64,000 nucleotides of DNA, from NCBI GenBank assembly GCA_002168115.1, contig NHCC01000019.1, positions 60,288 through 124,287 of the forward strand, written 5' to 3'. The notes under the pieces are model-generated. The model made no database searches, had not been told where the DNA came from, and was given only the letters and a program-made list of their open reading frames with translations. Positions 1 through 64,000 of the stretch are shown here, piece by piece. The position numbers and the translations under genes are program-made. Each line of letters begins with the position of its first letter. The first letter of the stretch is position 1. The stretch is from Rhodospirillaceae bacterium TMED23. Its GTDB lineage: Bacteria; Pseudomonadota; Alphaproteobacteria; Rhodospirillales; UBA2165.

Positions 1-363
1 CATCATCGTAACTAATCCATCTACAAAATCTGTTGGAGCATCAAGCATTGGAAGAGCATCCCAACGCAATTGATTTGGCGTTGCAACTTCTTCATCAAAA
101 GGGGTGCTTCGGACTAATCCGCTATCAATTTTCTTGAACGGTTTTTGGACAACCGATGGTCTAATTCTATATAACCATGATCTTAAGTTATCATCTCTTG
201 GAGCGGTGAAAGCAGTCCCGCTCAACAATTCTGAATATAAGCCAAATGGTGCTTTCTGAGGCGAGTTACCGCGCCTAGGTAGAGCTCCTTCTAAAGACTC
301 TGTAGCAAATTCGTTACCAAACCCGCTCTGATAAGACAAATTAATATAATCGGCGCTTTCCAT
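1..363 (-). CDS. hmgA: homogentisate 1,2-dioxygenase, N-terminal 121 codons (gene continues beyond left edge)
   Basis: Minus-strand ATG at 363-361. My translation is [70 protein letters not shown]..., which matches the conserved HmgA N-terminus ([31 protein letters not shown]). The frame is open to position 1. It is absent from the ORF track because it is truncated. Confidence 0.85.
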
Positions 364-427
364 TTTTTTTCCTTATTTTATCAATATAATAGTTTCATTT
401 GTAACTAATTTCAATTATTATTTTATT

Positions 428-889
428 ATGTCGAATCAAAATTATATTGAGAATGCTCATTTTAAACTAGAGAATTTTATACCCTATCAACTTGCTGTTG
501 TCGCTGAATCAGTTAGTAAAGCATTTTCAAAAACTTATGCTAAGCGATTCGGCATTACGATTGCGCAGTGGAGAGTATTGGCAGCGGTAGGAAGAGAATC
601 TAACTGTACTGCGTCAAGTATTGTCGAACACACGGCTATGGGCAAAGTTCAAGTAAGCCGAGCAGTATCCATACTGATTGATAAAGGCTACATTAAAAGT
701 CGAGTTGACTCTCGTGACCGACGGAATTCAATTCTTGCCTTCACAAATAAAGGACGATCAATCTACATTCAAATAATACCTGCTGGTATAACTTTTGAAC
801 GCGAACTTATAAAAATATTTACCAAAGAGGAAATTCAACAGCTCAATCATTTGCTATCAAAGCTAAATCTGCACTCAAAAAAAAATTAG
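428..889 (+). CDS. MarR family transcriptional regulator
   Basis: 153-aa ORF with a winged-helix MarR pattern (ITIAQWRVLAAV, SIVEHTAMGKVQVSRAVSILIDKGYI, DRRNSILAFTNKG). It is divergent from hmgA across 64 bp. Confidence 0.8.
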   Translation: MSNQNYIENAHFKLENFIPYQLAVVAESVSKAFSKTYAKRFGITIAQWRVLAAVGRESNCTASSIVEHTAMGKVQVSRAVSILIDKGYIKSRVDSRDRRNSILAFTNKGRSIYIQIIPAGITFERELIKIFTKEEIQQLNHLLSKLNLHSKKN

Positions 890-892
890 TAA

Positions 893-1792
893 TCATCCAA
901 TTAGTAATAATATAACGCCGCCAATAATTAAAAATACTCCATATATTTCAAATTTTGAAAACCGCTCTTTAAAAATAATTATCGATGTTAAAAAAGTAAA
1001 AATTATTTCTACTTGGCCTAGAGCTCTAACATACGCTGCATTTTGCAAGGTCATGGCTGTAAACCAACCAACGCTTCCTAGCATACTTGCTAAACCCACT
1101 AACATTGCTCTAGCTCTATTATCCCAAACTTTTGTTATTTGACCTTTTTGCATTGTTAACAAATATATTGTCATCAAAACCGTTTGCAGCAAAAGAGCAA
1201 CCATAAGTGTCGAACCACCAGCTAACAAATAACTTTTAGAATCCATTGATATTGCTGCCGCTCTATAAGAAACAGCAGATAAACCTAATAATGCCGCAGA
1301 AGTTAGTCCATAAACTGCGGTTTTTTCTTTTAAAGAAATGAGTATATTAAGTATTTCTAACTTTGTTCTGATAACGGATAGAAAAAAAACACCAACCAGG
1401 CTAATAACTATTCCAAAGAAAGCCATGAGGGTAATTGTCTCGTTTAGAATAATAATACTAAATAATATAGTTTGAAGGGTTTCCGTCTTTGCATAGGAAG
1501 TCCCAATTGCGAAGCCTCTAATAGCAAAGGCACGGAGTAAAAAAATCATGGCCAAAATTTGCGCAACACCGCCGATACACGAATACAACCAAAAAAAGTT
1601 GCTCCAAGTAACCTCTTCATTAATAAAATATTTTAGAAAACCCCAGTATATAATCGCCAAAGGTAAACCATATACGAATCTAGTATAAGCAGCTCCTTCG
1701 GCCGACAACAGTGTGCTTAGAGATTTCTGCAAACCATTACGGATATTTTGCAAAAACGCGGCTGCAATTGTAAGTATAATCCAAGCGTCCAT
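893..1792 (-). CDS. EamA/DMT family transporter
   Basis: 299-aa ORF, almost entirely hydrophobic helices in two similar halves. This is the typical drug/metabolite transporter topology. Confidence 0.7.
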   Translation of the reverse strand: MDAWIILTIAAAFLQNIRNGLQKSLSTLLSAEGAAYTRFVYGLPLAIIYWGFLKYFINEEVTWSNFFWLYSCIGGVAQILAMIFLLRAFAIRGFAIGTSYAKTETLQTILFSIIILNETITLMAFFGIVISLVGVFFLSVIRTKLEILNILISLKEKTAVYGLTSAALLGLSAVSYRAAAISMDSKSYLLAGGSTLMVALLLQTVLMTIYLLTMQKGQITKVWDNRARAMLVGLASMLGSVGWFTAMTLQNAAYVRALGQVEIIFTFLTSIIIFKERFSKFEIYGVFLIIGGVILLLIG

Positions 1793-2010
1793 AAAATATT
1801 ATCTCATAAATCACGTATAAATATTTTAGAGTAAAGTCTTCAATAAATTAAAAGATTTTGGTGAATAAAAATTCCGAATTTTATCAAGCTGTAGCTAATT
1901 AGACCAAAACATAATCCGAGAAAAATAACTTTAACATGGGACTTCAATTTATTCATAAAGCTCACTTCTTAGTGATCATTGACATAATTCAATCAAGATT
2001 TAATCAATCT

Positions 2011-3159
2011 CTAAACTATTCGCGTCCTGAGATTATATAAATCACTGCAACCCAGCAAAGCTATAGTTCGATCTATTTCGGAGGCTAAAAGATCAATAGC
2101 ATGAGAGACACCAGAATAACCTCCAGCAGCAACAGCAAATAGAAAGGGCCTTCCGGCGAAGACAAAATCAGCACCTAAAGCCAATGCTTTAACTACATCG
2201 GTTCCCCTCCTAATACCGCTGTCAAATAAAATCATCATTTTACCTTTTTCACGAGCTGAAGCCTCTACCACATCTAAGGGCGAGATTGCTGTATCTAGTT
2301 GTCGACCTCCGTGATTTGACAAAATCACACCATCGAGGCCAACCTTGGTTGCTACCTTTACATCTTCAACACTTAAAACGCCTTTTATGATAAGGCGGCC
2401 ACTCCAACGGTCTCTTAGCCATTTTAAATCGTCCCAATCCAAACCATCCCGAATATGCAGCCGTTCCGGAGCACTAAAAGATACAATAGGTATTCCACGG
2501 TTTGGGCCGTAATTTTCTACATGTGGCATTCCCGATGATAAAATTGTTCGAAGAAAAGTTTTAAAAAACCATTTTGGATGACTAATCGCATCGAATATTA
2601 ATCTTCCATTAGGACGCATTGGGTATTCAAACCCATTACGCAACGTAGCTCTTCGATTACCGGGAACTGGAACATCAACTGTTACTACCAGGGTTTGAAT
2701 TCCTGACGAAAAAACGCGATCCGAAAGCGCACCTATTGAGCCTCTATTTGCATCTACATAGGCTTGGAACCAGACATCGGAATTAATATTCACAATCTTT
2801 TCCATTGGCACCAAAGCGCTTCCGCTTATTATATAGGGAATATTCTTGGCTTTCGAGACTTTTGCAAATTGAAGGTCGGCCTCATAACCACACAACGCGC
2901 ACGCTCCCATTGGAGATATTCCAAACGGAGCACTATAAATTTTATTAAATAGTTTCTTTTTTATCGAACGATTTGATACATTTTCTAAAATTCTTGGACT
3001 AAGCCAAATATTGTCAAAGGCTTTTCGATTATTATCACGTGAAAGATTATTTTCTACGCCAACGGAGGCAAATTCCCAAAGCGCACGAGGTAGAATCTCC
3101 TTTGCGTAAACATCAAAATCCTCCAAACACTTAATTTTATTGAGATTATTCGCTAACAA
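2011..3159 (-). CDS. FMN-dependent alpha-hydroxy-acid dehydrogenase (L-lactate/mandelate dehydrogenase-like)
   Basis: 382 aa with family motifs VLSNHGGRQLD and FDSGIRRGTDVVKALALGA. TTG start at 3159. Confidence 0.8.
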   Translation of the reverse strand: MLANNLNKIKCLEDFDVYAKEILPRALWEFASVGVENNLSRDNNRKAFDNIWLSPRILENVSNRSIKKKLFNKIYSAPFGISPMGACALCGYEADLQFAKVSKAKNIPYIISGSALVPMEKIVNINSDVWFQAYVDANRGSIGALSDRVFSSGIQTLVVTVDVPVPGNRRATLRNGFEYPMRPNGRLIFDAISHPKWFFKTFLRTILSSGMPHVENYGPNRGIPIVSFSAPERLHIRDGLDWDDLKWLRDRWSGRLIIKGVLSVEDVKVATKVGLDGVILSNHGGRQLDTAISPLDVVEASAREKGKMMILFDSGIRRGTDVVKALALGADFVFAGRPFLFAVAAGGYSGVSHAIDLLASEIDRTIALLGCSDLYNLRTRIV

Positions 3160-3229
3160 CGGTAACCGCCTCCAATTTATTCTTCATCATTAAGAATTAA
3201 TATCCCAATAATTTTTAAAACTTAAAATT

Positions 3230-4687
3230 TTACTTGCCTACCAGCTTCTGAGCCAATAAATCTCCAACCACCTGAGGATTGGCTTTTCCTTTGCTTGCCT
3301 TCATCATTTGACCTACAAACCAGCCAACGACCTTCGTATTACCATTTCTATACTGCTCGGCTTGCTCTGGATTTTCTTTTATTAAAGAATCTATCATTGC
3401 CTCAATCTCAGTTGAATTTGTTATTTGTTTTAAGCCTCTCTCCTCAACAATCTCCACAGGATCGCTGCCTAATTTGGCCATAATTTCAAATACGTCTTTT
3501 GCTGTCCGACCAGAGATAACCTTATCACTAATTAAATTTATAAGTTTTGCCAAATTCTCCACTGAAACTGGACTTTCAACAATGGTTAAACCCTCTTTCT
3601 TCAGAATCGCAAAAAGCTCATGGATAACCCAGTTTGCGGATAATTTTGGATCTGACACCTCTGCGACTTTTTCGTAAAACTTAGAAATCTCAAAGTCTTC
3701 CACCAAAGTTTCAACATCATCTGCAGTGAGGCCAAAATCATCGATAAAACGCTTTTTCTTAGCGTCTGGCAGCTCTGGTAAGTTTTTCTTAATACCGTCA
3801 ACAAACTCTTGCTCGAGAAAAACTGGCAATAAATCTGGGTCCGGAAAATACCTGTAATCATGCGCTTCTTCTTTGCTCCTCATGCTTCTTGTCTCATCCT
3901 TATTTGGGTCATAAAGACGGGTCTCCTGAACAACTTCTTCACCCTCATCATAAACGCTAATCTGCCGCAATGCCTCATATTCAATAGCCGCCATAACAAA
4001 ACGAATAGAATTTATATTTTTTATTTCAGCCCGTGTTCTGAGGGTTTTCTCACCCACTTCTCTTACACTTACGTTAGCATCACATCTCAAAGATCCTTCT
4101 TCCATATTTCCATCACATGTCCCAAGGTAGCGCAAAATCATTCGTAATTTTTTCACATATTCACCTGCCTCTTGTGGGCTCCTTAGATCCGGTTTTGATA
4201 CGATCTCCATTAGAGCCACACCCGACCTATTCAAATCTATAAAAGTGCGTTTGGGATCCTGATCATGTAATGATTTTCCAGCATCTTGTTCAATATGAAG
4301 ACGCTCAATTCCAATGTTTCGAATGCCATCAGGCATATCTATTGTTAATATACCTTCTCCGACTATAGGCTTTTGAAATTGCGAAATTTGATACCCTTGC
4401 GGCAAATCTGGATAAAAATAATTTTTTCGTTCAAATATGGAATGCAGGTTAATTTTTGCTTTGAGGCCAAGCCCTGTCTTAACAGCCTGTTCTATGCAAA
4501 ACTGATTAATTACTGGAAGCATGCCAGGAAGTGCTGCGTCTACAAGAGATACCTGACTGTTTGGCTCCGCTCCAAATTCCGCAGAAGCACCAGAGAATAA
4601 CTTTGACTTTGCCGTAATTTGAGCATGCACTTCAAGTCCAATAACTACTTCCCACTCGCTTTTATCACCTTCAAGTAAATAAGACAT
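3230..4687 (-). CDS. gatB: Asp-tRNA(Asn)/Glu-tRNA(Gln) amidotransferase subunit B
   Basis: 485 aa with a GatB N-terminus ([13 protein letters not shown]), [14 protein letters not shown] and a C-terminal YqeY-like helical domain. It lies 1 nt downstream of gatA. Confidence 0.95.
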
Positions 4688-4688
4688 T

Positions 4689-6164
4689 TTAAATCCTAAC
4701 CTGCGGCGAATTACCCTTAAAATTAGCGGCCTCTTCCATTACACCCCCAAATCTAAAGAGTGTTTCTTCATCAAAGGGTTTTGCAATTAAATGTAATCCC
4801 AGAGGAAGCCCTTCATTTGACAAACCTGCGGGAATTGACATCGCTGGCAACCCTGCCAAACTCGCTGGCACTGTAAATACATCATTCATATACATTTGTA
4901 TTGGATTATCCATTTTCTCACTAGCCGCAAAAGCTGCTGAGGGTGCCGTAGGCGTCAAAATTATATCAACACTTTTAAAGGCTTCCTGAAAATCCTCTAA
5001 TATTAATGTCCTGAGTTTCATGGCTTTTACATAATATGCATCATAATACCCTGCACTTAACACATGAGTTCCAATCATAATTCGTCTACGCACTTCCTCT
5101 CCAAAACCTGCACCCCTTGTATTTTCATACATATCATTCACCGATTGCCCAGGCTCTCTCAATCCATAGCGCACACCATCATAACGGGCTAGATTTGAGG
5201 ATGCCTCTGCCGGCGCAACTATATAATAAGTTGGCAAAGCATACTTAGTATGGGGTAACGATATCTCAACAGGAATAGCCCCGGCCTGAGTTAACCAATC
5301 ACTGCCCCTTTGCCACAACTGATTAATCTCTCCAGATAGACCATCCAAACGATACTCTTGAGGTATACCCACCCTCAACCCTCTAATATCTGATGTTAAT
5401 GAGGACTCAAAATTAGGGTTCACACTTTTAACTGATGTAGAGTCTTTTGGATCAAACCCGACCATACTTTGCAACATTATTGCTGCGTCACGTACCGATT
5501 TTGTCATTGGGCCCGCCTGGTCAAGAGAAGATGCAAAAGCCACCATTCCCCAGCGAGAACATCTACCATATGTTGGTTTCATGCCCACAATACCGCAAAA
5601 TGAAGCTGGTTGGCGTATTGATCCACCAGTGTCAGATCCAATTGAAGCGATTGCTAAATCAGCGGAAACAGCAGCAGCGGAACCTCCCGATGAGCCACCT
5701 GGAACAAGATCTTCTTTATCCGTTGAAAACCACGCATTTTTTACAGGGCCAAAATAACTGGTAACATTTGCTGAACCCATAGCAAACTCATCCATATTTG
5801 TCTTGCCTAACATAACTGCCCCAGAATTACGAAGATTTTGAGTTACGGTGGATTCATAAGGTGGTATAAAATTTTCTAAAATACGGGATCCTGCGGTAGT
5901 TCCAACGCCCTCAGTACAAAATAGATCCTTTATCGCAATCGGGATGCCATCCATGCTTCCTAGTTCATCCCCTTTTGCTCGCCTGACGTCAGACTCCTCA
6001 GCGCGCTTCAAAGCAATATCCGGTGTTTCAGTAATGAATGCGTTAAGATTTCTGTTAGACTCAATTATTTCAATGTAATTCTTAGTTAACTCCAAAGATG
6101 AATATTCTCGATTTTCCAGCGCTTGCCGGGCTTTGGTTATTGTGACCATATTTTTATTTAGCAT
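4689..6164 (-). CDS. gatA: Asp-tRNA(Asn)/Glu-tRNA(Gln) amidotransferase subunit A
   Basis: 491 aa with the amidase signature [11 protein letters not shown]...[12 protein letters not shown]. The start overlaps the gatC stop (TAATG). Confidence 0.95.
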
Positions 6165-6454
6165 TACTCAATGACCTTTGGAACGGTAAAAAATTTTCTA
6201 TCATCTTCCGGCATATCTGGAGCATTTTTGAAAATAAGATCGACATTATTTTTATCTGTTATTTTATCTTCTCTGCTCAACATTGCCATTTCGGTAACGC
6301 TTGTCATAGGTATAACTTTCTCAGTGTTGACTTCATTCAATTGTTCAATCCAATCAAATATTTTAGTCAGATCTATTGCGAGATTTTGGGCTTCATCATC
6401 CGAAATTTTGATTCGGGCCAGCTTTGCTGTATTACTTACACTTTTAGTATCCAC
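6164..6454 (-). CDS. gatC: Asp-tRNA(Asn)/Glu-tRNA(Gln) amidotransferase subunit C
   Basis: [25 protein letters not shown]...[17 protein letters not shown] is a typical GatC. The homology-consistent start is the GTG at 6454. The ORF-track start at 6520 would add 22 non-conserved residues. Confidence 0.85.
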
Positions 6455-6972
6455 TTCATAAAACTCCAAATTAGCTAGAAAATTTAGAAAAAAGTTAACA
6501 CTGCCCATAACCCACTGCAAGTCACGAGGGTCAATTTATAAACTGAAACGACTAACCCACAAGTTATACACAAATAAATTTTAACTCAGCAAAAAAAACA
6601 CTTACAAAAACTTTATGAACAACTTAAACTAAAATAAATGCTGAATAAAATTCTTTTAAATTTCTTGGTTTTGAATAAAATTTTTATAACTAAGTATTGA
6701 CGAAAATTTCATTTCGCCTACTGTATGTTGTGTTACATTAATATTACAGTAATAATTAATAGTTAGGTTAAGGTGTTTAAAAAATAAACTTAATTGGTTC
6801 GTTTTCTAAAAAAGTAGTGATTATTTAAGGCATTGGACTAAAACGTTAAATCACGTCTCTTTTTTTAGAATAGATGGATTATCTAAGAGTAAGGTTTATA
6901 GATTTAATTACTTGCAAAATGGATCCGCTTTTCTAATCAACTCGTACCAGCAGCACAGGGAGAAGAACAAAT

Positions 6973-8835
6973 ATGGATGGAAATATGCTGGACGCAATCC
7001 AAACCAAAAAAGGTGCCCGTGTAAAAACAGATCCATCAAAGGATAGTAATCTCACCGACTTTGGCAAGGCAGTTTTAGAGGATAGGTACTTACTTTCAGA
7101 CGAAGGCTTTCAGGACTTGTTTGCTCGCGTAGCCAGCACATACGGTGATGATGACGCTCACGCTCAGCGTATTTATGGTTATCTCAGCAACTTGTGGTTT
7201 ATGGCCTCTACTCCTGTTTTAAGCAATGGTGGCGCCAACCGTGGGTTGCCTATTTCATGTTTTTTAAACGAAAGTAATGATAGTTTAGATGGAATAGTCA
7301 ATCTTTGGACAGAAAATGTTTGGTTAGCCTCAAATGGAGGCGGTATTGGAAGTTATTGGGGAAACTTAAGATCAATAGGTGAGAAAGTAGGTCCAGAAGG
7401 AGGGAAAACGTCTGGTGTTATTCCATTTATCCGGGTTATGGACTCCTTAACTTTGGCAATTAGCCAAGGATCACAAAGGAGAGGTTCAGCAGCTGTTTAT
7501 TTACCAATAAATCACCCAGAAATAGAAGAATTTATAGAGATCCGAAGACCAACTGGAGGTGACCCAAATCGCAAAACACCTAATCTTCATCACGGTGTTC
7601 TTGTAAGCGATGCTTTTATGAGGGCTGTTGAAAATGATGAAGAGTGGGGTCTAGTGAGTCCAAAAGATCAGTCTCCCGTGCGACGAGTATCAGCGAGAAG
7701 CTTATGGATACGATTACTTACGGCACGTGTTGAGGTTGGAGAACCTTACATCATTTTTTCAGATACCGTTAACAAAGCTTTACCTGAACACCATAAACTA
7801 GCCGGTTTACAGGTTAAAACTTCAAATCTTTGCAGTGAAATTACATTACCTACTGGTATTGACCATCTAGGCCAAGAGCGTACCGCTGTTTGTTGTCTCT
7901 CATCTCTCAACCTCGAAAAGTATGATGAGTGGAAAGATAATCCAAAATTTATTGAGGATGTTATGAGATTCCTAGATAATGTTCTCCAGGACTTTATCAA
8001 TAGAGCCCCAGATAGCATGAATAAATCAAAATATGCGGCTATGAGGGAAAGGTCGGTTGGCCTTGGAGTGATGGGTTTTCATTCATTTCTTCAATCTAAA
8101 ATGGTTCCATTTGAAAGTGCAATAGCAAAAGCATGGAACTTCAAAATTTTCAAACATATTCAGTTGGGAGTAGATGCAGCATCTCAGATTCTCGGGGAGG
8201 AAAAAGGTGCTTGCCCCGATGCAGCCGACTATGGGATGATAGATAGATTTTCTAACAAAACAGCAATAGCACCCACAGCATCAATATCGATCATTTGTGG
8301 AGGGGCAAGCCCTGGAATTGAGCCAATCAGTGGTAATAGCTATATGCATAAAACTTTATCTGGGTCATTCAATGTCCGCAATCGCCATTTAACTAATCTA
8401 TTAGCCACTAAGGGTCAAAATAGTGAAGAGGTTTGGAGCTCAATAACCGTTAATGAGGGGTCTGTCCAACATTTAGATTTTCTCAATCAAGATGAGAAGG
8501 ACGTCTTTAAAACAGCATTTGAACTTAATCAAAGATGGATCATTGAGTTTGCGGCTGATAGAACGCCTTTTATAGATCAAGCTCAGTCTGTTAATGTATT
8601 TATTCCAGCAGATATCCACAAACGAGACCTCCATCAAATACATTTTTCTGCATGGAAACGAGGTATGAAGAGTTTGTATTATTGTCGCTCAAAATCGGTT
8701 CAAAGAGCTGAAGATGTATCAACCAAAGAGGCGGGTTTTATGGAAGAGGTTTTGGAACGCCAGAAATCAACATTTGCGTCATCCGAAATAACCCAGTCGA
8801 ACACTGATTACGAAGAGTGCTTAGCCTGTCAATAA
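6973..8835 (+). CDS. nrdA: ribonucleoside-diphosphate reductase alpha subunit, short form without ATP-cone
   Basis: 620 aa with the active-site segment SNLCSEI, the C-terminal redox pair CLAC and a glycine-rich STPVLSNGG segment. The protein starts only about 35 aa before the conserved DRYLL segment. Confidence 0.9.
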   Translation: MDGNMLDAIQTKKGARVKTDPSKDSNLTDFGKAVLEDRYLLSDEGFQDLFARVASTYGDDDAHAQRIYGYLSNLWFMASTPVLSNGGANRGLPISCFLNESNDSLDGIVNLWTENVWLASNGGGIGSYWGNLRSIGEKVGPEGGKTSGVIPFIRVMDSLTLAISQGSQRRGSAAVYLPINHPEIEEFIEIRRPTGGDPNRKTPNLHHGVLVSDAFMRAVENDEEWGLVSPKDQSPVRRVSARSLWIRLLTARVEVGEPYIIFSDTVNKALPEHHKLAGLQVKTSNLCSEITLPTGIDHLGQERTAVCCLSSLNLEKYDEWKDNPKFIEDVMRFLDNVLQDFINRAPDSMNKSKYAAMRERSVGLGVMGFHSFLQSKMVPFESAIAKAWNFKIFKHIQLGVDAASQILGEEKGACPDAADYGMIDRFSNKTAIAPTASISIICGGASPGIEPISGNSYMHKTLSGSFNVRNRHLTNLLATKGQNSEEVWSSITVNEGSVQHLDFLNQDEKDVFKTAFELNQRWIIEFAADRTPFIDQAQSVNVFIPADIHKRDLHQIHFSAWKRGMKSLYYCRSKSVQRAEDVSTKEAGFMEEVLERQKSTFASSEITQSNTDYEECLACQ

Positions 8836-8863
8836 TTATTAAAAATATTGGGAATTAAATAAA

Positions 8864-9823
8864 ATGTCACTATTAGAAGCTAATCCAGTTTATAAACCCT
8901 TTTCTTATCCTTGGTGCTATGATGCTTGGCTCACGCAACAACAAGTTCATTGGCTGCCCGAGGAGGTGCCATTGGGTGATGACGTGAAAGACTGGCATAA
9001 TAAGTTAACCCCTTCTGAACAACATTTAATGACCCAAATATTTAGATTTTTTACTCAGTCTGATATAGAGGTCAACAATTGTTACATGAAGAATTATGCA
9101 CAGGTTTTTAAGCCAACGGAAGTGCAGATGATGTTGTCTGCTTTTTCTAATATCGAGACTGTTCATATAGCCGCCTACTCTCACTTATTAGACACTATTG
9201 GAATGCCTGAAACAGAATATTCAGCTTTTTTGCAATATAAAGAAATGAAAGACAAATTCGATTATATGCAGGAGTTTGATGTTAATTCAAAATTTAATAT
9301 TGCAAATACGCTTGCTGTTTTTGGAGCCTTTACTGAGGGGTTACAGCTATTTGCTAGTTTTGCAATGTTACTGAATTTTCCCCGCTTCAATAAAATGAAA
9401 GGAATGGGACAAATCGTTACCTGGTCCGTTAGAGATGAGAGTTTGCATTGCCAATCAGCCATTAAATTATATCACACATTTCTCTCAGAAAATCCAGAAG
9501 TAAAAACACCAAAGTTAGAAAGTAACTTATATGAGGCATGTGAAACAATCATAAGCCATGAAGATGCTTTCATAGATCTGGCTTTTGGATTAGGCCCAGT
9601 GGAGGGCTTAACAGCAAATGATGTTAAATCATATATCCGCTATATAGCGGATAGACGATTATCACAATTAAAACTTAAACCTCTTTACTTAATAGATAAA
9701 CATCCCTTGCCTTGGCTAGATGCAATGTTAAATGCCGTCGAACATGTAAATTTCTTTGAAAACAAAGCCACTGAATACTCAAAGGCCGCCACTCAGGGCA
9801 CATGGGATGAGGCTTTCGCCTAA
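8864..9823 (+). CDS. nrdB: ribonucleoside-diphosphate reductase beta subunit
   Basis: 319 aa with di-metal and tyrosyl-radical motifs IETVHIAAYSH (E..H...Y) and RDESLH. It starts 28 nt after nrdA. Confidence 0.9.
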   Translation: MSLLEANPVYKPFSYPWCYDAWLTQQQVHWLPEEVPLGDDVKDWHNKLTPSEQHLMTQIFRFFTQSDIEVNNCYMKNYAQVFKPTEVQMMLSAFSNIETVHIAAYSHLLDTIGMPETEYSAFLQYKEMKDKFDYMQEFDVNSKFNIANTLAVFGAFTEGLQLFASFAMLLNFPRFNKMKGMGQIVTWSVRDESLHCQSAIKLYHTFLSENPEVKTPKLESNLYEACETIISHEDAFIDLAFGLGPVEGLTANDVKSYIRYIADRRLSQLKLKPLYLIDKHPLPWLDAMLNAVEHVNFFENKATEYSKAATQGTWDEAFA

Positions 9824-9882
9824 TACTAAAGAAAAATATTAGGCAACTTTTTTCTTTTTCAAGAATAATGTATTGGCGGAAG

Positions 9883-10941
9883 TTACAACCTACCAGCAAT
9901 CTCTGGTGAATTTTTTGAGTAACGAAATGCCCTGAAGATCCAATTTACCTTATCACCCATGAACATATCATCAAATTTAGGATTGATAAATTCCCACACC
10001 GTCTCTCCTTCAGGTGTAACCTCAAAAATCCGTCCTGAAGACCCCTCACAGATTAATGTATTTCCAGACTCTAGCCTCTCAGCACCACTGATATGAGGAG
10101 AATAAAAAAATGTACGCGGATCATCTCGATATTCCCATATAGTTTTATTATTTATAGGATTAAATTCGGTTATATATGAATGAGTATGGGGAAAAGCTGT
10201 GTTCATTCCATTAGCAAATAACATGATATTTCCATTCTTTAGCATTTGACAATCATGTTGGTGCCCCCAGTCGTCATCTCGCCTCTCCCATTTAAACTTT
10301 TTTGTAACTCTATCAATAATTGCAACCAGATTTATTTGTCGCATACTTATGAGAATATCCCCATTATCAAGCTGCGATACGGTATTACACCACGCAAATA
10401 CTCGTCGCGGGACCAAAGGATGTAGCTCATAATCCTCAATATTCATATCTGAGTGAGCATGCCATTCCCATACTAGTTCACCGCCTGGTGTCACTTCTTT
10501 TATAAAATCTCCAACAATTCCTTCGGGAGTTTCTGTTCCAGGGATGCCACCCCTAACCTTTTTTGCAGCCTCCGCTGGCATAATCTCCCAACCAGCATAA
10601 AGAATATTTCCATTATCTAATCTTCTTAAATCATGGTGTTGCCAATCATCTCTATACTCAATTAAAATATTATTATCCCAATCAACCTCCCTCATTAGAC
10701 CGCCCTTGGCACCACCTTTAAATGGTGGCCCACCCTCAGTGGTTGCTGCATAAAATAAATTGCCATTCTTTAGCAAGCGCGCGTATCCTCCAGGAGTAGA
10801 GGGTAAATCCCACTCATGCATTACGTCTCCATCCATATTAATTAGTGAAGTTTTTTTATCCCAAAGAGGGGAATATAATGTAAAACCATCTGTAGCTTTC
10901 TCCTTGTTATGAACTCGGACTCCAAATTTGAGTGGACGCAT
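9883..10941 (-). CDS. arylsulfotransferase (ASST)-like beta-propeller family protein
   Basis: 352 aa with repeated blades carrying NGN/NGD motifs (LLKNGNLFY, RLDNGNILY, QLDNGDILI, MLKNGNIML, LESGNTLIC) and HHD/WQHHD. The family assignment is from pattern memory only. Confidence 0.55.
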   Translation of the reverse strand: MRPLKFGVRVHNKEKATDGFTLYSPLWDKKTSLINMDGDVMHEWDLPSTPGGYARLLKNGNLFYAATTEGGPPFKGGAKGGLMREVDWDNNILIEYRDDWQHHDLRRLDNGNILYAGWEIMPAEAAKKVRGGIPGTETPEGIVGDFIKEVTPGGELVWEWHAHSDMNIEDYELHPLVPRRVFAWCNTVSQLDNGDILISMRQINLVAIIDRVTKKFKWERRDDDWGHQHDCQMLKNGNIMLFANGMNTAFPHTHSYITEFNPINNKTIWEYRDDPRTFFYSPHISGAERLESGNTLICEGSSGRIFEVTPEGETVWEFINPKFDDMFMGDKVNWIFRAFRYSKNSPEIAGRL

Positions 10942-11158
10942 TTTAAACTCCCTAAAAATTTATTAATTAAATATTAATTAAAAACCGTAAATTAAGAATA
11001 CTTAATCATGATCAATAATAACGATGATATCCTCAAAGATTATTTGGATAAATACTAAAAATCGATTATGTAAATAAGAAAATATTATATTTCACCTATT
11101 GAAAATTGATAGCTTATAAAAATTATTCTTTATTTTTATGTGAATGAATTGAAGTTTT

Positions 11159-11650
11159 GTGGATAGAAAATTAATATATAATAATATCTTAGATTTACGA
11201 AATAGTTTAAAAAAATCCGACAGACTCATGGGTTTGGATGTTGGATCAAAAACCATTGGCTTATCTCTATCAAATAGCGACCTCAATATTTCTCTGGGCA
11301 TTGATACGATAAAACGCAAAAAATTTAGAGACGACTTAAAAAGATTATCTGAGATAATAAATAATCGTTCTGTTGGCGGATTAGTAATCGGCCTGCCTAT
11401 AAGTATGGATGGTATCGAAGGCCGAGCATGTCAATCAATTAGGCAATTTGGGTATAATATTATTGAACAAATATCTATTGGGATAACATTTTGGGATGAG
11501 AGATTGTCGACTTCTGCGGTTGAGCGATTCCTAATAAAAGATTTAAATATGACCAGAAATAAACGAAGTGAAGTCATAGATAAGTTAGCAGCAACCTATA
11601 TACTACAAGGCGCGCTAGATGCTTTAAATCAACAAAAACAAATCAAGTGA
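11159..11650 (+). CDS. ruvX: Holliday-junction resolvase-like pre-16S rRNA nuclease RuvX/YqgF
   Basis: 163 aa with a GTG start. Motifs are GLDVGSKTIGLS and GLVIGLPISMDG, with DERLST near the C-terminus. Confidence 0.85.
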   Translation: MDRKLIYNNILDLRNSLKKSDRLMGLDVGSKTIGLSLSNSDLNISLGIDTIKRKKFRDDLKRLSEIINNRSVGGLVIGLPISMDGIEGRACQSIRQFGYNIIEQISIGITFWDERLSTSAVERFLIKDLNMTRNKRSEVIDKLAATYILQGALDALNQQKQIK

Positions 11651-11702
11651 CAAAAAAAACGAGCCTTGCCGAATATAAAAGTCATCATTATACTCTGTGA
11701 TT

Positions 11703-12680
11703 ATGGCAAGTAGCCCAGTTAAAAATACTTATTCTCATCGCCATATTTTAGGCATTGAGGGTTTATTTCCTCATGAGATAGAATACGTATTAGAAAAATC
11801 GGAAGAGTACGTTTTACAAAATAGGCAAGTCGATAAAAAAACAAATCTATTGCACGGTTGCACTATAATTAATCTTTTTTTTGAGGATTCTACCAGAACC
11901 AGAACATCATTTGAATTAGCAGCCAAGCGGCTTAGCGCTGATGTAGTCAATATGTCAATTAATAATTCATCAATAAATAAAGGTGAAACATTGATTGATA
12001 CGGCGGCAACACTCAATGCAATGCATCCCGACATATTGGTTGTTAGGGCAGATTTATCGGGTGCTGTTCAACTCCTAGCTGATAAAGTTAACTGTTCGGT
12101 TATAAATGCAGGGGATGGAGGACATGAACATCCCACGCAAGCATTTTTAGATGCACTCACTATTCAACGCCGAAAGCGTAAACTTCAAGGCCTTAAAATA
12201 GCTATTTGTGGCGACATATTACATTCTAGGGTGGCACGATCAAACATATATCTATTAATTACAATGGGAGCTCAGGTTAGATTAGTAGCCCCAAAAACAC
12301 TTATCCCAGCTGGTGCTGAAAATTTGGGAGTAAAAGTTTTCCATACTATGGAAGAAGGACTCGATGACTGCGACATAGTAATGATGCTTCGTTTGCAGAC
12401 TGAGCGCATGGAAGGTAACTTTTTCCCATCCATCCGCGAGTATTTTCATTTTTTTGGCCTAGATTACAAGAAGCTATCCGTGGCGAAATCGGATGCACTG
12501 ATTATGCATCCTGGCCCGGCTAATCGTGGTGTTGAAATTGACTCAGAAGTTGCTGACGATTATAGCCGAAGCGTAATACGTGAGCAAGTAGAGATGGGCG
12601 TTGCCGTCCGGATGGCTTGCTTAGATATACTTTCCAATAATCTTAAGATCGAGAGAGAAGTAAAGTCAAATGAAGCGTAA
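11703..12680 (+). CDS. pyrB: aspartate carbamoyltransferase catalytic subunit
   Basis: Motifs [15 protein letters not shown] and HPGPANRG. I prefer the ATG at 11703 over the ORF-track GTG at 11697. Confidence 0.93.
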
Positions 12681-14016
12681 TTGGACACCAAAGCAACCCG
12701 ATAAAATTACTCAGGATAAAGCTTACGTAAATGTCCGTTTACTGGATCCCGCTTCTAATCTTGATATTATCTGTGGTTCAACTGGAGGTTTAATTACTCG
12801 CGGAGAAAAAATTTCTGAGATTGGACCTAAAATATTCGAAAACGGCATATCCGATGACATTGAGGTGATTGATTGTCTTGGGTACTGTCTTGCTCCTGGC
12901 TTAGTCGACATAAGGGTACAGGTAAGAGAACCCGGATACGAACATAAAGAAACAATTGAAAGTGTAGGCTTATCCGCTACTGCCGGCGGAGTTACCACTA
13001 TTGTATGCTTACCTAACACCAAACCGATAATTGCTGATACCTCTCAAGTTGAATTTCTGGCACGAAGAGCCCGAAAAATTGGTTTAACCAAAATCTACCC
13101 TTATGCAGCTCTAACAGCAAATTTAGACGGGAAAAAACTCACTGAAATTGGTTTATTAGCAGAAGCGGGTGCAGTTGCATTTACGGACGGAGATAAGGCT
13201 GTTAAGAATGCCCAAGTCCTAAGGCGAGCTCTAAGTTACGCCCTAACTTTTGATTTACTGATTGTTCAACACCCTGAAGAACCATCACTAGTGCCAAGTG
13301 GTGGAATGAATGCCGGAGAGACAGCAACTCGATTGGGATTACCTGGAATTCCTCGAGAAGCAGAAATCATTATGATTGAGCGCGACATTAGATTAGTTGA
13401 AATGACTGGCGGTCAGTTGCACTTTGCGCATATATCGACGAGCGAATCAGTAAGCGTTATTCGTAAAGCTAAAGAGAAAGGTTTGAAAATAACGTGTGAT
13501 ACAGCACCACCGTATTTTGCTCTTAATGATCAAACCATAGGCGAATACAGAACGTTCGCAAAACTATCTCCACCACTTCGTTCCGAAGACGATCGTATAG
13601 CAATAGTCGGCGGCCTAGTAGATGGCACCATTGATGCAATAGCGAGTGATCATTCTCCGCAAGATGCTGACAGTAAACGTTTACCTTTTACTCAAGCAGA
13701 ATCTGGTGGCGTTGGATTAGAAACATTACTTTCAGTGAGTTTGGACCTTTACCATAATGGGAATCTCTCCCTCCTGAAGGTTCTTGAAAAAATCACAAAT
13801 AGTCCAGCGGAGCTTCTTAATTTGCCAGCAGGTCAACTAGAGATTGGCGGCGCCGCCGATCTAATAATTTTTGATCCTGATTTTGGTTGGCAAGTCAAAG
13901 ATACTGATCTGGTAAGTAAATCCAAAAATACACCTTTTGACCTTCGTCTGGTTCAGGGTATTGTGCGCCGAACAATTATCGATGGACGAACGGTTTATAA
14001 ATCAGAGGGCGAATAG
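12670..14016 (+). CDS. pyrC: dihydroorotase-like amidohydrolase (PyrC-prime-like, HxH metal motif absent)
   Basis: 448 aa with class I DHOase/allantoinase-type fold motifs ([22 protein letters not shown]). It overlaps the pyrB end by 11 nt. The canonical D-x-H-x-H reads DIRVQV at 12907-12924. Confidence 0.8.
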
Positions 14017-14027
14017 TAAAAAACACT

Positions 14028-14666
14028 ATGGCTGAAAATTTAATAAATAACTTAACCGTAGATTTTTTTTTCATATCTGTTTTATCGTATTTAGTAGGCT
14101 CTATACCCTTCGGTTTGATATTTACACGAATTGCCGGATTAGGGGATATCAGATCAATAGGTTCAGGCAACCTAGGTGCGACAAATGTTTTAAGAACTGG
14201 AAATAAAACACTCGCATTACTTACATTATTGTCAGATGCTGGAAAAGGCGGAGCAATAATTATTTTTACCCAACATTTTTATTCTGACGACAACAGCTTT
14301 ATTCCTTTTATAATATTATCGGGAATACTTTTGGTATTGGGCCACAACTTTCCTGTTTGGCTGCGATTCAAAGGAGGAAAAGGTATAGCGACAACCTTAG
14401 GAATATTAATTGCTGCCAACTGGATAGTTGGCATAGCTGCTTGTCTGACTTGGCTAATTATAGCTTTATTATTCAGATACTCATCGCTGGCTGCTTTAAT
14501 CGCCATTATTACCTCGCCCATTTATGCATGGCATTTAAATGATACCAATTTAGTAATTTTGACCGGTATATTTGTCATATTAGCATTTTTTCAGCATCGA
14601 GAAAATATTATCAGATTAGTTAAAGGTAACGAAAATAAAATAAATCTTGGAAAAAACCGAAATTAA
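14028..14666 (+). CDS. plsY: glycerol-3-phosphate acyltransferase PlsY
   Basis: 212 aa, multi-TM, with motifs GSGNLGATNVLR and HNFPVWLRFKGGKG. Confidence 0.9.
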   Translation: MAENLINNLTVDFFFISVLSYLVGSIPFGLIFTRIAGLGDIRSIGSGNLGATNVLRTGNKTLALLTLLSDAGKGGAIIIFTQHFYSDDNSFIPFIILSGILLVLGHNFPVWLRFKGGKGIATTLGILIAANWIVGIAACLTWLIIALLFRYSSLAALIAIITSPIYAWHLNDTNLVILTGIFVILAFFQHRENIIRLVKGNENKINLGKNRN

Positions 14667-14874
14667 ATTTGTAGCTTCATTAACTAAATAAAACTTTAAC
14701 CGCACAGAGTTTCGTAAAAAAATAAAATTTCTTATTAGTTTCTATTGACGAAATCACTTCCCAATGCCACATGTGCATAAAGAAAGTTTGAAAGTTCTAT
14801 AAAAGTTAGAACATTTAGCTTTTGATAAGAATCATTAATTTTCCGTTTTAATTCGTACGAGTTGATAAATTAAG

Positions 14875-17520
14875 ATGTCAAATATTGTAATTGTTGAGTC
14901 GCCCTCCAAAGCGAAAACCATAAATAAATATCTCGGCACTAATTATAAAGTGCTTGCGAGTTATGGGCATATTAGGGATTTACCTTCAAAAAATGGCTCC
15001 GTGAATCCAGATGAAGGTTTTGGCATGATTTGGGAAACGGATAGCAAGTCTAATAAACAAGTTAAGGAAATAGTCTCAGCAATGAAGAGTGCTGAATGCT
15101 TATATTTAGCGACAGATCCAGACCGAGAGGGTGAAGCGATATCATGGCACGTACAAGAGGTACTTAATAATAAAAATCTCTTAAACGGTATCCCAGTAAA
15201 ACGCGTTGTTTTTAACGAAATAACTAAAAAAGCTATTTTAGAAGCATTCAAAAACCCTAGAGAACTCGATAAGGAACTAGTTGATGCATACTTAGCACGG
15301 AGAGCGTTAGATTATTTAGTGGGATTCACTCTATCTCCTGTCTTATGGAGAAAGTTACCAGGAAGCCGATCGGCGGGCAGGGTACAGTCTGTCGCTCTTC
15401 GAATGATTTGCGAGAGAGAGACAGAAATTGAAGCTTTTAATCCATTAGAATTTTGGACTATAAAAGTAGAGTTTATAACTTTAGGTAAAAAAGCATTTAC
15501 CGCAAATCTGACGCATTTAAATGGTAAAAGATTAGAAAAACTAGATCTTAAGACCCAACTCGATGCCGAGAACGCTTTACACAAAATAAAAGATCAAGAT
15601 TTTTCAATTTCCACCGTTGAGAGAAAGCAAACAAAACGCAATCCCCCCGCCCCTTTTACTACCTCAACTTTGCAGCAAGAAGCTGCTCGGAAATTATATT
15701 TTGGCGCCAAAAAAACGATGCAGACGGCCCAAAAATTATATGAAGGAGTAACTATTGATGGAGAAACAACCGGCCTTATAAGCTACATGAGAACCGATGG
15801 CGTATCTATTTCTAACGACGCAATTAATAATATTAGATCCCATGTCAAAAACACAAATGGTCCAGAATATTTGCCAGATAGCCCTAGAATGTATAAATCA
15901 AAAGCGAAAAATGCACAGGAGGCTCACGAAGCTATTAGACCAACAGATATTAATCGTTTGCCATCAAATATGACTATGCTTGATGATGATCAACTAAGAT
16001 TATACCGGCTTATTTGGAATCGAACTCTAGCCAGCCAAATGGCGTCCGCAGTTATAGATCAAGTTGCTGTTAATATTAGACCAATAGAAGCATTGAAAGA
16101 TAATGATTCTATAACATTAAGGGCAACGGGTTCAATTATCGCTTTTGATGGCTTTCTAAAGTTATATCAAGAGGGCAAAGATGAGAGGGTTGAGGAAGAC
16201 CAAGATAACTCAAATGATAAGGATCGGATTTTACCCCCGTTAGAGATTGGCGAATATTTAAAAAAAGAAGATTTAAAAACTGAACAGCATTTTACGCAAC
16301 CACCGCCGCGCTTCTCTGAAGCTAGTCTTGTAAAAAAACTAGAGGAACTTGGAATTGGTAGACCTTCGACCTACGCTTCAATCATCTCAGTGCTGCAAGA
16401 CCGTAATTATGTCAAAGTAGAAAACCGTCGATTCTTCTCGGAGGATCGAGGCCGTTTAGTTACAGCTTTTTTATCGAACTTCTTTAGCCAATATGTAGAA
16501 TACAGTTTTACGGCTGACCTAGAAGAAAAACTAGATGAAATATCTGATGGAAATCTTGATTACAAATCAGTTTTACTTGACTTTTGGACTCATTTTAAAA
16601 CAGCCGTAGACGGAACGGCAGATTTACGGGTGAGAGAGGTTTTAGATGTTTTGAATGAAAAACTTGGCCCACATTTTTTCCATAGTACCGAAAACGGATC
16701 TAACCCTCGACAGTGTCCTTCCTGCAAAGATGGAGAGTTAAGTTTGAAATTGGGGCGCCATGGTGCTTTTATAGGATGTTCAAGGTATCCCGATTGTAAT
16801 CATACACGCCCCTTATCAATATCCGAAGGGAATAATACAGATTTCCTAGATAATGGGATAAAAGATTTAGGTAACCACCCAGAATCCAAGGAAAATATAA
16901 CTTTAAGGCGAGGACCATATGGCTTCTATATCCAGGTAGGTGAAGTTCAAGGAAAGAAGAAGCCAAAAAGAAGTTCGTTAACGAAAACCATGAACCCGGC
17001 AGAAGTTGATTTGGAATTAGCCCTAAAACTTATTAAACTTCCACGTGAGGTGGGTCTATATCCAGAAACAGGACAGATGATAACGGCAGGAATTGGACCA
17101 TTTGGTCCCTTTATTAAACTTGCGGGAACATATGTATCCCTCAAAGAAGATGACGTACTAACCATTGGGCTTAATCGAGCCTGCGACCTTTTGGCAAACG
17201 CACCCAAAAAACCAGAACCACGCGAAGTTGGAATACACCCAAGAACCAAGAAACCAGTTATGATGAGATGGGGAAGATGGGGTCCCTTTGTTCAACATGG
17301 AAAAATTAAAGCAAACATGCCTAAAGATATGAAAGAGCCCAAGGGCGAGGAAAATAAACAAAAAACACCAGACCTGGAATTAGCCTTAACATGGTTGGCT
17401 GCAAAAGGGGACAAAACCAAAACAACAAAAAAAGTTAAGGCAGTTAAAAAAAATAATAATAAAAAAGAGACCCCTTCAAATCCAAAACGAGTAGAATCTC
17501 AGTCAGAACCGAGTTCGTGA
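14875..17520 (+). CDS. topA: DNA topoisomerase I
   Basis: 881 aa with a Toprim start (IVESPSKAKTI), active-site YMRTDG, one zinc ribbon (CPSC...CSRYPDC) and a Lys-rich C-terminal tail. Confidence 0.95.
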   Translation: MSNIVIVESPSKAKTINKYLGTNYKVLASYGHIRDLPSKNGSVNPDEGFGMIWETDSKSNKQVKEIVSAMKSAECLYLATDPDREGEAISWHVQEVLNNKNLLNGIPVKRVVFNEITKKAILEAFKNPRELDKELVDAYLARRALDYLVGFTLSPVLWRKLPGSRSAGRVQSVALRMICERETEIEAFNPLEFWTIKVEFITLGKKAFTANLTHLNGKRLEKLDLKTQLDAENALHKIKDQDFSISTVERKQTKRNPPAPFTTSTLQQEAARKLYFGAKKTMQTAQKLYEGVTIDGETTGLISYMRTDGVSISNDAINNIRSHVKNTNGPEYLPDSPRMYKSKAKNAQEAHEAIRPTDINRLPSNMTMLDDDQLRLYRLIWNRTLASQMASAVIDQVAVNIRPIEALKDNDSITLRATGSIIAFDGFLKLYQEGKDERVEEDQDNSNDKDRILPPLEIGEYLKKEDLKTEQHFTQPPPRFSEASLVKKLEELGIGRPSTYASIISVLQDRNYVKVENRRFFSEDRGRLVTAFLSNFFSQYVEYSFTADLEEKLDEISDGNLDYKSVLLDFWTHFKTAVDGTADLRVREVLDVLNEKLGPHFFHSTENGSNPRQCPSCKDGELSLKLGRHGAFIGCSRYPDCNHTRPLSISEGNNTDFLDNGIKDLGNHPESKENITLRRGPYGFYIQVGEVQGKKKPKRSSLTKTMNPAEVDLELALKLIKLPREVGLYPETGQMITAGIGPFGPFIKLAGTYVSLKEDDVLTIGLNRACDLLANAPKKPEPREVGIHPRTKKPVMMRWGRWGPFVQHGKIKANMPKDMKEPKGEENKQKTPDLELALTWLAAKGDKTKTTKKVKAVKKNNNKKETPSNPKRVESQSEPSS

Positions 17521-19712
17521 ATTCCAAGGAATATACTCCATTGCTAATAGATCCAGAAAAAAAAATACTGGATTTTCTCAGCAAACAAAAAAGTTCAGTA
17601 ACTTTACGTAAAATTCTAACTGGCATTGGATCTAAAGATCGAGTTGGAATTAAATTGATTATCCGTAAGTTAGAGAAGAGAGGAAATATAGAGAAAAGCC
17701 ATGGGAAAAAATATTTTTTAAGCGGAAAATTAGCACCCGTAGGTATAATTGAAATTATTGAAATTGATGAATTTGGCGATTTAATAGCCAAACCCTGTAA
17801 TTGGAAGTATCAGATCCCGTACCCCAAGATCATTATAAAATTCAATAAACAACGCAAAAGTTTTAACTCGATTCTAAAATATGGTGACACGATCTTGGCA
17901 CGACTAAGTCTAGTCTCTGAAAATACCTACAACGCCTCCGTCATAAAGAAACTAGAACAATCAAAAAAGTCAGTTATTGGTATATATGAAAAAACCCCCA
18001 ATGGTGGACTACTTAAGCCAACAGATAAAAAATTTCGTTATGAATATACTGTAACTAGTGATGGTCAAAATGGCGCCAAATCAGGGGACCTGGTATTAGG
18101 TGAAATTACTTCCCAAAAGAAATTTGGTAAAAATATCGCTTTAATCTCTAAAATTTTTAATTTTAACAAAGCCTTTAAAAATCAGCAACCATTCTCGAAT
18201 ATAGCCTTACACGAGAATGAAATACCATTCACTTTTAACGATACGATCCTAGAACAAGTAAATAACTTAGGAAATTTTTCAAACAAACTCAGAGAAGACC
18301 TCAGAAATATTCCACTTATAACCATTGATGATCATGATGCCAAAGATTTTGATGATGCAGTTTTTGCAGAACCCTGGAAGCATGAGGAGAATTCCAATGG
18401 TTGGCACATAATCGTAGCAATAGCAGATGTTGCTTGGTACGTTCGGGAAGGGATGGAGCTTGATCAGGAAGCTTTTGACCGAGGTAATTCGGTATATTTT
18501 CCCGATATGGTTGTTCCAATGCTCCCTGAAAAGTTGTCAAACGATTTATGTTCACTGAAACCTAACGAGGATCGTCCATGTCTAGCAGTGCATATATGGA
18601 TAGATGGCAACGGTAATATGATTGAGTTCAAATTTATAAGGGGTCTAATGCGATCCTTTGCTCGATTAAACTATCAACAAGTACAAATGGTAATTGAAGG
18701 CAAAGCTGATATCAAAATATCAAAATTTTCAAAAGACGCTATAGAACCTCTTTTTCTAGCGTATAAAGCACTTTGTAAGGCGAAAAATGATCGCAATCCT
18801 CTTGATTTGGAACTTCCTGAAAAAAGAATTATACTAAATAATGATGGTAAAATATCCGATGTTATTCAACGCCCAAGGTATGATAGCCACAAATTAATTG
18901 AAGAATTCATGATTACAGCAAACGTCGCAGCGGCGACCGAGTTAGAAAAAAAATCAAAAAAATTTTTATATCGCATTCATGCAGAACCTCCAGCTAAAAA
19001 TTTAGAGAGCTTAAGGTCTTTCCTAAAATCACTCGGATACACACTTTCAAAGGGCCAAGTCTTAGCACCGCTTAATTTTAATCAAATTCTTAAAAAATCT
19101 AAAAACAGTGATGTCTACGAGGCGATTACTCAAATGATACTTAGAAGTCAATCTCAAGCAGTTTATTCGGCTGAAAATATTGGCCACTTTGGTCTTAGTT
19201 TGAGGCGTTATTGTCATTTTACTTCCCCTATCCGAAGATACTCTGACCTGATTGTTCATCGTGCTTTAATTTCAGCAAACTCTCTCGGCGAGGGTGGTTT
19301 TTCAAAAGAAGATCTAGATATTGAATCAATCGCGGAGCATACCAGTATAGCGGAGAGACGGGCGTCCAAGGCTGAGCGGCAATCAACTGATAGATTTGCG
19401 GCTGCATATTTATCCGATAAGATTGGAGAAAATTTTCAAGGCAAGGTGAATGGTATCGCAAAATTTGGACTATTCATTTCACTAGATAAAATAGGAATAG
19501 ACGGGTTAATTCCGATAAGATCATTATCCGACGACTTTTATAAATTTGACGAACGCCGCATGTTATTGAAAGGTTCAAGAAAAGGGGTTACCTTCTCACT
19601 AGGAATGTGTGTCAAGGTTAAAATTAAAGAGTCTAACCCCATTTCTGGCACTCTATTATTAGAATTAGTGGACACATACCATAGATCCAAGTCACCTGAA
19701 CGGAGGCCTTAA
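17517..19712 (+). CDS. rnr: ribonuclease R
   Basis: 731 aa with the RNB catalytic motif DAKDFDDAVF, HFGL...YCHFTSPIRRYSDL and a C-terminal S1 domain. The GTG start overlaps the topA stop (GTGA). Confidence 0.9.
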   Translation: MNSKEYTPLLIDPEKKILDFLSKQKSSVTLRKILTGIGSKDRVGIKLIIRKLEKRGNIEKSHGKKYFLSGKLAPVGIIEIIEIDEFGDLIAKPCNWKYQIPYPKIIIKFNKQRKSFNSILKYGDTILARLSLVSENTYNASVIKKLEQSKKSVIGIYEKTPNGGLLKPTDKKFRYEYTVTSDGQNGAKSGDLVLGEITSQKKFGKNIALISKIFNFNKAFKNQQPFSNIALHENEIPFTFNDTILEQVNNLGNFSNKLREDLRNIPLITIDDHDAKDFDDAVFAEPWKHEENSNGWHIIVAIADVAWYVREGMELDQEAFDRGNSVYFPDMVVPMLPEKLSNDLCSLKPNEDRPCLAVHIWIDGNGNMIEFKFIRGLMRSFARLNYQQVQMVIEGKADIKISKFSKDAIEPLFLAYKALCKAKNDRNPLDLELPEKRIILNNDGKISDVIQRPRYDSHKLIEEFMITANVAAATELEKKSKKFLYRIHAEPPAKNLESLRSFLKSLGYTLSKGQVLAPLNFNQILKKSKNSDVYEAITQMILRSQSQAVYSAENIGHFGLSLRRYCHFTSPIRRYSDLIVHRALISANSLGEGGFSKEDLDIESIAEHTSIAERRASKAERQSTDRFAAAYLSDKIGENFQGKVNGIAKFGLFISLDKIGIDGLIPIRSLSDDFYKFDERRMLLKGSRKGVTFSLGMCVKVKIKESNPISGTLLLELVDTYHRSKSPERRP

Positions 19713-20138
19713 AAACGAAATAAATAAAATATTCCGAGCCAATAAATAAATCTATATATAGGCAGAGAGAAAGCTCTATTCGATCTAAATAAAAATCTTT
19801 TATTTATAAATTTAAACGCGGAGCAATATTTACATAGATAAATTGCGGGTATACTCACAATTTGTGCAGCAAAATATAAACTTAATGATCCTATTAATTA
19901 TATTAAAAATGCAATAAGGGAAAAATTGCATCAAAATTTCTCTAAGCTATGGGAAACAACACCTAATGATAAGCCAAGCAACCTATTGTAATTAAAAAAA
20001 TTTTGTACAACAGCAAAGAATCTCAGTAAAATTGATATTAGTTTAGCTGAACCATTTTTGTGGAATCCAATATTGTAAAGGAAGTTGGATTTAACTCATT
20101 AACTTTGAAATTATTCAAGAAAGTCAATATTGTTCTTG

Positions 20139-20166
20139 TTGACAGATCGACTTGAAACGTTATTGT
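20139..20166 (+). promoter_or_regulatory. candidate sigma70-type promoter of rpmG
   Basis: TTGACA (20139-20144), a 16-nt spacer, then TATTGT (20161-20166), about 38 nt upstream of the rpmG ATG. An AGGTGA Shine-Dalgarno sits at 20192-20197. Confidence 0.4.
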
Positions 20167-20203
20167 GCGCAGCGTTTACAGTTATTTAATTAGGTGAGAA
20201 ATT

Positions 20204-20371
20204 ATGGCTAAACCAGCGACAGTATTAGTTAAGTTAGTCAGTACGGCTGAAACAGGGTTCTATTATGTGACAAAAAAAAATCCACGTAATCAAACCGAAA
20301 AAATGGAATTTAAAAAATATGACCCTGTAGTGAGAAAACACGTTGTTTTTAAAGAAGGAAAAATCAAGTAA
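20204..20371 (+). CDS. rpmG: 50S ribosomal protein L33
   Basis: 55-aa ORF found by eye; it is below the ORF-track size cutoff. [55 protein letters not shown] is a typical L33. Confidence 0.9.
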
Positions 20372-20512
20372 GAATTCTAAATTTACGATATTACTGCCAA
20401 GACGATTTTAGTATAACTTACTGATCTAAACTCCATAAGGCATTGCTCTTTAATTAGAGAGTGTAATAAATACCTACTTGCGACATTAATAATACAATAT
20501 TATTCTAGCTAA

Positions 20513-21514
20513 ATGTTAGATAAGAGTTCAATAAAAGGTTCGAAAGAAAACAAATCGGCTAGAGAGTGCCTCATAGCTGTTGTAATCCCTTGTTATCGAG
20601 AAAAATCTAAAATTCTAGATGTACTTCTTAAAATTGATTCAACCATCGATAAAATAATTGTCATAGATGATGCTTGTCCAGAAAAAACGGGTGAGTATGT
20701 TGCTAAAAATTCAATTGATCCAAGAGTATTAGTAGTTACGCACTCTCAAAACCAAGGTGTTGGTGGAGCCACCATAAGTGGCTATAAAAAAGCACTTGAA
20801 CTAAATTCTGATGTCATCGTCAAAATGGATGGAGACGGGCAAATGGATACAAAAAATATTGGAAAGTTAATCAAACCTATTCTTAATGGAGATGCAGACT
20901 ACACAAAGGGTAATAGATTTTATAGTCCTGATAATTTATCAACTATGCCGAAGAGTAGGCTAATAGGAAATTTGCTGCTCTCTTTCGCATCGAAAATGTC
21001 GAGCGGATACTGGCGTATATTTGACCCTACCAATGGGTTTACAGCCATTCATAATAAAGTTTTAAAAGAACTACCATTAGATAAAATTAGTAAAGATTAC
21101 TTTTTTGAGTCAGATATGCTATTTCGTCTAAACATAACAAGGGCGGTTGTATGTGATATTCCTATGAAAGCTATTTATGCAGATGAAACAAGCACTTTAA
21201 AAATATCTAAAATTCTAATGCCGTTTTCGAAAAAACATATAATAAATGTTTTTAAAAGAATTACCTATAATTATTTCCTTCGAGATTTCAGTATAGCGTC
21301 GATTGAATTGCTAGCGAGTATAATACTAATTTTGTTTGGGGTGTTTTATGGTACCCAAGAATGGTTGATTAGTTCACAAACTGGTATTCCAGCCACAGCA
21401 GGTACCGTAATAATCGCAGCTTTGCCTATATTAGTTGGAAGTCAGTTGTTTATCAGTTTTTTAAATTTTGATGTAAATTATGAGCCCGACAAACCTATTC
21501 ATAATAAATTATAA
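20513..21514 (+). CDS. family 2 glycosyltransferase, polyprenyl-phosphate sugar transferase-like (GtrB/DPM1 architecture)
   Basis: 333 aa with GT-A motifs VVIPCYRE, DDACPE and MDGDGQ, followed by two C-terminal TM helices. Confidence 0.8.
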   Translation: MLDKSSIKGSKENKSARECLIAVVIPCYREKSKILDVLLKIDSTIDKIIVIDDACPEKTGEYVAKNSIDPRVLVVTHSQNQGVGGATISGYKKALELNSDVIVKMDGDGQMDTKNIGKLIKPILNGDADYTKGNRFYSPDNLSTMPKSRLIGNLLLSFASKMSSGYWRIFDPTNGFTAIHNKVLKELPLDKISKDYFFESDMLFRLNITRAVVCDIPMKAIYADETSTLKISKILMPFSKKHIINVFKRITYNYFLRDFSIASIELLASIILILFGVFYGTQEWLISSQTGIPATAGTVIIAALPILVGSQLFISFLNFDVNYEPDKPIHNKL

Positions 21515-21674
21515 AAGGATTTCACTCCTAGTCATTTACCCATCTTTTATTGATCCTATTTTAATTTAAGGCCTGTCTGCTTATAAGCTTTAAATTGATA
21601 AAAATTACTATAAAGTAATTAAAACGATTTAAAATTGGAAATAAAATTATTAAAAATGAAGCAAGTGGTAATTT

Positions 21675-22841
21675 ATGAGTACTAATTTCCAAGGTGGCCT
21701 ATTACCAATTGGTTTATCCGATCTCTTACCTCCAGATGCCGAATATGAAACCCATATTACCGAAGCACTCATGAATTCCTTTGCGTCTTATGGTTATGAT
21801 CGAGTTAAACCACCTTTAATTGAGTTTGAAGAAGTTCTCTTAGGCGGAAGTGGTGAGGCCACGGAGAAGCAAACTTTTCGTATCATGGATCCTGTATCAC
21901 AACGCATGCTTGGCGTGCGTGCTGACATGACAATGCAAATAGCCCGAATTGCCTCAACTCGGTTAGGTGATATTAAGCGACCAATTAGATTAAGTTACGC
22001 TGGACAAGTATTACGAGTTAAGGGTTCGGACTTACGGCCTAAACGCCAGTTTGCTCAAATTGGTGCCGAGTTAATTGGCTCTAACTCATTTCGTGCTGAT
22101 GCTGAAATTGTTTTAATGACAATAGATGCGCTGGAGAATATTGGTATTTCAGATTTAAGCGTAGACCTGTGTGTGCCTAAACTATTATCACTCATTTGTC
22201 TTGATCTTAAAATAGATTCATCATTTGAGTTAGATAACTTAAAAACGTTTTTTAATCAAAAAAATTTACCGGCAATTGAGGGGTTGAAGAAAAAGTTGGG
22301 TAGTGAGGCTGTTGAGATCTTTAAACTAATTCTCAATAGTTCAGGCTCAATCGAAACGGCTTTACCTATCTTGAAAAATATAGGATCAAACGGCTGGGCA
22401 AAAAAACAAATAGAAAACCTCGAAACCGTGGTGACCCTGCTGAGAAAGAGGGCTCCCAATCTAAAAATAACGATCGATCCTGCCGAAAGTAGAGGCTTTG
22501 AATATCATACTGGTATAACATTCTCTTTTTTTTCTTCCGGGATTAATGGAGAGATTGGGCGAGGAGGACGTTACCAAGCTTATAATTCTGAAGTTACAGA
22601 AGATGCAACTGGTGTTTCGTTATTTATTGATAGCATTATTCAGGCGTTACCCAAACCAAAAAGACAAAAAAAAATATTAGTGTCCTCATCTGATTCCTCA
22701 AAAATTAATAATTTGCGTAAAGAAGGATGGATAGTTGTTGAGTACTTCGATGATGTCAGTATAAAGAGTGAGAAAAATACTATCCAATCTGGCTGCACAC
22801 ATTACTGGGATGGCCAGAATATTATAGCGGTGAATATCTAA
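21675..22841 (+). CDS. hisZ: ATP phosphoribosyltransferase regulatory subunit
   Basis: 388 aa, a HisRS paralog pattern (LLPIGLSDLLPPDAEYE, GYDRVKPPLIEFEE, FRIMDP, RLSYAGQVLR) without an anticodon-binding domain. Confidence 0.85.
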   Translation: MSTNFQGGLLPIGLSDLLPPDAEYETHITEALMNSFASYGYDRVKPPLIEFEEVLLGGSGEATEKQTFRIMDPVSQRMLGVRADMTMQIARIASTRLGDIKRPIRLSYAGQVLRVKGSDLRPKRQFAQIGAELIGSNSFRADAEIVLMTIDALENIGISDLSVDLCVPKLLSLICLDLKIDSSFELDNLKTFFNQKNLPAIEGLKKKLGSEAVEIFKLILNSSGSIETALPILKNIGSNGWAKKQIENLETVVTLLRKRAPNLKITIDPAESRGFEYHTGITFSFFSSGINGEIGRGGRYQAYNSEVTEDATGVSLFIDSIIQALPKPKRQKKILVSSSDSSKINNLRKEGWIVVEYFDDVSIKSEKNTIQSGCTHYWDGQNIIAVNI

Positions 22842-22845
22842 TTAA

Positions 22846-24153
<1,308 letters not shown>

Positions 24154-24309
24154 TATTATTAATTTACTCGGATGATAAAAACGGGTAGTAACATAAAAAT
24201 TATGTCGGCAGAAAGTCGACAATGCAGTTAATGTGGTTATAATAAATGAATTAAATAGGAGTGCCTTTTCTATAAGTAACTTTCAAAGGCAGAGACTGAC
24301 GCTAGAAGA

Positions 24310-26490
24310 GTGATCAGATATATGGTGGATGCAATAAATAAATTAGATGGTGGTTCTGAACCGGACAGTAATTTAAAAGAAAATAAATTAACCGGACAGT
24401 TGTCTGTGCCAATTTTAAAGACAAGCAGTCAAATTAGTCCAGAAAACGATGCGGCAATTATGACTGCACAAAAACCAATATCCTTAATTAAAATCGATGC
24501 TGAAATTCCCACAAAATCTGCCGAACGATATGAGGTATATCCCAATTTGCCGCTTCCAGAGTATGATTCAGAAACAGCAAAAGCATTTACAGCGATCGAT
24601 AAAATGCAACCAGACTTATTATTATTTTGTTTGATTTGTGACCCAAATATTCCCATTCGTTTTGATGAACTTAAAAAGCTCTCAGGTCGATCATTGGGGA
24701 ATAATATTATAGTAGAAAACTATGGTAACCTTGATTGGCCTCTTTATGAACAACAATGCCTTGGAATAATTTTTCAACGTCCAGGCGGTCAGAGTATTGA
24801 TAAATATTTTAAATCTGAGGAATTCTCAGATCAAAAAAAATTAGAAATAGCAGAATTAATTCTATTGTCCAGTATTACCGCTTTAAGAAATCTAGATAAG
24901 CTTGGAGTAACTCATCGCAGTATCCGCCCTAATAATATATATTTTTCAGATTTAGGTCATGAGGATATTATTTTTGGTGAATGTGTTACAACACCGCCGG
25001 GCTTCTCTCAGTCGCTTGAGCTAGAGACCATTGAAAGAGGAATAGCTGATGAAGGTAGTCGGGGGAACGGTGACGTTAGTGATGATGTGTATGCGGTAGC
25101 AGCTACCATTTCAATTTTGCTTCGGAATACAAGTTCCTTTAACACTTTAGCTAACGACCAAATTAGTTTTAATAAGATTATTAAGAATAGTTTCAATACA
25201 TTAGTTGAGGGGCGACTAAAATCACAGAAAATATCAAAAGTTCTTGAAGGAATGCTGCAAGATAATATTGAGGGAAGATGGGGATTAAATGATATTGAAC
25301 TATGGCTGGGGGAAGAAATTATTCCATCTAGAGGATACGAGAGAGAGTCTAGAGCTTCTAAAGGGTTATTATTTGATGGTGTTGAGTGTTTTACAAAATT
25401 AACACTCGCATATTCAATGTCTCGAAATCGAAGTAAAGCCATCGAAATTATAAAATCTGAAGCATTAACTAATTGGTGTGAAAAAAGCCTAAGAGATAAA
25501 GTTTTAGCATCTAAAATTAGTCAAGTGACTGATGATTCAATTCTACAAAAAGATAGAGCCAAATATGCTGATGAACTTTTACTCTCAAAAATTCTAATAA
25601 TATTGTGTCCCACATATCCCATAAGCTATAAAAATATTCAATATACTTTAGACGGGTTTGGATCTGGATTAGCGACAGAGCTTTTAAGAGGTGGGGATGC
25701 CAAAATATACACTGAGTCGATTAGTCTGGGACTATTAAACTTTAGATTACAATTAAATAGTGATGAAAAAGTAAAAAATGAAGATAAAATTGAAATTGCA
25801 AATAAAATTAGTCGATATCTACAAAAAGCTGGTCCAGGCTTCGGAGTGGAGCGTTGTTTGTATGAGTTAAATCCTGGGTGCCCTTGTCAAAGTCCAATCA
25901 TAATCAAGGAGAATATATTTTTCAGTTCTATGTTACTTCCTACATTAGATAAAATAGTGGGTATCACAGATACCCAAAAAAGTCCCGTTGATCGGCACAT
26001 AGCAGCTTTTATCGCTACAAAAATAAAAGATGACCTAGAGCAACATCTTTCAGAGATAGGAGACTTTGATAAATCAATTCAAACACTCGGGATGCTAAAG
26101 TTACTTGTTCATATTCAAAACAATTCGAGTTCAGTCCCACTTCTCGGACTGGCTAAATGGGTGGGTGGGCTAATGAAACCATCAATCAGAGTTTATAAAA
26201 GCCGAAAACTAAGAAAAGATATTGAATCAGGCATACCTCAAATTATAAGAAATGGAAATTTAGGTGAGTTACTCAAATTAATTGATGATCCATCGCATAA
26301 AGAAGAAGATAAAATCGGTTATCAAACTGCAATGAACGAATATAAAGAAGCCGAGGAAGCTATCCTAAAAACAGAAAAGAATAGTAACCCAGAGTCTGAA
26401 ATAGCAGTCAAGACAAGCAAGCAAGCAGCATCGGTCATATCAATTTTGATCATGGTTTTTATTTCTTCACTTATACTATTGGCCAACTAA
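24310..26490 (+). CDS. C-terminally membrane-anchored protein-kinase-like protein (predicted pseudokinase)
   Basis: 726 aa. Residues ~70-335 follow a Ser/Thr kinase fold pattern with a degenerate catalytic loop, HRSIRPNN (HRD to HRS, 24913-24921), and IFG in place of DFG (24970-24978). A ~350-aa helical region follows, then a single terminal TM (AASVISILIMVFISSLILLAN). An alternative ATG start is at 24322. Confidence 0.6.
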   Translation: MIRYMVDAINKLDGGSEPDSNLKENKLTGQLSVPILKTSSQISPENDAAIMTAQKPISLIKIDAEIPTKSAERYEVYPNLPLPEYDSETAKAFTAIDKMQPDLLLFCLICDPNIPIRFDELKKLSGRSLGNNIIVENYGNLDWPLYEQQCLGIIFQRPGGQSIDKYFKSEEFSDQKKLEIAELILLSSITALRNLDKLGVTHRSIRPNNIYFSDLGHEDIIFGECVTTPPGFSQSLELETIERGIADEGSRGNGDVSDDVYAVAATISILLRNTSSFNTLANDQISFNKIIKNSFNTLVEGRLKSQKISKVLEGMLQDNIEGRWGLNDIELWLGEEIIPSRGYERESRASKGLLFDGVECFTKLTLAYSMSRNRSKAIEIIKSEALTNWCEKSLRDKVLASKISQVTDDSILQKDRAKYADELLLSKILIILCPTYPISYKNIQYTLDGFGSGLATELLRGGDAKIYTESISLGLLNFRLQLNSDEKVKNEDKIEIANKISRYLQKAGPGFGVERCLYELNPGCPCQSPIIIKENIFFSSMLLPTLDKIVGITDTQKSPVDRHIAAFIATKIKDDLEQHLSEIGDFDKSIQTLGMLKLLVHIQNNSSSVPLLGLAKWVGGLMKPSIRVYKSRKLRKDIESGIPQIIRNGNLGELLKLIDDPSHKEEDKIGYQTAMNEYKEAEEAILKTEKNSNPESEIAVKTSKQAASVISILIMVFISSLILLAN

Positions 26491-26491
26491 A

Positions 26492-27088
26492 ATGACAGAG
26501 GAGACAAATAATCAGGAGGAAAAAAACCCTAGAGTTACAGAAGAAACAGATGGAGAAGAGCCTAAGAAAAGATCCTTGCAACCATTACTATGGGTCATAT
26601 TTATTGCTATTATAATACTGGCTTTTCCAGAAACGGTTATGCTACTTTTTATTGGTATGCTCCCTACTTTCGTGGCATTTATCATTGATCGCTCGCCGCA
26701 AAAATATTTAACCTGTTGCGTTTGTGCAATGAATGTCACAGGTGTTTTTCCAGGGATCCATGAACTTTGGACAACACAAAATAATATTGCATTAGCTTTA
26801 AAAATTGTAACCAACATATTTGATTTATCATTGATGTACTTATCAGCAGCAATGGGATGGTTTATTTATTCTATCGTACCACCGATTATTAGAATTTTCA
26901 TAAAGATCATTGGCCAACAAAGAATTAACTTACTACGCGGTCAGCAACAAAACTTAACATACGAATGGGGAAAAGACGTTGCAAATATTATTATCTCTAA
27001 AGATATAGAAAAAAAATCAAATTCTAATCAACAAAATAACGAGATTAAAGAAAAACCCAATATCGCCCAATCTTCAGCTGGGCGGTAA
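26492..27088 (+). CDS. multi-pass membrane protein of unknown function, translationally coupled to the kinase-like gene
   Basis: 198 aa with an acidic N-terminus, about 4-5 hydrophobic helices and a polar Q/N-rich tail. The ATG lies 1 nt after the upstream TAA. Confidence 0.6.
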   Translation: MTEETNNQEEKNPRVTEETDGEEPKKRSLQPLLWVIFIAIIILAFPETVMLLFIGMLPTFVAFIIDRSPQKYLTCCVCAMNVTGVFPGIHELWTTQNNIALALKIVTNIFDLSLMYLSAAMGWFIYSIVPPIIRIFIKIIGQQRINLLRGQQQNLTYEWGKDVANIIISKDIEKKSNSNQQNNEIKEKPNIAQSSAGR

Positions 27089-27097
27089 AGTGAGGGG

Positions 27098-28090
27098 TCA
27101 TTGTATATGTTTTGACATAAGTTCCTTCATATCATTTGGTAAATCACTTTTAAAATTAATGCGTTTACCTGTAGACGGATGATCAAAGCCAATCAAATAA
27201 GCATGAAGAGCTTGACGGTTTAGGGATGAGATTATCGTTTCAAGATAAACCGACTCCGTTTTAATTACCCTTCTCAAATCTTTTGAACCGTAGGTGGTGT
27301 CACCTATTATTGCGTTTCCAATACTCGTCATGTGTACTCTAATTTGATGAGTACGACCTGTTTCAAGTCGACATTTAACTAATGAAGCCCAGAACTTTCC
27401 GCGTTCACCAATAGGCTTCGTAACTCGATAATGAGTAATCGCATGTTTTCCTCCTCTAGCTACTACAGCCATCTTTTTACGATTACGAGAACTACGACCA
27501 ATTTGATTCTCAATAATTCCCTCTTTATGCTTTGGAACTCCCCAAACAATTGCTTTATAAGCACGATCTAAACTATGATCCGCAAATTGCTTAGCCAAAC
27601 CACGATGAGTAGAATCATTTTTAGCAGCAACTAAAAGCCCGCTTGTGTCTTTATCTAACCGGTGCACAATTCCCGGACGAGCTACTCCGCCAATACCCGA
27701 GAGACTGCTACCGCAATGAGAAATCAGGGCATTTACTAATGTCATATCTTTGTTTCCTGCGGCTGGGTGAACGACTAAACCGGCTGGTTTATTTATAACT
27801 ATTAAATCATCATCTTCATAAACAATGTCTAAATCCATTTTTTGACCAACTGGGATAGGAGACTTCACATCTGGTATGACTATAGAAAAACGTTCACCAG
27901 TTTTTACACTACGAGATGGATTTAAGAGGATTCGGGATCCACAAGAAACATTTCCAGAAAGAATTAATGATTTAATTCTAGATCTTGATAGCTCAATTAA
28001 ACACTGGCTAAGAAATTTATCCAAACGAATATGGCCAACATTATTTTGAACTGTTACATTGAAGTTTCTTCTATTCACTTGATTATACAC
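27098..28090 (-). CDS. rluD: RluA-family 23S rRNA pseudouridine synthase (RluD-like)
   Basis: 330 aa with an N-terminal S4 domain (RLDKFLSQ), the catalytic motif HRLDKDTSGLLV and HQIRVH. Confidence 0.85.
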   Translation of the reverse strand: MYNQVNRRNFNVTVQNNVGHIRLDKFLSQCLIELSRSRIKSLILSGNVSCGSRILLNPSRSVKTGERFSIVIPDVKSPIPVGQKMDLDIVYEDDDLIVINKPAGLVVHPAAGNKDMTLVNALISHCGSSLSGIGGVARPGIVHRLDKDTSGLLVAAKNDSTHRGLAKQFADHSLDRAYKAIVWGVPKHKEGIIENQIGRSSRNRKKMAVVARGGKHAITHYRVTKPIGERGKFWASLVKCRLETGRTHQIRVHMTSIGNAIIGDTTYGSKDLRRVIKTESVYLETIISSLNRQALHAYLIGFDHPSTGKRINFKSDLPNDMKELMSKHIQ

Positions 28091-28113
28091 TCGAAAAATA
28101 ATGGGTTAAAAAA

Positions 28114-28482
28114 ATGTCAAAAAATAAGGCTTTAGTGTTAGTGGTTTTTAGTCTTGGGTTCATAATAATATGTGGTTTAACACTGTTAGGCTACGGGCTT
28201 TATCAGAGAGCATCAGACCCAAACTTCAAATTATTTAATTTTAAAAACAAGTCAAAAATATATGATAACCAAGTTTTAGCTAAAATCCAAAACAAGAATA
28301 AATTAATACCAAAGAAAATCAAAATTACCTTGTCATTAGACGAATGGGTACGCGATGTAAAAACTTTTAAAAATAGACTAGTAATACATATCACTACAGA
28401 CTTAAAGAAAGATAGAATTTTAATTTTAGATACAGATACTGGATTAATTATAACTAGTATTAGCCTGATTAATAAACCATGA
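28114..28482 (+). CDS. small N-terminally membrane-anchored hypothetical protein
   Basis: 122 aa with one N-terminal TM (ALVLVVFSLGFIIICGLTLLGYGLY) followed by a Lys-rich soluble part. Its stop overlaps the start of the JAMM gene (ATGA). Confidence 0.55.
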   Translation: MSKNKALVLVVFSLGFIIICGLTLLGYGLYQRASDPNFKLFNFKNKSKIYDNQVLAKIQNKNKLIPKKIKITLSLDEWVRDVKTFKNRLVIHITTDLKKDRILILDTDTGLIITSISLINKP

Positions 28483-28901
28483 TTTCGATCCAAAAGGCCC
28501 AAATCCTCGATCTCACCAAATATGCAGAAACTGAATATCCTATTGAATGCTGTGGTTTGCTTATTGGAAGGTTTGACCAAGGTAACATTATCATCGAAGA
28601 AATTATTCCAAGTCAGAATATTGCTAAAGGCGATACTCGTATTTTATTCGAAATTGATCCTCAAATTCGAATAAATACTCAAAGAAGGCTTCGCAATTCT
28701 CCTCAAAAAATTATAGGACATTTTCATTCGCATCCCGACGCCCCCCCATTGCCATCACCGACTGACCTCAATATGGCTATTGAGACTGAATTAATTTGGG
28801 CGATAGTTTCAGTCTATAGCGGTATAGTTAATGAAGTAAAAATGTATGGTATCGATATTAGTGGTAATAGCTTCAATGAAATCGATTATAGAGTTTATTA
28901 A
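28479..28901 (+). CDS. JAMM/MPN+ (Mov34) family metalloprotease
   Basis: 140 aa with an intact JAMM motif: E in EYPIECCGLLIG, then HFHSHPDAPPLPSPTD (H-x-H-x7-S-x2-D). Confidence 0.8.
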   Translation: MISIQKAQILDLTKYAETEYPIECCGLLIGRFDQGNIIIEEIIPSQNIAKGDTRILFEIDPQIRINTQRRLRNSPQKIIGHFHSHPDAPPLPSPTDLNMAIETELIWAIVSVYSGIVNEVKMYGIDISGNSFNEIDYRVY

Positions 28902-28925
28902 TTATACTAAACACTGATGCAACCA

Positions 28926-29855
28926 TTAAAAGCCCACCTGATCACCACCCTTTAATGACAGTCTGCTTCTTGCCTCTGCTGGAGTGGCAACCTCAAGAGA
29001 GAGATCCTCAACAATACGTCTAATTTTACTCACTTGTTCAGCATTTGATTTGGCGAGCTCACCCTTTCCAATATATAAAGAGTCTTCTAGCCCTACCCTA
29101 ACATTTCCGCCTAAAATAGCGCCTGTCGTTACAAAATTCATTTGGTGGCGACCGGCTGCTAAAATCGACCACTCATAATTCTCTTCACCAAATAACTTAT
29201 TTGCAATTCTGCGCATATGCATTAGGTTTTCGATATCCGCTCCTATACCACCTAAGATCCCAAATATTGTTTGCACAAAGAACGGTGGCTTGACCAAACC
29301 CCTATCAACGAAATGCGCTAAATTATATAAATGCCCCATATCGTAACACTCAAATTCGAAACGGACACCATGCCCCTCTCCAAGCTCTTTCAAAACCCAC
29401 TCAATATCCTTAAAAGTATTGCGGAATATAAAATCCCGGGTCATCTCAAGATATTCTGGTTCCCACTTATGTTTCCAATCAAAGGGCTTATCAAGGATAG
29501 GAAATAATCCAAAATTCATAGAACCCATATTCAAAGATGTCATTTCGGGACTTGCCTTGAGAGCTCCAGCACATCGTTCCTCTAAACTCATTCCATGCCC
29601 ACCACCTGTGGTTATATTGACAACGGCTTCAGTTGATTGTTTTATCCGTGGCAAGAACTCCATAAATGTATCTGGCGATGGTGTGGGACTACCATCAGGA
29701 TTTCGAGCATGTAAATGCAAAATAGAGGCTCCGGCATCGGCTGCAGCTATAGCACCCTCGGCAATTTCGTTAGGCGATATGGGTAAAAATTCAGACATTG
29801 TCGGTGTATGAATAGAACCTGTAACTGCGCACGTAATTATCACACTTTTAGCCAT
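28926..29855 (-). CDS. 3-keto-5-aminohexanoate cleavage enzyme family (BKACE/DUF849) protein
   Basis: 309 aa. IITCAVTGSIHTP...EIAEGAIAAADAGASILHLHARNP...VNITTGGG is the BKACE TIM-barrel pattern. An AGGAG RBS lies upstream. Confidence 0.85.
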   Translation of the reverse strand: MAKSVIITCAVTGSIHTPTMSEFLPISPNEIAEGAIAAADAGASILHLHARNPDGSPTPSPDTFMEFLPRIKQSTEAVVNITTGGGHGMSLEERCAGALKASPEMTSLNMGSMNFGLFPILDKPFDWKHKWEPEYLEMTRDFIFRNTFKDIEWVLKELGEGHGVRFEFECYDMGHLYNLAHFVDRGLVKPPFFVQTIFGILGGIGADIENLMHMRRIANKLFGEENYEWSILAAGRHQMNFVTTGAILGGNVRVGLEDSLYIGKGELAKSNAEQVSKIRRIVEDLSLEVATPAEARSRLSLKGGDQVGF

Positions 29856-29867
29856 AATTTTTTCTCC

Positions 29868-30638
29868 TTATTCGTTAAACATAGCGACAGCTCGGGTCCA
29901 ACCAGCAGAGGCTCCGCGAATTTTTACCGGAAAACAGGCAATCTCAAATCCCTTTCCAGGAAGCACTTCTAGATTATGTAATTTTTCCAAGTGACAATAA
30001 CCAATTTCCCGGCCAGCTTTGTGGCCTTCCCAAATTAGAGAAGAATCACCAGTTTTCATGTATTTATTATGAACAAATGGCGCATCCCAGCTCCAAGCAT
30101 CAGTTCCAGTAACCCTAACGCCTCTCTCCAGCAAATATAAGGTCGCCTCGCGTCCCATACCGCATCCGGTTGAAACATAATCATCAGAGCCATATGCCTT
30201 ACCGGCCGCCGTATTAACAACGACAATATCTAACTCTTCCAAATCATGTTCAATACGCTCTAACTCTTTTTCAACGTCTTGAGGCAGCACAACATAACCA
30301 TCAGGTAAATTGGTAAAATCCAGTTTCACCCCAGGTCTGAAACACCATTCGAGTGGAACTTCATCAATCGTAATGGCTCGCTCACCTTTATTCATGGTAG
30401 AATGAAAATGATAAGGAGCATCAAGGTGCGTGCCATTATGGGTATTTAGATTAATCTTTTCAATCGCCCACCCCTCGCCATCAGGCAGATCATCAACTTT
30501 TAATCCAGGAAAATAACTAACTACGTCCTCAGCAGTATCTTTGTGGGTAAAATACTCTATTCCAGGGCCAAACCCTGGTGGATCTGACACAACATCATTT
30601 TCAAGATGCATAGAAATATCTACAAAACGCCTTGCCAT
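29868..30638 (-). CDS. cyclase family protein (kynurenine formamidase-like metal amidohydrolase)
   Basis: Motif HNGTHLDAPYHF (HxGTHxDxPxH). I prefer the start at M26 of the track ORF (ATG 30638), which avoids overlap with the upstream gene. Confidence 0.8.
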   Translation of the reverse strand: MARRFVDISMHLENDVVSDPPGFGPGIEYFTHKDTAEDVVSYFPGLKVDDLPDGEGWAIEKINLNTHNGTHLDAPYHFHSTMNKGERAITIDEVPLEWCFRPGVKLDFTNLPDGYVVLPQDVEKELERIEHDLEELDIVVVNTAAGKAYGSDDYVSTGCGMGREATLYLLERGVRVTGTDAWSWDAPFVHNKYMKTGDSSLIWEGHKAGREIGYCHLEKLHNLEVLPGKGFEIACFPVKIRGASAGWTRAVAMFNE

Positions 30639-30646
30639 AATAATCT

Positions 30647-31681
30647 CTATTTGATTACTTGTGGATTGATCGGAGACCCGGTTCCCCGTGAAATTACCAA
30701 AGGCGGAGCACAAAGAAAAAACTCATATACTCCATCTTTAGCGCAATCATCAACCAATTCACGAAGATACCAAATTTCACCATGAACTATTCCGATATAA
30801 GGAATAGTAACCCAATGCCAGGGTTGATTGGTCCCATCGACCGTGGCATTCGGCCTAACTTCAATACCCCACGTATCTGAGCAAATCCCTGCTATTTCTT
30901 TTTCGTGTATCCAGTCAACCGTTTCGAAAGCGAGGCCTGGTGCATCACCCCCGCCGTAACCTCCCCATTCACCCTTATCCAAACAATCAGCCATTTGACC
31001 TGTATTAACGATGACAAAATCTCCACGCTTAATTTCGACGCCCTGTGATTTTGCCGTACGATCCAAATCATTAATTGTAATACCATAACCGTCGGCGAGA
31101 CGTTCTTTCTTCTTATATTTAGCGACGTCAAGGAGAACCCCCCTACCCACCATCTTATCAGCGAATTTTTCTATGCCATTTTTATGAGCCCCAGTTGAAT
31201 CAACAAGTGTAGCCTTATATCCGTTCCACATTTTATCACCTGCAAAAACATGCGATAATGCATCCCATTGGCTGGCACACTGTGTAGGTAGATTGATAAA
31301 ATCATCAGCATATCTTAATCCGACAGTTTTATCCTGGTTGCCAGCGGCAGCATCAGTTCCAGTGGCCATCATATGATGCAGTGGATTCCAGCGACCACCA
31401 AATAAACCATTTTGTGGACCATTTTCATCAAGTTCTAGACCCAACCTAAAAACCTTACCCTTTTTGATTAACTTTGCCGCATCAACTATATCCTGAGGAG
31501 TAATATAATTTAAAACCCCAAGTTCATCATTTTTTCCCCATTTCCCCCAATTAGAAAGTTTTCGGCCTTTGCGAACAACGTCTGCCCTCGTTAATCCTTT
31601 TTTCTTAACAGTTGATTTTTTAACTGCAGGTTTTTTTACTTTAGATTGGACCACCATTTTAGTTCTAATTGCTTTAACCAT
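30647..31681 (-). CDS. cyclase family protein with Lys-rich N-terminal extension
   Basis: 344 aa. The core begins LSNWGKWGKNDELGVLNYITP (cyclase subfamily pattern) and is preceded by MVKAIRTKMVVQSKVKKPAVKKSTVKKKGLTRADVVRKGRK. Confidence 0.75.
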   Translation of the reverse strand: MVKAIRTKMVVQSKVKKPAVKKSTVKKKGLTRADVVRKGRKLSNWGKWGKNDELGVLNYITPQDIVDAAKLIKKGKVFRLGLELDENGPQNGLFGGRWNPLHHMMATGTDAAAGNQDKTVGLRYADDFINLPTQCASQWDALSHVFAGDKMWNGYKATLVDSTGAHKNGIEKFADKMVGRGVLLDVAKYKKKERLADGYGITINDLDRTAKSQGVEIKRGDFVIVNTGQMADCLDKGEWGGYGGGDAPGLAFETVDWIHEKEIAGICSDTWGIEVRPNATVDGTNQPWHWVTIPYIGIVHGEIWYLRELVDDCAKDGVYEFFLCAPPLVISRGTGSPINPQVIK

Positions 31682-31757
31682 AACTCTCTCCCGATTAGAA
31701 ATACTTTTGATTATTCGATTTATACTATTATAGCACTTTTTATCTGTCGAGCGCTAA

Positions 31758-31771
31758 TGATCAATTGCTCA
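31758..31771. promoter_or_regulatory. candidate operator TGATCAATTGCTCA in divergent promoter region (13/14 match to site at 37898)
   Basis: Read directly in gcgctaaTGATCAATTGCTCActagt, between the cyclase operon start (31681, minus) and the dehydrogenase start (31910, plus). Confidence 0.4.
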
Positions 31772-31909
31772 CTAGTTTAAAATTTACTAAGGTTTAAAGT
31801 CATTTGTACTAAAATGGATTAGATATAGATTGGGATAAAAATTAAATATAGTTTATGGTAATATCCACAAATCGATAATAATTATAATTAAAATATGTAA
31901 GGAATCTAA

Positions 31910-32800
31910 ATGTCTCTAAAATTAGGAATTGTTGGACTTGGAATTATGGGAGGATCTTTTGCAAAAAACTTGCGAAATGATAATTTTAACGTTTGCGGCT
32001 TTGATATTATAAATGAAAATATAGATCGGTTGGTCTCAATGGGAGGCTCACCTGCCACATCTCCAAAAGATGTAGCCGACAAATCTGACGTAATCATCAC
32101 TTCTTTACCTAGTATCGCTGCTTTCCAATCAGTAATGATGGGCAAAGATAGTATTAAAGAGGCAAACAAAGATGGTCTCATCGTTATTGAATGCTCAACA
32201 TTACCAATCAAAGAAAAACAGTCAGCTCACAATGAATTAGCTGATAAAGGAACAATCTTGCTGGATTGTCCGATAAGTGGAACGGGTGCTCAGGCGACAA
32301 ATAAAGATTTGTCAATTTATGTCAGTGGGGATCAGAAAGCTTCAGAGAAATGCCATGATATTTTTAATGGTTTTGCCAACTTAAACTTTTATGTCGGCAA
32401 ATTTGGAAATGGAAGTAAAATGAAGTTTGTAGCCAATCACTTGGTGCATATTCATAACGTAGCTTCAGCAGAGGCGATGGTTTTAGGTATGAAAGCTGGC
32501 CTTGATCCAAAAACTATATTTAATGTCATAAAAGCAGGCGCTGGAAACTCCCGCATATTTGAATTAAGAGCTCCGATGATGGTAGAAGATAGTTATGATG
32601 AAGCCACAATGAAAATGGACGTTTGGCAAAAAGATATGAAGGTTATTGGCGAGTTTGCCGCAGAGTTAAGATGTCCCGTGCCATTATTTACCGCAGGGAC
32701 AGACATTTATCGGTCTGGTTTAGCAAAAGATATGGATAAACTTGATACAGCTTCTGTTTGCCGCGTTCTAGAACAAATGGCTGGACTGAAAAGGAAGTAA
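31910..32800 (+). CDS. NAD(P)-dependent oxidoreductase, 3-hydroxyisobutyrate dehydrogenase family
   Basis: 296 aa with a Rossmann start (LGIVGLGIMGGSFAKNL) and a 6PGDH-type NAD-binding/HIBADH pattern (GNGSKMKFVANHL). Confidence 0.85.
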   Translation: MSLKLGIVGLGIMGGSFAKNLRNDNFNVCGFDIINENIDRLVSMGGSPATSPKDVADKSDVIITSLPSIAAFQSVMMGKDSIKEANKDGLIVIECSTLPIKEKQSAHNELADKGTILLDCPISGTGAQATNKDLSIYVSGDQKASEKCHDIFNGFANLNFYVGKFGNGSKMKFVANHLVHIHNVASAEAMVLGMKAGLDPKTIFNVIKAGAGNSRIFELRAPMMVEDSYDEATMKMDVWQKDMKVIGEFAAELRCPVPLFTAGTDIYRSGLAKDMDKLDTASVCRVLEQMAGLKRK

Positions 32801-32801
32801 A

Positions 32802-33674
32802 ATGGACTCACCAAGAGATAGGTTGCACTATTCTGCAATAGTTGATCGACCAAAGTTAGAGCTTCCCAATAATGCCAGAATGGTTGTCTGGACTATTATG
32901 AATGTTGAGCATTGGGATAGTTTAAAAGCCCAACCCAGAACAATACTCCCACCACCAATGGGGCAGCCATTGCTTCCAGATGTACCAAATTGGTCGTGGC
33001 ATGAGTATGGTAATCGCGTCGGTTTCTGGCGCCTCAACGATATGTTTAAAAATTACAATATAACACCGACCCTCGCTATGAATGGCATTATTCTGGAGAC
33101 GTATCCCAGGATAGCAGAAGTCGCTTTAGAGGGAAATTGGGAGTTTATGGGTCACGGTTATATTCAAGGTCCTATGCATTCTCTCGAAAGCCAATTTGAG
33201 CATATAAAAAGTACAGTTGAAGCAATTACAGATTTTACGGGTGAGCCGCCCGTTGGTTGGGAAAGTCCTGGCCTCACTGAGACTATGGAAACGCTTGATT
33301 TGCTATCCAAATGTGGAATTGAATACGTTGCCGACTGGCCATTGGACGATCAACCTGTCGAATTAACAACTTCAACCAACAAAAAGATGGTTTCGGTGCC
33401 TTACCCCGTGGAGACAAATGATATTACGATCATGGCGTTACAACAACATTCCTCTAAAGAGTTTGCACTGCGATGCATAGATCATTTCGATCGCTTATAT
33501 GAAGAAAGTGGAGATATAACCCGTTTTATGGGAATAAGTATGCACACCTATATTTCAGGTGTGCCTCACCGTTCTAAATATGTTGAGGAAGTTTTCGAAC
33601 ATATTGCAAACAAACCCGATGTTTTAATCTGGACAGGAAAGCAAATTAATGATTGGTTCCGAGCCCAAATTTAA
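32802..33674 (+). CDS. polysaccharide deacetylase family protein, PuuE-allantoinase-like
   Basis: 290 aa with NVEHWD, EYGNRVGFWRL and GHGY, as in PuuE-like cyclic-amide hydrolases. It starts 1 nt after the upstream stop. Confidence 0.7.
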   Translation: MDSPRDRLHYSAIVDRPKLELPNNARMVVWTIMNVEHWDSLKAQPRTILPPPMGQPLLPDVPNWSWHEYGNRVGFWRLNDMFKNYNITPTLAMNGIILETYPRIAEVALEGNWEFMGHGYIQGPMHSLESQFEHIKSTVEAITDFTGEPPVGWESPGLTETMETLDLLSKCGIEYVADWPLDDQPVELTTSTNKKMVSVPYPVETNDITIMALQQHSSKEFALRCIDHFDRLYEESGDITRFMGISMHTYISGVPHRSKYVEEVFEHIANKPDVLIWTGKQINDWFRAQI

Positions 33675-33878
33675 TTAAAGTTTCATTATTAAACACCATA
33701 ATTTTAGAAAAATACTGCGCGCTGGCCGGAATTTATAGCGAAAGAAAATTAAATATTTTAAATATTACAAAACAGATCAAGTGGATCTAGAAATAGTCTA
33801 AAAAAATAAATGTGGCTTAGATAACCTTTACCAAAGTCCAATAATAATTCTATTAATTATATTTTTTGTGAGATTTAT

Positions 33879-34184
33879 ATGCAGAATTAAGTCAATCTAG
33901 TATTTCTCGAAATAGATTCAGGTATAAGAGAAGAGCTATTACAAAAGTTGTGGGCTAATGCACGTTCGATCCGAAAAGAGACTGGCTGTTTCCAATTTGA
34001 AGTCTCAATATCTAATGATAATCCCAATGAATATATTCTTTATGAGGTTTATAAAAATTTAAAAGCACTGGAGTTTCATAGGACACAAACTTATTTCATT
34101 GAATATCTAAATACCGTTAAAAAAATGGGTAATAAGGTAACTAGAACATTCAAAAGTTACACTATCTTGGACAGCCCAAATTAA
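33879..34184 (+). pseudogene. antibiotic-biosynthesis-monooxygenase (ABM) domain gene with in-frame TAA at codon 4
   Basis: ATG CAG AAT TAA GTC AAT CTA GTA TTT CTC GAA... translates to MQN*VNLVFLEIDSGIREELLQKLWANARSIRKETGCFQFEVS...YEVYKNLKALEFHRTQTYF. The ABM first strand lies upstream of the only downstream start, the TTG at 33948 used by the ORF track. Confidence 0.5.
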
Positions 34185-34211
34185 TGCAGTAAAGTGATAC
34201 AAAATAAGGAC

Positions 34212-35108
34212 TTATTCTTCATTAGATTCTCTATCAATTCCAGCGGAAATTTCTATCGCCTTGCACACAGCGGAAGTATCGAGATGTTGCAATCCCTTTG
34301 CCATGGCAGAACTAAATTTTTGCTGAGAAATACAATAAAGTTCAATAGGTGCCTTAACCTTTGCAGCAAATTTTGTAATAATCTGAGAGTCTTTCTCAAG
34401 AATTTCGAACATTGTACCCCCACCCTCACGGTAATCATTCTCAGCCATCATCTTACCCCGAACTTCAAGCATTTTTGAATTACCGGCACTTTCCTCTAAG
34501 GCTTTATGCACCAATTCCGGGTCTAAACCAGCTTTTTGTCCAAGCGTGATGCATTCTGCGGCAGCAACGGTATGCACATGAACTAAATAATTAGCTAAAA
34601 TTTTCATCCTACTCCCATCGCCAATACCCCCCACATAAAATTTAGTTGCAACAAAACCATCAAAAATCTCAACACACTCATCATATGCCTCCCGATCGCC
34701 TCCAATATGAATTGAAGCCTGACCCTTAGCCAACATTTGAGGCGTCGCACTTATTGGGGCATCCAGCATTACCTTATTTGCTAGTTGTAACGATTTGGCG
34801 CATGCCATCTTTTGTTCAACTTCAAGAGTTGAGCATTCGATTATAATCTGATTATTTTTTTGAGATTTTACTAACTCATCTATTACGTTAGTAAGCGACT
34901 GAAATGACGGCAAGGATGTTATTATTACATCAGCCTCATCAGCTAAATCAAGAACACTAAAAGCCAATTCCATACCAATCTTTTCGAGTTCGAGCATTCG
35001 TTCTGAATTAATATCAAATCCTATAACATCGAACTTTGTTTCTAATAAAAGGCGTGCAATATGGCCACCCATGGGACCCAATCCAATGTTTCCAACTTTA
35101 ATAGTCAT
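34212..35108 (-). CDS. NAD(P)-dependent oxidoreductase, 3-hydroxyisobutyrate dehydrogenase family (paralog of 31910..32800)
   Basis: 298 aa with VGNIGLGPMGGHIARLL, DVIITSLPS and GDGSRMKILANYL. It is alignable along its full length with the 31910 gene. Confidence 0.85.
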   Translation of the reverse strand: MTIKVGNIGLGPMGGHIARLLLETKFDVIGFDINSERMLELEKIGMELAFSVLDLADEADVIITSLPSFQSLTNVIDELVKSQKNNQIIIECSTLEVEQKMACAKSLQLANKVMLDAPISATPQMLAKGQASIHIGGDREAYDECVEIFDGFVATKFYVGGIGDGSRMKILANYLVHVHTVAAAECITLGQKAGLDPELVHKALEESAGNSKMLEVRGKMMAENDYREGGGTMFEILEKDSQIITKFAAKVKAPIELYCISQQKFSSAMAKGLQHLDTSAVCKAIEISAGIDRESNEE

Positions 35109-35173
35109 CAGTATTCTCTTAATTTAATTATATAAAAAATCCTCTTCCATCAGAGAGTATAAACGAAATTAAA

Positions 35174-36127
35174 CTATTCAACCAATGAGAAGAGATGGTC
35201 CCCGAGAGTTCTACGGTAAAGATACACTAGAGGCTTTACCGCTGTTTTAAAGCCTTCTAGTTCCTTTGGGCTAAGGGTGGTTACAATATTGTCACAATCA
35301 TCAAGTAATTTCAGTATTTGCTCATCCTCAGCCTCAGCAAAACTTCTTTGTTTCTGAGTAGCGACTTTCACAGATTCTCCCATAGCCATTTTTATTTCTG
35401 AAGACCAGCCACCATATATGCTCTCGTTCACCATAAGAAGAGCTGTTCCAAAGAAATGACCCGTCAACGTAATATAACGATGATATTTATAAGTACCAAA
35501 ATTATAAGTATTGGTTAGGGGATTCTCTTGAGCATCAATCTCTCCAGATTTAACCTGAGCTACCAAATCGGCGACATCTATATATACTGGCTCAAAACCC
35601 AGCAAGCTAAAAAACTCTTTATGAATCTCAGAATTCATCGAACGGATTTTTAATTTTTCACAATCAAGTGGACTTCTTATCTCCCTTACACGGTTCGAGA
35701 GGTGCCTCAATCCATTATCCCAAAAAGCCAAAATACGGACGCCCATTTCATTAAGAAATTTCTCCTCGAATAATTTGCCAAGTTCTCCATCCAGAGCTTG
35801 GTAAAACTTTTGACGACTACCAATAACAAAGGGCATATCAAAAATCGCTACCTCAGGAACTCTATCAGCCAAATAACTTGAGGCAAAATAACACATTGAT
35901 AAGTTTCCACTCTCAACTAATTTAGGCAAGTCAAATGCTTTAATCCCGGAAGATAAAGTCATATTTCCATCAATCTGAAAATTTACATCGTCACCCACTC
36001 TATCAGTTAGCTCTATTTTAAGAATTTCTGCAGCTCGATTATGCACTGATGATGCTGGCTGATAGCCGCCAAGTTTTATATCCACAATTCCAGATTTACT
36101 TCTTGCCATAATTTGCTTCAGCTCCAT
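35174..36127 (-). CDS. DctP-family TRAP solute-binding-protein homolog lacking a signal peptide
   Basis: 317 aa with a DctP pattern (IKLGGYQPASSVHNRAAEILK, FDMPFV, AFWDNGLRHLSN, DAQENPL). The N-terminus MELKQIMARSKSGIVD is polar and has no hydrophobic h-region. Confidence 0.7.
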   Translation of the reverse strand: MELKQIMARSKSGIVDIKLGGYQPASSVHNRAAEILKIELTDRVGDDVNFQIDGNMTLSSGIKAFDLPKLVESGNLSMCYFASSYLADRVPEVAIFDMPFVIGSRQKFYQALDGELGKLFEEKFLNEMGVRILAFWDNGLRHLSNRVREIRSPLDCEKLKIRSMNSEIHKEFFSLLGFEPVYIDVADLVAQVKSGEIDAQENPLTNTYNFGTYKYHRYITLTGHFFGTALLMVNESIYGGWSSEIKMAMGESVKVATQKQRSFAEAEDEQILKLLDDCDNIVTTLSPKELEGFKTAVKPLVYLYRRTLGDHLFSLVE

Positions 36128-36163
36128 AATTTTTCTAATTTAACACATATATGCCAATTAAAC

Positions 36164-36667
36164 TCAATCAACATCCGTAAAGTGTAATTTATGTTTATAC
36201 TTAGAAACGAAATAACGTTTATCAGGCGTCCACCAACATTTATTTAAATCAGGTTTAATCTCAGAAAAATTTAAACCGTGACTGACACTGTAGGTTTGCG
36301 AGCAACCAAACCAAGTCACGTCAAATTTGTTATCGTAAAATTTAATAGCGCCAAATTCCTTGCGTTCCGCCATTAACCCCTTTTTAGAATTGATGAAACA
36401 TTGCCCCAATCGGTTTTGCCGACATTTAGTCTCTTTACTGTTCAAAACTTTTACATGGTATAAAATTCCATTATTCAATTGAAAACCGTCGTCGTCCAAC
36501 ATCAAGCATGAGTCATCTGGGGGAATTTGGCTATGCGCAAATTCACACAAAAACCAGGTACCAAAACTCCCCGATGTTTTGTTAAACTTTGCCCAACCTG
36601 AGCAGTTTATTGCGACACTAATCACAAACGAAGTAAAAATTACTGGAATTAAACACAAAATATGCAT
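36164..36667 (-). CDS. secreted Cys-rich hypothetical protein
   Basis: 167 aa with an N-terminal signal-like helix (MHILCLIPVIFTSFVISVAINC) and 8 Cys in total. I recognise no family. It is first in a minus-strand string with the two genes downstream. Confidence 0.5.
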   Translation of the reverse strand: MHILCLIPVIFTSFVISVAINCSGWAKFNKTSGSFGTWFLCEFAHSQIPPDDSCLMLDDDGFQLNNGILYHVKVLNSKETKCRQNRLGQCFINSKKGLMAERKEFGAIKFYDNKFDVTWFGCSQTYSVSHGLNFSEIKPDLNKCWWTPDKRYFVSKYKHKLHFTDVD

Positions 36668-36853
36668 CTTTCAAATTTATAGTAATTTCCGAATAATATC
36701 TAGATAAAGAAGGATTTGGACTTTAAATTAATAAAATCAATATTACCTTTTACCAACTCCACTTAATCATTTCTGATTGAAGCATTGCGCTCTTTAGAAG
36801 TATTTATTAAGTTTCACATAAATTTGACTTATAATCTAACAATAGGAAAAGAA

Positions 36854-37486
36854 ATGATTGATTTATACTCATGGTTTACACCAAATGGTCGCAAGGTATC
36901 TATTATGTTGGAGGAGACAGGTCTTCAATATCAGGTCCATCCAATCGCAATCAATAAAGGTGAACAAAATGACCCTGAATTTCTGAAGATTGGTCCTAAC
37001 AATAAAATACCAGTAATAGTCGACCAATCAAATGGTCTATCAATCATGGAGTCGGCGGCAATACTCCAATATCTTGCAAAGAAGGCCAATAAGTTTATGC
37101 CGACCGAAGGCAATGATTATTGGAAAATGCAAGAATGGTTAATGTTTCAAATGGCAAGTGTTGGCCCTATGATGGGGCAGGTTCATACGTTTGTTCATTA
37201 TCAAGAGGGTAAAAATGTGGAGGCATCTGAACGTTATGTAAATGAAACAAAAAGAATTTATGGCGTAATGAACAAACAACTATCTCAACGAGAGTATTTC
37301 TTAGATTGGGGATACTCCATTGTAGATATAGCTATTTTTCCATGGGTCGGCAGATTTGATTGGCAAACAATTAATTTAAATGACTACGAGCATGTAAAAC
37401 GCTGGTATCTTCAAATCAAAGAGAGACCGGCGGTTATCAAAGGTTGGAACATCCCAGAGAATGATCAGCCAATGCCGATGCCATAA
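36854..37486 (+). CDS. glutathione S-transferase (YghU/YfcG-like)
   Basis: MIDLYSWFTPNGRKVSIMLEE...NPEFLKIGPNNKIPVIVD...ESAAILQYLA. The ATG at 36854 is preceded by AGGAAAAG. The ORF-track start at 36785 adds 23 implausible residues. Confidence 0.85.
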   Translation: MIDLYSWFTPNGRKVSIMLEETGLQYQVHPIAINKGEQNDPEFLKIGPNNKIPVIVDQSNGLSIMESAAILQYLAKKANKFMPTEGNDYWKMQEWLMFQMASVGPMMGQVHTFVHYQEGKNVEASERYVNETKRIYGVMNKQLSQREYFLDWGYSIVDIAIFPWVGRFDWQTINLNDYEHVKRWYLQIKERPAVIKGWNIPENDQPMPMP

Positions 37487-37519
37487 GTAAAAGATTTAAA
37501 CATTGAAAGGAAAATTATT

Positions 37520-37828
37520 ATGCCAGCGTACTGGGTTGCTCGATCAAAAATAAACACACCTGAAAATTATTCAAAGTACACAGCACTTGTAGGCGATATC
37601 GTACAGAAATATGGCGGAAAAGCACTTTCAAGAGGTGGAAAATATAAAATTATGGAAGGGCCAGAATATTTTGAGCGCTTTGTTGTTATTGAATTTCCAA
37701 CTTTTGAGGCAGCAGTATCTTGCTTTGAATCAGAAGAATATCAAAAAGCAGCTGTTCATCGCAGAGATGGTTCAGGCGAGGTTGAAACTGTAATTCTTGA
37801 CGCTACTTCCGGTATGGGTGAAAACTAA
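37520..37828 (+). CDS. DUF1330 domain protein
   Basis: 102 aa. MPAYWVARSKINTPENYSKY...YGGKALSRGG...FERFVVIEFPTFEAAVSCFESEEYQ is the DUF1330 pattern. Confidence 0.85.
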   Translation: MPAYWVARSKINTPENYSKYTALVGDIVQKYGGKALSRGGKYKIMEGPEYFERFVVIEFPTFEAAVSCFESEEYQKAAVHRRDGSGEVETVILDATSGMGEN

Positions 37829-37897
37829 ATAAGATTCTTGATATTTAGATAGAAATCTAAGTAGACTCCAAATATTTGAGTATTTGTCATTTATAAG

Positions 37898-37911
37898 TGA
37901 TCAATTGATCA
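37898..37911. promoter_or_regulatory. candidate operator, perfect palindrome TGATCAATTGATCA abutting a TATAAT box upstream of the TRAP operon
   Basis: Read directly in tataagTGATCAATTGATCAtTATAATta, 62 nt upstream of the dctQ start. TATAAT is at 37913-37918. Confidence 0.45.
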
Positions 37912-37972
37912 TTATAATTATTGATGTTATACCTAGAAAAAAATTATAAAAAAGAGAGGTTAGGGGTTAAGT

Positions 37973-38494
37973 ATGAACAATACGAATCCTGTTGGAGAGA
38001 CAAAAGTCGAGGTTATTTGCAAATCGTTTTCATCAGGCTTAAACGTTGTTTCAGCTTTCTGGCTATTTTCAATAGCAGGACTAATTCTTTATGATGTATT
38101 AGGAAGAGAAGTTTTTGGAGAGCCTTTTCATGGAACAAATGAAATAGTTTCTAACTCAGTTCTTTCAATTTTAATGCTTCAATTGCCTCTAACTATTATA
38201 AATCGCAGCTCTCTGAGAACAACAATAATTTATGGAAAATTAAGCCCGAGGGGTAAAGGTATCGTAGAAGCGATATCCTATGGGTTAGCGGCAATGATTT
38301 TTCTGGGTATAGCTTATGGTAGCTGGGAAAATATGATTGAGTCATGGGACATCCTTGAACTCGAAGGTTCGGGTGTCGTTGAAATCCCAGTTTACCCCAT
38401 CAGAACGCTTGTCGTCCTTATCGGAATTATTGGTGGAGCAGTATGCTCACTGATGGTTTACAATAGTTTATCTAAAAGTGAACAATTTGAATGA
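37973..38494 (+). CDS. dctQ: TRAP transporter small permease subunit
   Basis: 173 aa with 4 hydrophobic helices, immediately upstream of dctM. Confidence 0.75.
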   Translation: MNNTNPVGETKVEVICKSFSSGLNVVSAFWLFSIAGLILYDVLGREVFGEPFHGTNEIVSNSVLSILMLQLPLTIINRSSLRTTIIYGKLSPRGKGIVEAISYGLAAMIFLGIAYGSWENMIESWDILELEGSGVVEIPVYPIRTLVVLIGIIGGAVCSLMVYNSLSKSEQFE

Positions 38495-38581
38495 TTAAGA
38501 ATTTTATCAAAAAATCGGAATTCTGAAACAGGGAGAGTATTGAAGAACATCAGTTATTTTCTTTAGTACAAAATAAAAAAT

Positions 38582-39919
38582 ATGGAATTTGATCAAACAA
38601 CAATCTTAATAGGTATGTTCGCAATTATGCTGGTAGGTATTCTTACAGGTATACACATTGCCTTCGCATTTGCGATGACAGCACTAATTGGTAACGTACT
38701 AATTTTTGGAGATGGTGACCTCCAAGATGGTTTTGATATTGCAATGAGCGGCTTAGGAAGCGTGGCCTATGAATACCTGAGGAGTGAGGTTTTTGCGGCA
38801 ATTCCTCTTTTTATGTTGTTAGGTGACTTTGTTAATAAATCGGGTTCAGCGCGCGATTTATATAAACTCATAAACTATACTATGAAATTTATTCCTGGGC
38901 GTTTAGCTGTTGCGACTGTAGCGGGGAATGCAGTTTTTGCCGCCGTAACTGGAGTAAGCATAGCGGCGGCGGCGGCCTTTAGTCGTATTGCTTACCCTCA
39001 AATGCGATACCATCAATACAACCGTCAATTTGCTCTTGGGTCTGTAGCAGGTAGTGCCTGTCTCGGAATGATAATTCCACCCAGCGTTTTGTTAATTGTT
39101 TGGGGAATTATTGCTGAGAAATCAATATCCCAATTGTTTATAGCAGGTGCAATTCCAGGGTTGATTCTCGCGTCATTTTTTATGGTTTATATTGCTGTTT
39201 CAGCAACCATTAATCCAAAGTTAGCGCCAAAGTTTGATGAAACTGCAGAACAAAGTCAGTTAACGCGAGCAGAATTTGTGAGCGGAATAGGTATTGGACT
39301 TCTAATTTTACTAGTTTTAGGAGGTATTTGGGGAGGTTTATTTACACCTTCTGAAGCTGGAGGAGTTGGCGCAGCTGGTGCCATGCTATTAGGAATCTTG
39401 AAGGGTATGAGGACTAAACAATTGGCAATGGCAGTCGTTGACTCTGGTAAGTCCGCGGCCCCAGTTATGTTCTTACTTCTTACTGCAAACATGTATGCGA
39501 AATTCATGGAAGCTGCCGGAATGTCTGAGCTTATTCGTGATACATTTGAGCATTTTAGTCTTGGCCCAACGGGAATAATAATCGTTATAATATTAATTTG
39601 GTTAGCGTTGGGCATGATTTTAGACTCAATCTCCATAATCTTAATTACCGTGCCTATTTTTGCTCCCTTGACGGAGGGTTTTTTTGACCCAATTGCTTTT
39701 GCTCTTTTTGGTATTTTGTGTATTGAGGCTGGCTTATTAACGCCACCTTTTGGCCTTTTAGTTTATACAGTAAAGGGCTCAATTGACGACGTTCATGCGA
39801 CACTTGCTGAAATCTTCAAAGGATCAGTTCCTTATTGGATTTTAATGTTGATTGTAATGTTAATGATCTGGAAATATCCGATGATTGCCACTTGGCTACC
39901 TAATTTAGTGCTGAATTAA
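38582..39919 (+). CDS. dctM: TRAP transporter large permease subunit
   Basis: 445 aa, about 12 TM, with DctM patterns (AIPLFMLLGDF, GIIPPSVLLIVWG, EAGLLTPPFGL). Confidence 0.9.
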   Translation: MEFDQTTILIGMFAIMLVGILTGIHIAFAFAMTALIGNVLIFGDGDLQDGFDIAMSGLGSVAYEYLRSEVFAAIPLFMLLGDFVNKSGSARDLYKLINYTMKFIPGRLAVATVAGNAVFAAVTGVSIAAAAAFSRIAYPQMRYHQYNRQFALGSVAGSACLGMIIPPSVLLIVWGIIAEKSISQLFIAGAIPGLILASFFMVYIAVSATINPKLAPKFDETAEQSQLTRAEFVSGIGIGLLILLVLGGIWGGLFTPSEAGGVGAAGAMLLGILKGMRTKQLAMAVVDSGKSAAPVMFLLLTANMYAKFMEAAGMSELIRDTFEHFSLGPTGIIIVIILIWLALGMILDSISIILITVPIFAPLTEGFFDPIAFALFGILCIEAGLLTPPFGLLVYTVKGSIDDVHATLAEIFKGSVPYWILMLIVMLMIWKYPMIATWLPNLVLN

Positions 39920-39989
39920 ATTGAATTCAGTAAACTTTTATATTTAAATTAAAAGGACCAAAAAATTACACTAACTGGGAGACTACAAT

Positions 39990-41078
39990 ATGGTTAAATT
40001 TATAAGTAAAATGAGTATCCTCGGAGCTCTGGCTTTGATGACTATTACTCAATCAGCAGAAGCAGCAAAAATTAAAGGGAATGAAATTACCCTACGAGTT
40101 GGTTCAGGACACCCACCTTTTATTACATATGTAAAAGAAGTTTCGAAATATTTCATACCAAATGTTAAAAAAAGAGTGGCCGCCGAGACAAAATATAAAA
40201 TTAATTTCAAAGAACACTATGCGGGAACCGTCGTCAATGTATTTGATACCTTAGAAGGAACACAAGATGGACGCCTTGATATAGGAGCTTGGTGCGTTTG
40301 CTTTGATGACGATAAAGCGATGGCGATGAACCTCACCTATTATGTTCCTTTTCATGAACCCAATGCGAGTAAAAACCAAAAGATTTTCTGGGAACTAGCC
40401 AAAAAACATCCCGGATTATTTCAAGATTATGAGAAACGTTATAAACAAAAGCTATTAGCTGTTACGGGTTTCAACAACTATGGAATGTTATCAAAATTTG
40501 ACTGGAAAACATTTGAGGATATTAAAGGTAAAAAAATACTTGCCGCCGGTCCAAATTTACCATGGGTTAAAGGCGGAATTCCAGTAAGAACAACTATTCC
40601 TAAGGCGGCACAACAAATGCAAACGGGTGTAGGTGAAGCAATAATTTTATTTCCAGATACAGATTATAAACTAAAGCTTCATGAAGCAGCGAAAGGTGGA
40701 TTTTACACGGTAATGGATCTCGGAGCTGTTGTGCAAATTTCCCTTACTATGAATTTAAAATCAAGAAAAAAACTGCCTCCTGAGGTAAATAAAATAATTG
40801 ATGAAGAGGCAATAAAGTATGGCGTTCATTCAGCCGCCGCATCTCAGAAAGATCATCAATGGGGCCTTGATAAATTAGCAGCAGCGGGTATTACCGTTCG
40901 TAATATGGATCCTCAAGCTAAAATTGATTGGGCAAAAAAACTAGCTGATTGGCCTAACGAGCGTGCTCAAACCGTTCAAAAAAAGAAAAAGGTTAACATG
41001 GGACAGTTTATGAGAGACTATATAAAGATGGTTGAAGCTGGAGGACATAAGTTCCCAATAAACTATAATATCAAATAA
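39990..41078 (+). CDS. dctP: TRAP transporter periplasmic solute-binding protein
   Basis: 362 aa with a signal peptide (MSILGALALMTITQSAEAA). It is the last gene of the Q-M-P string and is followed by a strong terminator. Confidence 0.75.
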   Translation: MVKFISKMSILGALALMTITQSAEAAKIKGNEITLRVGSGHPPFITYVKEVSKYFIPNVKKRVAAETKYKINFKEHYAGTVVNVFDTLEGTQDGRLDIGAWCVCFDDDKAMAMNLTYYVPFHEPNASKNQKIFWELAKKHPGLFQDYEKRYKQKLLAVTGFNNYGMLSKFDWKTFEDIKGKKILAAGPNLPWVKGGIPVRTTIPKAAQQMQTGVGEAIILFPDTDYKLKLHEAAKGGFYTVMDLGAVVQISLTMNLKSRKKLPPEVNKIIDEEAIKYGVHSAAASQKDHQWGLDKLAAAGITVRNMDPQAKIDWAKKLADWPNERAQTVQKKKKVNMGQFMRDYIKMVEAGGHKFPINYNIK

Positions 41079-41097
41079 AAAACTTTTCAGCTTTTTT

Positions 41098-41132
41098 AGA
41101 GGGGAGTATATAAAAACGCTCCCCTTTTTTTT
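41098..41132 (+). terminator. rho-independent terminator after the TRAP operon
   Basis: Stem GGGGAG (41101-41106) pairs with CTCCCC (41119-41124) and extends by A-T/G-T pairs. The loop is 12 nt and the hairpin is followed by T8 (41125-41132). Confidence 0.75.
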
Positions 41133-41196
41133 ATTTTAGTTTCGTATAGATTTATGATTTAACCTAATATTATTAGATTATATTGGAATCGAAGAA

Positions 41197-41607
41197 ATGC
41201 CTCTTGAAAAAATTGATCATTATGCTATTCGCACTGAGAAAATGGAAAAAACTAAAATTTTCTATGAGGCTTTGGGCCTATATTCAGGCCCTCGACCTGA
41301 ATTTCCATTTCCGGGATATTGGATGTACTCAGGAGAGGTCCCTTTGGTTCATCTCGTCGGAATAGACCCAAAAAACCCAGAAGGTTTGTATAACTACTTT
41401 GGTGTCAGTAATGTAATATTTCTTGATGGCAGTGGTGCCATTGATCATTTAGCATTTAGAGCCACAGAACCAGATGGCCTTAAAAATAGTTTAGATAATT
41501 TGAAAATAAAATATCGAGAGAGAGAAGTCCCAAACATGAAGCTACTCCAAATATTTGCAGAAGACCCAAACAACATAACTGTCGAGATTAATTATTACGA
41601 ACAATAA
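41197..41607 (+). CDS. VOC/glyoxalase-bleomycin resistance-dioxygenase family protein
   Basis: 136 aa. IDHYAIRTEKMEKTKIFYEALGL...IDHLAFRA is the VOC beta-alpha-beta-beta-beta pattern. Confidence 0.8.
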   Translation: MPLEKIDHYAIRTEKMEKTKIFYEALGLYSGPRPEFPFPGYWMYSGEVPLVHLVGIDPKNPEGLYNYFGVSNVIFLDGSGAIDHLAFRATEPDGLKNSLDNLKIKYREREVPNMKLLQIFAEDPNNITVEINYYEQ

Positions 41608-41646
41608 ATGGACTAAAAAAAATTGTTGGCACCTTAAAGAGTTGTT

Positions 41647-44040
41647 CTAAGTAATCTTTCCAATTGCCATTAAAATTCTCTCAGGTGTGAATGGTTGTCT
41701 AGTAACCTTGCCACCTAGAGGACTTAACGCATCATTTATTGCATTCATAATCACGGCGGGTGCACCTCCAGTTCCGGCCTCACCAGCACCTTTTGCACCC
41801 AACTCCGATTCTAGTGTTGGAGTTTCAACATGCCCCACTTCAATATCCGGCATTTCAACTGCCATCGGAACCAAATAGTCTGCCATCGTTCCATTTAGGA
41901 ATTGACCTTCAGAGTTGTAGAGGCATTCTTCATAAAGAGCTCCACCTAATCCCTGTATAACTCCCCCACGAATCTGCTCGTCAACGAGTTGTGGGTTTAT
42001 AACTGTTCCACAATCTTCAACAACAACGTATTTTTTAAACTTTACAAAACCAGTATTTGTATCAACTTCAACATAACAACCTTGCACCCCATTGGTGAAG
42101 GCGAACGGAAATTGTTTTGGTACATAATGCCGGGTGACAACTAGTTCTGATTGATAATCTTTCGGCAAAGTGTCCGGACGATAATAGCATATTCGCCCCA
42201 CCTCTTCGAGAGAGATTCTCTCAGTATTATTACTCTTATCAACAACATTATTATTGTAAATATCCAGTGTTGCGGGATCAGCCTGTAACATTATTCCTGC
42301 AACCTCTATAATATTTTTTTTGAGTGCCTTACCCGCCTGAACAGTTGCCTCACCGCCAATCGCAGCAGCGCGTGAAGCCCAAGTTCCTCCACCGTAAGGC
42401 GTAACATCCGTATCACCAGTAATTACCCTTACTTTATCTAACGAGATGCCCATGGCGGTTGCGGCGCACTGAGCCACAACGGCCTCAGCCCCCTGGCCTT
42501 GCTCTGTAACGCTAATTTCGACAATAAGGTTTCCTTTTGCATCTAAACGCAGCGTAGCCCCATCCTGAGCTGAAATTGCAGCTCCGCCAATACCATAAAA
42601 AGTTGCCCCAGGGTTTGTAACTTCAATAAACGTAGCAACTCCAATCCCGCGGTAAATACCATTTTCACGAGCTTCCCTCTTATCTTTTTGAAGGGCATCG
42701 TAGTCCAACATTTTGGCTAATTTTTCAAGACATGCGTGATGAGATAATTTCTCAAAAGGTAGACCAGTCGGTGCCGTGCAGGGATAAGAATCATCTGGTA
42801 TTAAATTTTTTCGTCTAATTTCTAGAGGATCCATGCCAATCCTTCTAGCAGCATCATCAACCATTCCCTCAGTAATCAATGTTAGTACGGGATGCCCAAC
42901 CGCCCGATATTGACACATAGGAGATTTGTTCTGCAATACTACACGTGCCTGCGCACGGTAATTTCTATTCTTATATTGCCCACCAGTTAAATTTACCACT
43001 TGATTAACCTCAATACCGCTGGTCCGAGGATATACTGAATATGGCCCTATACCCGTAAGATCGTCGATCTCAAAAGCTTGGATTTCGCCCTCATTTGAAA
43101 CAGCAATTTTTGTGTTTATTCTATGATCTCTAGCATGTATATCGCTTGTGAAAGACTCAAGCCGGTCAGCCGTGAATTTAACGGGTCTTTTGAGGCAATA
43201 GGCGAGAGCTGCTGTCGCATACTCATCGGGATACGAGTGAACCTTTACACCGAAAGACCCCCCAACATCTTTGCAAATAATTCTTACTTTATGTTCCTCA
43301 AGGCCTAGATGTTTTGCAAAAAGATTCTGCATCATATGAGGACATTGGGTTGAAAGGTACACTGTTAATTGCTCTTCGCCAGGATTATAGTCTGCCACGA
43401 TAACCCTAGTTTCAAGACATACTCCTGTATGTCGATTGGAAATATATGTTTCCTCTATTACATGATCCGCGTTTTTAAACGCTGCATCAACGTCGCCGCA
43501 ATCAACGTTTCGTTGCCATGTTAGATTATCACCCAGCTCATCATGAATGACGGGTATGTCAGAATCCAGCGCTCTCTCCATATCAACAACCACATCAAGT
43601 TCATTCCATTCGACCTGTATCAAATCTATTGCATCCTCCGCTTGTGACCTAGTTTTAGCTACAACAGCAACAACTGGCTCTCCTTGCCAACAAGCCTTTC
43701 CAATGGCCAATGCATGCTGCGGCGCTGACTTTATGCCCTCAAGGTGTGATAGAACTCCCACCCAGGGAGTACATATCTTTGCCATCTCTTGGCCTGTCAT
43801 TATTTTTATAACTCCCGGCGACGCCTCTGCTGAAGTCACATCAATCTTAACTATTTCGGCATGAGCGTAGGGAGATCGAAGAAAAGCTACATGAGACTGA
43901 CGAGGTAAGTTTATATCATCGGTAAAAGTCCCCCTACCAGCAAGTAGCCTTTTTGCATTAGGTCTCGGCACCGATTTACCAATATAGCTATTTGGACGAT
44001 CAAGAATGTGATCCTGCATCATTTCTTTAAGATTTGCCAT
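41647..44040 (-). CDS. xanthine dehydrogenase/CoxL-family molybdopterin-binding large subunit (not a CO dehydrogenase)
   Basis: About 797 aa from the ATG at 44040 (GGGAG RBS 9 nt upstream). The N-terminus is the aldehyde oxidase/XDH a/b hammerhead type (GKSVPRPNAKRLLAGRGTFTDDI). The active-site loop reads MCQYRAVGHP (42889-42918). Confidence 0.9.
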   Translation of the reverse strand: MANLKEMMQDHILDRPNSYIGKSVPRPNAKRLLAGRGTFTDDINLPRQSHVAFLRSPYAHAEIVKIDVTSAEASPGVIKIMTGQEMAKICTPWVGVLSHLEGIKSAPQHALAIGKACWQGEPVVAVVAKTRSQAEDAIDLIQVEWNELDVVVDMERALDSDIPVIHDELGDNLTWQRNVDCGDVDAAFKNADHVIEETYISNRHTGVCLETRVIVADYNPGEEQLTVYLSTQCPHMMQNLFAKHLGLEEHKVRIICKDVGGSFGVKVHSYPDEYATAALAYCLKRPVKFTADRLESFTSDIHARDHRINTKIAVSNEGEIQAFEIDDLTGIGPYSVYPRTSGIEVNQVVNLTGGQYKNRNYRAQARVVLQNKSPMCQYRAVGHPVLTLITEGMVDDAARRIGMDPLEIRRKNLIPDDSYPCTAPTGLPFEKLSHHACLEKLAKMLDYDALQKDKREARENGIYRGIGVATFIEVTNPGATFYGIGGAAISAQDGATLRLDAKGNLIVEISVTEQGQGAEAVVAQCAATAMGISLDKVRVITGDTDVTPYGGGTWASRAAAIGGEATVQAGKALKKNIIEVAGIMLQADPATLDIYNNNVVDKSNNTERISLEEVGRICYYRPDTLPKDYQSELVVTRHYVPKQFPFAFTNGVQGCYVEVDTNTGFVKFKKYVVVEDCGTVINPQLVDEQIRGGVIQGLGGALYEECLYNSEGQFLNGTMADYLVPMAVEMPDIEVGHVETPTLESELGAKGAGEAGTGGAPAVIMNAINDALSPLGGKVTRQPFTPERILMAIGKIT

Positions 44041-44536
44041 TGTGACTACTCCCGGCTCGATCAATTGCAACCGTCTCTACAGCATCAATAATTGCCTCAT
44101 AGCCCGTGCATCTGCAGTAATTACCCGAGAGATACTCGCGAATTTCTGCCCTCGTTGGGTTTTTTTTCTGATCGAGTAATTCTGACGACGTCAATAACAT
44201 CCCCGGCGTACAGAAACCGCATTGTAATGCATTGCGTTCATGAAATGCTTTTTGGAGATCCGCAACAATGCCAGCGTCTGATGCGCCTTCAATGGAGATG
44301 ACATCAGCGCCATCGGCCTGAGATGCCAGCATCAAGCATCCTCTGACAACGCTACCATCAACCTGAATACTGCAGGCTCCGCAAACCCCATGCTCACATC
44401 CCACATGTGAGCCGGTTAATTCCAGTTCATTTCTGAGAAAGTCTACTAATGACAAACGCGGTTCAACAAAAGCCTCAACCTTTTCACCGTTTACAACCGT
44501 GTTTATTTTAATTTGTTCTATATTATCCACCACCAA
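44027..44536 (-). CDS. (2Fe-2S)-binding small subunit of molybdenum hydroxylase
   Basis: 169 aa with the two cluster motifs CEHGVCGACS and CGFCTPGM...CRCTGY. GTG start. Confidence 0.9.
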   Translation of the reverse strand: MVVDNIEQIKINTVVNGEKVEAFVEPRLSLVDFLRNELELTGSHVGCEHGVCGACSIQVDGSVVRGCLMLASQADGADVISIEGASDAGIVADLQKAFHERNALQCGFCTPGMLLTSSELLDQKKNPTRAEIREYLSGNYCRCTGYEAIIDAVETVAIDRAGSSHNGKS

Positions 44537-44542
44537 CTCTCC

Positions 44543-45409
44543 CTATCCGCTAGTAATACCTGAAGTAATAGCACGTTTAATTAATTCTTTTGCATAATGA
44601 AGTTTAAGTGTCGCAGATGCATGTAGATCACCAAATGGATCAAGATCATTTCCAACAGCACCCTGCAGTACTTCCAAAGACACATCGCTTATTTTGGCCC
44701 CCTCAAGCTCCCTCATTGCAGTAACGGCAATAATTGGCTTGGCTTCAACAGCAAAAAATACAATCTGAGCATCTGAGATAATTTTTTCCTCAATCTTCGC
44801 ATGAAAAGCCAACCCACACATAGCATAATCTCCATGCCTCCGAGATAGTTCATCAATAAATGAAAAATAATTTTGATCGTAACGGGGTATTTCTATCGCT
44901 GTAATAATTTCGTTTGCTTTTAAATCTGTCTCATATAAGGCCCTGAAAAAATCTTTTGCTTCGACTTTACGGGTCGCAGATGTACTTGTCATCTCGACAA
45001 AACCACGAAGGGCGCACAAACAAGCAGGCAATTCAGCTGCTGGATCCGCTAAAGCTAAACTTCCACCAATAGTACCCCTATTCCTAATTGCCGGATGAGC
45101 AATATATGGCATCGCGGCGTTAATTAATGGTATATGCTCGGAAATAACTGAAGACTTTTCAAGCTCAGCATGACGGGTCATTGAGCCTATTCGAACAGTA
45201 TTGTCAGTCACCGAAATTCCAAACAACTCATCGACACCATTAATATCTATCAACAAGCTTGGTGCTGATAACCGCATATTTAACGTAGGCATTAAACTCT
45301 GGCCGCCCGCCAAAATGTTAGAATCTTCACCGGACTCTCTCAGGAGTTCTAATACTCCAGTTAAGGTAGAAGGTTTCTTGTAGTTGAATGCTGCAGGTTT
45401 CATTGACAC
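44543..45409 (-). CDS. FAD-binding medium subunit of molybdenum hydroxylase (CoxM-like)
   Basis: 288 aa with ILAGGQSLMPTLNMR and AIRNRGTIGGSLA, the FAD-binding PCMH-type pattern. Confidence 0.9.
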   Translation of the reverse strand: MSMKPAAFNYKKPSTLTGVLELLRESGEDSNILAGGQSLMPTLNMRLSAPSLLIDINGVDELFGISVTDNTVRIGSMTRHAELEKSSVISEHIPLINAAMPYIAHPAIRNRGTIGGSLALADPAAELPACLCALRGFVEMTSTSATRKVEAKDFFRALYETDLKANEIITAIEIPRYDQNYFSFIDELSRRHGDYAMCGLAFHAKIEEKIISDAQIVFFAVEAKPIIAVTAMRELEGAKISDVSLEVLQGAVGNDLDPFGDLHASATLKLHYAKELIKRAITSGITSG

Positions 45410-45457
45410 CTCCCAATGACAATTTAAGCTGGCATAATAATCTTATTTTTATTACAA

Positions 45458-45482
45458 ATGTTCGTTCATTAAACTTGAACAT
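45458..45482. promoter_or_regulatory. candidate TetR operator (inverted repeat ATGTTC-N13-GAACAT with nested GTTCA/TGAAC)
   Basis: Read in aaATGTTCGTTCATTAAACTTGAACATcc, in the 177-bp divergent region between coxM-like (45409, minus) and tetR (45587, plus). Confidence 0.3.
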
Positions 45483-45586
45483 CCAATTTATTTTTTTATT
45501 AGAATATACTAAAACCCAAGAATTCGCAATCAAAGGAACTTTCTCTAACCAATTGCACATCCCCTAAATTTGAAACACTAAAACAT

Positions 45587-46294
45587 ATGAACAATTTAAA
45601 AAATTCAAAAAAAACCAAATCTCATGGGTCCCTCAAAGCCGCCAAAGGTCAAAGATTGGGCAAAAAAGAACGTGAGAAGCAAATTATTAATGAGGCAATT
45701 AATTATTTTTCGGAGGTTGGGTTTAGTGGTCAAACTCGAGAGTTAGCGCGTAGATTGAAAATTTCTCAATCCCTTCTTTTTCGGTATTTTCCCACAAAAG
45801 ACGCCATAATTAAACGTGTCTACAAAGAAGTTTATCTGCGGCGATGGAAACCAGAGTGGGAGGCTCTGATTCAAAATCGTGAAATATCAATATCATTACG
45901 ATTAAATACATTTTATCAAGAATATACGGCTGCAATTTTTGAATTTGAATGGGTTAGAATGTTTATCTTTTCAGGCATAAAAGGAGTGTCTTTGTACCAA
46001 CAATATCTCAAATTTATTCACGATAATGTTCTCCATCAAATATGTGTCGAATTAAGACATGAATTTAATATTGATGGTCCTGATCAAATTCCAATATCTC
46101 AAAGAGAACTCGATCTTGCCTGGCATTTTCACGGTGGGATTTTTTATATAGCTATTCGCAAATTTATCTACGGCACAGAAAAGCGTGACGATTTCTCCGA
46201 CGCTATTAGAGATTCAATTTCTGTTTTTATATCTGGTGTTGAGACTGTTTTACAGGATATTCATAAATTAAAAAAAGTTAAAAATATTATTTAG
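45587..46294 (+). CDS. TetR/AcrR family transcriptional regulator
   Basis: 235 aa with the N-terminal HTH REKQIINEAINYFSEVGFSGQTRELARRLKISQSLLFRYFPTKDAI. Confidence 0.85.
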   Translation: MNNLKNSKKTKSHGSLKAAKGQRLGKKEREKQIINEAINYFSEVGFSGQTRELARRLKISQSLLFRYFPTKDAIIKRVYKEVYLRRWKPEWEALIQNREISISLRLNTFYQEYTAAIFEFEWVRMFIFSGIKGVSLYQQYLKFIHDNVLHQICVELRHEFNIDGPDQIPISQRELDLAWHFHGGIFYIAIRKFIYGTEKRDDFSDAIRDSISVFISGVETVLQDIHKLKKVKNII

Positions 46295-46826
46295 TTTCTG
46301 TCAATCTAGGCATTAATTCAACAAAATTACAGGGCTTAAAACGGTAATCTAATTGATGGACCAAAATATCATCCCAGGCATCTCTGCAAGCTCCCGGTGA
46401 TCCCGGCAATGCAAATAAATAAGTTCCGCCTGCAACCCCCGCTGTTGCCCTCGACTGGATTGTTGACGTACCTATTTTATCATAACTTAACATACGGAAT
46501 AACTCACCAAACCCTGGGATTTCTTTTTCATATACTTGCTCAAATGCTTCAGGGGTTAGATCTCGACCTGTAACACCAGTGCCTCCCGTAGAAATAATCA
46601 CATCTATATTTTTATTCTTAATCCAACCTTCCAATTTGATAACAATTTCAGCCAAATCATCTTTGATTATATCTCGCATAATAACTACATGCCCTGCGCC
46701 ATTTATTCGATCCACAAGCGTATCCCCAGATTTATCATCGTCAATGCCTCTTGAGTCTGAAACCGTTAAAACAGCTATATTTATAGGTAGGAACTCTCTT
46801 TCTTCAATAGTTTTCATTATTTTCAA
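46287..46826 (-). CDS. moaB: molybdenum cofactor biosynthesis protein B (MoaB/MogA family)
   Basis: 179 aa with ISTGGTGVTGRDLTPEA and LPGSPGA. Its 3' end overlaps the tetR 3' end by 8 nt (convergent). Confidence 0.85.
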   Translation of the reverse strand: MKIMKTIEEREFLPINIAVLTVSDSRGIDDDKSGDTLVDRINGAGHVVIMRDIIKDDLAEIVIKLEGWIKNKNIDVIISTGGTGVTGRDLTPEAFEQVYEKEIPGFGELFRMLSYDKIGTSTIQSRATAGVAGGTYLFALPGSPGACRDAWDDILVHQLDYRFKPCNFVELMPRLTETK

Positions 46827-46834
46827 TAACCTTA

Positions 46835-48730
46835 TTATTTAGTTTCTTCGGCAATTTCCAGTCCATCGCTACCATTTTGATAAAGAGGCCAATTTCCTTT
46901 TGCAAGCAAATCAAGTGATGGCGTCGTATTATAAAAACGTGCTTGGTAAATCCAATAATTAGCTAAAACCCGTTCAACGAATATTCTTGTCTCTTTAGAG
47001 GGTATACTCTCTATAAACAGCAATGGATCATCTTCATATTTAATACGCCGCATCCATTTATTAAGATTTCCTGGGCCACCGTTCCAAGCAATCATAAGTT
47101 TAAATAGATCCCCTTTTATAATTGGTTCATCTAGTAATATTTTGATATACTTATGTCCGAGAAATAAATTTTTTTCTGGATCAAACAATAGATCCCTCTG
47201 CTTTTTGGAGCCTCTTAAATTCCGATCCCTCGCCACAAAGCTTGCAGTCCGCGGCATCAGCTGGAGCAAGCCTCTAGCTCCACGATGGCTTTTTGCTTTT
47301 GGATTGAATCCTGATTCCTGCCGAATAAGAGCAAGAATTAAAGCACGATCACCCGAGTTTTGATCGGCAACAGGGAGAGTTGGAGCCGGATAAGCTGTAC
47401 TGTCGAATAAGCTAGAGCCCGATGCTACCAGCATGTTCCCAATTCGCATGGCCAAAGACGGCATATTTGCTCGATCTGCAAGAGCCATCATTGCTCGAGC
47501 AAGTTCTGGATTTGAGGTTGAAAATATCATCCTCAATTCTCTCTCAGCCCTACGATATTTTCCAATCTGTAATAAAGAAACAGCCCTAAGCCCCCCTGGC
47601 TTCGCCGCAAGCAAAGAAAGCGCGTCCTTTTTTAAAGGTGGTGGTGCCCAATTATATTTGATCTCAAGCCCCAAAAGGCGACGAGCTAAAATCCCATAGA
47701 ATGTTCTTGGATAGGCTGAAGCCAACTCAAGATACTTAGTATATTGACTTGGGTTCTTTATTTTGATGCTAGCTCGAGCAGCCCAAAAAGCCCCAGCGGT
47801 TAGTAACCATGGTGACGAGTATTTCGATTCAGCCACAGAGTTAAAATGATCCCTCGCAAGTTGATATTTTTTGAGCCTCCAAGCCGATAAAGCAGCCACC
47901 CAATGGGCCTCTGGTAAAAATTTTCCAGACCTTTTAACTGCGGCATTCGACCATTTATACGCCCACTTATCACGACCATCAGCATAATAACCAGCACCCA
48001 GATTAGCCTTTCTCCGATCTAATTCAACCGGATGCAACAACCTCTCTAATTTTTTACTCATCAACAGACTTTTATAAGCTTTAGTCCATCCTTTTCTCGA
48101 ATAAAAACGCATCTTTCTCGATAAATCTCGGCGCTCTCTTCTCAAAGACCGGCTCAATTTACGTTTAGGGTTATAAACAAGAAACCCCAAATCTCTATTC
48201 TTATTGCTATATCCAAAATAACGAGAAACAACTGGTTTTTTTGGCAACTTCCAATTCTTTGGTCGACGTTTTATAGCCAAAGTATATAATCTTCGAGCCT
48301 GAGGATGATCTGCGTATTTTGCCAACCAAGCCTTTAATTCTTTATACTTTGTCCGGTACTTCGTGGGATGCAAATATCTCTGAGCTAAAACATGGCCCAA
48401 AAGGATTCTGTTATCCAAAATTCTAATAATCTTATCCGCTGCCAACCATTCCCCATTTTCTTGTAAATCAAAAATCACTCTATATCGGCTAGCATCAGCT
48501 TCAGAGACGATTCCGTTCAGATGAGACTCTTCAAATAATTTTATTGATTCAGTTTTCTTGAATTTGGGCTCAGCATCTACCGATTTTATTTCTAGTGCAA
48601 AAAGACAAAAAGCTATAGACAACCCAGCAATCAGAAGCTTTAAAACTCTAAATTTAAATAAAATGAATGCTAAAAGAGCCAAAAAAACTGTTTCCCAAGA
48701 TTTTCTTATGCCAATAAACAATGGTTTCAA
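46835..48730 (-). CDS. soluble lytic murein transglycosylase (Slt family)
   Basis: 631 aa with an N-terminal signal/TM, a superhelical repeat region and the C-terminal catalytic motif LIRQESGFNPKAKSHRGARGLLQLMP. Confidence 0.8.
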   Translation of the reverse strand: MKPLFIGIRKSWETVFLALLAFILFKFRVLKLLIAGLSIAFCLFALEIKSVDAEPKFKKTESIKLFEESHLNGIVSEADASRYRVIFDLQENGEWLAADKIIRILDNRILLGHVLAQRYLHPTKYRTKYKELKAWLAKYADHPQARRLYTLAIKRRPKNWKLPKKPVVSRYFGYSNKNRDLGFLVYNPKRKLSRSLRRERRDLSRKMRFYSRKGWTKAYKSLLMSKKLERLLHPVELDRRKANLGAGYYADGRDKWAYKWSNAAVKRSGKFLPEAHWVAALSAWRLKKYQLARDHFNSVAESKYSSPWLLTAGAFWAARASIKIKNPSQYTKYLELASAYPRTFYGILARRLLGLEIKYNWAPPPLKKDALSLLAAKPGGLRAVSLLQIGKYRRAERELRMIFSTSNPELARAMMALADRANMPSLAMRIGNMLVASGSSLFDSTAYPAPTLPVADQNSGDRALILALIRQESGFNPKAKSHRGARGLLQLMPRTASFVARDRNLRGSKKQRDLLFDPEKNLFLGHKYIKILLDEPIIKGDLFKLMIAWNGGPGNLNKWMRRIKYEDDPLLFIESIPSKETRIFVERVLANYWIYQARFYNTTPSLDLLAKGNWPLYQNGSDGLEIAEETK

Positions 48731-48783
48731 GAACTTAAGAGAAATTACTCAGGCAATCAACAACTCAATTGAATAGTTAACAT

Positions 48784-49635
48784 TTATATCGATAATCGGT
48801 GTCTTACCTCTAACAATGCCTGCCATAAACTCTTTTTGTAAATAGGGGATTTAGTAACATTGTATGGATGATGCATTGGCATTGTATCAAAGCCCGGAAA
48901 GTCGATTTTTTTTCCGTACACATGCCATTTACCATTCATTTTAGTTATACTATCTTTGCCATTTAGTAGAATCTGACTAACCGGCCCACCGAGTAATACT
49001 AATATTTGCGGGGAAATTAATTCAATATGCCTCTGGGTAAATGGTAAACAAGACGCGACTTCTTTCTGGGTGGGGTTTCGGTCACCGGGTGGCCTCCAAA
49101 AAAGTAAATTAGTTAAATAAGAATTTGCCCTATTTAAGCCAATTGAATCAATAACTTTGTAAAAAAAATCGCCGTTAACTCCCTGAAAAGGTAATCCTAG
49201 ACGATCATCGTCTGCGGCTGGGACGTAGCCAACAAACATAATCTTTGACCCAGGGTTGCCATCAGCAAAAACAATATTCGTAGCAGTTTTATTGAGAGGA
49301 CAAAGGTCAGATTGTTCAAGTATTAATTTAAGCTCATCAAGAGAACTCGCCGAGTTTGCTGCGGTAATAGCAGCCTGATTAACCCTATCACTTGCGGAGT
49401 GTTTACTTGAAGGTGGGCTAATTTTGAACGATTCCAAATTATCCCCGCCCGAATTAGATGACGATAGAATTTTAGAAATTTCCAATTCAGGATCCTGTGT
49501 TAACTTATTTTTAATATCTGGCAACGTTGGCACTGGTTTTTTAAAATGATTGGCGGGGTTATCTTCTATACACTCATCAATTCCAGCTTCTAACTGCCAC
49601 AAAAGAGCTTCAAGATCGGAAATTTCTGTATTCAT
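48784..49635 (-). CDS. uracil-DNA glycosylase superfamily (family-4-like) protein with non-canonical motifs
   Basis: 283 aa with the core ATNIVFADGNPGSKIMFVGYVPAADDDRLGLPFQG...HHPYNV. Motif A reads GYVPA (49216-49230) instead of GEAPG. An N-terminal extension of about 100 aa is present. Confidence 0.7.
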   Translation of the reverse strand: MNTEISDLEALLWQLEAGIDECIEDNPANHFKKPVPTLPDIKNKLTQDPELEISKILSSSNSGGDNLESFKISPPSSKHSASDRVNQAAITAANSASSLDELKLILEQSDLCPLNKTATNIVFADGNPGSKIMFVGYVPAADDDRLGLPFQGVNGDFFYKVIDSIGLNRANSYLTNLLFWRPPGDRNPTQKEVASCLPFTQRHIELISPQILVLLGGPVSQILLNGKDSITKMNGKWHVYGKKIDFPGFDTMPMHHPYNVTKSPIYKKSLWQALLEVRHRLSI

Positions 49636-49769
49636 TTTAAGCTGAAAATCATATCAATTATTTTATAAGAGCCCTAATTAACGACTTATTAAATGGTAAA
49701 AAGATTGAAATTAATGTAATACGATCATATGTATAAGTAAAAGAATTTATTAATTCTGGATGTAAAAAT

Positions 49770-51428
49770 ATGAGTGATGAGTTGCCATCAGAACGTGAAA
49801 AAATGGATATGGATATTGTTATTGTGGGAGCCGGACCAGCTGGCCTATCTGCAGCCATACAATTGAAAAAGCTGAGCATAAAACATGATCATGAAATTAG
49901 TGTTTGCGTTGTTGAGAAAGGATCTGAGGTTGGTGCTCATATTTTATCAGGAGCTGTACTGGAGAGCCGAGCCCTTGATGAGCTTATTCCCGATTGGAAA
50001 AATAGAGAGGCTCCGCTTAATACTCCGGTAACCAGTGAAAAGCTTTTATTTCTATCTGAAACTAAAGAACGGACCATTCCCTCCATGTTTCTGCCTCCCG
50101 CCATGCACAACAAAGGAAATTATATAATTAGCCTGGGAAACTTTTGCAGGTGGTTGGCGGGGCAGGCTGAAGAGTTAGGTGTTGAAATTTATCCAGGCTT
50201 TGCAGCGTCTGAAGTACTATATAATCAAGATAATGCGGTGATCGGAATAGCGACTGGGGATATGGGTATACAAGCTGATGGAACTCACGGACCTAATTTT
50301 GAGAGAGGGATGGAATTACATGCCAAATATACTTTTTTCTCAGAAGGATGTAGGGGACATCTGGGAAAAGAATTGAAAAATAAATTTAGACTTGAAGATA
50401 ATGTTCAGACTCAAACTTATGGTATCGGAATTAAAGAGCTATGGGAAATTGACCCAGCAAAACATCAGCCAGGTTTTGTCCTACATACTACTGGGTGGCC
50501 TTTAGATAATAACACATATGGTGGATCTTTTAGTTACCATTTGGAGAATAACCAACTTGCTATTGGTTTCGTGGTTGGATTAGATTATCAAAATCCATAT
50601 CTTAGCCCTTACGAGGAGTTTCAAAAATTTAAAACTCATCCTTCAATAAAGCCAATGCTCGAAGGTGGAAAGCGTGTCGCTTATGGTGCAAGAGCGCTCA
50701 ATGAGGGAGGCTATCAATGTTTACCCAAACTTAATTTTCCGGGGGGATTACTTATTGGTTGCGATGCTGGCACTCTCAACATGCCAAAAATAAAGGGCAC
50801 ACATACGGCGATGAAGTCTGGAATGCTTGCTGCAGAAGTGGCTTTTAATGCCATTCGACATAATCGTTCAAATGATGACCTCTCTGATTTTAATATAGCG
50901 TTTAGAAAGTCGTGGGCAGGAAAAGAGCTTTATGCAGCTAGAAATGTGCGGCCATCGTTTAAATGGGGATTAATGGCTGGAACCATTTATACTGGATTTG
51001 ATCAGGTTTTTATGAGAGGCAAGGCTCCGTGGACACTAAAACATCATGACCCAGATCATCTTCAACTAAAAAAAGCGTCAGAATGCGCCCCTATTGATTA
51101 TCCCAAACCAGATGGAAAAATCACGTTTGATAAACTGACCAACGTTTCTTTTTCTGCGACTAACCATGAGGAAAATCAACCCTGTCATCTTCAACTTAAG
51201 GATGCATCCATTCCCACGAGTGTAAATCTAGCCCAATATGATGGACCCGAGGCTCGATTTTGTCCCGCAGGAGTATATGAGTATGTAGAAGAAAAAGAGG
51301 GCCCAAGACTGCAAATTAATGCACAAAATTGTGTACATTGTAAAACTTGTGATATCAAAGATCCTAACCAAAATATTGAATGGGTTACCCCTGAGGGTGG
51401 CGGGGGGCCAAACTATCCCAACATGTAA
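49770..51428 (+). CDS. electron transfer flavoprotein-ubiquinone oxidoreductase
   Basis: 552 aa with the FAD site [15 protein letters not shown] and a C-terminal 4Fe-4S ferredoxin motif ([12 protein letters not shown]). Confidence 0.93.
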
Positions 51429-51510
51429 ATTAGATTTAAATTATAGTCCTAAATTTTTTAAAGTTCCAAGGAAATTTAGGTACTAGAAGATGGACCGGAA
51501 ACCAATCTAA

Positions 51511-53262
51511 ATGCTTAAAAAAAGAAAATTAACTTTTGCGTCTTTTTTCTCACCAATAGCCCCGCTAATATCATTAAGTTGGATAATTCTATTTACATGC
51601 GTTATTTTTCCATCAAGTATTAGTTTCTCCGAAAACAAAATTTATAATACGAGTAAGGCTCAGTTTGGAAACTATCTAGCAGGCCGGCATGCGCAATTTA
51701 ACTCCGATCCTAAATTTGCAATTAAATATTATCTATCGTCACTAAGAATCAATCCAAAAAATGTGGAACTTCGCAAAAGAGTAATAGCTTTAATGGTTTC
51801 GGAAGGCAGAATTAAAGAAGCTCTTGTTCAAGCGGATTTTATATCAAAAGTTGAGACCAAAAATACTGATTTTATAACACTATTAAACGTATTAAAAAAT
51901 GCAAAGAATCAAGATTTCTCATCTGTGAAACACAAAATCAAAAACCTTTCCACTAAAGGTTTAAATACTTTCCTACTCCCCATGCTTCAGGCTTGGGTTC
52001 TTGCCGCAGAAAAGAAATATGACGAGGCCCTGAAAATTCTTGATCAAGAGACAAATAACGATGGTCTAAAAACATTATTTTCAGTGCATGGGGCGCTTAT
52101 TTGCGAAAGAGCAGGGCGGAATCAAGACGCAATTAAACGTTATCAATTAGCACTTAAACTAAGAGAGAATCCAAATCTTCGAATTACTATTTTACTTGGA
52201 AATTTATACGAAAGAATGGGTATATATGGTAAAGCCACCGAACTTTATAACAAGTTTAAATCAGAGCGACCAAATACGACACTGTTAAGCAGTGCATACC
52301 AACGTATTAAGTTTAAGAAAAAACCAGCCCCCCTTCATGCTTCAGCAAAAGATGGTGTAGCTGAAGCCCTCTTTAGTCTAGCTTCAGCAATACAAACTCA
52401 AAATCCGTTTCAAACCCTTATTTACGGGCGTCTCGCAAGTTACGTCCGCCCTTCCTTATCCATTGCAAATCTTATAGTAGCTGAGTCTCTCGAAGAGAAT
52501 AATAGGGTTCTGGACGCAAATAAAGTTTATTCTAGAATTATAGACGACCCCTATTATTCTTGGATTGTCAGATTGCGAATTGCCGATAATCTTGATCGTT
52601 TAGGAAAAACAGAAAAGGCAATCAAGACTTTGAAGATAATGGCACAAGAAAATAAACAGCGAATTGATGCCCTTATAAACATGGGGAACATATTACAACG
52701 TCATAAAAGATACGAAGAGTCATCTAAGCCATATGAAGAAGCGAAGAAACGCATTCGTCAATTTAAGAAACGTCATTGGTCACTTCATTACTCCCTTGGA
52801 ATTTCATATGAAAGACAAAAAAAGTGGGCTCTAGCAGAGAAAAATTTCCTCATGGCGCTTGAATTACAACCTAATCAGCCAAGTGTTCTAAACTACTTAG
52901 GATATTCCTGGGTAGATCAAGGTGTTAAACTGGCCAGAGCAGAGACTATGATAAGAAATGCAGTAAAACAGCGCCCGAGGGACGGATATATTGTAGATAG
53001 TTTAGGATGGGTTTTATATAGACTAGGAAATCTTGAAGGCGCCGTCAAAGCTCTGGAGAGAGCCGTTCAAATCAGGCCAGAAGACCCTACAATTAATGAC
53101 CACCTAGGGGATATTTATTGGGCCATCGGCCGGAAAAGAGAGGCAACATTCCAGTGGAATCGCGCTTTAATCCTCGATCCTGAAGAGGACCAAATTACCA
53201 AAATAAAGAAAAAACTCTCTGATGGCCTCCCTAAAATTCCGGATGTAAAAAAGGCAAGGTAA
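51511..53262 (+). CDS. tetratricopeptide repeat protein (signal/TM-anchored)
   Basis: 583 aa with an N-terminal hydrophobic segment and multiple TPR-like A..Y/F..AL repeats. It lies upstream of ispE. Confidence 0.75.
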   Translation: MLKKRKLTFASFFSPIAPLISLSWIILFTCVIFPSSISFSENKIYNTSKAQFGNYLAGRHAQFNSDPKFAIKYYLSSLRINPKNVELRKRVIALMVSEGRIKEALVQADFISKVETKNTDFITLLNVLKNAKNQDFSSVKHKIKNLSTKGLNTFLLPMLQAWVLAAEKKYDEALKILDQETNNDGLKTLFSVHGALICERAGRNQDAIKRYQLALKLRENPNLRITILLGNLYERMGIYGKATELYNKFKSERPNTTLLSSAYQRIKFKKKPAPLHASAKDGVAEALFSLASAIQTQNPFQTLIYGRLASYVRPSLSIANLIVAESLEENNRVLDANKVYSRIIDDPYYSWIVRLRIADNLDRLGKTEKAIKTLKIMAQENKQRIDALINMGNILQRHKRYEESSKPYEEAKKRIRQFKKRHWSLHYSLGISYERQKKWALAEKNFLMALELQPNQPSVLNYLGYSWVDQGVKLARAETMIRNAVKQRPRDGYIVDSLGWVLYRLGNLEGAVKALERAVQIRPEDPTINDHLGDIYWAIGRKREATFQWNRALILDPEEDQITKIKKKLSDGLPKIPDVKKAR

Positions 53263-53266
53263 TATA

Positions 53267-54142
53267 TTGTTGCAGCCCAAAATAAAAAAAGTTTCTTTTT
53301 TTGCGCCAGTAAAAATAAATCTCTCCTTACAGATTATAGGTCGTCGTCACGATGGATTTCATTTGCTCGAAAGTTTGGTTGTTTTCGCAGACAAAGGTGA
53401 TGAATTATCGGTATCCAAATCTGATTCTTTGACATTAAAAATAAAAGGTCCTTTTGCGGGAAGCCTCTCAACTGATAAAAACAATTTAGTTATGAGAGCT
53501 GCCACTTTACTAGCAGAATTTCATAAAATCGAGCCAAAGGCCCACATTGAGCTAAATAAAAATATTCCAGTTTCATCTGGATTGGGCGGTGGGTCCGCCG
53601 ATGCTGCCGCAACTCTGCATGCTCTAACAGAACTCTGGAAACTTCCCATCTCGGACCAGGAGCTCAATAAGATAGCGAGACTAATTGGTTCTGATGTTTC
53701 AGTTTGCCTAAATCAAAAATCGGCTATCATTGAAGGTATTGGTGAGAGAGTGAGCAGACTTGGTAATCTGCCAAAGTTTGGCATATTACTTGTAAACTCG
53801 AATTCTACCGTCTCAACGCAAAAAGTTTTTCAGAAATATCATGGAAATTTTTCAGTACCCGGATCATTAAATAATATTCCAAAAGATCGAGAAACCTTTC
53901 ACAAATTTTTGCGAGATCTTCATAACGATCTCACACAAGCATCAATTTATACAGCCCCTGAAATCAAAAATATTTTATCTGTTTTGACCGAACTGGACAA
54001 TCAATTATTAGTTCGATTAACCGGTTCAGGAGGCACATGTTTTGCACTTTTCGACGGTATTAAAAATGCACAAGAAGCTGCAGAGAAACTCAAAATTAAG
54101 TTCCCTGGCTGGTGGATTGAGCCAGCGAGTATTCTAACATAA
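53267..54142 (+). CDS. ispE: 4-(cytidine 5'-diphospho)-2-C-methyl-D-erythritol kinase
   Basis: 291 aa with a GHMP kinase pattern (FAPVKINLSLQI, KNIPVSSGLGGGSADAAA). TTG start. Confidence 0.9.
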   Translation: MLQPKIKKVSFFAPVKINLSLQIIGRRHDGFHLLESLVVFADKGDELSVSKSDSLTLKIKGPFAGSLSTDKNNLVMRAATLLAEFHKIEPKAHIELNKNIPVSSGLGGGSADAAATLHALTELWKLPISDQELNKIARLIGSDVSVCLNQKSAIIEGIGERVSRLGNLPKFGILLVNSNSTVSTQKVFQKYHGNFSVPGSLNNIPKDRETFHKFLRDLHNDLTQASIYTAPEIKNILSVLTELDNQLLVRLTGSGGTCFALFDGIKNAQEAAEKLKIKFPGWWIEPASILT

Positions 54143-54254
54143 AGTTAAACGAGAGAAATTTGAATTTTAAACGTAACTTACTTGCGTATTTTAACGAAGT
54201 TGAGTAAGTTGCGTTTCGCACGATACATGTTTATTTAATGTAGTAAAATTATGA

Positions 54255-54331
54255 TGGGGCGTAGCCAAGTGGCCTAAGGCACCGGCTTTTGATGCCGGCA
54301 TTCGGAGGTTCGAATCCTCCCGCCCCAGCCA
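54255..54331 (+). tRNA. tRNA-Gln (anticodon UUG)
   Basis: Manual cloverleaf fold. Acceptor TGGGGCG pairs with CGCCCCA (U1-A72, typical of bacterial tRNA-Gln). Anticodon stem CCGGC/GCCGG encloses loop TTTTGAT (anticodon TTG). T arm is GGAGG-TTCGAAT-CCTCC. Discriminator G and an encoded CCA follow. Confidence 0.9.
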
Positions 54332-54483
54332 ACAATTCCTCAGTTATATCGGCTAATTAAGACCCAGAACTCGCAGTGAAAAATCTACACAATTTGATCT
54401 ATTCAAGATATTAGAGCGTATGAATGAATATCAACAGCAAGTAATGGAGATATTAAGTGTTTAGGAGTATTTATGAGGTGATA

Positions 54484-54717
54484 ATGGATGCGGAAAAAAA
54501 CCCATTTATGCAATTACCTAAGATTGTTCGTTTTCAATTAATGATAGTAATGTCCTACATGTGGTCTGCTGTGTTCACTATTTGGATAGGTTCTATGTAT
54601 ACTCTGTGGCCAAGCATTGTAGGACACACAGCTCTGTTAGTAGGCGTGTTTTTCACAGCAGATATCTTCAGACGCGCTAATGACAAAAAACTGGTTCCTT
54701 TGAAAATAAAGTTGTAG
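54484..54717 (+). CDS. small two-TM membrane protein, unknown function
   Basis: 77 aa from the ATG at 54484, preceded by GAGGTGA. It has two hydrophobic helices (FQLMIVMSYMWSAVFTIWIG and HTALLVGVFFTADIF). The ORF-track GTG start at 54457 is less likely. Confidence 0.45.
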   Translation: MDAEKNPFMQLPKIVRFQLMIVMSYMWSAVFTIWIGSMYTLWPSIVGHTALLVGVFFTADIFRRANDKKLVPLKIKL

Positions 54718-54720
54718 TTT

Positions 54721-55545
54721 TTAGGGAGTTGACCTAAATAATTGTTGATCATTGACCCGATAAGTGTCTATCGCGTTTTTCCCTTCTTGTGAAGTCATCC
54801 ATAATATAAATTGAAGCCCTTCTTTCGCTTTAATGTGAGGGTGTTTTAAAGGATCGACCAAAATCATGCCGTATGGATTTATTAAGCTTGGACCTCCCCC
54901 TACCAATAATACCAATTCGCGCCGATTTTTAAAGCTTATCCAAGTACCTCTGTCGCTCAAAGTATATCCGTTTTTCGCAGCTGTTATGTTGAGTGTACTC
55001 CCCATACCGGCTCCGACCTGTTGATACCAATCACCTGAATATTTTAAAGGGTTAAAATCAAGTTGGTTCCATATTGATAGCTCTTTCTTGTGCGTGCCGG
55101 AATCGTCTCCTCTTGATATAAATATTTTTTTTAATCGAGCAATTCTCTCAAAGGCAAGACCTACCTTCCTGATATCCCTAATACCGGCAGGATCTGATTT
55201 GGGGCCAATAATAACGAAATCATTGTACATTACTTCTATGCGCTTCACGCCAAATCCCTGCTCAATAAATTGCAGTTCAGAAGGTTTGTGATGAACAAAT
55301 AAAACATCTGCGTCGCCTTGCCGTGCGATTCTTAACGCTTGGCCAGTGCCAACTGCAACAACCCTAACTTTTATACCCGTTTTCTTCTCAAATAATGGTA
55401 GAATTGCAGAAAACAAACCTGAATTCTGAGTTGAAGTGGTGGAAGCGACCGTAATATATTTATCCTTTGCCAACACAATATGGTACGGCAAAAAAATAAG
55501 TATTACACTTATGAAAGTAATTCTTAATTCTCTTAGTAAACGCAT
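54721..55545 (-). CDS. tupA: TupA-like tungstate/molybdate-type periplasmic binding protein (orphan)
   Basis: 274 aa with a signal peptide. ITVASTTSTQNSGLFSAILPLFEKKTGIKVRVVAVGTGQALRIARQGDADVLFVH...MYNDFVIIGPKSDPAGI closely follows the TupA pattern as I recall it. No permease or ATPase gene is adjacent. Confidence 0.75.
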   Translation of the reverse strand: MRLLRELRITFISVILIFLPYHIVLAKDKYITVASTTSTQNSGLFSAILPLFEKKTGIKVRVVAVGTGQALRIARQGDADVLFVHHKPSELQFIEQGFGVKRIEVMYNDFVIIGPKSDPAGIRDIRKVGLAFERIARLKKIFISRGDDSGTHKKELSIWNQLDFNPLKYSGDWYQQVGAGMGSTLNITAAKNGYTLSDRGTWISFKNRRELVLLVGGGPSLINPYGMILVDPLKHPHIKAKEGLQFILWMTSQEGKNAIDTYRVNDQQLFRSTP

Positions 55546-55790
55546 CTCCCAAAGCTAAAGTTAAGCTAAGCAATTTGCAAGTTTAACTCGAACCAAACCA
55601 AAATAAACAATTTTATTATAAACTATTGATTCAAATTCTAAATTTAGTTAATAAGGTCTTAACCAGAGCATTTTGAAAGTGCCATAATATATAAGATTGA
55701 ATGACGAAGAATTTGTCATTTAGGTGAAATGCGGGCAAGGATCACCCCATTCACTAATAACATTGCATCCCGACAGGAGGTCGGAAACCA

Positions 55791-58370
55791 ATGGCGGTTG
55801 GTGTGTTTAGTTCTTCAGCGTTGATTGGCGCCCTGAGCGGAGGCGTTACAAATATCACGCGCGCGCTAGTAGGTCAAAGTGGTCAGGCACAAAATACCGC
55901 TGCAAACAGCATTGACCGGATTTTTGCAAGGCGCATAAGTGAAGCTACGGCAGAACTTACATCCAATCGATCCTCACCAGAAACAGATAAATTGCTCCTG
56001 AATAGAGCGAATATTATTAACCGCAGAGAACGCGTAACGAATAGCATCGCAGTGGTTAATAAGGCCCTCGGCCAAATGTCCTTTCTTAAAAATCATGTAA
56101 CTTTTCTGAGAGAACAACTTACGGGCCTCGAAGCTGGAACTTTATCAGCTTCAGACGTGGCTGTTGAGTGGGATAATAAACTTCGTAAAATAAATAATTT
56201 GGCATTTGACGCCTCGGAGTTTTTCAAAACAGAGGGCCTGACAACCCAGCTCAATTTAATTGATAGTGGCTCGCGTACAAATTTCCAAGCTGATACTCTT
56301 GTCGCACCCTTCAATACAACGGGGGACACATTAGAGGTTAAAGGAGGATATCTGGGCACCGATTACTTTATTACAGAAAATGCGAGCGCCGATCTGCTCC
56401 ACTCAGATACTGCCTACCTTGCGACTGAAGCTGCAGTGGGTGCGGTAACCCAGCAGGTTAATACAAGCCAATTCATAGACGAAGATGCGACATTAAAAAA
56501 CAATTCCAGTACCGCACAAGTTATTTCTAGAGCAGCTTTCGCAGAGGCATCACAAAATGCAGCAGAGAATGCGGACATAATAAACCCTACCGGCACCAAA
56601 TGGGTCTCAATTTCAGGAGAATTAAAAAATGACGATACTAGCTCTTTTCCAGGGGACACTTATAGAATTTTTGTTCACGCCGGCGAGACCTTAACGGTCG
56701 ATATTGATAAGGGGTTTACCGATGCTGGTATTGCGAGTTTTGGGGATAGCGTAGACACCAGGGTAATATTTAGAACGGATTCTATTAATGGTGGAAGTAA
56801 TACTTTTATATTATCGGATAGCGTTGGTGGGTTAAGTGACGAAGCAACAACAAGCACCAACGCTTTAGACACTTCTACGGCTAGTTCAGGTTCAGATGGT
56901 ACGTTTGGTGGTAGTGAATTTCTTAGCAGTAGTTCTAATGATCCTCATTTTTCTATTGTCATCACGACCAGTCATGCGCAGACCTCTTCAAATTCAGAGT
57001 TGGGATCAGTTATTCTCAAAGTCAGGGCCGAAAGCGCAAGTCAAAGCGACCCATTTGGAACATATACACTAAATATTGGCATTACACCTACAAACGATTC
57101 CACAGGACTTGGCGGCACAAACCTTGTTGATTTGGGCACACTTCCTGTTACTGGAATGACCGTTAGCGCCGATGGTCTAGTTAATAACCGGTCCACGGGC
57201 GCCGCAACAACAGGTTTTGACCCCACCACCGGTGCCATCACTTTTGAAGTTAGCGGTTTCGCAACGGCTCAAACAATTAGCGAGACGTCGAGATCAAATG
57301 ATACAACCGCAACGGCTCAAATCGTTCCAAGATCCGCCTTTCAGGTGAGTTCCACCGATCAAGTCTCAAGCTCGATCAGTGACAAACCGAGAGTTGCATT
57401 ATCGGGCACACTGACGAGTGGTAGCGATGCCGCAGACATCTATGAATTTCAGGCAAAGGAAGGTGAAGCCTATCAGTTTGACATCGACGGCGGATTTGGA
57501 GCGGGAAGTGATAGTGTGGACACCAAACTCACCTTCATTGACACAGACGGAACTGAATATACCTCCCTCACCTCAAATACAGCATCGGGCGGCTCTGGGA
57601 GCGGCACGGGATCTGTGGGCACAACAACTGACGCCGACGGTGGAGGCGATACTTTAACACTAATCAATAGCCGGGATCCTCTAATTTCAATGGGTACGAG
57701 TTTAGGTTTAGATAGCAGTGGTAACCGAAGTCCCTCAACGTTTACAGCAAGTTCAGAGGGAACTTTCTATGTTAAGGTCGAGAGTATCGATAGTGCAGAG
57801 AGCCTTGGTCGATCGGATTTCACGCTCGATACGGTATCTGGTGACAGCACAGGCAATCAGACGGGAGACTATACACTTAACGTCAGTGTAAAAAAAGTAT
57901 CAGAGAAGTCTTCTGGTCTAGGCAACCTATTTCATGGCGCAGTCACAGGCGGCGGACAGGCGCTCCTTGACGCCTGGGTTTATAAAAACTTTAATAATGC
58001 AACATCAATAACACAGGCAAAAGCGGCCCTCGATGTTGCAGAAAGTAAAATTTTATTAGCCGAATCTGATTTAGTGAATGACAGGAATACATTGCGGTCA
58101 CGAGCTAGCCTATTTCAAGAGCAAATAGATGGCATAAGCAGTGAAGTTCAAAATTTAGTTGAAGAAATCCAAGATGCGGCGCGAGCCAAGGTCCTCGCCC
58201 GTCAACTTGAATTCACCATCGCACAATTTGATTTTACATTGCTAGCTGCTCGGAGTTCAACCCTTGTGCAAAGTCTTTTGATCTCTGGGGATTCGCAGAG
58301 TTCGGTTTTAAATGTAAATGCGAGCCGTACGCTAATCAATATTGGACAAAATACCAATATCTCAGCCTAA
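55791..58370 (+). CDS. giant flagellin-like protein: helical flagellin-type termini flanking two PPC-like modules
   Basis: 859-aa ORF with a CAGGAGG RBS 10 nt upstream. The N- and C-terminal ~150 aa are helical with flagellin-like patterns (detailed in findings). The central S/T/G/D-rich region contains a tandem duplicated module. G+C is visibly higher than in the neighbours. Confidence 0.5.
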   Translation: MAVGVFSSSALIGALSGGVTNITRALVGQSGQAQNTAANSIDRIFARRISEATAELTSNRSSPETDKLLLNRANIINRRERVTNSIAVVNKALGQMSFLKNHVTFLREQLTGLEAGTLSASDVAVEWDNKLRKINNLAFDASEFFKTEGLTTQLNLIDSGSRTNFQADTLVAPFNTTGDTLEVKGGYLGTDYFITENASADLLHSDTAYLATEAAVGAVTQQVNTSQFIDEDATLKNNSSTAQVISRAAFAEASQNAAENADIINPTGTKWVSISGELKNDDTSSFPGDTYRIFVHAGETLTVDIDKGFTDAGIASFGDSVDTRVIFRTDSINGGSNTFILSDSVGGLSDEATTSTNALDTSTASSGSDGTFGGSEFLSSSSNDPHFSIVITTSHAQTSSNSELGSVILKVRAESASQSDPFGTYTLNIGITPTNDSTGLGGTNLVDLGTLPVTGMTVSADGLVNNRSTGAATTGFDPTTGAITFEVSGFATAQTISETSRSNDTTATAQIVPRSAFQVSSTDQVSSSISDKPRVALSGTLTSGSDAADIYEFQAKEGEAYQFDIDGGFGAGSDSVDTKLTFIDTDGTEYTSLTSNTASGGSGSGTGSVGTTTDADGGGDTLTLINSRDPLISMGTSLGLDSSGNRSPSTFTASSEGTFYVKVESIDSAESLGRSDFTLDTVSGDSTGNQTGDYTLNVSVKKVSEKSSGLGNLFHGAVTGGGQALLDAWVYKNFNNATSITQAKAALDVAESKILLAESDLVNDRNTLRSRASLFQEQIDGISSEVQNLVEEIQDAARAKVLARQLEFTIAQFDFTLLAARSSTLVQSLLISGDSQSSVLNVNASRTLINIGQNTNISA
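56511..57086 (+). repeat. internal protein repeat module 1 (PPC-like) of the flagellin-like gene
   Basis: aa 241-432: TAQVISRAAF...ISGELKNDDTSSFPGDTYRIFVHAGETLTVDIDKGF..GDSVDTRVIFRTD...GTYTLNIGI. It aligns by eye with module 2. Confidence 0.55.
57312..57890 (+). repeat. internal protein repeat module 2 (PPC-like) of the flagellin-like gene
   Basis: aa 508-700: TAQIVPRSAF...LSGTLTSGSDAADIYEFQAKEGEAYQFDIDGGFGAGSDSVDTKLTFIDTD...GTFYVKVES...GDYTLNVSV. Confidence 0.55.
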
Positions 58371-59431
58371 CCCAATGCAGACTCAACATGCGCAATGACT
58401 TTCTTCATAACTGTAGGTAAGGCGTGGTCGTTAAATTGATGGGGCATACTCCAAATATCTCCTATTAAACTTTTACCTTCATACGTTCCTGATAGAATTT
58501 CTAAATCTAAGTGAAAATGTGTAAATGTGTGACGAATAGTGCCTGGAACAATTGTCCAATTAATATCAAAGGGCGCCTGTTCAATTAATTCCGCCCGCGA
58601 TTTTCTCTCCACTTCCCAAGATGAGGACGGAATCTCAATCATCCCACCTAACAACCCCTTCTCTGGTCTCTTTCTAAGAAGTACTTTACCTGATGAACGA
58701 GTCACCCAAAAAACTGTTGCTTGCCGTAACGGTTTTATTGGCTTCTTTTCCCTTTTTGGGAGTTCTCCCTCGAGGCCTTTAGACTTTGCAATACAATTAT
58801 GCATTAAAGGGCAAATGCTGCACTTTGATGATTTCGGCGTACAAATAGTTGCGCCTATATCCATTAACGCCTGAGCATAATCCCCAGCCCTTTGGTCTGG
58901 GGTCATTTGTTTAGCCAATTGATAGAGGTATTTTTTAGATTTTGGAAGTGGCTCCGCTACCGCATATAGCCGTGTTATCACTCTTTCTATATTGCCATCC
59001 ATCGGTGTTGCTTTTTTGTTAAAGGCAATAGCCATAATCGCAGACGCCGTATAGGGACCTATTCCAGGAAGAGACAAAAGCGCACTTTCCGTCTCTGGAA
59101 ATCTGCTATCATAATCAGAAGAAATAGCTTTTGCACATTTGTGAAGGTTACGTGCTCTCGCATAATAACCAAGACCTTGCCAGGCGTGAAGGACATCATC
59201 CAACGATGCTTCGGCTAAATTCTCTATCTTTGGCCACCGCGTTAGAAAATATTCAAAGTAGGACTTAACAGTCGCGACCGTTGTCTGTTGAAGCATAATT
59301 TCACTTAACCAAACGTGATAAGGATTGGGCACAACACCAGGCTCAGATCGCCAGGGCAAAGTGCGTCTATGCGCATCATACCAACCCAGAATTTTTGTTA
59401 CTCTTTCTTTAATTTCTTTCTGTTTATCCAA
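58367..59431 (-). CDS. mutY: A/G-specific adenine DNA glycosylase
   Basis: 354 aa with LSEIMLQQT, DGNIERV, the 4Fe-4S loop CTPKSSKCSICPLMHNC and a C-terminal NUDIX-like domain. Confidence 0.9.
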   Translation of the reverse strand: MDKQKEIKERVTKILGWYDAHRRTLPWRSEPGVVPNPYHVWLSEIMLQQTTVATVKSYFEYFLTRWPKIENLAEASLDDVLHAWQGLGYYARARNLHKCAKAISSDYDSRFPETESALLSLPGIGPYTASAIMAIAFNKKATPMDGNIERVITRLYAVAEPLPKSKKYLYQLAKQMTPDQRAGDYAQALMDIGATICTPKSSKCSICPLMHNCIAKSKGLEGELPKREKKPIKPLRQATVFWVTRSSGKVLLRKRPEKGLLGGMIEIPSSSWEVERKSRAELIEQAPFDINWTIVPGTIRHTFTHFHLDLEILSGTYEGKSLIGDIWSMPHQFNDHALPTVMKKVIAHVESALG

Positions 59432-59547
59432 GACTTAATCCCACTTACCCACAAAATTATCTTAGGTTGATTAGACAAGAATTTCTAAATAGCATAAGAA
59501 ATCTAGACGATAAATGAAAAGCTTTGTTACTCTCACTTGGAAAATAA

Positions 59548-60024
59548 ATGACCATACGCCGCTACCAATCGAGAAGCATCAGTCATACAGTAGAAAAATT
59601 GACGCGACCTATATTTGGAGAGCGTGGGTTTAGCTCAGGTAAAATACTATCCGAGTGGCCAAACATTGTCGGCGTATTACTCTCTAAACATACATTTCCT
59701 GAAAAAATATCATACCCGCTAAGGGAGCGAATAAATGGGACCCTTTTTCTTCGAATTGATAGCCCTGCACTTTCATTAGAATTACAGCATATGGAAGTTC
59801 AGTTGCTTGAGAAAATTAATATTCACTTCGGGTTTAAAGCCGTTACACGGATCAAATTACTACAAGGTACGTTGCCAACACACGCGTTCAAAGAGCCAAA
59901 ACCAAAACGCAAATTAACAGAGAATGAGCATCTAGAACTTTCCAATAAACTCGATAAAATAAGCGATCCCGATTTGAAACAAGCGCTTCAGGCCTTAGGA
60001 TCAGAAGTCAAAACAAATAATTAA
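59548..60024 (+). CDS. DUF721 (DciA-like) domain protein
   Basis: 158 aa with the pattern ...ILSEWPNIVG...TLFLRIDSPALSLELQHMEVQLLEKIN. It is divergent from mutY, as is common for DUF721 genes in alphaproteobacteria (from memory). Confidence 0.65.
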   Translation: MTIRRYQSRSISHTVEKLTRPIFGERGFSSGKILSEWPNIVGVLLSKHTFPEKISYPLRERINGTLFLRIDSPALSLELQHMEVQLLEKINIHFGFKAVTRIKLLQGTLPTHAFKEPKPKRKLTENEHLELSNKLDKISDPDLKQALQALGSEVKTNN

Positions 60025-60195
60025 TATATTCTCTGGGTAAAGCCGGCTCTTTTTGTATAACTCAATGAATATATGTTCTTATTTTAGCCAAGTTATCCCC
60101 AATTTTCTTAAATATATACCTTTTTTCTTGGATCCCGACTTGTCCGCGGGAATAATGCCATTTATATTATCAATATATAGTATTAGGAGTATGTT

Positions 60196-60858
60196 TTGAA
60201 CAAATATGTAGTAAATAATTTTATAATCCATCGGTTTATAGTCTTAATCGCGTATTCTACCTTGTGTTTTATGACAATCGCAACAACCGAGGCTTCAGCA
60301 AATAGTCACGGGAAAACAGTATTGCCACCCCTGAAACAAATTTTATCAGATAGAATTGAGGGTGATCCTGGTGCACCGATTACAATGATCGAATACGCCT
60401 CCATGACTTGCCCCCATTGTGCAGAGTTTCATACTGGAACTTATAAATTAATAAAGGAAGAATATGTAAAAACAGGAAAAGTTAAATTTATATACCGTGA
60501 TTTCCCGCTTGATCGTCTAGGTCTTGCCGCAGCAATGATGGCACGATGTGCTCCGAAAGAGAGATATTTTGCAATTGTAAATATAATTTACCAATCTCAA
60601 GAAAGCTGGGCGAGAGCATCGGACCCCGCGGCTGCTTTGGCACAAATCGCCAAACTTGCAGGTATGTCAAAAAAGACTTTTGATTCCTGTATTGTTGATA
60701 AAAATATATATGAAGGTGTCATGAAAATTCGGAATGATGGCGATAAAAAATTCAATATTAAGGCAACCCCAACTATTTTAATTGATGGTAAAACTTTCGA
60801 GGGCGACAAAACCATTAAAGCATTTCGCTCTGAGTTAAATGCGTTATTAAAAAAATAA
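60196..60858 (+). CDS. DsbA family thiol:disulfide oxidoreductase
   Basis: 220 aa. The TTG start has AGGAG 6 nt upstream. A signal peptide ends EASA, and the active site is CPHC. Confidence 0.85.
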   Translation: MNKYVVNNFIIHRFIVLIAYSTLCFMTIATTEASANSHGKTVLPPLKQILSDRIEGDPGAPITMIEYASMTCPHCAEFHTGTYKLIKEEYVKTGKVKFIYRDFPLDRLGLAAAMMARCAPKERYFAIVNIIYQSQESWARASDPAAALAQIAKLAGMSKKTFDSCIVDKNIYEGVMKIRNDGDKKFNIKATPTILIDGKTFEGDKTIKAFRSELNALLKK

Positions 60859-60881
60859 ATTTATAAGGGACGTGGGCGACC

Positions 60882-63800
60882 GTGCAATTTTCGAAACTCC
60901 GCTTAACTGGCTTTAAATCATTTGTTGATCAGACCGAACTTGATATTCTCCCCGGCGTGACTGGCGTTGTTGGGCCAAATGGGTGCGGAAAGTCCAATCT
61001 TGTCGAAGCTCTTAAATGGGTCATGGGCGAAACATCTGCTAAACAGATGCGGGGTGGAGATATGGATGACGTCATATTTTCGGGATCAAGAAACCGGCCC
61101 GCGCGGAATATTGCTGAAGTCGGTTTGGGGTTAGATAATTCAAATAGAAAAGCACCCGCTCAATTTAACCAAATGGACGAACTCGATGTAACTCGCAAGA
61201 TTGAGCGGGAAAAAGGATCAACGTATCGCGTAAATTCCAAAGAAGTTCGAGCGAAAGACGTACATCTATTATTTGCCGACTCTGCAACCGGCGCACGTTC
61301 AACGGCACTCGTAAGTCAGGGGCAGATTGGCGAAATAGTCTCTGCTAAACCCGCTCAAAGAAGGAAACTTCTTGAAGAAGCAGCCGGAATATCGGGCTTA
61401 CACACTCGCCGACACGAAGCTGAACTTCGGTTGCGCGGTGCTGAAACAAATCTTGAGCGTCTCGACGACGTTATGATCACTCTTGATGGACAAATGTTAA
61501 CTCTGCGAAAACAGGCCCGGCAAGCTAAGCGATACCGTAATTTAAATGATCACATCAGGAAAGCAGAGGCGACTCTTCTTTTAATTCAGTGGAATACTTT
61601 AAATAGTGAGATTCATAAATCTCAAGAAGCTCTAAAATTTAAAGAAGAAACAGTAACTGAGTTAACCCGAAAAACATCGAGTGCCACGATAATTCAAAAT
61701 AAAGCAGCAGATCATCTTCCCCAACTGAGAAATACTGAGGTGCAAGCTGCCGCAATTCTACAAAGGCTAAATTCAGCGCGGGAAAATCTCGAAGAAGAAA
61801 AAAATCGGCTTATTCAGCAAAAAGAAGAATGTGAAAACCGCCTAAAACAAATTAGCCAAGATATTGAAAGAGAGAGAAACCTGACCTCTGATGCAGAAGC
61901 CGCCATCAGAAATTTAGAAGAAGAAAAATTACGTATCACTGACCTTGAGACAAATCAGGGACAAAATATTATGGAAGCTGGCGATGCGTTGGAAGAAATT
62001 CGTGAAGAATATGCAAACCTAGAGTCCCAGTTAGGTACATTAACCCAGGAATCTGCAAATGAGCAAGCAAAGCGTAATGACCTCGCGCAAAGAAAAAAAG
62101 AAGCGGAAACCCGATTTTCACGATTACAAACAGAGGAACAGCAAGGCCTAGCTGAACTCGAAAAATTAGGACAAGACCTCTTAGATAAAGTTGAAATTGA
62201 TAAATATGAGAGTGCATTCTCTTTTGCCCAACAATCTCAGGATAAAATGCGTAATTATGCAGATGAGATGGAAGAGTCGAGGATCCTAGCTAATCAAAAT
62301 TTAACAACAGCTAGAAATGAATCACAAATTGTTCAAAATGAAACCAATAAATTACAAGCTGAAATAAAAGCCTTAACCGAAATTTTAGAGACCGGCGATC
62401 CTGATCAGTGGCCACCCTTAATCGATACTCTAAATGTTGAACCAGGTTTAGAAACAGCCTTAGGTGCTGCCTTGGGCGAAGATCTGAGCGCTGCGACGAA
62501 TAATTCATCTCCAGTACACTGGAGATCAATTAAACCTGAAGATAATATGCCAAAACTTCCAAGTAAAGCTAGACCACTGAGCAATTATGTAAGTGGTTCC
62601 CAGATAGTTATTTCAAGGTTATCACAGATTGGTATTGTCGATGATATTGCGACTGGTTGGGATCTGTTTCCAAAACTAAAGCAAGGTCAACGGTTGGTAA
62701 CTCTTAATGGTGATTTCTGGCGTTGGGATGGTTACACTTCTTCGGCAGAGGCTTCAACAACAGTCGCAATAAAACTACAGCAACGAAACCGCCTCATTAA
62801 GGCTGAAGAAAATCTCAAAAATCTACAAGAGAAAATTCAATTGTCTCAAACTCTTGTTGAAGAGGCTGATAAAAAATTTGAAGTAGCCATTAAGAATGAG
62901 AAAAAAGCTCGTGCAGAAGCTAGAAATGCGGAGAATGTTCGCGATAGAGCCCAACGAGAAATGACACAGATAAATAACAGCTTCAGTGAAACAGACGCAA
63001 AAATTATTTCCCGCAAAGAAGCCATGGCACGAATCACTGCCGATATTCAGGAAGTGACGTCAATTATATCCGACTTAAACGTGTCTGAATTATCTTTATC
63101 CAAAAATGAGGAGACAGAAATAAAATTATCTGAGCTTAAAATAATTTGTGGGGATAAACGCGAGGCGTTAGTTGCGGGACAAACAAGATTTGATACTTTA
63201 AATGCTCAACAAAGAGAACGACAAGACCGTCTGAAGGCTATCACAAGTCAAATAACAAATTGGTCGATAAGAAAAAATGAGGCAAAAGCTCAATTAGAGG
63301 AGCGAACACAGAGGAAATTTTCTATCGAAGAACAACGCCAACAACTTAATCAAAAGCCAAAAATTTTAGAGGCTAATCAACGTAATCTTGATGAGAGCAT
63401 TGATGATGCGGAAGTTAAAAGACGGGCTGCTGCAGATCAATTAGCTCAAGCAGAGACAAAACTGAGAAGCGCTGAAAAAGACGTTCGAGAGTTGGAAAGT
63501 AAACTAGGGCAAGCCCGGGAAGAACGAATTCGTTTTGAAGCCAATTTAGATCAACTCAGAGTAAACTCAAGATCCTTAGAAGAGCGCATGACAGAACGGC
63601 TTGATTGCAATCCATCGGATTTACCAGAAATAGCAGCAATTCAAGATCAAACCGAACTTCCTAATCTAGAAAGTGCCGAGAAACGCGTGCAAAGACTGTT
63701 ACGAGAACGTGAAAATATGGGGCCAGTAAATTTACTTGCCGAATCGGAAGCAAGTGAGCTCGAAGAACAAATAGAAACACTTCAGTCAGAACGGGAAGAT

Positions 63801-64000
63801 TTAATAACTGCAATTAGTAAATTGCGCCGTAGTATCAGTGAACTTAACCGCGAGGGACGCCAGCGCCTTCTTAAATCTTTTGAAGAAGTAAACAAACATT
63901 TTAAGAAATTATTTGTTCGTTTATTTGGGGGAGGCCGCGCGCACTTAGAACTTATTGAATCAGATGATCCACTTGAAGCCGGCCTAGAGATAATGGCAAG
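60882..64000 (+). CDS. smc: chromosome segregation protein SMC, N-terminal ~1039 codons (continues beyond right edge)
   Basis: GTG start. VQFSKLRLTGFKSFVDQTELDILPGVTGVVGPNGCGKSNLVEALKWVMGE (Walker A) is followed by a long coiled coil with a hinge near 62.4-62.8 kb. The frame is open to the window end, so it is not in the ORF track. Confidence 0.9.
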   Translation, partial: MQFSKLRLTGFKSFVDQTELDILPGVTGVVGPNGCGKSNLVEALKWVMGETSAKQMRGGDMDDVIFSGSRNRPARNIAEVGLGLDNSNRKAPAQFNQMDELDVTRKIEREKGSTYRVNSKEVRAKDVHLLFADSATGARSTALVSQGQIGEIVSAKPAQRRKLLEEAAGISGLHTRRHEAELRLRGAETNLERLDDVMITLDGQMLTLRKQARQAKRYRNLNDHIRKAEATLLLIQWNTLNSEIHKSQEALKFKEETVTELTRKTSSATIIQNKAADHLPQLRNTEVQAAAILQRLNSARENLEEEKNRLIQQKEECENRLKQISQDIERERNLTSDAEAAIRNLEEEKLRITDLETNQGQNIMEAGDALEEIREEYANLESQLGTLTQESANEQAKRNDLAQRKKEAETRFSRLQTEEQQGLAELEKLGQDLLDKVEIDKYESAFSFAQQSQDKMRNYADEMEESRILANQNLTTARNESQIVQNETNKLQAEIKALTEILETGDPDQWPPLIDTLNVEPGLETALGAALGEDLSAATNNSSPVHWRSIKPEDNMPKLPSKARPLSNYVSGSQIVISRLSQIGIVDDIATGWDLFPKLKQGQRLVTLNGDFWRWDGYTSSAEASTTVAIKLQQRNRLIKAEENLKNLQEKIQLSQTLVEEADKKFEVAIKNEKKARAEARNAENVRDRAQREMTQINNSFSETDAKIISRKEAMARITADIQEVTSIISDLNVSELSLSKNEETEIKLSELKIICGDKREALVAGQTRFDTLNAQQRERQDRLKAITSQITNWSIRKNEAKAQLEERTQRKFSIEEQRQQLNQKPKILEANQRNLDESIDDAEVKRRAAADQLAQAETKLRSAEKDVRELESKLGQAREERIRFEANLDQLRVNSRSLEERMTERLDCNPSDLPEIAAIQDQTELPNLESAEKRVQRLLRERENMGPVNLLAESEASELEEQIETLQSEREDLITAISKLRRSISELNREGRQRLLKSFEEVNKHFKKLFVRLFGGGRAHLELIESDDPLEAGLEIMA

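Follow-up and report, generated by a model that had tools for sequence, protein, structure and literature searches.

A predicted tail-anchored pseudokinase strictly paired with a small polytopic membrane protein in Rhodospirillales

Between purA and rluD, in a 64,000-nucleotide stretch of the genome of Rhodospirillaceae bacterium TMED23 (contig NHCC01000019.1; hereafter the window), lie two adjacent open reading frames (ORFs), neither of which has a described function. The original prediction, made from the letters of the DNA, read them as a catalytically dead kinase anchored to the membrane by its tail and a multi-pass membrane protein translationally coupled to it. Our literature search found no phenotype or report for either gene. 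Is the long product really a kinase fold that has lost its catalytic residues, and do the two genes form a unit?

ORF 1, the pseudokinase gene, encodes 726 aa from a GTG start, and ORF 2, the partner gene, begins with an ATG located 1 nt past the TAA of ORF 1 (junction CTAAAATG). Both ORFs, the motif coordinates and this junction are present as claimed (Table 1). The true start of the pseudokinase gene is likely the ATG at 24322, which would give a protein of 722 aa, since this is where the near-identical homologues P0001-P0003, each of 722 aa, start. Homologues of both ORFs were retrieved with E-values from 0 to 1e-44, and the two ORFs are confirmed as real, beyond chance. The dN/dS values in Table 1 were obtained against the 82%-identical orthologue at locus L003, and both genes are under purifying selection. 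Upstream lie hisZ (21675-22841) and purA (22852-24153), and downstream lies rluD (27098-28090, minus strand), coordinates that agree with the predicted position of the pair. The gap of 157 nt between purA and the pseudokinase gene contains a promoter-like site, identified by consensus match only, that fits 11 of 12 consensus positions and is the top match within 24000-27300; the total of such sites across the region is not above that of shuffled sequence. The GC content of the pair (0.34-0.37) is the same as that of its flanks.

Table 1. Features of the pseudokinase-partner locus in window coordinates.
Feature	Position	Strand	Evidence
Promoter-like site TCGACA-16 nt-TATAAT, purA-pseudokinase gap	24216..24243	+	consensus match
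Tail-anchored pseudokinase gene	24310..26490	+	ORF; 722-aa homologues P0001-P0003; dN/dS 0.14
N-terminal acidic region, predicted disordered, aa 1-70	24310..24519	+	AlphaFold pLDDT, alignment
Pseudokinase domain, aa 74-335, bilobal Hanks-type kinase fold	24529..25314	+	AlphaFold, Foldseek, profile
H202-R203-S204, Ser at HRD Asp position	24913..24921	+	159-relative alignment, profile alignments
N209, catalytic-loop Asn	24934..24936	+	Asn 157/159
G223-E224-C225, E224 probable equivalent of DFG Asp	24976..24984	+	MK2 and WNK1 profile alignments
Cytoplasmic all-helical domain with two beta-hairpins, aa 336-691	25315..26382	+	AlphaFold, alignment
C-terminal TM helix, tail anchor, aa 697-725	26398..26484	+	hydropathy, AlphaFold, alignment
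Partner gene, polytopic membrane protein of 198 aa, 4-5 TM helices	26492..27088	+	ORF, homologues, pairing; dN/dS 0.24

The AlphaFold model of the pseudokinase (pLDDT 88.7, whole-chain pTM 0.83) displays every element of a kinase fold from beta1 to alphaI, comprising beta1-5, the C-helix and the alphaE-alphaI core. A Foldseek search against the PDB gave 1676 matches at E<=1e-3, led by WNK3 (2.2e-8) and PknB, with target TM-scores of 0.71-0.77 for these matches. At the sequence level, a profile built from 64 family members retrieves 474 PDB sequences at E<=1e-3, with MAPKAP Ser/Thr kinases on top (E = 8.4e-13). The profile check on the kinase region thus succeeds with the family profile, though not with the window protein alone, which has no match in Pfam and a best E of 1.2e-3 against the PDB; among its close relatives, 14 of 16 match Pfam Pkinase (PF00069) at E<=1 (best 1.5e-9). 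Both the predicted structure and the sequence homology place the domain among the protein kinase-like folds (Hanks-type, PF00069 superfamily), and the kinase context recognised in the original prediction is upheld on both grounds. The region preceding the domain (pLDDT < 50 at residues 1-55 and 66-70) varies in length and sequence among relatives, with a gap-rich, unconserved alignment.

Is this fold equipped for catalysis? We counted the residues at the active-site positions over an alignment of 159 relatives. The catalytic loop LDKLGVTHRSIRPNNIYF spans aa 195-212 (24892-24945), and a later helical-lobe motif, DVYAVAATISILL, lies at 25084-25122. The HRS of the loop aligns with the HRD of MK2 and MK3, and with HRD or HTD in DMPK, MSK1 and PfLammer. 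As predicted, Ser has replaced the HRD Asp, and position 204 is Ala in 86 relatives, Ser in 28, Asn in 18, Gly in 18 and Asp in a single one. The beta3 Lys position is I109, aligned to MK2 K93 in the profile alignment; it is Ile in 66 relatives, Val in 66 and Leu in 15, and Lys in none, while a WNK-like beta2 Lys/Arg occurs in just 71. The absence of a Gly-rich (GxGxxG) loop, also predicted, extends to the whole family: the beta1-beta2 segment of the window protein reads P-L-P-E-Y-D-S-E-T-A and the family consensus PLP.LDSPSA, with Gly the commonest residue at none of these positions. The resulting family motifs are H-R-[A/S/N/G]-I-R-P-x-N for the loop and L-F-A-L-[I/V]-C for beta3.

One assignment had to be corrected. 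The DFG Asp had been considered lost as I-F-G (24970-24978), an assignment that appears to be off by three residues: profile alignments with MK2 ('LGecv' vs 'LTDFG') and WNK1 ('fGef' vs 'IGDL') place E224 (24979-24981) on the DFG/DLG Asp, an alternative gapped alignment putting I221 there instead. Position 224 is Glu in 89 relatives and Asp in 60 (acidic in 149 of 159), and position 223 is Gly in 158. With an acidic residue kept at the DFG position, the family would have lost two, not all three, of the canonical catalytic residues, the DFG acid being the one retained, at a shifted position. A kinase fold counts as a pseudokinase when one or more of the VAIK Lys, HRD Asp and DFG Asp are missing (preprint 10.1101/2025.01.12.632604), a definition that the present family satisfies, so the predicted pseudokinase status holds for all 159 relatives taken together. 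Canonical phosphotransfer would be impossible for this fold because the beta3 Lys, the HRD Asp and the Gly-rich loop, all expected of a competent Ser/Thr kinase, have been lost, and we infer that the protein lacks catalysis.

Other positions of the cleft are well kept. N209 is the Asn of the catalytic loop, which binds metal in active kinases; R117 is conserved in 154 of 159 relatives, R206 in 148 and H202 in 143. A G-R-G-x-G motif at residues 250-254, kept in about 150 of the 159, belongs to a strongly conserved activation-segment region (PPG..QP..E.IE...GRG.G..DD.YA.G). The retention of N209, the acidic residue 224, R117 and R206 leaves room for nucleotide or metal binding, or for atypical catalysis.

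The kinase fold is followed by a helical domain of about 360 aa, modelled with pLDDT mostly > 90 and packed onto the kinase fold. A helical region of about 350 aa without a recognised family had been anticipated, and the profile of this domain indeed found no significant family match in the PDB or Pfam. Its sole partial match is one ARM-like repeat unit at about aa 640-665, and comparison of the domain with itself gave a weak hint of internal duplication (E = 0.26). The protein's most invariant residues sit here: C526 and D561 are present in 159/159 relatives, D667 in 157/159 and H563 in 155/159, and E514, R515 and Y518 are also nearly invariant. The invariant C526 and D561, with the near-invariant H563 and D667, could mean an enzymatic or metal site and not a scaffold.

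The protein has a single hydrophobic segment, aa 706-724 of 726 (hydropathy score 2.69), within the terminal helix that AlphaFold models at 697-725. A terminal hydrophobic segment occurs in 156 of the 159 relatives; the further hydrophobic windows seen in them fall mostly on the alphaF helix, which is buried, and share no common position across the family. By hydropathy this is a tail-anchored membrane protein, with one TM helix at its end and no other, and the predicted C-terminal anchor is supported by hydropathy, model and relatives alike. One face of the helix carries conserved small residues at i+4 spacing: 703 (G/S), 707 (A/S), 711 (S/A) and 715 (A/S/G/M).

The partner matches its predicted description of a protein of 4-5 TM segments, acidic at its N-terminus and rich in N/Q in its tail. 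Its hydrophobic blocks, at about 31-64, 76-90 and 102-139, read by hydropathy as four or five TM helices, which would put the C-terminal tail on one side of the membrane or the other. Conserved polar residues lie within or beside the membrane segments, the conserved positions include P46, P58, D66, N81, G84, W93, G122-W123, P130 and W159-G160, and a conserved Q..R...LR..Q..L..EWG helix follows the last TM. Searches of the partner against Pfam, the PDB and PADLOC gave no match. A hit to EssA (E = 0.062; 13.2 bits, cut-off 32.45) is noise.

Do the two genes belong together? More than 1000 representatives of 50%-identity clusters match the pseudokinase at E<=1e-30. Wherever the DNA of a related locus continues past the pseudokinase gene, the partner gene comes next, on the same strand, and the reverse test, starting from partner homologues, finds the pseudokinase gene paired likewise. 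The two-gene module that had been proposed is thus recovered in every informative locus from both search directions, and the genes occur together throughout the sampled loci, a distribution that represents Rhodospirillales in the broad sense and not all alphaproteobacteria. The usual order is hisZ-purA-pseudokinase-partner-(rpoH)-rluD. This synteny is seen in metagenome-assembled genomes labelled Rhodospirillaceae, Thalassospiraceae, Magnetospirillaceae, Dongiaceae, Thalassobaculaceae and SAR116, as well as in Magnetospirillum aberrantis and Azospirillum; purA lies directly upstream in nearly all loci, even where the pseudokinases share just 25-30% identity. In orthologues the gap between the two genes ranges from -1 to about 137 nt and is mostly < 55 nt. 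Of the translational coupling originally proposed, co-transcription of the pair is well supported; the 1-nt spacing is particular to the present lineage, and strict coupling is not a conserved trait.

The locus is single-copy, and vertical inheritance of the pair is shown by its synteny, the correlation of pseudokinase with purA distances (r = 0.86) and a GC content like that of its flanks. The view that this is a conserved rather than a mobile element, made from its housekeeping surroundings, fits a core, syntenic locus. The evolutionary distances of pseudokinase and partner retain a partial correlation of 0.44 when purA is controlled for (control pairs 0.14-0.37), a weak mirror-tree hint of co-evolution.

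We hypothesize, with a probability of about 0.55, that the pair is a vertically inherited inner-membrane module or complex in which the non-catalytic kinase fold serves as a scaffold or sensor. In this model, the pseudokinase would be cytoplasmic and tethered to the membrane by its extreme C-terminal helix, whose small-residue face would pack on the polytopic partner, forming a physical complex. The pseudokinase and helical domains would together act as a non-catalytic scaffold or ligand sensor, with the conserved activation-segment region and the Cys/Asp/His-bearing C-terminal domain as the surfaces probably involved. The assembly might then control, or report on, the membrane partner; this would be its regulatory output, and the role of the pair would presumably lie in the envelope.

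Could the pseudokinase instead be an atypical enzyme, working through its degenerate kinase cleft or a Cys/His/Asp centre in the C-terminal domain? Some so-called pseudokinases bind nucleotide or catalyse other reactions (PMC12599244; preprint 10.1101/2025.01.12.632604), and a cleft that keeps both canonical metal ligands, together with R117, R206, H202 and the G-R-G-x-G motif, could perform non-canonical nucleotide chemistry, as in SelO, SidJ or the rearranged WNK-type sites. The C-terminal domain, with C526 and D561 invariant and H563, E514, R515, Y518 and D667 nearly so, could likewise hold a catalytic, metal or redox centre, with the membrane partner as substrate or regulator. Yet the catalytic-base position varies freely among A, S, N and G, so no substitute is conserved; the beta3 Lys has become hydrophobic, fewer than half of the relatives have the beta2 Lys/Arg, the Gly-rich loop is missing, and the sequence of the C-terminal domain is unlike that of any known enzyme. 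We consider this enzyme unlikely. Less likely still is its boldest form, in which the 'dead' fold is not dead: N209 and E/D224, the GRGxG motif and the Cys/Asp/His centre would make up a new nucleotide-dependent or redox-/metal-sensing activity, within an undescribed order-wide membrane signalling machine. Small polytopic proteins of a new family would be the targets of that activity, or would gate it.

The remaining alternatives turn on gene neighbourhood. The near-constant presence of purA upstream of such divergent pseudokinases, and a fold that is a nucleotide-binding scaffold with both metal ligands kept, would suit a module tied to hisZ-purA, for example one that senses purine nucleotides or (p)ppGpp from its membrane tether and so links the supply of purine and histidine to some process at the membrane. 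This is improbable: hisZ and purA form an ancient pair of their own in proteobacterial gene order, the ATP-binding elements of the fold are degenerate, between purA and the pair lies the 157-nt gap with its strong promoter-like site, and in L019, L026 and L048 the purA adjacency is lost with the pair intact. We give about the same low weight to the two genes being mere neighbours, with a pseudokinase that functions by itself, its TM helix perhaps bringing copies together into a homo-oligomer. TM faces of the small-xxx-small type drive homodimerisation too, the gap widens in some lineages and the mirror-tree signal is modest; against this, the same-strand adjacency survives breaks in the surrounding synteny, holds from both test directions, and the two genes evolve at similarly fast rates (mean distances 1.37 for the pseudokinase and 1.29 for the partner vs 0.34 for purA). 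An anti-phage defence or mobile-element kinase, suggested by weak matches to NCBIfam MADS6 (E = 2.2e-4) and to PADLOC MkoA (Mokosh; 7.8e-8) and PD-T4-6 (4.5e-4), is in practice refuted by the synteny. These matches are confined to the kinase domain and fall far under the family cut-offs (MADS6, 19.9 bits vs 460), the partner has no counterpart in PADLOC, and the single-copy locus, syntenic among housekeeping genes, is vertically inherited and has the GC content of its flanks. The non-catalytic inner-membrane module remains our preferred reading.

Bacterial pseudokinases have barely been explored, and seven families were recognised in a 2025 atlas and review (PMC12599244; preprint 10.1101/2025.01.12.632604). 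The present protein appears to belong to an undescribed one, set apart from the seven by their described motifs. No dedicated Pfam or NCBIfam model covers the kinase fold, the 360-aa domain or the partner, and most members fall under the Pfam threshold even for the general Pkinase model; kinome surveys seeded on PF00069 may have missed the family for this reason. The family is nonetheless large and holds the same core syntenic position in every locus examined, in hosts that include the abundant marine SAR116, plant-associated Azospirillum and Magnetospirillum. As tractable hosts exist, the module is directly testable, and it would extend the known range of bacterial non-catalytic kinase-fold functions.

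How does this family compare with known systems? It fits neither DLHK, CP1 nor LanL. DLHK proteins carry linked helicase/DNA2 domains, and CP1 proteins a COG3899 ATPase domain and no TM helix (PMC12599244); Pfam and NCBIfam reveal no such domains here, and a terminal TM helix is present. Class IV lanthionine synthetases (LanL) combine lyase, kinase and LanC-like cyclase in one protein; relatives score no higher than 55.8 bits (cut-off 650), within the kinase portion except for P0120 (about 100 residues past it), and the C-terminal profile matches neither LanC nor any PDB entry.

GLW pseudokinases are likewise proteobacterial and membrane-associated, with a C-terminal TM and a hydrophobic residue for the beta3 Lys. 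They are defined by Gly-Leu-Trp in place of HRD and an LLL[L/W] beta3 motif (PMC12599244), whereas the present family has H-R-[ASNG] and LFAL[IV]C and thus falls outside GLW; GLW members also lack the DFG Asp (preprint 10.1101/2025.01.12.632604), where an acidic residue appears to be retained here. EssB/YukC of type VIIb secretion shares an N-terminal cytoplasmic pseudokinase fold and a single TM, and is a non-catalytic membrane scaffold working with other membrane proteins (PMC12599244). However, a sizeable extracellular domain forms the C-terminus of EssB, whose gene sits in a Firmicute secretion cluster; here the TM ends the protein, and the neighbours are purA, rluD and rpoH, with no T7SS genes nearby, which sets the family apart from EssB/YukC. 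In the Mycobacterium MviN/MurJ-pseudokinase (ActPs3), a pseudokinase at the cytoplasmic face regulates a polytopic membrane protein (PMC12599244). There it is fused to the MurJ flippase and regulated via PknB and FhaA, with motifs VALT and Lsidhpsr that differ from ours; here the genes are separate and the polytopic protein is the 198-aa partner, which matches no Pfam family.

Among active kinases, PknB and the Hanks-type bacterial Ser/Thr kinases have the same bilobal fold (target TM-score up to 0.77), an Arg at the C-helix start that is likewise conserved here (R117), and a cytoplasmic kinase domain with the TM C-terminal to it, the commonest layout of bacterial Ser/Thr kinases (25 of 42 families; preprint 10.1101/2025.01.12.632604). 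Unlike them, the present family lacks the beta3 Lys, the HRD Asp and the Gly-rich loop throughout, has a cytoplasmic domain without recognisable relatives between kinase fold and membrane, and places its TM helix at the very end, which leaves no extracellular sensor domain. WNK kinases rank at or near the top in both sequence (close-family profile) and fold similarity (Foldseek) and share the missing beta3 Lys; they are active via a relocated beta2 Lys and keep the HRD Asp, whereas here the beta2 Lys/Arg is a minority trait and the HRD Asp is absent.

Both reading frames predicted in the window were found, together with the single base between them: at the junction CTAAAATG, the ATG of the partner lies one base past the TAA of the pseudokinase. 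The motif positions of the original prediction (HRS at 24913-24921, IFG at 24970-24978 and DVYAVAATISILL at 25084-25122) were also exact. Three homologues of the pseudokinase (P0001-P0003, 722 aa; P0001 is 99% identical) have a first residue equivalent to ATG 24322; the purine run AGAAGAG stands ~12 nt 5' of this codon. Because these near-identical proteins begin there, ATG 24322 is the likelier start, and the GTG at 24310 chosen by the ORF finder is, on this comparison, probably not the true one. The 5' neighbours of the pseudokinase are hisZ and purA, while rluD lies 3' of the partner in convergent orientation, with a gap of only 10 nt. The GC content of the pair (0.34-0.37) is the same as that of its flanks. 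In a comparison with an orthologue of 82% identity (L003, from a Black Sea Rhodospirillales MAG), dN/dS was 0.14 for the pseudokinase, 0.24 for the partner and 0.05 for purA; therefore, both are genuine, constrained genes.

Features of the pseudokinase-partner locus (nucleotides of the window; residues of the 726-aa pseudokinase; residue counts among 159 relatives)
Feature	Position	Strand	Description
Promoter-like site	24216-24243		Strong site in the gap after purA; 11/12 consensus positions; consensus match only
Pseudokinase ORF	24310-26490	+	726 aa from GTG start
Partner ORF	26492-27088	+	198 aa, ATG start
Disordered N-terminus	residues 1-70		AlphaFold model
Complete bilobal kinase fold	residues 74-335		AlphaFold model
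All-helical domain with two beta-hairpins	residues ~350-691		AlphaFold model
Terminal helix	residues 697-725		AlphaFold model
Gly-rich loop			P-L-P-E-Y-D-S-E-T-A; consensus PLP.LDSPSA, not glycine-rich
beta3 Lys	I109		I 66, V 66, L 15, K 0
C-helix Glu	D119		Acidic in 58%
HRD Asp	S204		A 86, S 28, N 18, G 18, D 1
Lys after HRD	R206		R 148
Catalytic-loop Asn	N209		N 157

Searched alone, the window pseudokinase was too divergent to match any Pfam family, and it reached PDB kinases at only E = 1.2e-3 and the MADS6 kinase model at 19.9 bits. The kinase signal rose as family sequences were added. Pfam Pkinase was matched at E<=1 by 14 of 16 close relatives (best 1.5e-9), a 16-sequence profile reached WNK1 at 1e-4, and 474 PDB sequences came in at E<=1e-3 with a 64-sequence profile, among them MAPKAP kinases 2 and 3 at 8.4e-13. 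AlphaFold, run with 64 diverse sequences aligned, gave a model with a pLDDT of 88.7 and a pTM of 0.83. Foldseek returned 1676 PDB matches to this model at E<=1e-3; the best 50 are protein kinases throughout, led by WNK3 and PknB (target TM-score 0.71-0.77). Thus, profile and structure searches both bear out the predicted kinase fold.

The catalytic columns were those paired with MAPKAP kinase 2 (MK2) residues in the profile alignment, counted over 159 aligned full-length relatives. As predicted, the HRD Asp is replaced by Ser (S204), with Asp in a single relative, and the GxGxxG loop is missing, the family carrying its PLP.LDSPSA consensus there. The DFG motif had been read as 'IFG', with its Asp at I221; this placement is probably off, since the MK2 and WNK1 profile alignments point instead to E224. 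They set G223-E224 on the pre-Asp residue and the DFG Asp ('LGecv' against 'LTDFG' in MK2, 'fGef' against 'IGDL' in WNK1). Position 223 is Gly in 158 of the relatives, and position 224 is Glu in 89 and Asp in 60. An alternative, gapped alignment would put I221 there, and E224 is thus only the probable DFG Asp equivalent. Of the three canonical catalytic residues the family as a whole has lost two, together with the Gly-rich loop, and it has probably kept both canonical metal ligands, E224 being one of them under the probable alignment. A WNK-like relocated Lys was rejected, since no more than 71 of the relatives (45%) carry K or R at the beta2 position. Judging from these alignments, canonical phosphotransfer by this family is very unlikely, and nucleotide or metal binding could have been retained. 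Conservation within the kinase domain is highest from the activation segment to alphaF, where P229, Q234, E239, G250-R251-G252-x-G254, D259 and Y261 are each present in ~137-157 of the relatives.

The helical region after the kinase domain had been described as unrecognisable, and so it proved. Residues 336-696, searched separately as a 17-sequence profile, had no significant relative in the PDB and matched no Pfam family, with weak GAAD and RabGAP-TBC matches below threshold. Kinship with armadillo proteins was rejected: only designed repeats matched, through one repeat-like unit at ~aa 640-665 scored against repetitive targets, and no stretch was significant by itself. Comparing the domain with itself gave a weak sign (E = 0.26) of two alike units in which helices follow a beta-hairpin. 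The most invariant residues of the whole protein lie here (C526 and D561 in all 159 relatives, D667 in 157, H563 in 155), and E514, R515, Y518, W389 and P437 are also highly conserved. The single C-terminal transmembrane segment of the original prediction was recovered as a terminal hydrophobic helix in 156 of the 159. One face of this helix conserves small residues at i+4 spacing ([G/S]703, [A/S]707, [S/A]711, [A/S/G/M]715), a spacing typical of membrane helices that pack tightly against each other. Since the chain has no signal peptide and ends with this helix, most of the pseudokinase would be cytoplasmic.

The partner has hydrophobic blocks at residues 31-64, 76-90 and 102-139. Positive residues (Lys, Arg) are concentrated ahead of block 1, in the 66-72 loop and in the tail that follows block 3, and are scarce in the 88-98 loop. 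This pattern fits a cytoplasmic N-terminus, 4-5 transmembrane helices and a C-terminal tail on either side of the membrane. At least 90% conserved among 47 orthologues are P46, P58, A62, D66, V77, N81, G84, P87, L92-W93, G122-W123, P130, L148, Q152 and W159-G160. No Pfam or PDB family matched the partner; hits to LEF-9, EssA, ComEC and PsbX were dismissed as noise.

A word-indexed search found 15 pseudokinase relatives, and the same 15 when repeated with the 64-sequence alignment. An exhaustive search by profile yielded 2724 cluster representatives with E<=1e-3, 1060 of them with E<=1e-30; the best 150 are nearly all full-length (~660-790 aa). No dedicated Pfam or NCBIfam model was found for the relatives tested; source records call family members 'hypothetical protein' or 'serine/threonine protein kinase'. 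Scanning one genome per species yielded 50 related loci, nearly all with alphaproteobacterial labels and mostly Rhodospirillales-type, a narrower range than the original prediction assumed. Hosts include Rhodospirillaceae, Thalassospiraceae, Magnetospirillaceae, Dongiaceae, Thalassobaculaceae, SAR116 and Magnetospirillum aberrantis; two loci bear the label Hyphomicrobiales and two more just 'Proteobacteria', and the family also occurs on Azospirillum chromids.

HMM searches of all ORFs placed the partner directly 3' of the pseudokinase, on the same strand, in every locus with downstream DNA (L030, L037 and L048 are truncated). In the reverse test, starting from partner homologues, the 5' gene was again the pseudokinase. 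The intergenic gap ranges from -1 to ~137 nt, mostly below 55 nt; the 1-nt spacing in the window is therefore lineage-specific, and of the proposed translational coupling the operon linkage is general and the coupling itself is not. Pairwise pseudokinase distances follow those of purA (r = 0.86), which points to vertical descent. Both genes evolve ~4x faster than purA.

Kinase domain followed by a C-terminal transmembrane helix is the commonest layout of bacterial STKs, seen in 25 of 42 families (10.1101/2025.01.12.632604). Bacterial pseudokinases recognised so far fall into ActPs1-3, GLW, CP1, DYD and DLHK (PMC12599244), and all these families lack the signature of the window family (H-R-[A/S/N/G]…N, G-[E/D]-C, L-F-A-L-[I/V]-C). 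GLW is nearest in host range and membrane association; however, it is defined by a GLW motif in place of HRD and by a lost DFG Asp, and the window family falls outside it. The nearest functional analogues, EssB/YukC and MviN, are pseudokinase scaffolds tethered to the membrane, but differ from the window pair in architecture and context. Literature searches turned up nothing specific on a named homologue. Most family members score below the Pfam Pkinase gathering threshold; surveys seeded with PF00069 may therefore have passed over them. By published family descriptions, the bacterial pseudokinase family of the window appears to be new, as do its cytoplasmic domain and its obligate membrane partner.

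The kinase fold with its degenerate active site, the C-terminal anchor, the obligate pairing with the partner and vertical inheritance are taken as shown; from these we infer an inner-membrane complex (probability about 0.55). Here a kinase-fold protein without catalytic activity would pack its tail helix on the small polytopic partner, and the cytoplasmic pseudokinase and helical domain would serve as a scaffold or sensor, through the conserved activation-segment face and the Cys/Asp/His-bearing domain. That the protein is an atypical enzyme, or holds a metal or redox centre, seems unlikely given the lost catalytic residues, even with the probable metal ligands, the invariant Cys and Asp and the nearly invariant His in its favour. 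That the two proteins are independent neighbours forming no complex is improbable beside their constant adjacency; controlling for purA, their distances give a partial correlation of 0.44 (control gene pairs, 0.14-0.37), a weak hint of co-evolution.

The commonest gene order, hisZ-purA-pseudokinase-partner-(rpoH)-rluD, would suit a purine-linked nucleotide sensor tied to hisZ-purA, which we hold just as improbable: adjacency to purA is broken in three loci (L019, L026, L048) with the pair still intact. The inserts there (GST, an enolase-superfamily enzyme, ornithine decarboxylase, capsule genes) are unrelated and give no functional clue. A defence or mobile element has only a very slight chance, and we rejected it on the synteny and because the matches are sub-threshold and confined to the kinase domain. 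The preferred reading, an inner-membrane complex, agrees with the original interpretation apart from the DFG placement, the generality of coupling and the taxonomic breadth, and the observation beneath it was confirmed. Nothing so far indicates a surprising mechanism. This large, core family is uncharacterised, and hosts in which to test it exist.

Most relatives have rpoH (sigma-32) in the interval separating partner from rluD (for example, L002 10932-11816 and L053 8530-9414). That interval lacks rpoH in the window (27088-27098) and in its closest relatives (L003, L001, L025), and tblastn with Azospirillum RpoH found no copy anywhere in the 64-kb window. As rpoH is also convergent, a functional tie to it was rejected. 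In Azospirillum, the hisZ-purA-pseudokinase-partner-rpoH block sits on a ~0.9-1.5 Mb replicon catalogued as a plasmid (chromid). The Azospirillum thermophilum locus (L053; NZ_CP029356.1, 605056-607611) is annotated 'serine/threonine protein kinase' for the pseudokinase (WP_109331946.1) and 'hypothetical protein' for the partner (WP_245986950.1). In two MAG loci (L008 5506-7992, L049 5872-7959) the pseudokinase frame is broken into two ORFs, which could reflect a frameshift, an assembly error or a pseudogene.

Several neighbouring genes were also recorded. Divergent from rluD, at 28114-28901 (+), a 122-aa protein with an N-terminal transmembrane segment and no Pfam match overlaps by 4 nt (ATGA) the gene of a 140-aa Prok-JAB/MPN-domain protein; this pair is syntenic in most related loci, distant ones included. 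A family-2 glycosyltransferase with C-terminal hydrophobic segments, encoded 5' of hisZ (20513-21514, +), is syntenic only in closer relatives (for example, L001-L013, L025 and L027). Three genes at 28926-31681 (-) encode a BKACE-family enzyme, assigned by PF05853 in an orthologous locus, then two PF04199 cyclase-family proteins; their GC content is 0.41-0.44, against 0.35 in the pseudokinase region. The sole Rfam gathering-level match of the window is a tRNA gene at 54255-54328 (+; 64.6 bits).
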